A DNA stretch of 64,000 bases from Octopus bimaculoides (Eukaryota), in the NCBI RefSeq assembly GCF_001194135.2, contig NC_068981.1, forward strand, positions 70,352,618 through 70,416,617. Reading direction: 5' to 3'. Each line of letters starts with the position of its first letter. The stretch's first letter is position 1. Below the pieces are notes generated by a model, which was not told the DNA's origin, made no database searches, and saw only the letters and a list, made by a program, of their open reading frames with translations. This document shows, piece by piece, positions 1 to 64,000 of the stretch. The position numbers were made by a program, and so were the translations under genes.

Positions 1-12907: not shown

Positions 12908-15814
12908 CTCTCGTATATATAGTCTAACGTCTCATCACCATCTATTGGTCTAACTGCTTTGCCTATTCTACACCCGCTTATCTCATCAATTCATAATGCC
13001 ATGACAGCTTTAATTTGGAGAAAAGTCCTTCAAGTTTGCATATTGAATATCTCCATTCTCTATAACTCCAACACCTGCTACCCCTTCCTCCTTTTATCTC
13101 CCAAATTATGATGCGTAAGTGGGAAGAGATTGTACTGTGGCAAAATCTACCTACCTTTTCTGATTCTCCTGTGACGTTGTTCTCTTGAACACCTTCTCAT
13201 CAGGATGTACCCTGCACTCTCATAACCATCTTATCTATCTTTTCTCCTCACGTCTCTCGCCGCTCATATTTAACGGTGATGCAACTCTGCAACTCTTTCT
13301 GCCTAACCGCCTCACCTTAGCTTCTCACCATTCTCTCTCACTCACCATTCTCTCTCACTCACTACTCTCACTCACTACTCTCGTTCACTAAACCTCTGGT
13401 TACCTCAACCCAATTTTCCCATCATCTGCGATTTTCTACTGTCATCCTTTGTTTTCTTAACATACCACTATAACCACTCCTCTACATCGCTGCACTGACA
13501 TATCATTCTGTAAGTTACAATCGCATTCATACTACTTTATTTCTGCTTTTCGATACTAATAGTGCCATGGTTCTTTCTTTCTCTCTCTGTCTCCCTCTCT
13601 CTCTTTCTTTCTTTTCCTCTCTCTCTCTCTCACTCACTCCCCCACTCCCTTACTCACCAATACACATGTAGCAACACTAAAAAGAGCATCTTGAACACTT
13701 ACGAACTGTCTGAACCATACTGTCATAGCAGATGATCTCCACCATCGTATCACTGGGTCCACGTGATCAAAATTTTTTGTTCCCTTTCTCCACCACATTA
13801 ATTCCTGGCATTATTCTTCTCTTCCCCTTTCTCTATTTCCATTACTCGCGCTCTACCTTCTTTACTTAGATATTCCACTCAAAATACATCTGTTCATTTC
13901 ATGCAGGCTGTCTAGCGAGCCTCAACGGTACTAGTAGTACTATATTTTGACAGAATACTTAAACACAGAGAAAACCTAAAACATTATTTGCTGCGTTTAG
14001 TTGAGAAGAAGTGACCGACAGCACCTTGAAAATGCTTTGGGTTTGAAGTAAATGCATTTGAAGTATTGAAGATTTAGTTCTTGTTCCTCTGTCACACGCT
14101 CCAACTGTTCCCAGACACATTTGAACGAATACAAGCCAAGTCATTCAACACAATTTCGTTTCACCAAGCCAAGGTATTTCAGCATATAAGCTATTAGCAG
14201 AAATTGAAATCAAATTTTAATGAAAGACATTTTTGTTTTTTTCTTTTTCTTTCTTTTTTTCTTGGCAATGATCTGCAATATTAACTAGCTTATCCATGAA
14301 CTATGTGAGAAACGCGTAACAAATTTCATTGTTGTCTCTGAAAGAACCATAAAGAAAATAAGCAGCAATTATTACTTCTCTGAAAACAACTTTCATAAGG
14401 ATTCGCCGAAACTTACAATTACAAGAGACATATATGTTGGAGAATAATGTGATTCAGTCGAAGGCCAGTAACGAACAGGATATTAATAGGTATGAATTAG
14501 ATGAAATGTGTGGGAGACTAAGGGTAATTTTCAATACTCGTGAGACATGTAAAAATCCACAATGTAGAACGTTGTCCTAAGCGATGGTAAATTTTAGGCA
14601 CCTTTCACAAACATGAGTGCTTGTATTTGCTCTATTCCAAGCATCATCCTGTGATGAACTTGGTATGGAGAAATGAAAACAAGCATCTACAAGTGGACAC
14701 CGTCGAACCAAAGATTCAAATATTTAACAGTTTCTCTGAAAATTGCCCAGCTTTGTACGAATCACACGTGGCCAATAGAAAACTCTTGGAGATGACAAGT
14801 AAGGATTTTGCAAATCAATTACATCGCGTGAAAAGAAGACATTTATTTCAGGAGAATTAAAATTAATATAAAATTTAACATTTAGGATCTTTCATACAGT
14901 GTGTATAGAATGCATATTGACTGTCATATCGATGTTGCTTTAGAGAGTAAATTGAGAAATGCTAGTTTGATGTTAAATATACGCAGTAATAAGTCTGTTT
15001 ACACCTTCAGAGGAAGGAAAAAGAAAAACTCACGTTCCATCTATGAGAAACTAACGGATTTGACTATGGCGGCATTTATTAGATAAAATAGAGGGAGATA
15101 GCCTACTTCCCGTGAAGACAGTCGAGGAAGTAAAGGATGATATATTTGAAAAAAATAAAATAAAATGAGTACAAATAAAACCAACGCAGAGTAACAACTA
15201 TTAGGACACGATAAAAAAAACAAAAACGCAATACAATTAAAGACATAGATACACGGTACAGCTTTTGATAATGTTGCACAAAACTGTATGAAATATTAAA
15301 ATTTCAAACACAAAAGCCGGAAAAATATTCATAAACGCAAATATGAACTGAAAAAGCAGAAATTTAACTTACTGCAACAAATGCCCGAATTGTGAAGAAG
15401 TATATTTGGGTCACACTGGAAATACACTATCAGAACACTCACGTGTTTACCGACGGCAAATTAGAGATCCAGTTGTCCGTTAGATACATTTGAATAACCA
15501 TATAGCAACATGTGGTCGGAAAATGTTTATATTTCCATTCTACAAACTATACGATCTAAGTGAAATTGAGAGAAAAAAAAATTATTAATAAATTCGAACC
15601 CAAGCTAAATAAATAATAATACTAATACTTAGAGGTAGTATTTCTACTGCTACGACCACTACAACTAACAACAACAACAACAACACTAAAGGTGCTCATG
15701 ATGACGATAGCAAGAAAATACTAGCAATGTCAAGCAGTAATTGTTTTCACCTCAATAGACGTCAGTGATTGGTTGAAATTACCGAAATACGACAATTTTT
15801 TTACATGAAATAAA

Positions 15815-16098
15815 TGTGGTGTTATGGGCTGTGATGAGCTGTGTGTTGTTGGTGGAGAAGGATGAGGCAAACAGAAGTGAAGCCAGACCGGAAGGGCCAG
15901 ACCGGAAGGGTCAGACTGGAAGTCGGGCCACACGCGGTCGAAGGCTAGCACGTGCGTCAGTTAGAAAACAGAGAGGTTACGAGAAAGACGTGTTTTGATC
16001 AGGAGCGATTGTGTACTCCACTGCGGTCGACAAGGTAAGGTCCAACGTTTCATTCTGTCCTTTTGCTTCTTGTTGTCTTTTTCCTCCATCACACCACA
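15815..16098 (+). repeat. 5' LTR (284 bp)
   Basis: TGTGGTGT...ACACCACA; 3 substitutions versus 19577-19860. Confidence 0.97.
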
Positions 16099-16110
16099 AG
16101 CTATTTCGGC
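16099..16110 (+). promoter_or_regulatory. Primer-binding site AGCTATTTCGGC, complementary to tRNA-Phe(GAA) nt 1-12
   Basis: It immediately follows the LTR CA. Its reverse complement GCCGAAATAGCT is the 5' end of animal cytosolic tRNA-Phe as I recall it (GCCGAAAUAGCUCAG...). Confidence 0.8.
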
Positions 16111-16139
16111 CCATAAGAAAAAAACAATTNNNNNNNNNN

Positions 16140-16774
16140 ATGAAGCTGGTCGCGAAGCTCCAAGGGATAGGCGACTTGGCAAGCTTTCTACCACTGTACT
16201 TGGATGGTCCGGCGTTGGCGCTATTTTTAGAGAGGGAAGAGAGGGACTGAGTTAGCGCGGAGAAAATAGAAATCCGCTTGATGGAGGCCTTCGCAGAAGG
16301 AATGTTTGAGGCGTACGCTCGCCTGGGGAGAGCGAAGTGGACTGGCGAACAGGTCGACGAGGGAGAATCGCTGGATCGAACAGTAAAGTTGGCGTTTGTG
16401 ACTGGTTTTCTTGACCACATGTCGGTCGAATTGCAGAAACTGCCGGAGGTGAACGCCATGCCCATGGCAGATATAATAACGAGGGCTCGCATGTTAGTTT
16501 AGTGTTGTAGATCGACTCCGTTGGCAGCAACAGCAACAGCAAAAGGTGGCCGACCAAGGAGTATCGGAGAGCGTCGAACAAGGAACGTGTGCGACCGTTC
16601 AAAGGACAGTGTTTCCGGAGTCAGGGCCCGCACATGGTGCGAGACTGCAAGTTACCCAAGCCTGAGGTCATTTGCTACCGTTGTCGAGAAACGGGACATA
16701 TAGCCAGCGAATGTCTGCAGGGAAACGGTCTAAGGGAGACTACTACGCCAGTGGTCATCCCTTCGGATCAATAA
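16140..16774 (+). pseudogene. gag: gag with two zinc knuckles; disrupted
   Basis: KLVAKLQ..LASFLPLYLDG..LMEAFAEG..KWTGEQVD..KLAFVTGF. Knuckles are CFRSQGPHMVRDC (degenerate) and CYRCRETGHIASEC. In-frame stops lie at 16248-50 and 16500-02, with a frame change near 16560-16590. The start is hidden by the gap at 16130-16139. Confidence 0.85.
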
Positions 16775-16779
16775 AGGCG
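16720..16779 (+). promoter_or_regulatory. -1 programmed ribosomal frameshift signal (G GGA AAC plus predicted pseudoknot)
   Basis: The heptamer is in X XXY YYZ register with gag codons (CAG GGA AAC), and pol is in the -1 frame. A 12-bp stem starts 5 nt downstream. Confidence 0.75.
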
Positions 16780-19496
16780 CATTTTGTTCTACCCGTTGTT
16801 GATGTGCTGGTGAATGGGAAGATGTCGCGTGCCCTCGTTGACATAGGCTGTACAACGACCCTGATGACTCCGGGAGTGGTAGAGACGTGGAGTGGAGAAA
16901 GCAGTGTGAGGGCAGTCGACAGAAGAGAGGTACGCTGTGAAGGCATTACTGACGTGCAGATTAAGGTGCAGGGAGCAAAGCTGACGCTGCAAGCAATTGT
17001 AGTTGGCCACTTGGTGGATGAGATTGACGTGGTGATGGGAATGGATGCAATCACCCGTTTAGGAGGTGTCACTGTCAACGAGGCCGGTGTGACTTTCGGG
17101 GTCGCGGGGAAACCGTGTATGGCGACGCCGTGCATTGGTGAGAACCGCGAAGAAATCTATGCCGCGCACACCATTGAAGACCAGGATTTTCGTGCCGCCT
17201 TCGATGGCCAGAGGTGGACAGTGGAGTGGCACTGGAGGGGNNNNNNNNNNNNNNNNNNNNNNNNNNNNNNNNNNNNNNNNNNNNNNNNNNNNNNNNNNNN
17301 NNNNNNNNNNNNNNNNNNNNNNNNNNNNNNNNNNNNNNNNNNNNNNNNNNNNNNNNNNNNNNNNNNNNNNNNNNNNNNNNNNNNNNNNNNNNNNNNNNNN
17401 NNNNNNNNNNNNNNNNNNNNNNNNNNNNNNNNNNNNNNNNNNNNNNNNNNNNNNNNNNNNNNNNNNNNNNNNNNNNNNNNNNNNNNNNNNNNNNNNNNNN
17501 NNNNNNNNNNNNNNNNNNNNNNNNNNNNNNNNATACCTGCAGGTGCATGTGGCTGAGAGACTGTGGAAGCATCAGCTTGTCAGGTATAAGGGCCGGACAT
17601 ACTGTTTGACCAGGCTGGGGTTTGGGCTAAATTCAGCGCCAAAAATTATGGCAACAATTCTCAAGGCCATCCTGGGAAAGGTGGACAGAGTAAAGAGGGC
17701 CACCAATTCGTACATCGATGACATCCTTGTGGACGAAACCATAATGCCAGCAACGGAGGTCATAGGCCACCTGAAGAAGTTCGGACTCGTCGCCAAGCCA
17801 CCAGAGGCCATGGAGGGAGGCGCTGCACTGGGCCTCAAGTTACGGAGAAACAAGGCCGGTGCGTTGGTGTTTCGGCGTGGGAACGAGATCCCTGAACTGG
17901 GCACCAGTGTGAGTAGACGGGAACTGTTCTCGGTGTGCGGGAAGCTGGTGGGACACTACCCGGTTTCAGGATGGCTCCGGACAGCATGTAGCTTCATCAA
18001 GAGACGAACCGAAGGAGCAAAGTGGAATGACAGAGTTGGGGAGAAAACGATCGACATGATGCAGGAAGTCTTGGTCAGAGTGAGAGCAGAGGATCCAGTG
18101 AGGGGCAGTTGGTATGTTCCCAAATTAAAGAGTGGGATCGTTTGGTGTGACGCCAGTAGCATCGCTATAGGGGTTGTCTTGGAAATGGGAGGCACCGTGG
18201 TGGAAGACGCAGCCTGGCTCAGGAAGATGGATGACTGCAACCATATCAATGTGGCGGAGTTGGATGCCGTGCTGAAGGAGGTGAACCTGGCCTTGAAGTG
18301 GGGGCTGTGCACCATCGAAATTAGAACCGATTCGGCCACTGCGCTTGGTTGGGTGACGGCAGTCATCACCAATGAGCGGAGGGTGCGAACCAAAGGGGCT
18401 GCGGAGATGCTGGTAAAGCGCCGATTGGGAATATTGCGGGAGCTAACCGCTGAGTTCGATCTNNNNNNNNNNNNNNNNNNNNNNNNNNNNNNNNNNNNNN
18501 NNNNNNNNNNNNNNNNNNNNNNNNNNNNNNNNNNNNNNNNNNNNNNNNNNNNNNNNNNNNNNNNNNNNNNNNNNNNNNNNNNNNNNNNNNNNNNNNNNNN
18601 NNNNNNNNNNNNNNNNNNNNNNNNNNNNNNNNNNNNNNNNNNNNNNNNNNNNNNNNNNNNNNNNNNNNNNNNNNNNNNNNNNNNNNNNNNNNNNNNNNNN
18701 NNNNNNNNNNNNNNNNNNNNNNNNNNNNNNNNNNNNNNNNNNNNNNNNNNNNNNNNNNNNNNNNNNNNNNNNNNNNNNNNNNNNNNNNNNNNNNNNNNNN
18801 NNNNNNNNNNNNNNNNNNNNNNNNNNNNNNNNNNNNNNNNNNNNNNNNNNNNNNNNNNNNNNNNNNNNNNNNNNNNNNNNNNNNNNNNNNNNNNNNNNNN
18901 NNNNNNNNNNNNNNNNNNNNNNNNNNNNNNNNNNNNNNNNNNNNNNNNNNNNNNNNNNNNNNNNNNNNNNNNNNNNNNNNNNNNNNNNNNNNCGTACCAT
19001 CAAGACTATGGCAGAGAGGGGCCACATTTCGCCAATCGAGGCCGTTTTTTGGTATAATATGTCACCCCGGTCAGGACAGGCTGAGGAGTCGGTGCCACAC
19101 AGGGCAATATTCAGGTACGAGTGGAGGCACCCGTGTATTGCATCAATGCAACTCCGGCGAGAAGAGCACACCCTCGTGCAGATCGGGGAAGAAGTATGGG
19201 TAAAATCCCCAAATGCACGGTGCACATCACAATGGAGGAAAGGAACTATAACCTCCATCAATTCAAAGAACAACGTCTCGGTCGATGGTATGCCACGCCG
19301 TGTTTTGAATGTGCGGAAGATTGTCGGTGCTTCAGAGGATGGAACCAGCTGCAGTGGGCAGGATGATGAAGACAGCAGCAGTAGGCAAGATGATGAAGGC
19401 AGCGCGCCAGGAACTCAGGCCAGTCCCGGGGTTGCACAGCGACCACAGAGGGAGCGGCACCCTCCTCCCTGGTTGGCTGATTATGAAACCAATTAA
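16720..19496 (+). pseudogene. pol: pol: aspartic protease, RT, RNase H, integrase (two assembly gaps)
   Basis: Protease ALVDIGCTTTL (DTG changed to DIG). RT YCLTRLGFGLNSAP...SYIDDI. RNase H WCDAS...HINVAEL...TDSAT. Integrase tail RTIKTMA..YNMSP, SH3/GPY-F-like IGEEVWVK..WRKG, and terminal RPQRERHPPPWLADY. Gaps at 17241-17532 and 18463-18992 prevent judging frame continuity. Confidence 0.92.
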
Positions 19497-19567
19497 GGTA
19501 GTTCGGGAGCGAGGACTGAGTGGGAGAGAGGACTGAGTGGGAGAGCCGGTTGAATGATCTATAGATC

Positions 19568-19576
19568 AGGGGGGCG
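19568..19576 (+). promoter_or_regulatory. Polypurine tract AGGGGGGCG
   Basis: G-rich run directly upstream of the 3' LTR TG. Confidence 0.75.
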
Positions 19577-19860
19577 TGTGGTGTTATGGGCTGTGATGAG
19601 CTGTGTGTTTTTGGTGGAGAGGGATGAGGCAAACAGAAGTGAAGCCAGACCGGAAGGGCCAGACCGGAAGGGTCAGACTGGAAGTCGGGCCACACGTGGT
19701 CGAAGGCTAGCACGTGCGTCAGTTAGAAAACAGAGAGGTTACGAGAAAGACGTGTTTTGATCAGGAGCGATTGTGTACTCCACTGCGGTCGACAAGGTAA
19801 GGTCCAACGTTTCATTCTGTCCTTTTGCTTCTTGTTGTCTTTTTCCTCCATCACACCACA
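19577..19860 (+). repeat. 3' LTR (284 bp)
   Basis: Direct repeat of 15815-16098, 281/284 identical. Confidence 0.97.
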
Positions 19861-20572
19861 ATAACTTCGAATACAAAATTTTTTATATGTTCTATAACAT
19901 AAAATATACAAGTATACGAAGCTTGAAAGTGTTTCGGTACCAAAAACACTACATAAAACATAAATGAAAAGTGGTGCCCGTCAATTCAGAAGGACCCGAA
20001 AAGTTAGTAAAAACAATCTTAATTTGGGGGTTTAAAGTTATATTACCACAGCTACTCATACCACCACCACCACCGCTAACAACAATAACAATAATAAAGG
20101 AGGTGATAATTGTGATGATGACAATTGAAATATAAAAATTCCTGGGAAATGTTGTTTACAACATTTCTAAAAATAACCCAACAATTGCTACTTTGGCCAG
20201 GGTCAAAATACAGGTCTCTTGAAATGTTCAACGAACCGTGACGCCCAAACCAAACACCAGTCAACCTAAGTAATTCTGATTGGTCAGACTACAGTTTGCA
20301 AAAATTAACATTGTGGAGCCAATACCTATACAAATGTATTTAAGGCACACAGTTTAGCTATCTCACTACAGTTGTAAATTGTAAAACAAAACTGTCACCA
20401 CTACTACATGAACCCGAAGATTTCATAGTTTAATTCATGAAAGTAATAGTTTAATATCGGAATGGATATTTGATATTCTATCAATTCATTTTATTATCTT
20501 ATATTATATTATTATAAGACTAAATAAAACGTGACAATCAAAGTTGGAATTTCTTTGAATAATATATATATA

Positions 20573-20612
<40 letters not shown>

Positions 20613-22943
20613 CGCACGTATATAGCGATGTATAAGGTGTTTTTATGAGTGTGAATGTTTGATATGATCCAACAGTATATATACAACGTGTATACACGCA
20701 AGCGGGTATGTATGTCTTTAATATTATTGTTTTTCATCTGTCCTTTATAATGTTTATTGCATGTTCATTTCATTCATACTTTTTATTTTACTGTTATTTT
20801 TATTATTTATCATCCTTGTCATCACGGCAAGTAGGCTAACTCATTAAGTAACCCCGTCTATTTTATCAAGTAAATGGTGCCACCGGCTAATCCTTTAGCT
20901 TCCTACGACTGGTATGTGATTCTTCCTCCATTCTCTAAAGGAGTGGACAGATTTATTACCATGTATATTTAACATCAAAATAGCATTCTCCAATTCATTC
21001 TCTGAACTGGTACCGAGATGAGAGAGTCAATGTGTATTCTATACGCTTTGTGTGAAATATCCTAACCGTTAAATTTTATTTTAATTTAAATTCACCTGAA
21101 GAAAGTTTTTTTTTAACATGATGTAAAAGCGCGGTAATAGAGGATGATAAATAATAAAAATAACGGTAAAATAAAAAGTATGAATGAAATTAACATACAA
21201 TAATTATCAATAAAAGACACGTCTGAAGCAGCTGTTGTGGCTTCAGCCCATTTGTGCTATATTACATCACAAAGGAACCGTTGTATTGTCAACCTGTAGT
21301 GTGCCGCGGACTGCATCCGAAGTATACGCTTGGGAGATCATACGTATACGTTAAGTGTATTTGGTCTGTGCTTGCAAATGTATGCTTAACCGGAAGGACA
21401 AGTCCGTATATATTTTTGTAAGTACGTGGGTGTCCGTAAACACTGTTGGTATGCGGGTATGCTGTCCTCGACTCTACTTTAGTATCTTTGTGATTTGTTA
21501 TTAACATTCATCGATTCTATTGGATTCTGCATATAATTATATGAATGCGTGTGTGTGTGTATGTTTTTTTGCATATGTATATGTTTGTTTGAGTGTATGT
21601 GTGTGTGCGCCCCGCACAAAGGACAAATCCTCCCAAAATTTATCATTTATTGTGGATAAAAGTAAATATTTTCTACTATTCATTGGACAATTCTGAAACT
21701 GTATCTGCAAAATGAAATCATTCTTTCAGTAGACAATAATCGATGTTGATCATCAGAAACATTTATTGGCACTACACTGATACATTATATTCAATGAACT
21801 TTAAAAAGGCATGGGTAAATTTGATGTTAATTGCAAATTATATACATTAGAGTTATGTTGATTACCATTGATAATAAATATATGTATTTATTTTATTAAT
21901 GCGGGAAAATGTTTCAAGTAAACATTTATAAATTGCATCAATAACAAATGACAAAATGAATAAACTATTTACTTTAAAAATAAATGGAGAAAAAACATCT
22001 TGTAACTAATGAGCGACATGTGCCTCTTTTGGAAATACCTCATTTATGCTCATAATAAGAAAATATTTTTCTCTGAAATATCTTATAGCCACTGGGATTT
22101 CTGTACTTCATCATTTTCTTCCTATGAGTGAACCAGTAGAGCACCAGTGACGTGCTATAATCTTATTTCGTATAGATTTATTAGTCTCAAAGCTGGGTTG
22201 TTTATGCTTTTTACAGTATCCGTGTGCTTTGTCGTATTGGCCTTTCTACCAAAGAACGCATACATTTATAATATTGTGACCATCTGAGGTAAACATGATA
22301 CTTTAAATTTTTCAATACAATATTTTAAGAAATTCACTGTTAATCTTCAGCCTGATTTTGCATATGATTTTATAGCAATCTACAACATGCAAGAAGTTTC
22401 TAGTTACTTTTTTTTTATCAAATTTCAGCGTGTTATATTTTGAGAACAGAATATGCGCAAGTAGTGTTGCCTGGTTAAAAACTCAGTGATATTATATCTG
22501 TAAAAAATTTTTAAAGCATAATCTTATAATTTATACACATTGTATGTTGTTACTGATTATAAAAGCAAATATATTATGCTTGCGTGCAGGTTCGTTTACA
22601 TATGAAGATGTATGATGTATCATTACTTAACATTTCCATTGTTAAAACGTGAAATTCCATGTCTTAATATAACCTGACTGTATAATTAAACATTGGAACT
22701 CTCATCTCATTTATGCTCTGTATTTTCTGACGCAAAATATTTTAGAGTCGTTGCGTTTGAAATATTGAAATACATAAAATGATATTTCTTCCGAAGAAAC
22801 TTAAATGAATAAATTCTCTCTTATCGTCATTTTTGCAAATTTGGGGTCTGTACCAAAACGATGCTTTCATACAGACACATACACACACGCACACACACAA
22901 ACACGAACATACACACACACACAGACATATACACACATATGTA

Positions 22944-23014
<71 letters not shown>

Positions 23015-26000
23015 GCGAGATTGCTTTACCTTTACATGGCATTATTTAATGTTATATGTTTATCAAAGCAGGAATAGTAACAGTTGATTGTATACTTACC
23101 AAAATTATTTTTGAATTTTGTTTCTAAATCTTATATACGAGTTTTATGTATGATTATCTCTACGTGGTTCCATTACCTATACAAAAAGAGGCTTTATCCA
23201 TTCCCTGTCATTCCAAAATACGAAAATCTGTATGCAATTAGCTACAGGCAAATAATGAAATGCAATAGAATCAAACCAAGCGAAACTGTGCTTAACGAGC
23301 CAGGTATCGTTTGAAAAGCACCTGACAGGACACGCTTGTTTCTTTCAACCAGTTGTTTAGAATCTCACCCGCGAGAGACAGATTGGTTGAAGTGATAGTT
23401 GTGATTAATAAAGTATCTCACGAATTCCATTTTCTCTTCCTCTTATTTGTTATATACAAATACATTTATACACACACAAACACACAAACACACACGCGCA
23501 CGCACGCACACACACAGATATATATATGTGTATGGATATATNNNNNNNNNNNNNNNNNNNNNNNNNNNNNNNNNNNNNNNNNNNNNNNNNNNNNNNNNNN
23601 NNNNNNNNNNNNNNNNNNNNNNNNNNNNNNNNNNNNNNNNNNNNNNNNNNNNNNNNNNNNNNNNNNNNNNNNNNNNNNNNNNNNNNNNNNNNNNNNNNNN
23701 NNNNNNNNNNNNNNNNNNNNNNNNNNNNNNNNNNNNNNNNNNNNNNNNNNNNNNNNNNNNNNNNNNNNNNNNNNNNNNNNNNNNNNNNNNNNNNNNNNNN
23801 NNNNNNNNNNNNNNNNNNNNNNNNNNNNNNNNNNNNNNNNNNNNNNNNNNNNNNNNNNNNNNNNNNNNNNNNNNNNNNNNNNNNNNNNNNNNNNNNNNNN
23901 NNNNNNNNNNNNNNNNNNNNNNNNNNNNNNNNNNNNNNNNNNNNNNATAAAACAAATAATAAATGAGTATGTGCATATATACGTACAGGTCTGTGCATAC
24001 CTACGTCTACCTGTATATATAGGTGCATATCTGGGTACAGGACATTCCATGGCTCTTCCCATGGACCACAAATTAAATTTGTATACACAAATTAAACCTG
24101 TGCCATGGAGGAATGTCGTGGCGGACAAAAAACAAGACAGGAAAACAAACGGAAAAGGCTATGCGGCCAGACCTGAAAAATTATGTGTATATGAACGCTG
24201 TGAGGCACGAACTGAAAAAGACGGGACGAAGTAAGTTCGCGTGTTTGCTTGGCGATAGCCAAGGAAGAAAAGGATTAGTGACGGGAAGCATGTGACCAGG
24301 GAGGGATAAGAGAGAGAGAGAGAGAGAGAGAGTGGTAGAGGGAGAAACTAGGGGAGGAGGTAGAAGAATAGGTGAGCAACGAGAGAAAGAGAGGAAGAGA
24401 GAAATATAGTAGTAACAGAAGGAAGAACGAGAGGGGAAAGATAGATACGTAGTAGTAACAGAGGAATAAGGAGAGGGGGGGAAGTGATAGAGAAAGAGAT
24501 AGAGTCGCGTCAGAAAATATAAAGTTGAAAAAACTACTTACAACAGGGATGACGCAGGCGTTCGATCATGTAAAACAAATAATAAATGAGTATATGCATA
24601 TATACGTACAGGTCTGTGCATACCTACGTCTACCTGTATATATAGGTGCATATCTGGGTACAGGACATTCCAAACAAAACGTAGACAAGAAAATAATAAT
24701 AACCAGAGTACAGAAAACACACAAACCTTCATCAGCTACCCNNNNNNNNNNNNNNNNNNNNNNNNNNNNNNNNNNNNNNNNNNNNNNNNNNNNNNNNNNN
24801 NNNNNNNNNNNNNNNNNNNNNNNNNNNNNNNNNNNNNNNNNNNNNNNNNNNNNNNNNNNNNNNNNNNNNNNNNNNNNNNNNNNNNNNNNNNNNNNNNNNN
24901 NNNNNNNNNNNNNNNNNNNNNNNNNNNNNNNNNNNNNNNNNNNNNNNNNNNNNNNNNNNNNNNNNNNNNNNNNNNNNNNNNNNNNNNNNNNNNNNNNNNN
25001 NNNNNNNNNNNNNNNNNNNNNNNNNNNNNNNNNNNNNNNNNNNNNNNNNNNNNNNNNNNNNNNNNNNNNNNNNNNNNNNNNNNNNNNNNNNNNNNNNNNN
25101 NNNNNNNNNNNNNNNNNNNNNNNNNNNNNNNNNNNNNNNNNNNNNNNNNNNNNNNTATATATACTCATACATACACAAACAAACACATGCATACAAACTA
25201 CGCTTGCATAGGCACACAGGTATCTACCTAACTTTTACCCTCCTCTTCCCTTACATACTATCGTGCGTTCGCATTTAATAAGATTAGTTCGATGATGTTT
25301 TCGTATGATAATTGTCGGACTGATTCCTATCCAAATAAATATGAAGGTGAACAAAGGAAAAAGATATAAAGTATAAAACATAAATTTTACCTGAGGATGT
25401 CGCAGATAAAAATGTATTAAAACGATTTGAATGTCTACTAATACACGCACTACTATTAGAATATTTTATGAATTTTATATGCTTATCCTATATATACATA
25501 TATTAGTATGAGTATATACCTTCAGAATTGTTTTTACGGCTTTTACCTAATATTATATATAACATGCACTAAAATAAAAATGCAAATTAGATTTTTTTGC
25601 AAAAATTTTAATGGATTTTAAATTAGAAGAAATATATACGTATGACATATGATCAATTTTATAGGAAAAAGTGTGTATGCACACACATATACACAACACA
25701 TACACACTCGCTAATATATATATATATATATATATATAAGTATATATATATGTATATATGTATGCATGTATATACATACATATATATTTACATACATAAA
25801 TATAATACTATATACCTGTAGTATATTTATGTGAAGACAAATTATTATACATAGATTTATACACATACATATATGTATGTGTGTGGGGGGGGCGTGTACA
25901 AATGCATGTATGCCTGTATGTATGTCTATATGTGCGTATGCATGCATGTATGTACATATGTAGGTATGTTGGTAGGTAGGTAAGTAGGTAGGTAGCTAGC

Positions 26001-28054
26001 TAGCTAGGTAGATAGGAATGTACTTATGTGTGTATGTACGTACGTACGTATGTATGTGTGTGTGTATGTATGTATGTATGTTTGTATTTATGCATAAAAA
26101 CGCATACTTAAATGGCAATGCATTCTTAGGGATGGAAATATTTCCTGTTAAGGAAAAATGCGAAAGAAATTGCTACGTAGCATTAATAGCCTATTAATCA
26201 TAATTTAATGCTATTTATTTCTACTATTTCCAATGTCTGTTTTAATAATTCTAATATTGTATATAGTAACTATTGATTCAATATAAATAGCGAATATTAT
26301 TTTGTTTGCTTCATTGCCTCTTAAAAGGTATATTTACACACATACAAAAATGAAGATACATAAATATGTTCGCTCATCCTATAAAGCTAGCAAGATGTTA
26401 GATTTGAAGAAAAATATTTATCAGCACACACGACATTGATTTATATGAATTAGCATTTAACGTATCGATTTTCCCTTCTACCTGATACTGTAGAGATATA
26501 TTTCATATCAGAAAGCGACGTAGACGAACAAAAGCCAACTTAATAGTATAATTCATCATACTTGTTCAACAAACACAAAGTAACAACACCTTATGAAAAG
26601 AAAACGACTGTAGAATCATTATATCTTATCCTTCTCAAAATACGAGGCGTATATGGACAGAGAAGTTTAAGCTGGATAATGAAACCCATAGAGAAAACGA
26701 ATTTTAAAGATATTTTGCCAATAAACTGGGAATATAAATCTCAACCCAGCAAAGGTCTATTCGATTTCAGATCTTGAGATATGTGCTGTAACTGCGACTG
26801 AAAAATGTACTGTAACTCTTCAACTGATGTAAGTTTTCAAAGTCATATTGAGCGGTTTGAGTATCGCTGAATACATATATTGATGTAGTTATTCAAAACA
26901 CACGCACTTAATACATTCTTGTTTCACTTCCTTATTCTTCAACAATATTAAATGTGTTTATTATGGTATCAGGTGTTGGTGCAGCACAGCTAAATGAACG
27001 GGAATGTGAGAATATTAGTGATTTTGGCATGATATTATTACTACCGCTGTCTGAGACAGTTCTCCGTCAGTATTTTACATTGACTATATATTTTACAGCG
27101 AAAAATATCTACTGATAAAGTTATCACCTTAAATTGTTTCAAAATTTTAATATAGAGAAACCTAAATGACCAAATTTGTAAAAGATTTATATCATAATTG
27201 AATATAATATCTAATTACAAATTGAACTTAAGATCTAAAGAAATGTTTTTTTGTTAAATGTTTTATAAAATCATTTAGAGTAAATATTCTATATGTGCCA
27301 TCTACATAGTTACAAATATTGAAAGTGGAGCGTAAATTTCAAGATCAAGAGGTAGTCGTAAGTATTTTGGAACATCCTTCATTACAATTTCTAACCTTGC
27401 AATAGCAATTAATATAATAGATGAAGGGGGTGTACGAATTTGGGTAATGATTGCAGTTAGAACACTTGATGATTAAAATCGGTACCACATGGGGGCTTTT
27501 TGTGTATTTGGCACCGGTGAAAGAAGAAAGGACCATATGGAACTTTCAATGTCACATGTCTGTGAAAACAAACTATGTGAAAATTGGTTTGATAAAAGTA
27601 TGTCACTTTATATATTTTTGTCTTGTTATTGCGAAATGCTTTTGCCTATTACCTAAGATTTTCTCTCAATTTAAGGATAACTATATCATAATTTGTAATT
27701 CCACGTGTTGTATGACGAAATGTTAGTACCAAGAATGAATTAGGTACTTCATCTAACAAAATGCAAGTGAATGTGAGAAAATAGATTTTAACGAGGGTTC
27801 CATTCATTTTCTAGGTTTATATTGCTTGTTTGCTTATGTTGCTTGTTTGCTTATGTTGCTTGTTTGTTTATTTACCATGAGAGAAACTCTATGATAAATA
27901 CCACAGTAAAGTCTTTTCTAGCAGAACCTCCACTTTCAAGAGGGAAGAAATATTACCGGTCGGTATTAATACTGCTTCTGTCGCTAATATATCGTTTTAA
28001 ACAAGTTAACTGGCTAATCGCAATACTATTGCCTGTTCTGGTACTAATTTTCTA

Positions 28055-28189
28055 TATATCACTAGCGGGGAGATAAGTCGCTAACGGTCGAGCATCCATC
28101 ACCGATGAGATTAAGGAAGATCGAATTTATGTGTCATGGTGGTCTCGGCGCTGAAGTTGGTGGAGAGTTATCTCCCCGCGTGTGATATA
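28055..28189. mobile_element. ~135-bp MITE-like element with ~24-bp terminal inverted repeats
   Basis: TATATCACTAGCGGGGAGATAAGTC versus the reverse complement of the right end, TATATCACACGCGGGGAGATAACTC. Confidence 0.6.
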
Positions 28190-28292
28190 AAGACGCAAGC
28201 ATGCATTCTACACCAAAACCCGTATAACAGTTTGTTTTATAACAAATACCGCAGTAATTATTTTCTTACTCTTCGAATTGTGTCCCTACACC

Positions 28293-28500
28293 TTACATGA
28301 ACAAATACTGTAGACTTTTTGACTTCAGTGTACATCTTGTCCATTGTCTTAATTCTTCAACACAAATTAGGCAAGCCTTATAAGGAGCCCACTTCTGACC
28401 TTGGTCTCCTAATTTCACCCCAAAGTAGGCTGAGTGACGGTTTTTGACAAATTTAGTAATGTTTCCCTGAAGCTTCTTAGTCATAAATTTGTCACAAATG
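28293..28500 (-). pseudogene. N-terminal fragment of a Chapaev (CMC)-like transposase
   Basis: ITKFVK..AYFGVKLGDQGQKWAPYKACLICVEELRQW matches the 'YFG..LGDQDKxWAPHxxCxxCxxxLxxW' pattern I recall for Chapaev3 transposases. Confidence 0.6.
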
Positions 28501-28817
28501 AAGCAAAATTTATGCGGGTTTGATGTGAAATGATGTGGAGGTCATTAAGGAAAGGGGAAAGAGAATCTTTTTTAACAGCGTATATTTGATTTACCATCAA
28601 AATGTATACATACATTTAAAGAAGCATGTGACTACCCGAGAAGTTCATCACCACATCTTTATTGTGTCATATTCTACATTAAAATGTAGCATATGATCAA
28701 ACAAAATGTAACATGATGCAATAAAACAATGTATGTAGCATATATCGGGAAGAGTCTTGACGAAATAAGTGAAATAAAAAAATTAAAAAGAAAAAGGTTT
28801 CTGAGGGGCGATGCATA

Positions 28818-29160
28818 CCTTGCGCGCACACGAGGTTAAAATAATATTTAATTTAATAAACATAATCCCAGACGAATTCATATTTCAACAAAATGGCATC
28901 AAGAGTTATTTTCCCTGATTATCGTTCATGCTTACATAACAACAATAACAACACAAAATAACATTATGGTTCACCCGTCCGCCAGTTTTGAAGATAAATC
29001 AAACTAAAATTTAATGAGTTTGATCCACTCACCCAAAGGGTATTTCTGCCAAATTTGGAGAAAATCTTTCCAGTCATTTTCCAGTACATTTGCAAATAGA
29101 AAAAACAGACAAAGACGAAAGACTACACTAACATTGCTTCGCTTACGCGCGCAGGGTTAA
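28818..29160 (-). mobile_element. Non-autonomous Helentron/HINE-like repeat (tentative)
   Basis: The minus strand starts TTAACCCTGCGCGCGTAAGCGAAGC, followed by a GTCT-type tract and a GATTTTCTCCAAATTTGGCAG core, as in HINE/DINE-like elements. Confidence 0.4.
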
Positions 29161-29858
29161 AGGTGACTTTTCACACAAGCAAATGACCTTGTAAAGCGCC
29201 TCTGCTTTGTATAACACATGCAGTTGACTAAAGTTAATACACTTTGGTATGTACCTGAAGCAGTCTCAGCATTTCCAGGTTCCTATTCTTAAACTTACGC
29301 TTATTATTTATAGTGCAAATAGTTTATTAAATATGGCAATTAATAGTAATAGTAGAAGACAATATTCAAATACGGGTAGAATGGTAAAATGCAATGAGAG
29401 ATTTTGTGAAATAAATTCAGTGGTTCCGCGGATCCCTGGGATCCGAGAACTCCTGGTGGTCCACAAAAGTTGTACTGGCGAGCCGTGAACTAAATGAAAA
29501 ATTTCATATATAGCCTTATGTGATACATACGGAGTCGAGTTTCTGGGTGGTTACCCGTCCTCAGCGTGTTTTAATCACCAGCTAATGATGAAAACTCTCT
29601 CCACTCGCAAAATACTATATGCTTTTTCCAGCAACAAACAGTTGCCGATCTTGCAAAAGGAAAAATAAGCTATATTAAATCTCTGAGCGAGATGTAAACA
29701 GTAGCAATATGGAATCGTAACATATAATTGCCAACCAAGCGTGGCGTCCAATATGGGATAGTGCTACTGACGTTTATAGCCCAAGGAAGACATCTTTTCC
29801 AGCTGGCTAACGACACATATTATATTCTCTATCTGACTAGTATTTGTGAGGGGAGATG

Positions 29859-29890
<32 letters not shown>

Positions 29891-30681
29891 NNNNNNNNNN
29901 NNNNNNNNNNNNNNNNNNNNNNNNNNNNNNNNNNNNNNNNNNNNNNNNNNNNNNNNNNNNNNNNNNNNNNNNNNNNNNNNNNNNNNNNNNNNNNNNNNNN
30001 NNNNNNNNNNNNNNNNNNNNNNNNNNNNNNNNNNNNNNNNNNNNNNNNNNNNNNNNNNNNNNNNNNNNNNNNNNNNNNNNNNNNNNNNNNNNNNNNNNNN
30101 NNNNNNNNNNNNNNNNNNNNNNNNNNNNNNNNNNNNNNNNNNNNNNNNNNNNNNNNNNNNNNNNNNNNNNNNNNNNNNNNNNNNNNNNNNNNNNNNNNNN
30201 NNNNNNNNNNNNNNNNNNNNNNNNNNNNNNNNNNNNNNNNNNNNNNNNNNNNNNNNNNNNNNNNNNNNNNNNNNNNNNNNNNNNNNNNNNNNNNNNNNNN
30301 NNNNNNNNNNNNNNNNNNNNNNNNNNNNNNNNNNNNNNNNNNNNNNNNNNNNNNNNNNNNNNNNNNNNNNNNNNNNNNNNNNNNNNNNNNNNNNNNNNNN
30401 NNNNNNNNNNNNNNNNNNNNNNNNNNNNNNNNNNNNNNNNNNNNNNNNNNNNNNNNNNNNNNNNNNNNNNNNNNNNNNNNNNNNNNNNNNNNNNNNNNNN
30501 NNNNNNNNNNNNNNNNNNNNNNNNNNNNNNNNNNNNNNNNNNNNNNNNNNNNNNNNNNNNNNNNNNNNNNNNNNNNNNNNNNNNNNNNNNNNNNNNNNNN
30601 NNNNNNNNNNNNNNNNNNNNNNNNNNNNNNNNNNNNNNNNNNNNNNNNNNNNNNNNNNNNNNNNNNNNNNNNNNNNNNNNN

Positions 30682-30740
<59 letters not shown>

Positions 30741-33627
30741 ATGTATATATAAATTATTACGAATAATAGTAGGATGACGAAATAAACTATTAGACCATAG
30801 TTTATTTTCTTATTTAAAAATGTTTACAAAAATGTGAACGCCATGTTTTTACTAATTGATTTGCATTAAGGGATGTATAATATTGCTAGGGGTACATATC
30901 AAATAAGGTTAATTCTGTGCACAGTTTTATTGAATACACAACATTAATAGTTAAACATTGTAAAAAGATTAAGCATAAAAAATTCACGTAACATCGTAAA
31001 ATTCATTTTCAAAATAGCAGCGTAGATTACACCCTATTCTTTGGAATATACAGTTGGAAACTGGCTTCATTTGTACATTGTAAAATATCATTGTTATTAC
31101 TACAAGCTGTTAATAATGAACATCGGAAAAGCAGATGCTAGAGCTGCTTGGAAAATTACATAGATTGTAATGGAATAGATACTCGCAAGTGTATTAGCTA
31201 CAGCATTAGTGTAGGAATTCATGAAGAGTCGAAAAAGTTAAATTTATAAATAAATATACTGTTTCTAGGTAAATGTAAACAGGATTATTGTATAGAACCC
31301 CGTGCTTGTCAATATTACTCGTTCTAAATATTTAAATTTACGGCACCACACGTAATTTATCTACAAGGTTGAGTATCCTTATAACTGAGATATAATTTGC
31401 AATGATATTATGTTGGGCATGTTTACTTTCTAAATGTGATTTCTTTCACACACTGAAGCCGAAATAGTAGATTAGCAAGAAAATTAGTAGATTCACAGAC
31501 GCACCCAGTGTATTTCATTTAAATAGCTAACTTTACATTGGTCACATAACACCTGATTTAGAGAATACCCAACACTGATTTTATGCAAAATCAGCAGCAG
31601 GATTTCAAATCAGTGTTTAAGTAATAATAACTTTTTGTGTTATATTATTCATTATCACAGAATTCCTAACTTGGTTTCTCTCTCATATACATAAATTGTT
31701 ACGTCACTTTACTAGAGCATATTTAAGCCGTGATTTTCTAGACGTACATCACGCTACATACGCAGATAATGAACAAGAACATATCATTTAATATGTTCTT
31801 CATGACCGATAATATTAGATTACTAGAATTTACTAGTAAAAGACTATCAGTATTGTAAATATTTAGAATCTTGTATATTTTTAAGTCTGTAAGGTGAAAT
31901 TATGGAAATATTAACTGAGAGTTAATGAATGAGGAAAAAGCCTGGTTAACAGTTACAGGAATGCTCTTTTTTCTAACTTCTAATCACCTATATCAACAGC
32001 CTGTGAATTAGTGTTTTGTACTGAGATCAGCAACAACGTTACAGTGTGCATGACAAGAAAAGGAAAAGAAGAAATATTGTCATCAAGTGAGCTTGAGTAT
32101 AATGTTACGCTACTTTAATCTGAGAAACGAAATCTTTGTCGTACCAATAAAAGAGAAAGGCTGAAACGACTTGTTTGCCATCATTGGGGTTGTATTCAGT
32201 TAAAGAGTTAGTATTTGTCAATCAGTAGAATAGGATGCTTATCTCTAAATCTACGTTTAATGGTTTTCAGATAACGGTACTTTAAAAATTGATATGAATA
32301 ATACAAATTTCGCCTCTTTTACAATGAACTTTATTCTTATAATGTTCTAGTATCCGAAGGATATTGAAACTGGCGTAATTTTAAGAAGACATCAAACATT
32401 TTTAATTCATGTAAGGATTTAAGACCAAATAATCAAATGTAATGATTCAACATCAAATGATCCGAATCATCGCGAAATTCTAGATTTCACTCGAAGACCA
32501 TACCTGTTAGAAGTGAAAGAGCTTCAGAAGGAATCGACTTCACATGTCTGGATAATACTAGTGATCTACACTAATTAATCGTCATGAGACATTCATTAGG
32601 AAATATTTATTATAAAGAGAAAATTGAACAAAGTTTTGCGTTTCATGTGCAATCACATAAAATCTCATGTTACTTAGATATATTGAAAAACCGTTTCGTA
32701 CATATTTACATAAATTCTTATATTATTTTTATATTTTGCATGTTTGTAGTGAATTAAAAGGAGAAATCAATATCTTATTCATCTGTTACTCACACGTCTC
32801 ATTAAGAGGAGCCATATTTAAAATATGAACAATTTCACTCTTGAAAAATACGTTATCAAGTTAATTGATTTACTCATAAAACCGGCATTGAATATTCGAG
32901 ATTCTCAATAAGTTACTCAATGGAATTTATGCTGCTTTGATTGCTTCCCCTAGGTTTTGTTCTCGACATCATTTTTGATTGTATTTGTTGACATTTATTG
33001 CGAAGCAATGATACAAAACAGACATTGAATCATTAATTTACGTAGGCGATATTTCTGATTCGAAGGTGTGGGGAATAACTTTATTTCATTGGAAATTGTA
33101 TATATTGTATTTACTCTTATACATGCATGCATGCATCCATCCATCCATCCATCCATCCATCCATCCATCCATCTATCCATACATAATACATACATACATA
33201 TATACATATATACATACATACACACATAGTTCTGTGTTTGATAAATTGTCACAATTATTTTATTATTTAATCAAATATGTTTTGTTTAATATTTTCTTGA
33301 TTTACGTTTAAATATTATAGCTTCAAAGAGGTATAATTTCGAATATCGACGCCATTATATTAGTTAATTTTGATGTCACTAACTCATGTAATATTTCGCA
33401 TTTGGGTTTCAAGATGTGTATAAAAGAAGAGTGAAAGTGTGTATACTTACAAGAGTTTTATGCCTTTATATTGTAATATATTATGAGCTATAAATGTAAG
33501 CGTGAAATTATCCAATCTTAAAACTAAAGCACACCAGTTTTTGTTAGACTTATTCTTCAAGATGCGATATAGAGAAATGAATAAAACGTCCTTCCTGTCG
33601 ACAAAATATGGTAGACGTTGCTCATGC

Positions 33628-33855
33628 TCTTTACTCTTTACTTTCTTTACTTTTTTACTTGTTTCAGTCATTTGACTGCGGCCATGCTGGAGCACCGCAT
33701 TTACTCGAGCAAATCGACCCCAGGACTTATTCTTTGTAAGCCTAGTACTTATTCTATCGGTCTCTTTTTGCCGAACCGCTAAGTTACGGGGACATAAACA
33801 CACCAGCATCGGTTGTCAAGTGATGTTAGGGGGACAAACACAGACACACAAATAT

Positions 33856-33915
<60 letters not shown>

Positions 33916-34082
33916 CTACGACGGGCTTCTTTCAGTTTCCGTCTACCGAATCCACTCACAAGGCTTTGGTCGGCCCCAGGCTATACGAGAAGACACTTGC
34001 CCAAGGTGCCACGCCGTGGGAATGAACCCGGAACCATGTGGTTGGTAAGCAAGCTACTTACCACACTGCCACTCCTGCGCCT
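33628..34082 (-). mobile_element. tRNA-derived SINE family A, full length, least diverged copy
   Basis: A-box and B-box-like head (GGTTCATTCCC), CTTGGGCAAGTG CORE-like block, internal (TA)n(TG)n, and a (GTAAAAG/GTAAAGA)n tail. Confidence 0.92.
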
Positions 34083-35399
34083 ATTGAATAATTCAATAAT
34101 TGTTTAATTTATTTGACCACATGATACAAGCTGCATTTTAATCATCGTCATGTATTGTCAATATACATGCCCTTGAATTAATATTTCTAGATATTATGAC
34201 TCTATATTCCTACACACGCTGACATTTTTCTGAAATTGAACTCACGTTGTAATTTACATTTCCTTATTCCAAGACATATATGTGGCATTGTTTTCACCGA
34301 ATTTGTAACTCAACTGCAAATTCTGTAAAGTGATGCTTCTATGAAAAATATTAACAAAGAAGTGATTATTCACAAGCAAACCAAAACTCATTAATTGTTT
34401 GTTGAATCTGCTATAAAGAACAGCTAAGTATATATTCCAAGTTCAAGTCCATCGTATATAAGCAGTCAGAAACAAGAGACTTGATGAAGATCGGTCATAA
34501 AGATTTTAGCATGGTTGGATATTTGTAAACACTGACACAACTGAAAATAGAGGTAATGGTCGGATAAAATTATAGTATCATTAACAACCGATCTCGAACA
34601 TTATACAAAAATTCTTACGTTACATTAAAACATAAAATACAACTTAATTGTATTAAGAGTGAAATACGTTTACTGAGTAATATTTGAAGAAAACTTATAC
34701 ATCCAAACAACAAACGTTCCTCAAGTAGTGTTGCCGATGTAATTCAAAACATAATTCTAGTAGGATTGAAAATGCTGTTGCCATTCATTAGAACATCGGC
34801 TTGTTAGTGCTTGTGAGCACTAACAAGTGAGGTGCGATGAAGGCGTATTGACGAATATTACCAGAAAAATGGATGCAAGAGGAAATTAAGAAGCTCATGT
34901 TAAAATGTAAAGAAAGTGTATACTATTATGATATATTATTATGAAACCATTAAATTGGAATATTGCGGTTGGTTTTACTTAGTTCATTCCTTCTCTGTCA
35001 CTGGACAGTCGACAATTAGCTAACTTTGTTGGTAATATTAATACCATGTCAATAAAAAAAAGTGTCCACATGTTCTAATACCATTAAGAGATGTCAATGA
35101 GGTATATCATCTAGAAAAATATAGTGTGCCGAGGTGTTACTACCTTAGATATGTTCTTGACGACACCAATCGACACGACCCTACGTTTACTTACGATAAT
35201 CCTTAAAAACATAGTTTTAACTCCACATTATATAGTTACATCATAGCAACAGCGTAGGTGAGCTCTCTCGGAGCCGAATCAAAAATAGCTTATCAGACAT
35301 CAGTTTAAGATACTTAACTTACCGTAAGTTTATTAGTATCCCTGCATCTTACTACTCTATAAACAGACTATTATTTTAATAATTGTTTTTGATATAGAC

Positions 35400-35580
35400 A
35401 TAATGCCTGAAATCGGAGGAAGGACCCTAGTCGATTATCGTTCTTGATTTGTAGATTATTTATCGATCCAGGAGATGTGAAGTGTAAATCCCTGTGGGAA
35501 TCGAACTCAGAAAGTAATAAGCCGATCTAAGACCGCTTAAGTATTTTTACCCGATGTGTTAACGATTCTGCCAGTTCGAA
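35400..35580 (-). mobile_element. SINE family B, degenerate
   Basis: The reverse complement resembles 45541-45755 (CTGGCAGAATCGTTA..TAAGCGG..CTGAGTTCGATTCC..TCGATAAATAA). Confidence 0.65.
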
Positions 35581-36895
35581 TGAATTATTCTTAACGTGTG
35601 ACAGAAATTTTTGAATGTAAAATTGCTTCCATAATGAAATGCTAACCGCATCTCTCGTTTGAGTCATATATTAAATCCAACACAGTAAAGAATTATATTA
35701 CACACAACACATTGTATCAGTCGCATTCCCCCTCCACCCCACCCCCAAAAATTGAGAATTACAAAGCTCTTTCAGTTGAACGATGATATTATCCGAATTA
35801 ATGAAGCATAAAAGATTTTTAAATTTGATTAAGTAAAATTATTATCTTTTTATTATACTTGAACAACATATTTTATCATGGACGCTACGGATTTTTGGAA
35901 GCCACATGTCTTACAAATCTTGTCCATAATCGAATAATAACACAAGTTAAATGCTATAGCTATCTGTCTATTTTCTGTCTTTCTTTTCTTTTTTTGCAGA
36001 GTTTGATGTGTGTGTTGGTACAAAAGAATGGATTATGAATTATTCTTTGGATAATATTTTGAATTAAATCATGAATAATTACTGATTTTATTTAAAACCA
36101 GATTGGATGCAGCTAGACTGTAATGAAATAATTAAATAACTGCAGTTAAATTTTTTAAACATTGCATCGTTGACCAAACAGAGAAAGGTTACAGATTATT
36201 GTATATTTAAATCTGAAAGCTGGCGCACAAGTGGGAAAGGAATATGTCAATGTTGTATTTACATAGTTAGGAATAATAATATCCAAAATGGAACAAATAA
36301 GATAAACGATAATAATATTGGTACAAAAAGAAAAAAAAAACATTGATTTCTAGAAATAATCGAAAGAACTACACACACTTTGCAGCAAGTTGAATGCATA
36401 ATACTATAAAAATATTCAACAAATCAAAGCAGATGTACAATGTACCTGTCAATATCAACTTCCGTCAACCAAATGCAAGTGTATACGTCCAACTTTGAAA
36501 TGAGATACAGATGAATATGCAATCAGATTTTGCGTGTGTAATACTCGCCATATTTATATGCATAAAGTATACAAAGATATATGTAGTCTATACATCTGTA
36601 TGTATATACTTTAACTATATGCCTGTATATGTATTTGTGTACGGGAAGTGCATTTTTGCAAATTAAAGCAGTTACAGACACACATAATAGATAATTTAAA
36701 TAATCAATAGAAGTTAAGATATATTCCAATATAAAGTAACACATCTGGGGAATATTTTTGCCTGAGAATATATATCACATCTTCGAGATAATGTCGATCA
36801 CAGAGTATTAAAGTAGAAGTGTATTATTCAGAAGCTTTATTTAAATATCAACAGGAGAATTCTGGAAACATACATACAGTAAATACATGTGTATA

Positions 36896-36941
<46 letters not shown>

Positions 36942-37477
36942 NNNNNNNNNNNNNNNNNNNNNNNNNNNNNNNNNNNNNNNNNNNNNNNNNNNNNNNNNNN
37001 NNNNNNNNNNNNNNNNNNNNNNNNNNNNNNNNNNNNNNNNNNNNNNNNNNNNNNNNNNNNNNNNNNNNNNNNNNNNNNNNNNNNNNNNNNNNNNNNNNNN
37101 NNNNNNNNNNNNNNNNNNNNNNNNNNNNNNNNNNNNNNNNNNNNNNNNNNNNNNNNNNNNNNNNNNNNNNNNNNNNNNNNNNNNNNNNNNNNNNNNNNNN
37201 NNNNNNNNNNNNNNNNNNNNNNNNNNNNNNNNNNNNNNNNNNNNNNNNNNNNNNNNNNNNNNNNNNNNNNNNNNNNNNNNNNNNNNNNNNNNNNNNNNNN
37301 NNNNNNNNNNNNNNNNNNNNNNNNNNNNNNNNNNNNNNNNNNNNNNNNNNNNNNNNNNNNNNNNNNNNNNNNNNNNNNNNNNNNNNNNNNNNNNNNNNNN
37401 NNNNNNNNNNNNNNNNNNNNNNNNNNNNNNNNNNNNNNNNNNNNNNNNNNNNNNNNNNNNNNNNNNNNNNNNNNNNN

Positions 37478-37543
<66 letters not shown>

Positions 37544-38501
37544 TGTCTGTGTGTGCGTGCGTGTGTATGCATGTGTGTGTGTGCGTGTATGTATATGTAT
37601 GCTTATATTTATATTTATGTTTGCACATTTTCCGCTTCCGTTTTTTTACATTTTTATACTTCCTGCTTTCTGCTTTACATTTCTACACGTGTCCACCCCT
37701 CCGTCGAGTTGTTCTTGTTCATCGCATTGTACAGATACACTCCTACGCTCGCACACTCATCCGCCTCCTCTTCATTTCCTAACACTCCCCGTACAGCATC
37801 GTTCCCTCTTGGCCCTGGACTTGTCGCATGTTATTGTTTTCTCCTGTAGCCACTTTCCCCTCTTTCCTTCTTTTCTATATTTTCCTGATAAACGAGTTAC
37901 ATCTGAAACATCAAGAAATTTCCACCTTCGTTTTAAGCGTTAAGCTAAGGCAATATTTGTTAAAGCTTATTCTTCCTGTGTCGTATTGTTTCATCTAGCG
38001 GTTATTAATTTCTTGGTATATATATATATTTGAGTTTGTTTGTGACCACGTGTGTATGTTTGTATACACACGCACGTACTCACAAATACACACACATAAG
38101 TATATGTGTATGTATATATATATATATATNNNNNNNNNNNNNNNNNNNNNNNNNNNNNNNNNNNNNNNNNNNNNNNNNNNNNNNNNNNNNNNNNNNNNNN
38201 NNNNNNNNNNNNNNNNNNNNNNNNNNNNNNNNNNNNNNNNNNNNNNNNNNNNNNNNNNNNNNNNNNNNNNNNNNNNNNNNNNNNNNNNNNNNNNNNNNNN
38301 NNNNNNNNNNNNNNNNNNNNNNNNNNNNNNNNNNNNNNNNNNNNNNNNNNNNNNNNNNNNNNNNNNNNNNNNNNNNNNNNNNNNNNNNNNNNNNNNNNNN
38401 NNNNNNNNNNNNNNNNNNNNNNNNNNNNNNNNNNNNNNNNNNNNNNNNNNNNNNNNNNNNNNNNNNNNNNNNNNNNNNNNNNNNNNNNNNNNNNNNNNNN
38501 N

Positions 38502-38534
<33 letters not shown>

Positions 38535-38860
38535 AGATGAGCGGTAGTGATGTCAATAAGACCCAGAGGTGTTAGGTAATGCTGAGTAAGTCCTATGGAT
38601 AGATCATAGTTAAGCTCCAGGTTCGGTAATTATGCGAATAAGAGGTCCAACGTAGGTCATATATCAGCGTGTGTATATAAGGATTTACTTGTCCTAATGA
38701 AATAAAAAAACAACGCTATGTAGATTTTAGAACATTTATAAATAGGTATTACAGCTGTTTCCAGGATATTTACTATATCCCTTCATCGGAGACGGTGTGA
38801 GAGGATAGTTAAGCAATAGTTACTTTAGATAAGATACGAAATAGGGAGTGAATTGGAGGA

Positions 38861-39170
38861 ACGAAAATAGATGGGAGATATGCAGGGATATTGCATTTGT
38901 AAATCCATTATTTAGGCAGAATGGTATACATGTAACATTCCAATACCTTATGAGTAAAAACCAATAGTCCTTAGAATTAGTCATTCCAAATATAGAGTTT
39001 ATACACCCATGATTCAATAATACTGTGTATAAACTCTATACTGGAAATTACCAATTCTAAAAACTATAGGGTTTTACTCATAACGTATTGGAATCTTAAA
39101 TGTATACCATTCTGCCTAAATCATGGATTTACAAATGCAATATACCTGCATATCTCACATCTATTTTCGT
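38861..39170. repeat. 310-bp foldback element
   Basis: Arms 38861-39006 and 39025-39170 (146 bp each, about 90% identical by hand count) with an 18-nt spacer. Confidence 0.9.
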
Positions 39171-39199
39171 CTCTCAGTGTACCATACTGAGAGATAGAA

Positions 39200-39385
39200 T
39201 AATGAACACAGAGACAAGACATTTCGGTTGGAGATTTTTAGGCCAGGCAGCTTTGCTGATATCATGGGTAACATCATTGATTTTACCGAATATCTCCAAA
39301 GCGAGAGCCCACTTGCGGATGTCATAATCAAACGTCTCCAATCGATGTTGCTTCACAGAAATTGTTTTGATGGTTGTCAAGTGGA
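39200..39385 (-). pseudogene. Degenerate CR1/Jockey-group RT fragment
   Basis: WALALEIFGKINDVTHDISKA resembles the RT 'W..ALD..G...VALDISKAFD' motif. Confidence 0.4.
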
Positions 39386-39407
39386 AACAGAAACGCATAA
39401 ATGAAGA

Positions 39408-39530
39408 GAGGCAGACAGACAAACAGAAACAAAGGCAGACAGACAGACAAACAGAAACAAAGGCAGACAGACAGACAAACAGAAACAAAGGCAGACAGAC
39501 AGACAAACAGAGACAGAGGCAGACAGACAG
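39408..39530 (+). repeat. Minisatellite, ~28-bp unit GGCAGACAGACAGACAAACAGAAACAAA
   Basis: About four tandem units, built from (CAGA)n. Confidence 0.85.
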
Positions 39531-40099
39531 AGTGATAGAGAGAGACAAAGAGACGGTGAGAAAGACTTTTTTTTTAAAGATGTTGGAGGATAGCCATGTT
39601 AATGGCTGTCTTCATTACCTTAGTAATATTAGAATATGAGCATGATAGGCTGATAAGCAAGGTCAGAGGGCTATCAGTTATTAATTAATTATATTTATAT
39701 CATTAACGTTAACAGAAATAATAGAAACATACAAGAAAGACAAAAGTATTCACAGAGGTGGAGAATCGAAATAGAAAATGAAATAGATAACGCGTAGCAA
39801 ATAGCAGCAGTATAACAGGATATTTTTATATCTAAATTTTCTTAAATTTTATTTCATTACAAGAATAAATTATTATCCTGAAAGTGTGGCTGGTCCTACA
39901 CATGTTGAATTGCTGAAACAGACTGATAGAATAAATACCTGGCTTTAGCAAAATAAATAAAATTTCTTCAAAGCGTTGCTAATATGAAAGATGAAAGAAG
40001 AAATAGAATATAGAAACACAAACACACACACAAGTATACATACATACATACATACATGCATACATACATACATACATACATGTGCGGTGAATAAACTGC

Positions 40100-40790
40100 G
40101 GTGAATTAACTGTCGTCTAAATTACGCAAAAATGAAAATAATACTGACATCTCATTTTAATAGATATATTTACCAAAATTACATAAAAATAACTTGAGTT
40201 ACTAATGAGTAAATTTATTCAAGAAAATCGCCACTGGCTTCAACCACGACCTCCAGACGACTTCAGAATCTCCTGCAACTCTTCTGGACGGTCTCCTTAT
40301 CTAAGTTGGTGAATCCTTCCAACTGCGCCCCACGCATAATAATCAAGGGGGTTGCAGTCAGGGAAGTTGTATAGCAAGATATTAGGGGTGATGTGGTCGC
40401 AGATATTGCCTAACAGCCACGACTGGGTTCTCCTGTCTGTGTGGCATAGTGCAGAGCCTTGTTTCCAGATATAGGGTGTCACAGCAGCCAACTTCTTGAT
40501 CCAGAACAGCACTACCATCTCCAGGTACTTGATGTAGGTTTCCATTTTCAGTCTGAGGTCACGTGGAAAGATGAGCAGAGGCACAACGTCGCCATCAATA
40601 GTAATCATTCTAAGGAGTATGACATTGACTGAATGTTTGATTCTTATCACTCTCGAAACATGTCCTCAGATTGAACTGATCTCAGACTGACACCAAAACA
40701 ATCTGAAATGTTCGCATTGGAGCTTCCGACGAGAATGTCAAGCTGTACAGCATGTTGTTTCCAAATTTCTGGCGGAGTGAATTGTGTCAT
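40100..40790 (-). mobile_element. Tc1/mariner superfamily relic, DD37D (maT-type) transposase, decayed
   Basis: KQGSALCHTDRRTQSWL...NFPDCNPLDYYAWG has 37 residues between the position of the second catalytic D (here mutated to G) and the third D. Confidence 0.8.
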
Positions 40791-40986
40791 GATGCCGTTT
40801 CTCTCATAGACGTTACCCACCTGACCTTACCACACTGTGGAGTCGACAAAATCAAAAACAATGTGCAGGCACGAAATTTAAAAAAATATATAACATGGTG
40901 AAAATTTACCCATCGCACCTTGTGTGTGTGTGTGTGTGTGNNNNNNNNNNGCGTGTGTGTGTGCGCGCGAGTATGTGTGTGCATGC

Positions 40987-41022
<36 letters not shown>

Positions 41023-41049
41023 ATCTGTGTATGTACCAGAAAATTAATA

Positions 41050-42460
41050 TTGATAAGGACCCTGGTATGGATAGATTAGGTGCAGTGATATACGAATATG
41101 GTAATGAACATCGCTGTACAATGTTGATAGATGTGATTCAGAGTGTTTGGCACAGAGAAGTGGCGTGATGCGATTATGGAGATACTCTATAAATTGAAAG
41201 ATGGAAAGGATGCCTGCGATAATTTTCGTGGCATCTCTCTGTTAGCTGAGGCTGCAAAGGTCTTTGTATGGCAATGCTGGATAGATTGCATCTGCACATT
41301 GCTGAAGAGGTTCTACAAGAATCACAATTTGGATTTATAAGTGCTTGGTGTACTATGGATATGATATTCTCAGGTAGACAGTTATAAGAGAATCTCATCG
41401 AACAGGATATGGACTTATATCAAGTTTTTATTGATCTCATGAAATCATTTGATTTTGTAAGTAGAGTTGCACTTGGGAGATCCTCAAAAAGCTTGTTGCC
41501 TTGAAAAACATTGTGAGAATGCTTATACAATATCCTGACAAAATGGAGGTAAGAGCTAATGTTGCAGGTACCTTTTCAGATCCAATTTCTGTAGAAAATG
41601 TAAAACAGGGTGATAGTTCTCTACCTACATTGTTTGCTCTGTATTTTACCATAGTCTTTCAAATATCTTTCGAAGATTGTGCTGAAGGAGTCTATATAAG
41701 ATAGAGAGCAGCGGGAAAACTCTTCAGCTTCAAAAGACTTTGTGCAAAAATGAAAGTTCTTCATTCTCACGTCATTAAATTCTTGTATGCAGGTGATTGT
41801 GACTCGTTAGCACATTTCCAGGAAGAAGGGCAACACATGATGAATGCAATTTCTGCAGCATGTACAGCATTGGGCCTTATAATCTACTTGAATAAAACTG
41901 TTCTGATTTACCGACTTGTATCCCCTAAACTTTATATGGAAACTTCTGTGACTGCCTATGGACAAAATTTGGAAGTTGTAACTTAATTCATTTATTTAGG
42001 AAGTACGTTGATCATTACTGGTCTTGATGATGAAATTTCAAATAGAATCAGCAAGGCTAGTGGTTCCTGTGATAGGCTTGACAAGCGTCTCTGACCATAC
42101 CGTGGTATATTATTTCCAAATTAAAGTTGGGGTTTATAGTACATGTGGGCTGTTATCGTTGCTCTAGTGAAGCGAGACATTGGTTGTTTATCGTAGTGAT
42201 TTTAGGAATTTGTAACGATATCATCAATATTGTCTTAGGAAAATTCTTGAGATAATTTAGAAAATTGTGATCAGATAATTTAGAAAATTGTGATCAGTGA
42301 TCAGTACTTGAGAGAAGTGGTAGTAAGAGTGTAGAATCGAGGATTCTGCAAAGTCGTTTTAGATGGGGTAGACATTTTGTGAGGACAAAGAAATATGAAC
42401 CCACAGTAGGGAAGAAGCCATAGCCACTCATAATAAAAAAAAGGAGTACTCGTGGAGTGC
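41050..42460 (+). mobile_element. RTE-clade LINE, RT region and 3' part, heavily decayed
   Basis: KDPGMD, NFRGISLLA, DLMKSFDFV, VKQGDS..PTLF, LYAGDC and FIYLGS motifs. It is colinear with 52608-52830, so the same family. Confidence 0.88.
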
Positions 42461-42464
42461 ATCA

Positions 42465-43030
42465 GTGAAAACCTCAATAAATTGTAAGCACGACAGACCT
42501 GATATAATGATTTGGGATAGAGAAGAGAACCACAGTTGTGGAAATTACCTGCCCAGCGGATGTTAACATAAACCTGAAGATCAGTGAAAAAGAGAATATT
42601 TACGCTAAACTATAAAGAAATCTGCAGTTACTCTATCCAGATCACGAGTTCAGGTTTATACCTGTAATTATTGGACCTTGTGATATGCAGCACACTGCCT
42701 AAATACTAATCTTGAGAAATTAGGTTTCTCAAAACTAGAAAGGAGAAAACTAATTCGAAGACTATAGAACCAATCCAACACTGGAACTGTAAAAATCCGT
42801 AAAACTTTCCGGAAAGATATCATTTAAATATCTATAAGCATGTCTAGATATGCAACTATATGCATGAGAATACATACATAAAACAAAATATACAAATCTC
42901 ACGTATACATACATGCGTACATACATAATACATACATACATACATACATACATACATACATACTTACATACATACATACATACATAAAGACAGACAAACA
43001 GAGAGACACACATACATACATACATAACTG
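42465..43030 (+). mobile_element. 3' end of a REL-endonuclease (R2/R4/NeSL-group) LINE with (TACA)n tail
   Basis: KHDRPDIMIWDRE..VVEITCPADVN..K.SEKENIY PD-(D/E)xK motif and FIPVIIG, then a short UTR and (TACA)n. Confidence 0.75.
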
Positions 43031-43199
43031 TTTTTTCGTATTCGAGCAAAGAAATTGCTAGAAAGAATTATTGAAATGGGTAATTGATGATGCAATGTGA
43101 GACCCTTGAATGACTTGAGCCTGGCCAAAGATTCACACATTCTAATGCATTATACACAGCTGTGCTGGCTGGCAGAAGGAACATGTGCTACAATGAAGT

Positions 43200-43680
43200 C
43201 TTTCTGATATACCTTTTCAATCCTCCAATTGAAAGGCACATCTTTACCCAGGTTGTACATGTTCTGTTGTGAAAAATAGCCGTATCACAATTGACAAGGT
43301 ATAAATTCCTGTGAGGTATCTGGTGGCTGACCAGGTTTGCATCGCTCAAGCATTTCCTCCGATAAATCACACGCATAAAAAGCAACATGCCGTCATTTTG
43401 CACAGATTCATTCTTTCTCAGCTTCTCCTGATCTATTAGTGCTTCATGCTCACTTTTTCAAACTTCGAACAACCGCTGAGCACTTTTTTCCTTCATCCAT
43501 TACAGTCTTGTGCCTCTCTCTCTCTCTCTCAATCAACAACTGAAATCACTGTCTGTGGAAGAGCAATTCTGAGGCAGTCCTTGAACCACACTTTGGAGTT
43601 ATGTGCTGACCTCCTATAACCATCCAGCTCAGCTCACCATTCAAAAGTTGTCGGCAATCTTAAACATACAGTAGTAAAGT
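43200..43680 (-). mobile_element. RTE-like LINE 3' fragment, degenerate
   Basis: RLP..L.GEL..GYRR..K.WFKDCL-like segment, and a terminal RKCLSDANLVSH resembling the RTE C-terminus. Confidence 0.45.
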
Positions 43681-45540
43681 AATTAAAAGTGTATACTGTA
43701 TATAATTAGTATATTCTAGATTTTGGAAAAGCGTCCCTAAATTTTGTCATTTTCGTATTCTCTTTTCTTTTCCATCACCCAAAACCCAAACTTAATATTA
43801 CATACATTGTAATGGGACATTAGCATAATATATGCTTAATTAATTGTTTATTTCATTATGAATTTTTGTCACATGATTTTTAAATTCTTTGTTATGTTTG
43901 GCTTTAGTTTAACCTTGTTATCGTATCCAAATTTTTAATACATTTTTATGTTATACTGTTTAAAATAATTTTATTGCCAATTTTAAAACCATAACTTGTT
44001 AATTCAACAATGGCATATTGATTATTTTCCTTGATATTAGCAAGTCAAATTTCAAATACATTTTTTGAATACAGTTATACCGTTGCAGGACAGCAATTAT
44101 CTTAATTAAAATTTCTGAACACAACTAGTGTAACGCAAAGATAAATCGTTGCTTTCAAATGAAAAATGAAAGTCAATGTGGTAGAATTAATTCACTTCTT
44201 TTATACACACACTGAACCAGTGCGATTGCAACGGGGTTACCTTTTATACTCGAAACTAACGATTTTCCTTTACAATATTAAAATGGTAATTCATTTGTAA
44301 TAAATGTTGCACCAAACTTTTCTTGTAAATGGAAGAAGGATTTAGGAATATATTTTACATATGGTTATTTTCAAGAATACAAAGGATCTGGTTTTAACGA
44401 AAGTAGATTCAATATGTCGCCTAGTTTAATACATATGTCTAACAAGTGTAGACATTTAGTGGCTTCCAATCTTTTGCAGCCATTTGGGTCAGTAAAAATC
44501 TCGGCATAGATTCTTCCTCTTTCATACCATCAGACACTAATCTCAGTCATCGTCAATATTGGTTTCTTACTTAACACAGTATGTTTAAATATATTCAATG
44601 TATGAACACCATACTTTTTCTTTGCTGTCATCGATCCAATGAAGCATCACCGATTTACCGTCGAAATACTCTTCCATAGCATTTTTACCGTCTTTCAAAA
44701 TAAAAGGACACTGGATAAGTCAAAAGAGAAGATATGACAACAATTTGAATTGTTCAGATCATAGTTCTGTTTCACCATAGATGACATTGGTTAAACGACT
44801 GCTGATTATAACTTCATAGTTGGGTTATAAATGTTTATAATTGCAAGCAATAGAGAGCTAGTTTAACCTCAGTTCAAGTAACCACTTTTGCTAATATAAT
44901 TGGTCAAATATTCACATTTGCATTATACATATTGTATTTAATGTTATTATGATGTATCTATTTGGATAATTGTAATTTATGTAAAAGTTAAAGTGTTAAA
45001 CTTCTGTCAGTTTGGAAAGCTTATTAAATTTAATCATAGCATTAAATAAATCGATCATACATAATAGAATGATAATATTTTGCTTTAGATAAATCCAGTA
45101 AGAGGTAATCTAAAATAATTTCTAAAATTGGCACAAAGCCACACATTTCTAAAGGAGAAGCAGATTCGATGAAATCAATTAAGTAATACCTCAAACAAGC
45201 AGAATCAACATGACTTGATTTTAGCTCAGCAGTGAAAGGAATGAAAATAAACCTTAAAACTGAATTATTTTTTTCCGCTACCCAAGCGTTCAAAGAAATA
45301 TAGACCAGTTAATTTCAATAATTAGTATAATTAAGGAATAAAGATTCAATAATTTGTATGCAAACAATTATGTTTGTTTTTGTTAATTATAAGGAATGTA
45401 TTTTATACACTTTTGTACTTTCAAAATAAATTTTGTAAAACCTTATAGATATAAGTTTCAAGAAACGGATATTCCTAATACATGCTATTATTATTATTGC
45501 TGTTCTTGTTATTGTTATTATTATTAATATTACTATTGAA

Positions 45541-45982
45541 AAGGCGGCGGATCTGTCAGAATCGTAAGCAAGCTGGATGAAATGTTTAGCGGTATTTCGC
45601 TCGCCACTACGTTCTGAGTTCAAATTCCGCCGAAGTCGAGTTTACCTTTCATTCTTTCAGGTTCAATAAAATAAGTACCAGTTAAATACTAGGGTCGATG
45701 CAATCGACTTTTACCCACCCTCCCACCAAGCTGACCTTGTCGCAAAAATTTGAAATTATTATTATTAATATTATTATTATTGTTGTTGTTGTTGTTGTTA
45801 TTACTATTGAAAAGGTGGCGGAGAAATGTTTAGCTTTCTTTCGTCTGCAGCTACGTCCTGAGTTCAAATTCCGCCGAGATCGATCATTTTTGAATCGGGG
45901 TCGATAAATTAAGTACTAGTGTAACACTGGAGTCGACATAATGGACCCCCAAATTTCAGGCTTTGTGCCTTTTGTAAAAGGG

Positions 45983-46042
<60 letters not shown>

Positions 46043-46370
46043 GTTCAGTAGTTTTATTTTTACTACTCCGGAGAAAATTCTTAACGGCATTTCGTCTGTC
46101 CTTACATTCTAATGTCAAATTTCATCCCATAGGAGTCGATAAGTAGAAAGAATTATTATTATTATTGTGGCTGAATCTTTAGCAATCCAGACAAAATGCT
46201 TAGAAGTATTCTTTCTGACCTTATGCTATGAGTTCAAATGCCACCGAGGCTGAGTTCACCTTTAATCTTTTCAACATATCTAAAATATAGTGCCAGTCAC
46301 ATACCCGGATCGATCTTACCGACTTCCACCTATCCTCAAAAACTACTGGCTCTATATTAAAATGTGAAAA
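45541..46370 (+). mobile_element. Head-to-tail train of four SINE family B copies separated by (ATT)n
   Basis: Units at about 45541-45755, 45812-45975, 46068-46150 and 46168-46370 share GAAATG.TTAGC, GAGTTCAAAT(TC/GC)C.CCGA (B-box) and GTCGAT(A)AA blocks. Confidence 0.8.
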
Positions 46371-46499
46371 TATTTTTATTATACGTGGGGCACTGTTTCT
46401 TAACTTCGAACATTTAATGAAAGCTTAGTCTCCCCTTTCATGAGCAGAGGGTTTTTTTCGCTAGAATTGATAAGTGGCCATCTCCGAATCAGATCTTAA

Positions 46500-46829
46500 C
46501 CCATTACCAACCAGTGATCTCATATGAGATCACTTTAAAATTACAAATTTCGTAATTATCTGTCAATATTTACACATATCTAACGTTTTTGCTATATCTA
46601 CTAGGTATATTTCTCTGATATTCAAATGAGGTTTGCTAATTTTTTACCCAATATCTCGCTTATTTCTATTTAAAATGGTATTTTGAAATGTTATTTTGAA
46701 ATGTTATTTTGAAATGTTATTTTGAAATGTTATTTTGATCATTCCAGTGTGTTTCTACGGCTGTTTTATGCTAGAAATCAAAGTTTCATAAAAAAAATTC
46801 CAGTTAATAGAATTATGGGAGGTAATGGG
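46500..46829. mobile_element. piggyBac-type MITE (330 bp)
   Basis: TTAA target duplication (46496-99 and 46830-33). TIRs CCCATTACCAACCA and CCCATTACCTCCCA. Internal 13-bp tandem repeat TATTTTGAAATGT, about 4.5 copies (46679-46738). Confidence 0.8.
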
Positions 46830-48147
46830 TTAATCAACCGTTTTTATCGTTAAGAATGCGTCCTTTCATAAATTTTGATTGTTTAGCGTTAGAGCACCTA
46901 CTGCGAAAATTATAGGTATTGAAGAGTTTCCCGTTCGAACTTTGACATAGAAAGGCCATAGTAGTACATGCTATTGTTGACAAATTTGAAGGTGGGAGGC
47001 ATTATAAGTCAATGTATTTTACAACATAAATAAGGTTTACTAAATAGTGATAAAGCCAAGCTTTAACGGCAGAGAATCAATGGAATTTCAGGACATTATC
47101 CGGAAAACATATCGTTGTAGAGAGGCAGATTCGGTAGCTGGAGGAATGCTCTAGAACAAGGCTGGAACAAAATCGGGAGGAAAGTTGTGACTTTCACTTC
47201 AGAAATGAATTGTTAGAAAGCTGTACCTGAAAAGAGGAAAGCAAAGTTGCATACTCACTGTGATAAATTGACGTTACAGAATTGTCTTACGCATACACAT
47301 ATACGTACACACATTTATGCGTGTACGTCTGTTTATGTGTTTGTGCTTGTAAATAACAAACAAAGCAACATCAATACGTTATGAATATTATAACTATCAT
47401 TATAATTGTATTAATTCGGTTGTAGCTGTATAGCGTTACTTAAATTTCGCATTAGCAGGCACGTTTAGATGTTAGCATGATATATTTGTTATACCTTAAA
47501 AGTTAAGTAACTGCATATGGCTTCAGCTGCACACACAATCAAACACAATTATATACATTCGGATATACATGTGTCTATACATATGCATACACATATATGT
47601 ATGAATGTATACACATAATCACGTATATATGACATCATATGTGCTAAGATTACTGATATATGGTATTACAAATGCGTAATAGAGCATTCCAAAAAATAAT
47701 TAGAGATAAGTTAAATGTAGTTATAATATAACCACTCATTTTTGTATTCTTTCGGCATCTGCTATCATCTTAAAAATACTTTATAATATTAAATTAATAG
47801 GATTATATGTATTCTAAATAACATTTTTATACTTTCATAATATATTAAGAAAATCTTTTTTTGCGCAGCTATTTTTTTTTATATCAGAAACAACATACCA
47901 ATATATATCAATATGAGAAAACACATGAATTATTAGAATTGTAATTAGCTACAGAATAGAGATTCATTGTGCATTATATTTTAACAAACAAGCATATGTA
48001 CACATCGCATTGTACACCTTCACAAACACGTGCAGATGACAAAGCCTTATATACTAAAACAGATATGAACACTCACATACACACGTGTGCTTGTTTGTAT
48101 CAGTTTGATCCTTATTCTGTGAGCAGTGTATCTTCAACGTAATTGTG

Positions 48148-48188
<41 letters not shown>

Positions 48189-49238
48189 NNNNNNNNNNNN
48201 NNNNNNNNNNNNNNNNNNNNNNNNNNNNNNNNNNNNNNNNNNNNNNNNNNNNNNNNNNNNNNNNNNNNNNNNNNNNNNNNNNNNNNNNNNNNNNNNNNNN
48301 NNNNNNNNNNNNNNNNNNNNNNNNNNNNNNNNNNNNNNNNNNNNNNNNNNNNNNNNNNNNNNNNNNNNNNNNNNNNNNNNNNNNNNNNNNNNNNNNNNNN
48401 NNNNNNNNNNNNNNNNNNNNNNNNNNNNNNNNNNNNNNNNNNNNNNNNNNNNNNNNNNNNNNNNNNNNNNNNNNNNNNNNNNNNNNNNNNNNNNNNNNNN
48501 NNNNNNNNNNNNNNNNNNNNNNNNNNNNNNNNNNNNNNNNNNNNNNNNNNNNNNNNNNNNNTATATATATATATATATATATATATATCGTATATTGCAT
48601 GTGTGTATGTGTATGTATATGTATATACATATACATACGTTCATTACATACTTTCTGTATAGCTGCATACATACATATATACATGCATGCATACATACAG
48701 ACATACATATCTTGATATATTTCAATATTTTAGGCTATTATACCATGCGTAATTAACTTCTCTACAGAAACAAACATCATAACACTTTGTTCCCAATTGT
48801 TTTCAATTTGATATCTTTTGTATATTTCATATGCGTATATGCGAAACTCCAGAAAAACATTCTGTTGAATAGAATCTTTAATCGTTTAGAATAAATTGCT
48901 GCAAGAAATTTAAGTATCATGCAAAATCATTTGTATTTAATCATATATGTGGGTGTTGAGATGTACATCTATTCTTTCTTTGTAAAAGTCTCAGAACTCT
49001 TGAAATTAACCAGATCAACAACAGTCTCTTCTGCTAACGGGCAGCTAGAAATATTCTGTGGTGCAGCCAGTTTATTCAGCGAGAATAAACTGTATAAATA
49101 CCTTGCTTTATACTTCATAAGCACAAAACATTCTATAGTGTATTAATCAAAACACACACACACACACGCACACACACACGCACACACACACACACACGCA
49201 CACACACACGCACACACACACACACGCATACACACACG

Positions 49239-49272
<34 letters not shown>

Positions 49273-49407
49273 CAAAGATTGATAGACATATATGCACACA
49301 TATACACACAGACGCGCTCACATACAGATATATTGAAGCACATATTTATGCTTGTTTTTGTTAGCTTGTTTGTGAAGGCATTCGTGCATGCACATGGGTG
49401 AGGACGT

Positions 49408-49459
<52 letters not shown>

Positions 49460-50461
49460 TATGTGAGCTAATGAGCCCAGCAGTAGACGGACAGAAAAGA
49501 AATTAAGAACAGCTATCAAAGTACTGTTTTCTGCCATTGATTGGAACTGACGTGTGCTCAATCATGTTGGACTGATGACAAAGTAGCGCTCTGCATGACC
49601 TGAGTATGGAAATAAAGCCAATAACTATATACAAATGGAATGTTGCATTAATCCATGTAGAGTATAGGCAAATACAATTGAGGCTTTCAACATTCCTTTC
49701 ATTCTGTCGTGACTGACTAAATTCGGTCAAATTTATGCTTCTTACATCTGAAAATGTAACTGAAGTATCGAGTGAAAATAATAGAAACTATACTTGCTTC
49801 GAAGCAGATAAAAAAAATATTAAAGGAAAAATGAATGTGATCGTGGACGACAATCGGAGAGAGTGAATGAAAATATGTTCAAGATATATCACCCTTATAC
49901 GATTTTTAGTGCCCGTGGAAAAACAATTATGTTTGTTATTTTTCCCAGAGTTTTGTGTTCATATACTTGACTATCTTTGCTACTTGTTAAACTCGAGTTT
50001 AGGATTATTTAAACAATGCCATTATATTGTTAATCAGTGTTTTGCTGCATTGTTATCCTTAAGGAATGAATATTCACTTGTAGCGCTTTCATTAGTTTAC
50101 ACTTACAGACAATACGCTAACTCGACATTCATTTCTTTTCTACACTGCTTATGATTAAACTAATAAAAGCCGTATAACCGAGTTATATAAATACTAGCTG
50201 TAGAACGTTAAGGTGCATGTTTAATAGACATATTGAATTGCTGTGACTGTATATTTAATAGATTGATTGCTGTGAGTATATAGATATATATAAATATATA
50301 NNNNNNNNNNNNNNNNNNNNNNNNNNNNNNNNNNNNNNNNNNNNNNNNNNNNNNNNNNNNNNNNNNNNNNNNNNNNNNNNNNNNNNNNNNNNNNNNNNNN
50401 NNNNNNNNNNNNNNNNNNNNNNNNNNNNNNNNNNNNNNNNNNNNNNNNNNNNNNNNNNNNN

Positions 50462-50493
<32 letters not shown>

Positions 50494-51432
50494 ATAGACT
50501 AACTGAATTACTGTGAGTAGATAGATAAAACCTAACAATAACCATGTTAATGATATTACATAAGGTCAGATATTATCGATTAAAGCTAAAATCAAAGCTC
50601 ACATTTTACCGTTTTCAGGTATAACTTTATTTAGTAATACAATATTAAATATGGCCTTCCTTTCTTAAAACATTCGGACATGATTTGGGAGAGACTTAGC
50701 TAATATTTCTGGCAAAAATGGCTCTGAAACATTTTGTTCTGTGGTCTGCCCGGCAGGTGTCACAGGGCACCACAGCCTGGACCCGGTCGTCATCCCTCAG
50801 CTGTGAGCAAATTTAGGGTTAGATGCAAGCCTATGAATATAGGATGTTGGAATGCTCGGACGTTATTAGACAATGATTGTCTGAAATCTTGTCTGGAGAG
50901 AAGATCTGCGCTTGTTGCAAAAGAGTTACAACGATATGATATGGATGTTGTAGCGTTAGCCGAAACACGAATTCATGGAAAGGACAATGTCGTAGGGAAA
51001 TCTCCTGAGTATCATTTATTTTGGAGCGGTAGAGAGGAGATTTATAAGAAAGAATCAGGAGTGGGATACGGTATCAAAATTAATCTGGTTTCAAAATTTG
51101 AGGAACTAACATGTGGTCATTGTGATCGTTTGATGTCTTTAAGACTTCCATTAAGAATAGGTCGCTATGCAACACTCATAAGTGCATATTCTCCAACTAT
51201 GAATTCATCAGAAGATGATAAAATTGCATTCTATCTATCACTTACAAAGATTATACGAAGTATACACCATGATGACAAAGTTGTCATTTTAGGTGATTTC
51301 AATGTTCACGTTGGTGCAGATTGGGAGACTTGGGGTGTATTAGGAAAGCATGGGGTTGGGAGTTCCAACAGTAATAGCTTACTACTGTCACAAATGTATG
51401 TAGAGCTGGATTTGTGTGTCATGAATACAATG

Positions 51433-51743
51433 CAGTTCTATATTTAAGAGATGAAGAATTTACATTATTTACATTTGACGGATATTTGTTCTCATCTTGT
51501 TTGTTGTTAACACAACGTTTCGATTGATATACCCTTCAGTCTTCAACAGGTGTCTTGGGGAAATTTCGAACCTGGTTTCTCATTCCTAAAGTATAACATT
51601 GAAAAATACCTTGGGAATGAGTACCCAGGTTCGAAATTTCCCCAAGACACCTGATGAAGGCTGGAGGGTATATCAATCGAAACGTTGTGTTAACAACAAA
51701 CAAGATGACGACAAATATCCGTCAAATGTAAATAATGTAAGTA
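51433..51743. mobile_element. 311-bp foldback insertion made of two inverted Penelope-type terminal-repeat segments; 12-bp TSD
   Basis: TSD ATGAATACAATG at 51421-32 and 51744-55; removing the insert restores the RTE frame. Arms 51460-51594 and 51606-51740 are 126/135 identical. Confidence 0.9.
51646..51691 (+). ncRNA. Minimal type I hammerhead ribozyme motif (Penelope-type)
   Basis: GACAC-CUGAUGA-A-GGCUG(N10)CAAUC-GAAA-C-GUU-GUGUU. Stem I is GACAC/GUGUU, stem III is the palindromic ACGU, and stem II has one mismatch. Confidence 0.7.
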
Positions 51744-52891
51744 ATGAATACAATGTTTCATCTAAAGAATAATTATAAAACGACATGAATGCACCCGGAT
51801 TCTAAGAAATGGCATCTTATAGATTACATCCTCACCAGGAAACGAGATGCTAAGGACTTTGCTATGGTACGAGTGATCCGTGGTACAGAGTGCTGGACTG
51901 AGTATCGGCTGTTGCGTGCCAAGGTGATTTTTGTTGTCAAGCCTAAGGTTAGAGCAAATAATGTCAACTTACCTAAACGGATTGATGTCAATAAACTTAA
52001 TATTCCATCAGTACGCAGTGAGTTTGTGAGTGAGATAAATAATTTGTCCTGTGATGGAAGTTTGAAGCCATTCAAAGAAAGAGTATACGAGGTTTGTAGC
52101 AACATTCATGGCTTTGTTGTAAAAAAAACAAGATTGGTTTGACGATAATGAGGTCGCAGTTAGTCTTATCTTAGAGGAAAAGCGAAAGGTATTTAACATG
52201 TTGCAAAATGTTGACATGTCAGTGAACAGGACAGTGGCTACATATTTGCAGGCAGTGGAAGCAACAGTGCAGAGGAAGCTACGGATGATGCAGGAAAATT
52301 GGTGGATTGATAGATGCGATGAAATCCAAGAAGCTTCAAATGCTAACGATTACAAACTTGTTTATTCTCCCTTGGAAACTGTTTATGCACCAGTTTCATC
52401 AAAGGTTGCGACGCTTCGGAGCAAGGATGGACCAGAATTGTTGTTGGGAGATAGAAAGAACATTTTGATGAGTTGCTCAATAGATCCACTGAAGTAGACC
52501 TCTCTTTTCCTGATAATATATCCGAGAGACCAATAAAACATCTTATAGCAGAAGTTCCACACCTGGCTGAAATAAAAACAGCAATCAGGAAATTGAACAA
52601 TGTAAAGGCCCCTGGTATGGATGCATTAGATACAGATATATAAATATGGTAGTGATCATCTCTGTACAATGTTGACGGATGTGATTCAGAGGGTTTAACA
52701 TAGTGGAGAGTTTCCTCCCGATTGGCATGATGCAACTATGGAGATACTATATAAATTTCAAAGTTGGAAAGGTAGTCTGTGATAATTATTGCGGCATCTG
52801 TATGTTAGCTGTTCCTGGAATGGTCTTTTGTTGGATAATGCTGGACATACTGTTTCTGCGCATTTCTGATGAGGCTCTACTAGAAATCTGT

Positions 52892-53056
52892 GGGCGTGGA
52901 ATTGTTACATCGAACCCAGTGCTTCACCGGTACTTAATTTATCGACCCCGAATTGATGAAAATCTGACTTCGGTGAAATTTGAATTAAGAACGTCGCGAC
53001 GGGCGAAAGAACGCTAAACATTTCGTCCAGCGCGCTAACGGTTCTGCCAGCTCGCT
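52892..53056 (-). mobile_element. SINE family B
   Basis: The reverse complement GCGAGCTGGCAGAACCGTTAGC..GAAATGTTTAGC..TTCAAATTTCACCGAAGTC..GGGGTCGATAAATTAAGTACC matches 45541-45960. Confidence 0.8.
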
Positions 53057-53104
53057 ACATTAATAACAGTAATAATGATAATAATAACAATTTGTTCGAC
53101 AACA

Positions 53105-53262
53105 TTTTTTCTACTCGAAGCAAAAGGCCAGGAATTTGGGGAGGATGAATTTAGTCAATTATATCGACTTCAGTGCTTGACTGATTCTTTGTTTATAGTC
53201 CACGAAAAGACGAATGCTAAACTCAACCTCAGTGGCATTTGAAATGAGGACATAAAGAACAG
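53105..53262 (-). mobile_element. SINE family B, 3' part, degenerate
   Basis: The reverse complement TCAAATGCCACTGAGGTTGAGTTTAGC..AAGCACTGAAGTCGATATAA..TGGCCTTTTGC resembles family B. Confidence 0.6.
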
Positions 53263-54824
53263 GTATAGATGCCACGGTATGCGTGGTAATGTTTCTGTTA
53301 TTTCGCTGCTTTAGAACATTATGATTTAACGTTTAAGTTAAAGAAACAGTCTACCATACTTCTTATCATCGTTTTACTTTAATTTTTTTTTTTTTTGTAG
53401 TCTCACACTTGAGGAAATCTCGAATATTAATAGGTGACCCAATTGTGATATGACTACTGAAACATTTCTATCGAAATTGTTGCACTGTCTTTCTCACTCA
53501 GCCACTCCGGATTGTTTTAATAATTCATGAGAGAATGACACATTTTAAATTTTCTTTTATAGCCTCGAACACTGATTAAACATCTATGACAAGACAGTAT
53601 TGATGTTTCACAGAAGATCAAGCACAAACACACATTCACACAACAAGTAGCATACACTCACACATAGACACGGGTGCCCACATGCGCACAAACACATACA
53701 CATTAATATTTATGCATAAGTAGATCTATACATATAAACCCACAAATGTATGGATACAAAGAGTTACATACTGACATTTCGATATATTCATATGCCAAGT
53801 TTATAGATTTTCATCAAATTATAATAGTTGTCACTCTCACTACTACTGAATAAAATCATAGATAAAACAACACATATGTTATTGAAAACACTGTTACCAT
53901 CGAATTGTAAAATTTGTTCATTCAAATGTTCAATTATCCATATCTCACACTCTAACAGCGCACAATAAAATGTCTCGCTTGGATGAGGGCTCTCTATGAT
54001 GCCGAAAAGCTTAGGCTGTCCGTCCTTCAAATTTCTCTACGGTATAATATTTCATAGCCTTCTCCACAAATCAGACAATTTGTTCGAAATATAAAACATT
54101 GCACAATCATTTAATAAAAAGGCAAAAAGTAATTCATATAATGCTCTCGACTATCCTTATATACATGCAAACAAACTTGAATATACGTAGATGCATACAT
54201 ACACACACTCACACATACATACATACATACATACATACGTACATACATGCATTTATGCATGCATACATACATACATAGATACATACATACATTTATACAT
54301 ACTTACATACACACATAAATACATACATACATACAAACATACATATATGTACGTATGACCAAAAGAGCTAGGCTCAAATTGTTTACAAAACTGTAAATCA
54401 GTCGGTACTAATAATAAATTATAACTGATATAGTAATGGAATTGAGCCAAATAGAAGTGTTCGTATTTGATGGTTGAACATGTAGAATTAGTCGCCCAAA
54501 CCCAGAACTTGTGCCTCCGCGGCATTTCTATATCTCCTGTTCTACAGAAATAATGCTATAAATACCAAGGGCTTATTGAAAATATATACGAAGGTGCAGT
54601 GAGAAAAGGTACTGTGCTTCCAAAATATAATCAAACTTACAAATGTATGGTGGCCGGAGCTCTCTTTTTACAGCAAGACAATATCCTGCAATACATTTGC
54701 AGTACCTCTACAGATACTTGGCTGGTCTGTAGAGGGAATTCAGGAAAAAAAAAACCCACTAAAATCTACACGGCGGTCTCGACATCAACTGTAACCTTCC
54801 ATAGACACTGATATCGACAGGTTG

Positions 54825-55060
54825 TCTTTTGCCGAACCGCTAAGTTACAGGGACGTAAACACAGACAAACACAGACACACAAACTTATACACACACACAT
54901 ACACACACACATATATATACATATATACGACGGGCATCTTTCAGCTTCCGTCTATCAAATCCACTCAAAAGGCTTTGGTTGGCTCGAGGCTATAGTAGAA
55001 GACACTTGTCCAAGGTGCCACGCAGTGGGACTGAACCCGGAACCATGTGGTTCGTGAGCA
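54825..55060 (-). mobile_element. SINE family A, partial, with internal deletion
   Basis: Colinear with 33765-34050; about 40 bp is missing between two AAACAC repeats. Confidence 0.85.
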
Positions 55061-55074
55061 ATCTACAGGCATAC

Positions 55075-56045
55075 TTCTTAATGCAATTACAACTACTGTG
55101 ATACATTTTACCAGCACTTTCCATAGTCTCTCTAATTCAATGGCTAGGTCCTGGTATTTTGCTATTTTTTTTATATACGTCGCATATTAATATTTTCATC
55201 ATTTGGGATTGTAAAGTCAATTATCTGGCACTTTCTATTCTCTTTGTCTACTACTACTAAAGCTGGCGTTCTAGCTTGTAGTATTCTGTTAGTCTGAATG
55301 TTAAAGTCCCACAACATCTTTTATTTCTAACTCTCTAGTATTTACTAGGTTCATGTCCATACCATTTATCAGTATTATCAAATCCTAGGTTTCTACATAA
55401 CTTCCAATGGATTACTCTCCCAAGGTTCTCATGTATTTTCTTGTACTCTTTCTGTGTCAGCATACTACATTCACTTACTATATGAATATCAAATTGCTCT
55501 TTTGCTTTTCATAATCTACATTGGTAATCTACTTGGTTTTTGTAAGTCTTGGTTTTTATCTAATTAGTTCTTAATGCTTGATTTTATGCTGCTACCGACA
55601 AACTTTGTGTCTTCCTATTCAGCCTTCCTTTCTGCAAACATAACCATGTGTCACTACTGCTACTTGCTATAATTATCTTTCTGGTTTTTCAGTTCGTTTT
55701 ATTTTTATTTTGTTTAGTTTCTCTGTTTTGCTGTGAATCTTGCAGCTTTTGATAAACTTTCTTCATTATTACCTACATAGGAGTCTATATCTATTGTAGC
55801 TAACTTCACGCAGTCTTCTACTGATATTAACCCCCCTCCACCTTCCTTTCTATGGGAGTATAATCCTGATAGTCCTCCTTTTGGGTGGATTCCTCCATTC
55901 ATACTGAATTCCTTCGTAGTTCATCTTTCTAGCTTTGCTAATTCAGTTTTTGTCCAATCCTCAAAAGCTGCTGAGTATCTAAGTAATCATACTGCCCAAG
56001 TATTTACAACCTTCACTAGATTCTGACCAGTTAGCTTTGATTTCA
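55075..56045 (-). mobile_element. R4/Dong-like LINE, 3' half (RT C-terminus, CCHC, REL), decayed
   Basis: KSKLTGQNLVK.VNTWAV, IHPK...RKEGGGGLISVEDCV, QALRTN, HENLGRVIHWKLC, LWDFNIQT, IIDFTIP and KYQDLAIELERLW. Confidence 0.82.
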
Positions 56046-56099
56046 TTAGCTTCCTTAACCTTCGAATGTACTCCTCCTCAATTTTCCTTTTCATTTCTA

Positions 56100-56144
56100 T
56101 AGTTAGTACTATTATTATTATTAGTTCTTTATTATTATTAGTAG

Positions 56145-56185
<41 letters not shown>

Positions 56186-57180
56186 TTCAGTAGTCTTATT
56201 TTTATAACGTGGTTTCACTGCGCTACCGAGCGCAGCTCTCTGGGCCTTAGGTATGCGCTGTGGTTTGCTGTGATGCTCTTATGGTTACTGTATTGAAAGT
56301 GTTTTACGTAGGATGTGTGAAGTGCCTAGTAGTGCTACTTTGTGCATGTTATATATATTTGTTAGTCCTGGTATTTTTGTTATGAATTTGTCTGAATATT
56401 TGTTTCATCATACCCAATGCGCCCACTATGATAGGAATTGTTTCTGTCTTTAGATTCCACATTCGAGTTACCACTATTTCCACGTAATTGTATTTTGAAA
56501 GAGTCTCCATCTTTTTAGAGAAACGTTGTTATCTGTTGGTATTGATACATCAATTAGAAAGCATTTTTTTCCTTCATGATCTCTGACAACTATATCTGGC
56601 CTATTGACCTTAAGTTCTCTATCTGTGTGTATTGGTTGCTTTCTCGTTTTCTGTGACCTTTTCTGACGTGTGCCTATACCATCTTTTTTCTGTTGTTATT
56701 CCATAGTGTTGGCATAGCTTCCAGCGTATGTAGGTCCCAACTCTGTTGTGTCTCTGAATATATACCTTCTTAGCCAGGACTGGGCAACCAGAGACAATAT
56801 GATTTATTGTTTCTTGTCCATCTGTACATATTCTGTAGTTACCTGTTATGTTTCTTTTCATTACATGTCTTTGGTAATTTCTGGTGGTCTTTGGTCTTGT
56901 GATACAATTAAAAATCCTTCAGTCTCCGCTTTGAGTCCTGAGCTTCTCAGCTATTGCTGGGATTTTGCTTTCTCTATTTCTTTTGCGTTTAGTCTAGCCC
57001 AGTATTTGCCCTGAAGGGGCTTTTCTTGCCATAGTTTTATCATGATCCGTTGCTGTTCTAGCTTTAGTTTGAATTTCAGTTGCTTTACAGTTTTTGTTGT
57101 TTCTTCTTTTTCTTCATTGCTGTTAGGTACTATGAATGCTTGTTTTAATTCATCAGCTTCCTCAAAGACTGAAAACATTT
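56100..57180 (-). mobile_element. Second R4/Dong-like LINE, 5'-truncated, with 3' UTR and (TAA)n tail
   Basis: ETINHIVSGCPVLA...RHNRV..WKLC (CCHC region), LIDVSIP, TRMWNLKTETIPIIVGALG, then the UTR and (TAA)n at about 56100-56185. Confidence 0.85.
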
Positions 57181-57217
57181 TATTTTATTCCAATTTTGTG
57201 GCTATTTTTATTAGTTT

Positions 57218-57219
<2 letters not shown>

Positions 57220-57287
<68 letters not shown>

Positions 57288-57317
57288 TACTATTACTATT
57301 ATTATTATTATTATTAT
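57220..57317. repeat. (ATT)n microsatellite
   Basis: Direct inspection; it lies just beyond the truncated 5' end of the LINE above. Confidence 0.95.
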
Positions 57318-58009
57318 GGTTGTTATTTTTGTTGCTGCTGTTGCTGTTGTCGTTGCACAATAAGAAATGTGACATAAGATTTATAATAAATGGAAATAGA
57401 TTCTGTTTATTGAATTGAACATTATGTCAACAGTGTAACTGCCTTCTTCGGGAGCAAAATGAAAAATGCAAAATATGCAGAATTACAGAAATTAAAAATT
57501 TCACCCAGAATATCCTGCGTTCTTTTTTTAGACAAAATAACATTGTTTATTTTCCATAACTGGTAACAAAAACAAAAAAAAAGAGAATGAGAAGAAAGAA
57601 TAAAACTAGAGAAAGCGCGATAAAGAACACAGTGAAAAACGTTTCAGCAATTGTGATGGAATTCTCCTGCAATTTTGTTCATTTCTGCAGGTCCTGACGT
57701 TAGTAATTCACAAATATGTTTATCGTCACTGGTTTAAAGGCTAAAAGTGCACTTACAAGTGTTCCTCAAGTTTACAGCTGCTTGATGTAGACTGTTTGGT
57801 TTTTTTAAGTTAATGTACCTAACGTCATATCTCTGCACATTGAACCTTTTATTAAATTTTCCATTTGTGCAACCAACATGAATCAACTTGATTTTAATAC
57901 ATTCCGCAACGTACACCATATAAAAATCCTTACAGGTCCCACCTTCTTTATAAATCATAACATTTCTGTTACAATTTGTGATGCATTTGACTTAGCTCAT
58001 GTAGTTGCG

Positions 58010-58987
58010 CAATGAAGAGGGCTTACCGCTGTTGCAGCGTTTTTCGTGGTAAAGCGTTCGGAAACACCAATGGAATTTTTATTTGGAACAGAAGGCAAGA
58101 AATAGTTTTATTGCATCTATCTATTACACATGTGGGAAATTCTGTATTTTTTTATCCAATTTTGATGAAACTTGACACACGAGTAGAACTCATGTCTGGA
58201 AACCTTATAGTATACTAAGATTGTTGAAAAAATCGATAATACGGACCCTGGAAGGGATCCTTAAATATATCTAATATATTTCATTTTAACACCCAAGATA
58301 CATAACCAATTCTCCCAGATTTTAACAGCCAAGGGAAATAACGCATTCATTTTCCTAAATCATTTGGTATAAATCAAATTAAGTATTCTTATTTCTTAGT
58401 ACTTGAACTGTTAGAGCTATTTTAGCAATTTATCCGGTACAACTCTTAAACTAGTAAATAGTATTTTCCTAAACAATAGATCCACTTATTTCGGTTAGTG
58501 ACTTATTCACGAATATACCAACACTAGAGCCGCTGAGGGTAATATTCTCTGGGAACGCACAAAGACCCTTTTTAGAGTTATTTACTTTGAATTGTTATTA
58601 TTTCATATCTGATTAGCCTGTTATTGCGTAATATGCTTCACGATTTTAGTATACATAACTTATTGTTATTTCCTCTTAAATTCTATATACTCTGGAAACG
58701 CATTAAAGCCTTTTTCGGGGCTACTTCATTTCAATTCTTACTATCGGGCAACTAATTTCATGTTATTATATAAGTGACTTCACAATTTAGGTATTCATAA
58801 TTTATTGGGAATTCTTAAAAAACAAGATCCTGTGTAAGACAGTTTGGTATTCTCTGTAAATGCACAAAAACCGTTTTAAGGGCTACATAATTTGCATAGT
58901 TGTTTTGGGGTTAGCGAAAAAAAATATGAGAACGGAACCAAGGGATAAGCCCCGCTTTCCCTGGAATTACTGGGTACGACACCTAGT
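58010..58987 (+). mobile_element. Possible Helitron/Helentron-related non-autonomous element
   Basis: Core CCAATTTTGATGAAACTTGACACAC. The 3' end has a weak hairpin followed by CTAGT (58959-58987). Confidence 0.3.
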
Positions 58988-59259
58988 AGGATAAAATAAG
59001 CGAACGCGGAAATGAGGATTTAACAAAAATATATGTTGGTATCCTTCATGCAATATTTTTGAAATGCTATAAAAATTTCGATGTCAGTTAACCACTGAAG
59101 GAATTTGGTCATGAAATTCACCATGTCTGCTAAAAATTTGGCGTAATATTTGACTCTCGTTGCAAAGTTTAGTTATTCCATTTCGTAATTTCATTTAATC
59201 AAAGGTTTCTAATAACCCCTATCTCAGGCCAAATCTCTTTTATCTTCAGAAACTGGGAT

Positions 59260-59640
59260 TCCCTGAAGACGTATGTGATTGTTCATGAATTATTATTTTC
59301 AGTGACATGTTTGCTCTGACAGATGTTATATCAGCTCTATATCAAATGAGCCGATGCGACCCGATATCCTTAGCGTCAGTCTTACTCCTTTAACATTTTA
59401 ACACCCTCCTTAGAATTCTTGCTGTTCCTAACAGGGTTTTTTTCTGCAACATTCCCGCTCTGGTGGTAATTCCCACTCTCTCATGCCAAGCATCCATCTT
59501 TTTCTAACTGGTTTCAGTGCGACAACCACAATCGGAACCACTTCTCCGTGCCCGATTCTCCATAGTTCCCTCATTCCCCACTTCAGCTTCTGATATTTCT
59601 CCACTTTCCTTCTAAGTTACCCTGTGTCAATACCCATACT
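59260..59640 (-). mobile_element. 3' end of a third R4-like REL LINE
   Basis: KYQKLK..MRELWRI..VVPIVVVAL...LLGTARILRRVL, followed by a UTR and a short AATAAT. Confidence 0.7.
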
Positions 59641-61589
59641 AATTGTTTTATTTTTCTTTTCTGATACCAGAGTAGGGAATATTGAAAACCTATAAAAACA
59701 ATACGGCCACGTTAGTAAGATTGTAACGGATCTCCTATCCACATTAGAAGTTGAGGATTTTGGAGTTGTACCTTAACTCCTTCTACACACTTTCACTCGC
59801 CCCGGAATTTGCTGAATGAAAACTCCAACAGTTACAATTGATATAAATATATTATTATGCATTTCTACTTCATGAATAAAGCATAAGTATCTGCAAGTGA
59901 CAATATCTGACTTGAGAATCTATTAAATCTATTAAAGTAAAATAAAACAGTACAAAGAGTAAATATAGATAAAGCGATTTGATAGAAAAGGAAAGTATGG
60001 TTTCTTTTTCTTTCTTACAATGAAATTTAGCTACACAAAAAGAAAATCCAGCCCCGAACTGGAATACGCAGGGTATATAGTATAAGAATACAAACATGAC
60101 TAGTGATAATAGATGGATTGCAAATGGTAAAGGGGTAAATTATTTTTAAAATTAAAATCATACCCGCGTCTGTAACATTATGCAAAGTCTAAAATTATTT
60201 TTAGACAGAACACACACTTTTATGCACACACTATTATACCAGTAACAAAAGCCAAACATAAGGAAAAAGAAAATTAGTTTCCCAATACGATAATGCAGCA
60301 CACAGAGAATGAATGCACTACATTTCCAATTCACAGAAGACAAATTGAACCCAACAAATAAATGGGATACTAAATTAATACAAGGCAAAATGAAACATAC
60401 AACACGGCAACGGTAAATTTTATATAATAAGCCATCACCCTACCACACGAATAAAAGACAATGCATTATATACATCAAATACACAGTGACGGTATAAACA
60501 TATCTTTCGATCATACGTGCGTGGTATTTGTGGATGCGTTCGCTATTGTGTTCGTGGGTGCGGTGGAAACAGTTGCAGTCATGTTGATCTTGCATGCGGG
60601 TTGGGGAAAGAAATTTCTGCCTTCGTGGTGACTTCAGGAATTAATTGTAGGCGGTTATTTTTTTTTTATATTTCTCTCTTCTTCATTGCACAAAGCCAGA
60701 AATTTTTGTGGCACTGTAGTTATTCGTAGTGTTGTAGTTATCTGTTCTATTGTTATTACTTCTACATTTATTGCCCAACATTTTGCTGGCAACTGTTATG
60801 AATTTTATTAAATACGATGTCATTTTCATCGCTTTGACTTTTTGCTGTTATTAATATTTTTGTTTGCACCTCCTCCCTATCGCTCTTCATGTTTTTAGCT
60901 TTGACTTTCAATACATTTTTCACATCCCCCTTCATTGCATTATCAATCTTCGTCTTCTTGATGTTATGTTGTTTGTGTTATGGATGTTGATTTAGTCTCT
61001 GCTCCTAGTATTATTCCTAGTTTCATACATTATATTGCAGCAGAGTATCACTGTGAACGTTGACTTAATTCATTAATACTACTAACACGTTTTCTCCAAT
61101 ACCTGGGAATAAATATTTGTTATTATTCTCTGAAGTCAAATTTACTGAGGCGTTTGACAGTATAAACGTCAACGGTATGACCATGGCTGCTTTCTACAGC
61201 ACGACTCTTGTTTATTGTCAACAGTGGTCCTGACGTAATTGAAGATGTATTATCTGCTTGATTGCTGACGGCTGGAAAATATATTTACGACATTTTCTCA
61301 TAGTAAATTAGTTCAAAAATTCAAAAATATATATTCATAATTTTTACGTATTAATTTATGGAAACGGGGTTACAGCCAGCGAAGCTTCACAGTATATTAT
61401 CAGCATAGGTTGATTAAAAAGTAATATTGATTTCTTTATTAATCACAAGGTGTTTACATTAAGACAAAACACTAAGTACAGTACAGGGTAGAACATTGAA
61501 TGTATGCGTATGTTTGTGCGTGCGCATTGGTGTGAGCGTTTTGTGTGTAAACATGTTTAACAAATAAACCAGTAATAAGATTTTAACAA

Positions 61590-62830
61590 TGAATGTTCCT
61601 CAATAGGGATGAGACGCTCGAGGGTTGTTCATGGAACAACCCTGTAAAACCCACCGGTAGCTTTAAATCTCGGGTGGTCGAGTCTTCTCACCTCTTTAGA
61701 TCTGATTTATTGGCGTATGCTCAGATCAGGCCTGTTCACATATCTCATGCTCGCCATTTTTGTCCACCTTCAAAATATCACTGGAAGGCAACAATTCCCC
61801 CTCCACCCTTATTTTCCACATTGATGAGGGATTGGTCAAAGAGGGAAGTACTTGTCTTCAGCCCATTTAATCGCGTCCACCATACAACTTCTTTGCCCTT
61901 GACCACAAGGTACAGGAAAACTGCTTCATCTTCGTTGAGGGTGGTGGGGTGGCTTTAACGAAGGATTCAGTTGATAGACAGATCTGTCCAATACCTGACA
62001 GAAAGTGTTCGATATAGACGCACTGGTCAGCAATGCTCGTGCACTGGACCAGGGTGCTGTCGTCGTGTATATCTTGGACAAACTTAGCTGACGGCACTTC
62101 TGTACCTGCAGGGTTTATCTCGAACCAGCAAAACAACCTGGTAGTACCGTCAGGCCATGAACTTCTGGAAGTCACCCATCGGCCCTGGGCCAAAACTTCT
62201 CCGGGAGAGGAGGGCTAGTTGATCGTCTTCGATGGCCAGGCTTCCTCAAGGACCTTGTCACTCTTATATGCTACTTATCCTCTATAGAACGCTAGCTTTC
62301 CACCTACTGCAATACCTTACTTGCTGAAGTAAATTCTCTTCATCTTTGCTTGACACAGAACTACAGTTCCGTCAAAGAGACGATCTGGGAGAACGAGCGT
62401 CCAGTGAATGGTGATAACACCTACTCATCATCAAACAAGCGCTGGCGATGTCGTATCCAGAATCCATGCATGTGCATCATCAGCCATGGCATGTACAGTG
62501 GCCCACGCAGCAGATGCTGATAGTAGATGGATCACCTGACCATGGGAATGTCCCCTTTCTACATGAAGAAAATTGTATACAGTCTAATTCTTCCAAACCA
62601 GAACCGAGACAAGGCACGTTAACCACCCCTGCCCGACCTTTCAAGGACAACTTCCTCTCGGCCCATTTCTGAGTGAGAGTAAACATCTTGCTCGTTACAT
62701 CGTTGCAGTTTTTGTTTGTCTGGAAGCCCGGACCCAACAAGACTCTAAGCAGTATAAACGGTCAGTCCATCCAGCGCCCAAAATCGCAGTTGGACGGCAT
62801 GGACGTGCTTCTGCAGGTACCGAGCTGCAA
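61590..62830 (-). mobile_element. Tx1/L1-like LINE 3' fragments, decayed
   Basis: QKWAERKLSLKGRAGVVN resembles the L1/Tx1 'W..R.LSL.GR' motif; C-terminal KEVVWWTRL.GLKT segment. Confidence 0.6.
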
Positions 62831-63306
62831 GCCCACTAGGTTTTCCTTGTTTATTTTCACTCTTGATATCGCTTTGTACTACCTAAGTTCAGTGCTGATT
62901 ATCTCAGTGTGTTTGATGTTCGACACCATTACCGTAACGACTTCGGCATATGCCATAATATAAAAAATGACATTAGTGAAAGAAACAACACATTCCATAC
63001 CATGAAGAATATGTAGACTCACACAAGATATACCCCTGAGTAATAAATGAAATTAGTATTATAATGTTGACATCGAACAAAACAAAGATCTTATAATACC
63101 AACACTACAGAATCCTGCTTTAGTATAAAATATATCAAGCGAACCTCTACCTCTGAAATAGAAACAACAAAATGCCAAATCCTTATTACACGTATTTTTC
63201 ACAACAGTGAACACTGTAATAATGTCTTCAACAAGAATATAAAATCTGTGACAAAAATCTTCATGGTGTAGTATAGAAACACAGTACCACATGGACAAAA
63301 AATCGA

Positions 63307-63420
63307 GAAGAAGAAGAAGAAGAAGAAGAAGAAGAAGAAGAAGAAGAAGAAGAAGAAGAAGAAGAAGAAGAAGAAGAAGAAGAAGAAGAAGAAGAAGAAG
63401 AAGAAGAAGAAGAAGAAGAA
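63307..63420. repeat. (GAA)38 pure microsatellite
   Basis: Direct inspection; it produces the spurious poly-Arg and poly-Leu ORFs. Confidence 0.97.
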
Positions 63421-64000
63421 AATTGTTTCGCGTTAACGAAAATTTTGATATCACGGTTAAAGATAGTAAGGTATCATGCAAATCTTTTGAAGTTTTAATC
63501 TATATTAATGCGCTGTCATGCTCCAAATTATGAAACACCAACTTGTCGACTTACGTGTTGTTTAGCATGTATTACTTTATTTAAAGTACTAAATCAACGT
63601 ACTAATCCTTTTTTTTTTTTTTGAAGATTGTATCTAAATTTTCCGTCCCTCTGCGTTACAGTAATTGATGCTGCTAGCTGATGTTTCTGTTACTCTCTTT
63701 TTGTACCAATTTCTTGTAAATTACATCCCGTTCTAACTGTGAGAAGGAATTTGTTGAGAAAATGAGAGTCAAGAAACCTCCCAAGGGAAAGTAATTGTGA
63801 CATTTTCCTAGTGTCGCCTCAGAGCAGTTTTATACTTTATAAATGGAGAATATTGTTGGATTCCCCCTTTAAAATCTCCTACACATGTCACCTATGAAGG
63901 AGGTGCTTAGGGATTCTACCCCCACGATACTCTCAGAAATAGAGAGTGGAGACGGTGAATAGACATGTCACAGCTAAACTTGCTGGTCTATCTAAATACC

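What the first reader, a model, noticed from the sequence alone, without database searches (positions are those of the whole stretch)
16099..16110. LTR retrotransposon apparently primed by the first 12 nucleotides of tRNA-Phe (5' tRNA fragment), not a CCA 3' end
Seen: the 5' LTR ends ...ACACCACA at 16098 and is followed with zero spacer by AGCTATTTCGGC; there is no TGG. Established: LTR elements normally use a tRNA 3' CCA end. Known exceptions are the tRNAi-Met 5' half (copia, Ty5) and self-priming (Tf1/sushi). Recalled: animal tRNA-Phe(GAA) begins GCCGAAAUAGCUCAG, so the site is a 12/12 complement of tRNA nt 1-12. The match stops exactly at tRNA G1 on one side and exactly at the LTR edge on the other. 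That is what plus-strand run-off copying of a 12-nt primer would regenerate. Inference: the primer is a 12-nt 5' fragment cut between U12 and C13 in the D-stem, by a host nuclease or an element-encoded activity. I know of no description of this priming mode, but could not search the literature.
Basis: partly seen in the sequence, partly recalled or inferred. Interest (0 to 1): 0.92.

Follow-up and report, generated by a model that had tools for sequence, protein, structure and literature searches.

The report
Retrotransposon primed by a tRNA's 5' end
An octopus LTR retrotransposon, and nearly every relative I could find in molluscs, crustaceans, bryozoans and aquatic metagenomes, carries directly after its left repeat a 12-base site complementary to the first 12 bases of a tRNA (usually tRNA-Phe), which points to a way of starting reverse transcription that I could not find described.

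Summary
The window holds a defective 4.05-kb LTR retrotransposon (15815-19860). It has 284-nt TG..CA LTRs, a 5-bp target duplication and a G-rich polypurine tract (PPT). The base after the 5' LTR starts AGCTATTTCGGC, a 12/12 complement of nucleotides 1-12 of human and Drosophila tRNA-Phe(GAA). There is no TGG/CCA-type site.

The feature belongs to the whole family. Anchoring on gag alone, 67 related loci carry a 12-mer of the form AGCTAnnnnGGC at the same place, and one degenerate locus does not. These loci come from octopuses, sea slugs, a bryozoan, three crustaceans and about 60 metagenome contigs with only 36-54% Pol identity.

Conservation starts at the LTR edge and stops after 12 nt. Only tRNA positions 4-7 vary, among about ten discrete versions. 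One version is an exact complement of tRNA-Lys(UUU) 1-12. The versions recur in unrelated element clades and seem to follow the host (all three crustaceans share one), as expected if the site is recopied from a host tRNA primer.

Tf1-type self-priming is excluded, because no complement of the site lies in the LTR.

Most likely mechanism: tRNA nucleotides 1-12 anneal, the tRNA is cut after U12, and the 12-mer primes minus-strand DNA. The nuclease is unknown. No description was found in the searchable literature.

The parts
15810..15814 (+). 5' copy of the target-site duplication (ATAAA)
   Evidence: The 3' copy is ATAAC, a 4/5 match. Relatives have perfect 5-bp duplications.
15815..16098 (+). 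5' LTR, 284 nt, TGTGGTGT...ACACCACA
   Evidence: 3 mismatches against the 3' LTR.
16099..16110 (+). Primer-binding site AGCTATTTCGGC, complementary to tRNA-Phe(GAA) nt 1-12, with no spacer after the LTR
   Evidence: The same site is conserved at the same position in 67 related loci.
16140..16762 (+). gag, broken. Frame 3 runs 16140-16577 with in-frame stops near 16248 and 16500. The CCHC zinc knuckle is in frame 2 at 16664-16762. The start codon is hidden by the N gap at 16130-16139.
16786..17235 (+). Aspartic protease domain (frame 1), running into the N gap at 17241-17532
17534..18457 (+). C-terminal part of reverse transcriptase (YIDD motif), DUF7047 and the RNase H domain (frame 2). The RT N-terminus is lost in the gap.
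18993..19484 (+). C-terminal part of integrase (frame 3). The zinc-binding and core domains are lost in the N gap at 18463-18992.
   Evidence: The intact integrase of the relative L006 is shown.
19555..19568 (+). Stem-loop TGATCT-AT-AGATCA lying directly against the polypurine tract
   Evidence: It is conserved in the family, with compensatory changes in the stem.
19569..19576 (+). Polypurine tract GGGGGGCG, the plus-strand primer site
   Evidence: The same arrangement is seen in relatives.
19577..19860 (+). 3' LTR
19861..19865 (+). 3' copy of the target-site duplication (ATAAC)

Best explanation
The window contains a dead copy of a compact (about 4 kb) LTR retrotransposon. Its gene order is gag(CCHC)-protease-RT-DUF7047-RNase H-integrase. 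Its lineage is widespread in aquatic invertebrates and does not carry the Pfam signatures of Ty3/Gypsy, BEL/Pao or Ty1/Copia.

In this lineage the minus-strand primer-binding site (PBS) is a 12-nt sequence that starts at the base after the LTR's terminal CA. It is complementary to the 5'-terminal 12 nucleotides of a host tRNA: acceptor strand 1-7, U8, A9 and G10-C11-U12 of the D stem. In molluscs and a bryozoan this tRNA is tRNA-Phe(GAA).

Proposed cycle:
1. Shown by sequence only: the tRNA's nt 1-12 pair with the PBS.
2. Inferred: the tRNA is cut between U12 and C13, leaving a 3'-OH on U12 opposite the first PBS base.
3. Inferred: RT extends this 12-mer into U5 to make minus-strand strong-stop DNA.
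4. Inferred: plus-strand strong-stop synthesis copies the 12-nt RNA to its very 5' end (G1). This regenerates exactly 12 nt of PBS and explains why conservation stops there.

The cut is most plausibly made on the RNA:RNA duplex by the element's own RNase H, as in Tf1. That step is the least certain.
For: Anatomy of the window copy.

12/12 complementarity to human and fly tRNA-Phe 5' ends.

Same site, same register, no spacer in related copies:
- Octopus sinensis and O. bimaculoides.
- Aplysia and Plakobranchus.
- The bryozoan Watersipora, about 48% Pol identity with an unrelated LTR.
- About 50 of 80 metagenome loci chosen by Pol similarity alone.
- A scan anchored only on the gag N-terminus finds the motif in 67 loci and misses it in one degenerate locus.

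Information content is high only from -3 (the ACA of the LTR end) to +11, and falls to background at +12.

Only tRNA positions 4-7 vary, giving about ten discrete versions. The version AGCTATCCGGGC is a 12/12 complement of human tRNA-Lys3 nt 1-12.

Versions recur in separate Pol clades. The three crustacean hosts (Oratosquilla, Trinorchestia, Palaemon) share AGCTATCTAGG[CT], although their elements nest among mollusc elements that carry the Phe version.

Two Oratosquilla copies have identical LTR ends and near-identical leaders but differ at 2 of 12 PBS bases, against 2 of 50 flanking bases. This is what recopying from a different tRNA would produce.

No complement of the PBS lies in the 400 nt upstream. 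No 3'-end-type tRNA-Phe site lies in the element. The predicted 12-bp duplexes are stable, -19 to -24 kcal/mol, and the PBS region of the intact Watersipora leader is predicted to be unstructured.
Against: Nothing here shows the primer physically. The tRNA-Phe of the octopus and of the other hosts was not read. The assignment rests on identity between human and fly, and the tRNAs matching the non-canonical versions are unidentified except for Lys(UUU).

A 12-nt RNA primer is short, and no nuclease is known to cut tRNA at 12/13. Known 5' tRNA fragments are longer, by my recollection.

Nucleotides 1-12 are fully base-paired or stacked in folded tRNA, so annealing needs chaperone activity, which is assumed to come from the CCHC Gag.

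The invariance of G1-C3 and U8-U12 was partly imposed by my search patterns. However, the gag-anchored scan found no alternative motif.
Confidence: 0.8

Rival explanations
1. Tf1/sushi-type self-priming. The 12-mer pairs with the 5' end of the element's own transcript, which is then cut and used as primer. The resemblance to a tRNA would be coincidental.
For: The site is about as long as the Tf1 PBS (11 nt, from my own knowledge), directly abuts the LTR and lacks TGG.
Against: In 52 copies the best match to the reverse complement of the PBS within the 400 nt upstream is 7-8 of 12. That equals the shuffled expectation, with one chance-like exception that is not a tRNA. LTRs are unalignable between hosts while the 12-mer is identical. 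Exact identity to tRNA-Phe and tRNA-Lys3 5' ends would have to be coincidence.
Confidence: 0.03
2. The 12-mer is a conserved cis-element with another role, such as packaging, dimerisation, translation start context or binding of intact tRNA as a cofactor. Minus-strand DNA would be primed by something else.
For: gag starts 0-30 nt after the site, so the leader is very short and must hold all its cis functions. In my recollection, accessory tRNA-genome contacts outside the priming site are known for Ty1, Ty3 and HIV.
Against: The LTR boundary is set by where minus-strand synthesis starts, so whatever pairs with the base after the CA is the primer. No other candidate site exists between the LTR and gag. 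A protein- or RNA-binding signal would not be expected to switch among discrete tRNA-like versions in step with the host.
Confidence: 0.07
3. The primer is a pre-existing host small RNA, a 12-nt 5' tRNA fragment made by a cellular nuclease or by exonuclease trimming back to the duplex edge. The element's RNase H would not make the cut. This is a variant of the main model that differs only in who cuts.
For: From my own knowledge, copia uses a pre-cut 39-nt tRNAiMet fragment, and RNase P hyperprocessing was proposed as its source. Nothing in the sequence shows an element-encoded activity. The RT-RNase H fold is generic.
Against: No evidence either way from sequence. By my recollection, fragments of 12 nt are not a described tRNA-fragment class.
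Confidence: 0.3
4. Chance, or a decayed canonical PBS in one dead copy.
For: The window copy is defective: it has stops, frameshifts and assembly gaps.
Against: The same 12-mer lies at the same position in dozens of independent lineages. The within-window expectation is 0.11.
Confidence: 0.01

Closest known systems
copia and 1731 (Ty1/Copia, Drosophila): primed by a 5' fragment of initiator tRNA-Met
   Same: The primer is a fragment from the 5' part of a tRNA rather than the CCA end, so the tRNA must be cut internally before it can prime. (From my own knowledge: Kikuchi et al. 1986.)
   Different: In copia the fragment is about 39 nt, cut in the anticodon loop. The PBS pairs with the 3' end of that fragment (about nt 25-39), not with tRNA nt 1-12. 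The tRNA is initiator Met, not Phe. The gene order (integrase before RT) and the RT lineage also differ.
Tf1/sushi group (Ty3/Gypsy chromoviruses): self-priming
   Same: A short PBS (11 nt versus 12 nt here) directly abuts the LTR and pairs with the extreme 5' end of an RNA. In Tf1 the primer is released by an RNase H cut at the end of an RNA:RNA duplex, which is the mechanism I propose by analogy. (From my own knowledge: Levin 1995, 1996; cited in PMC7472051.)
   Different: In Tf1 the RNA is the element's own transcript. Here no complementary sequence exists in the LTR, and the partner sequence is that of a host tRNA.
Ty5: primed by the anticodon stem-loop of initiator tRNA-Met
   Same: It uses a non-CCA, internal part of a tRNA. 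(From my own knowledge: Ke et al. 1999.)
   Different: A different tRNA and a different region, not the 5' terminus.
Canonical retroviral and LTR-retrotransposon priming by the tRNA 3' end, including IAP/MusD elements that use the 3' end of tRNA-Phe
   Same: A host tRNA is the primer, the PBS lies next to U5, and the PBS can switch between tRNAs (PMC7472051).
   Different: The canonical PBS starts with TGG and pairs with the last 8-18 nt of the tRNA. Here the opposite end of the tRNA is used, and no TGG-type site exists.

Membership tests
LTR retrotransposon (Ortervirales-type retroelement) | Direct long terminal repeats with TG..CA ends and a short target-site duplication | tested here: met
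   284-nt LTRs, 99% identical, TGTGG...CCACA. 5-bp duplications in the window copy and in relatives.
LTR retrotransposon (Ortervirales-type retroelement) | gag with a zinc knuckle, and pol with protease, RT, RNase H and integrase | tested here: met
   Pfam hits on the window copy and on intact relatives. The structure model matches RT-RNase H folds.
LTR retrotransposon (Ortervirales-type retroelement) | A PBS next to the 5' LTR and a polypurine tract next to the 3' LTR | tested here: met
   PBS at 16099-16110 and PPT at 19569-19576. The PBS is of an unusual kind.
Ty3/Gypsy (Metaviridae) | RT and RNase H of the Gypsy type (Pfam RVT_1 strong, RT_RNaseH or RT_RNaseH_2) | tested here: not met
   RVT_1 scores below its gathering threshold, there is no RT_RNaseH hit, and the RNase H matches RVT_3/RNase_H instead. 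The gene order and the Integrase_H2C2 domain are compatible with Gypsy. No reference-based RT tree was made.
BEL/Pao (Belpaoviridae) | Pfam signatures Peptidase_A17, DUF1758/DUF1759 and DUF5641 | tested here: not met
   None of these hit at E <= 0.1 in six full or partial polyproteins.
Ty1/Copia (Pseudoviridae) | Integrase lies upstream of RT | tested here: not met
   The order is PR-RT-RH-IN.
Tf1/sushi self-priming elements | The PBS is complementary to the first about 11 nt of the element's own transcript (the start of R in the LTR) | tested here: not met
   No complement beyond chance in the 400 nt upstream in 52 copies.
copia-type tRNA-half priming | The PBS is complementary to an internal region of initiator tRNA-Met | tested here: not met
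   The PBS matches nt 1-12 of tRNA-Phe or tRNA-Lys-type sequences. The copia PBS sequence is from memory and was not aligned.
Troyka | CG..CG termini and 3-bp target duplications | tested here: not met
   TG..CA termini and 5-bp duplications. The definition is from PMC12440569.
Odin retrotransposons / lokiretroviruses | Dual RNase H (a tether plus an acquired RNase H); hosts are sea anemones or vertebrates | tested here: not met
   There are only about 140 residues between YIDD and the single RNase H, and the model shows a thumb followed by one RNase H. Hosts are molluscs, crustaceans, bryozoans and nematodes. The definition is from PMC9040795.
Elements primed by the 5'-terminal 12 nt of a tRNA (the class proposed here) | The primer RNA attached to minus-strand strong-stop DNA is tRNA nt 1-12 | not testable with these tools
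   This needs particle cDNA or an in vitro priming assay.
Elements primed by the 5'-terminal 12 nt of a tRNA (the class proposed here) | The PBS version equals the 5' end of a tRNA of the same host | tested here: inconclusive
   It matches human and fly tRNA-Phe and human tRNA-Lys3. No host tRNA gene was found in 92 loci or in the window.

The most novel reading that the evidence does not exclude
A large and so far uncharacterised lineage of LTR retroelements is marked by Pfam DUF7047 and holds more than 1,000 protein clusters at 50% identity. It has replaced 3'-CCA priming with a mechanism in which its own RNase H cuts a host tRNA after nucleotide 12 on an RNA:RNA duplex and uses the released 5' 12-mer as primer. 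Mechanistically this would sit between tRNA priming and Tf1-type self-priming. It would also mean these elements escape the host's 3'-tRNA-fragment defence against LTR elements.
Probability: 0.35. Interest if true: 0.92.

Novelty: new variant of a known kind. Interest (0 to 1): 0.86.

Why it matters
The choice of primer is one of the few steps of retroelement replication thought to be almost invariant. A tRNA 3' end is the rule, and only two well-studied kinds of exception are known: tRNAiMet fragments in copia and Ty5, and self-priming in Tf1.

A third mode would have several consequences if confirmed:
- It would add a new mechanism, and probably a new RNA-cleaving activity, to reverse-transcription biology.
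- It would explain why standard LTR annotation tools, which look for complements of tRNA 3' ends, report no PBS for these elements.
- It would give a simple sequence tag (CA + AGCTAnnnnGGC + gag) for finding the family.
- It would predict that these elements are blind to silencing by 3' tRNA fragments.
- It would provide a natural system in which the PBS reports the 5' sequence of the host's tRNA.

The comparative signal is strong enough that each of these points is directly testable.

Tried and rejected
- **Self-priming.** I searched each LTR for the complement of its PBS and found nothing above shuffled background. The single 11/12 hit, in L081, is not a tRNA or a transcript start.
- **A canonical 3'-end tRNA-Phe site.** The only near matches in the window lie outside the element and at chance frequency.
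- **Host tRNA genes.** ARAGORN and Rfam on the window, ARAGORN on 92 loci, and a pattern search for GCSnnnnTAGCTCAR all found no usable tRNA.
- **Identity of the non-canonical 12-mers from the literature.** Only unrelated primers turned up.
- **Superfamily assignment.** A phmmer search of Pol against PDB gave nothing. A profile search gave weak hits to foamy virus and HIV RT. Foldseek gave near-equal scores for caulimovirus, foamy virus, HIV, MLV and Ty3 RTs. The superfamily is therefore left unassigned.
- **Odin, Troyka and BHIKHARI as possible names for the family.** All three were rejected.
- **Literature on this priming mode.** I searched the 12-mer as a string, tRNAPhe plus PBS plus retrotransposon, and DUF7047. 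No description was found.
- **A conserved RNA structure at U5-PBS.** The intact Watersipora leader folds no better than its shuffles.
- **L066.** It first looked like an exception, but it has the site further downstream.

Full report
**1. What is at the coordinates**

The window carries an LTR retroelement at 15815-19860.
- Two 284-nt direct repeats lie at 15815-16098 and 19577-19860. They differ at 3 positions and have TGTGGTGT...ACACCACA ends.
- The flanks are ATAAA and ATAAC.
- A G-rich polypurine tract, GGGGGGCG, lies directly before the 3' LTR.
- The base after the 5' LTR starts AGCTATTTCGGC (16099-16110). No TGG follows.
- Allowing one mismatch, the 12-mer occurs once in 64 kb, against 0.11 expected.
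- The interior encodes a CCHC Gag, an aspartic protease, RT (YIDD) with DUF7047, RNase H and the C-terminal part of an integrase.
- The copy is dead. gag has two in-frame stops and a frameshift. Three runs of N (16130-16139, 17241-17532, 18463-18992) hide the gag start, the RT N-terminus and most of the integrase.
- The nearest proteins are from Octopus sinensis and O. bimaculoides (72-89% identity), so the host is an octopus.

**2. The tRNA match**

The reverse complement, GCCGAAATAGCT, is the 5' end of tRNA-Phe(GAA).
- A human primer reads GCCGAAATAGCTCAGTTGGGAG (PMC10505166).
- A Drosophila 5' probe reads GCTCTCCCAACTGAGCTATTTCGGC (PMC7038984).

Identity between a vertebrate and an insect makes the same sequence likely in a mollusc, but I could not read an octopus tRNA gene. 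The window has none, and neither do the fetched loci.

**3. Other copies and relatives in named genomes**

I fetched loci around homologous Pol proteins. The junction reads as follows.

| Host | Locus | LTR end, then site, then following bases | Note |
|---|---|---|---|
| O. bimaculoides | L003 | ...ACACCACA, AGCTATTTCGGC, CCCACG | exact |
| O. sinensis | L002 | ...CACTACA, AGCTATTTCAGC | one CpG-type change |
| O. sinensis | L001 | LTR end and first PBS bases lost | deletion |
| Aplysia | L007 | ...AAACTGCA, AGCTATTTCGGC, GAGG | exact |
| Plakobranchus | L005 | AGCTATTTCGGC just upstream of gag | exact |
| Watersipora (bryozoan) | L006 | ...AAACCACA, AGCTATTTCGGC, TCTAAAC | about 48% Pol identity, unrelated 146-nt LTR, nearly intact element |

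Perfect 5-bp target duplications in L001, L003, L004 and L006 fix the LTR edge at the CA, so there is never a spacer.

**4. Sampling that did not depend on the site**

A Pol profile search of metagenome contigs returned 80 loci with 36-54% identity to the Watersipora Pol.
- About 50 of them have CA+AGCTAnnnnGG[CT] just upstream of gag.
- Most of the rest lack that region, or carry the site behind a mutated CA.
- A scan anchored only on the gag N-terminus finds the motif in 67 loci. One evaluable locus, the degenerate L080, lacks it.
- Across 55 non-redundant junctions, information content is near maximal from the ACA of the LTR end to position +11. It is at background from +12 onward and upstream of -4.
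- gag starts 0-30 nt after the site.

**5. The variants**

Only the bases opposite tRNA positions 4-7 vary. About ten discrete versions result. Written as the tRNA strand, they are:
- GCCGAAA-UAGCU, the Phe type and the most common
- GCCGCGA-
- GCCGUGA-
- GCCUAGA-
- GCCGAGG-
- GCCGGGA-
- GCCCGGA-
- GCCGUAA-
- GCCUGGU-
- GCCUUGG-

GCCCGGAUAGCU is exactly the 5' end of human tRNA-Lys3 (PMC8715211).

In a neighbour-joining tree of the RT-RNase H core, the versions do not follow the element clades. GCCUAGA occurs in one large metagenome clade and, separately, in the mantis shrimp, amphipod and shrimp elements. These nest among mollusc elements that carry the Phe version.

Two Oratosquilla copies share the LTR end and the leader but differ at 2 of 12 PBS bases, against 2 of 50 flanking bases.

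Discrete, recurrent, host-linked versions are what one expects if the site is periodically recopied from a host tRNA primer. Free drift would not produce this pattern.

**6. Alternatives**

- **Tf1-type self-priming** needs the complement of the PBS at the start of R. In 52 copies the best match in the 400 nt upstream equals the shuffled expectation.
- **A canonical 3'-end site** is absent.
- **Known RNA families:** Rfam finds nothing in the element.
- **Duplex stability and accessibility:** the 12-bp tRNA:PBS duplexes are predicted at -19 to -24 kcal/mol. The PBS region of the intact Watersipora leader is unstructured.

**7. Mechanism**

Shown: a family-wide 12-nt site, in the position that defines the minus-strand primer, complementary to tRNA nt 1-12.

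Inferred:
- The tRNA is opened, presumably by the zinc-knuckle Gag, and nt 1-12 anneal.
- The tRNA is cut between U12 and C13. The LTR's terminal A cannot pair with C13, so the duplex ends there.
- RT extends U12 into U5.
- Later, plus-strand synthesis copies the 12-nt RNA to its 5' end. This regenerates exactly 12 nt and allows occasional replacement by another tRNA's sequence.

By analogy with Tf1, where RNase H cuts an 11-bp RNA duplex (my own knowledge; cited in PMC7472051), the element's RNase H is my first candidate for the cut. A host nuclease or exonuclease trimming is a live alternative. All versions keep U8 and A9. From my own knowledge, G9 is often m1G in cytosolic tRNAs and would block copying, so this may be a constraint. 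That is speculation.

**8. Comparison with known systems**

The closest analogues are copia/1731 (a 39-nt 5' fragment of tRNAiMet), Ty5 (the anticodon stem-loop of tRNAiMet) and Tf1/sushi (self-priming).

The element fails the defining test of each:
- It pairs with a different tRNA region than copia and Ty5.
- It has no self-complementarity, unlike Tf1.
- It is not Copia, because the order is PR-RT-RH-IN.
- It lacks the BEL/Pao and Gypsy Pfam signatures.
- It is not Troyka or Odin.

Sequence and fold searches place its RT-RNase H about equally far from caulimovirus, foamy virus, HIV, MLV and Ty3 enzymes, at 13-17% identity. Its integrase is nearest to retroviral integrases such as MMTV and MVV.

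The lineage is sizeable. 1,160 clusters at 50% identity score E <= 1e-30 against the Pol profile. Named members come from molluscs, crustaceans, bryozoans and Trichuris nematodes, all annotated as hypothetical proteins.

**9. Novelty and limits**

Full-text searches found no description of this priming mode. I searched for the 12-mer itself, for tRNA-Phe together with PBS and retrotransposon, for self-priming and 5'-complementarity phrases, and for DUF7047.

The library holds only open-access papers and bioRxiv, and Repbase and Dfam were not available. Prior description therefore cannot be excluded.

I rate this as a new variant of a known kind of system: tRNA-dependent priming of LTR retroelements. 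Confidence in the sequence-level claim is high. Confidence in the physical primer is good. Confidence in the cutting enzyme is low.

Noticed in passing
window 19555-19576; also L001-L007 and about 20 metagenome loci: A short stem-loop lies directly against the polypurine tract. In the window it is TGATCT-AT-AGATCA, followed by GGGGGGCG and the LTR's TGT. Across the family there are 16 different stems that keep pairing through changes on both sides, for example TGAACT/AGTTCA, TAGTGT/ACACTA, TGGCGCT/AGCGCCA and AGCTTT/AAAGCT. About 3% of random positions show such a hairpin. It may set the 5' boundary of the plus-strand primer.
   Followed up: partly
L004 8419-8430 versus L092 8731-8742 (Oratosquilla oratoria): Two copies of one family have identical LTR ends and near-identical leaders but different 12-mers (AGCTATCTAGGC and AGCTACCAAGGC). 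It looks as if the site was recopied from a different tRNA.
   Followed up: partly
L001 about 8300-8330 (Octopus sinensis): The last roughly 85 nt of the 5' LTR and the first bases of the PBS are deleted, leaving ...GACCGCTG-TTCGGCTCATAAAA. The break joins GCTGATTTCG in the LTR to GCTATTTCGG in the PBS, which suggests a deletion at a short repeat.
   Followed up: no
L011-L090 and the Logan/ENA contigs: Many metagenome and SRA contigs of this family are 3.5-4.6 kb, about one element long. Several are circularly permuted (integrase - PPT - LTR - PBS - gag) or carry the LTR-PBS twice (L014, L015, L032, L038). This could reflect collapsed LTRs, tandem copies or circular DNA forms.
   Followed up: no
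family-wide, e.g. L040, L045, L078, L081: The gag ATG follows the 12-mer after 0-30 nt, and in several elements immediately (..GGC ATG). There is almost no leader for packaging or dimerisation signals. The elements are unusually compact, at 4.0-4.6 kb with LTRs of 135-540 nt.
   Followed up: no
window 19929-19942, minus strand: TGGTACCGAAACAC matches 12 of 14 bases of the complement of the tRNA-Phe 3' end. It lies about 70 nt outside the 3' LTR. Matches of this quality are expected by chance (1.35 per window), so it is probably meaningless.
   Followed up: partly
window 16130-16139, 17241-17532, 18463-18992 and elsewhere (e.g. about 30674): Runs of N show the window comes from a gapped draft scaffold. 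The element's length still matches that of gap-free relatives, so the gap sizes appear to be estimates.
   Followed up: no
window 23948-24049 and 24571-24672: A 102-nt direct repeat pair, 99% identical and 623 nt apart, unrelated to the element. Long TA/TG microsatellites lie at about 8150-8300, 10140-10300, 22900-23060 and 25700-26110.
   Followed up: no
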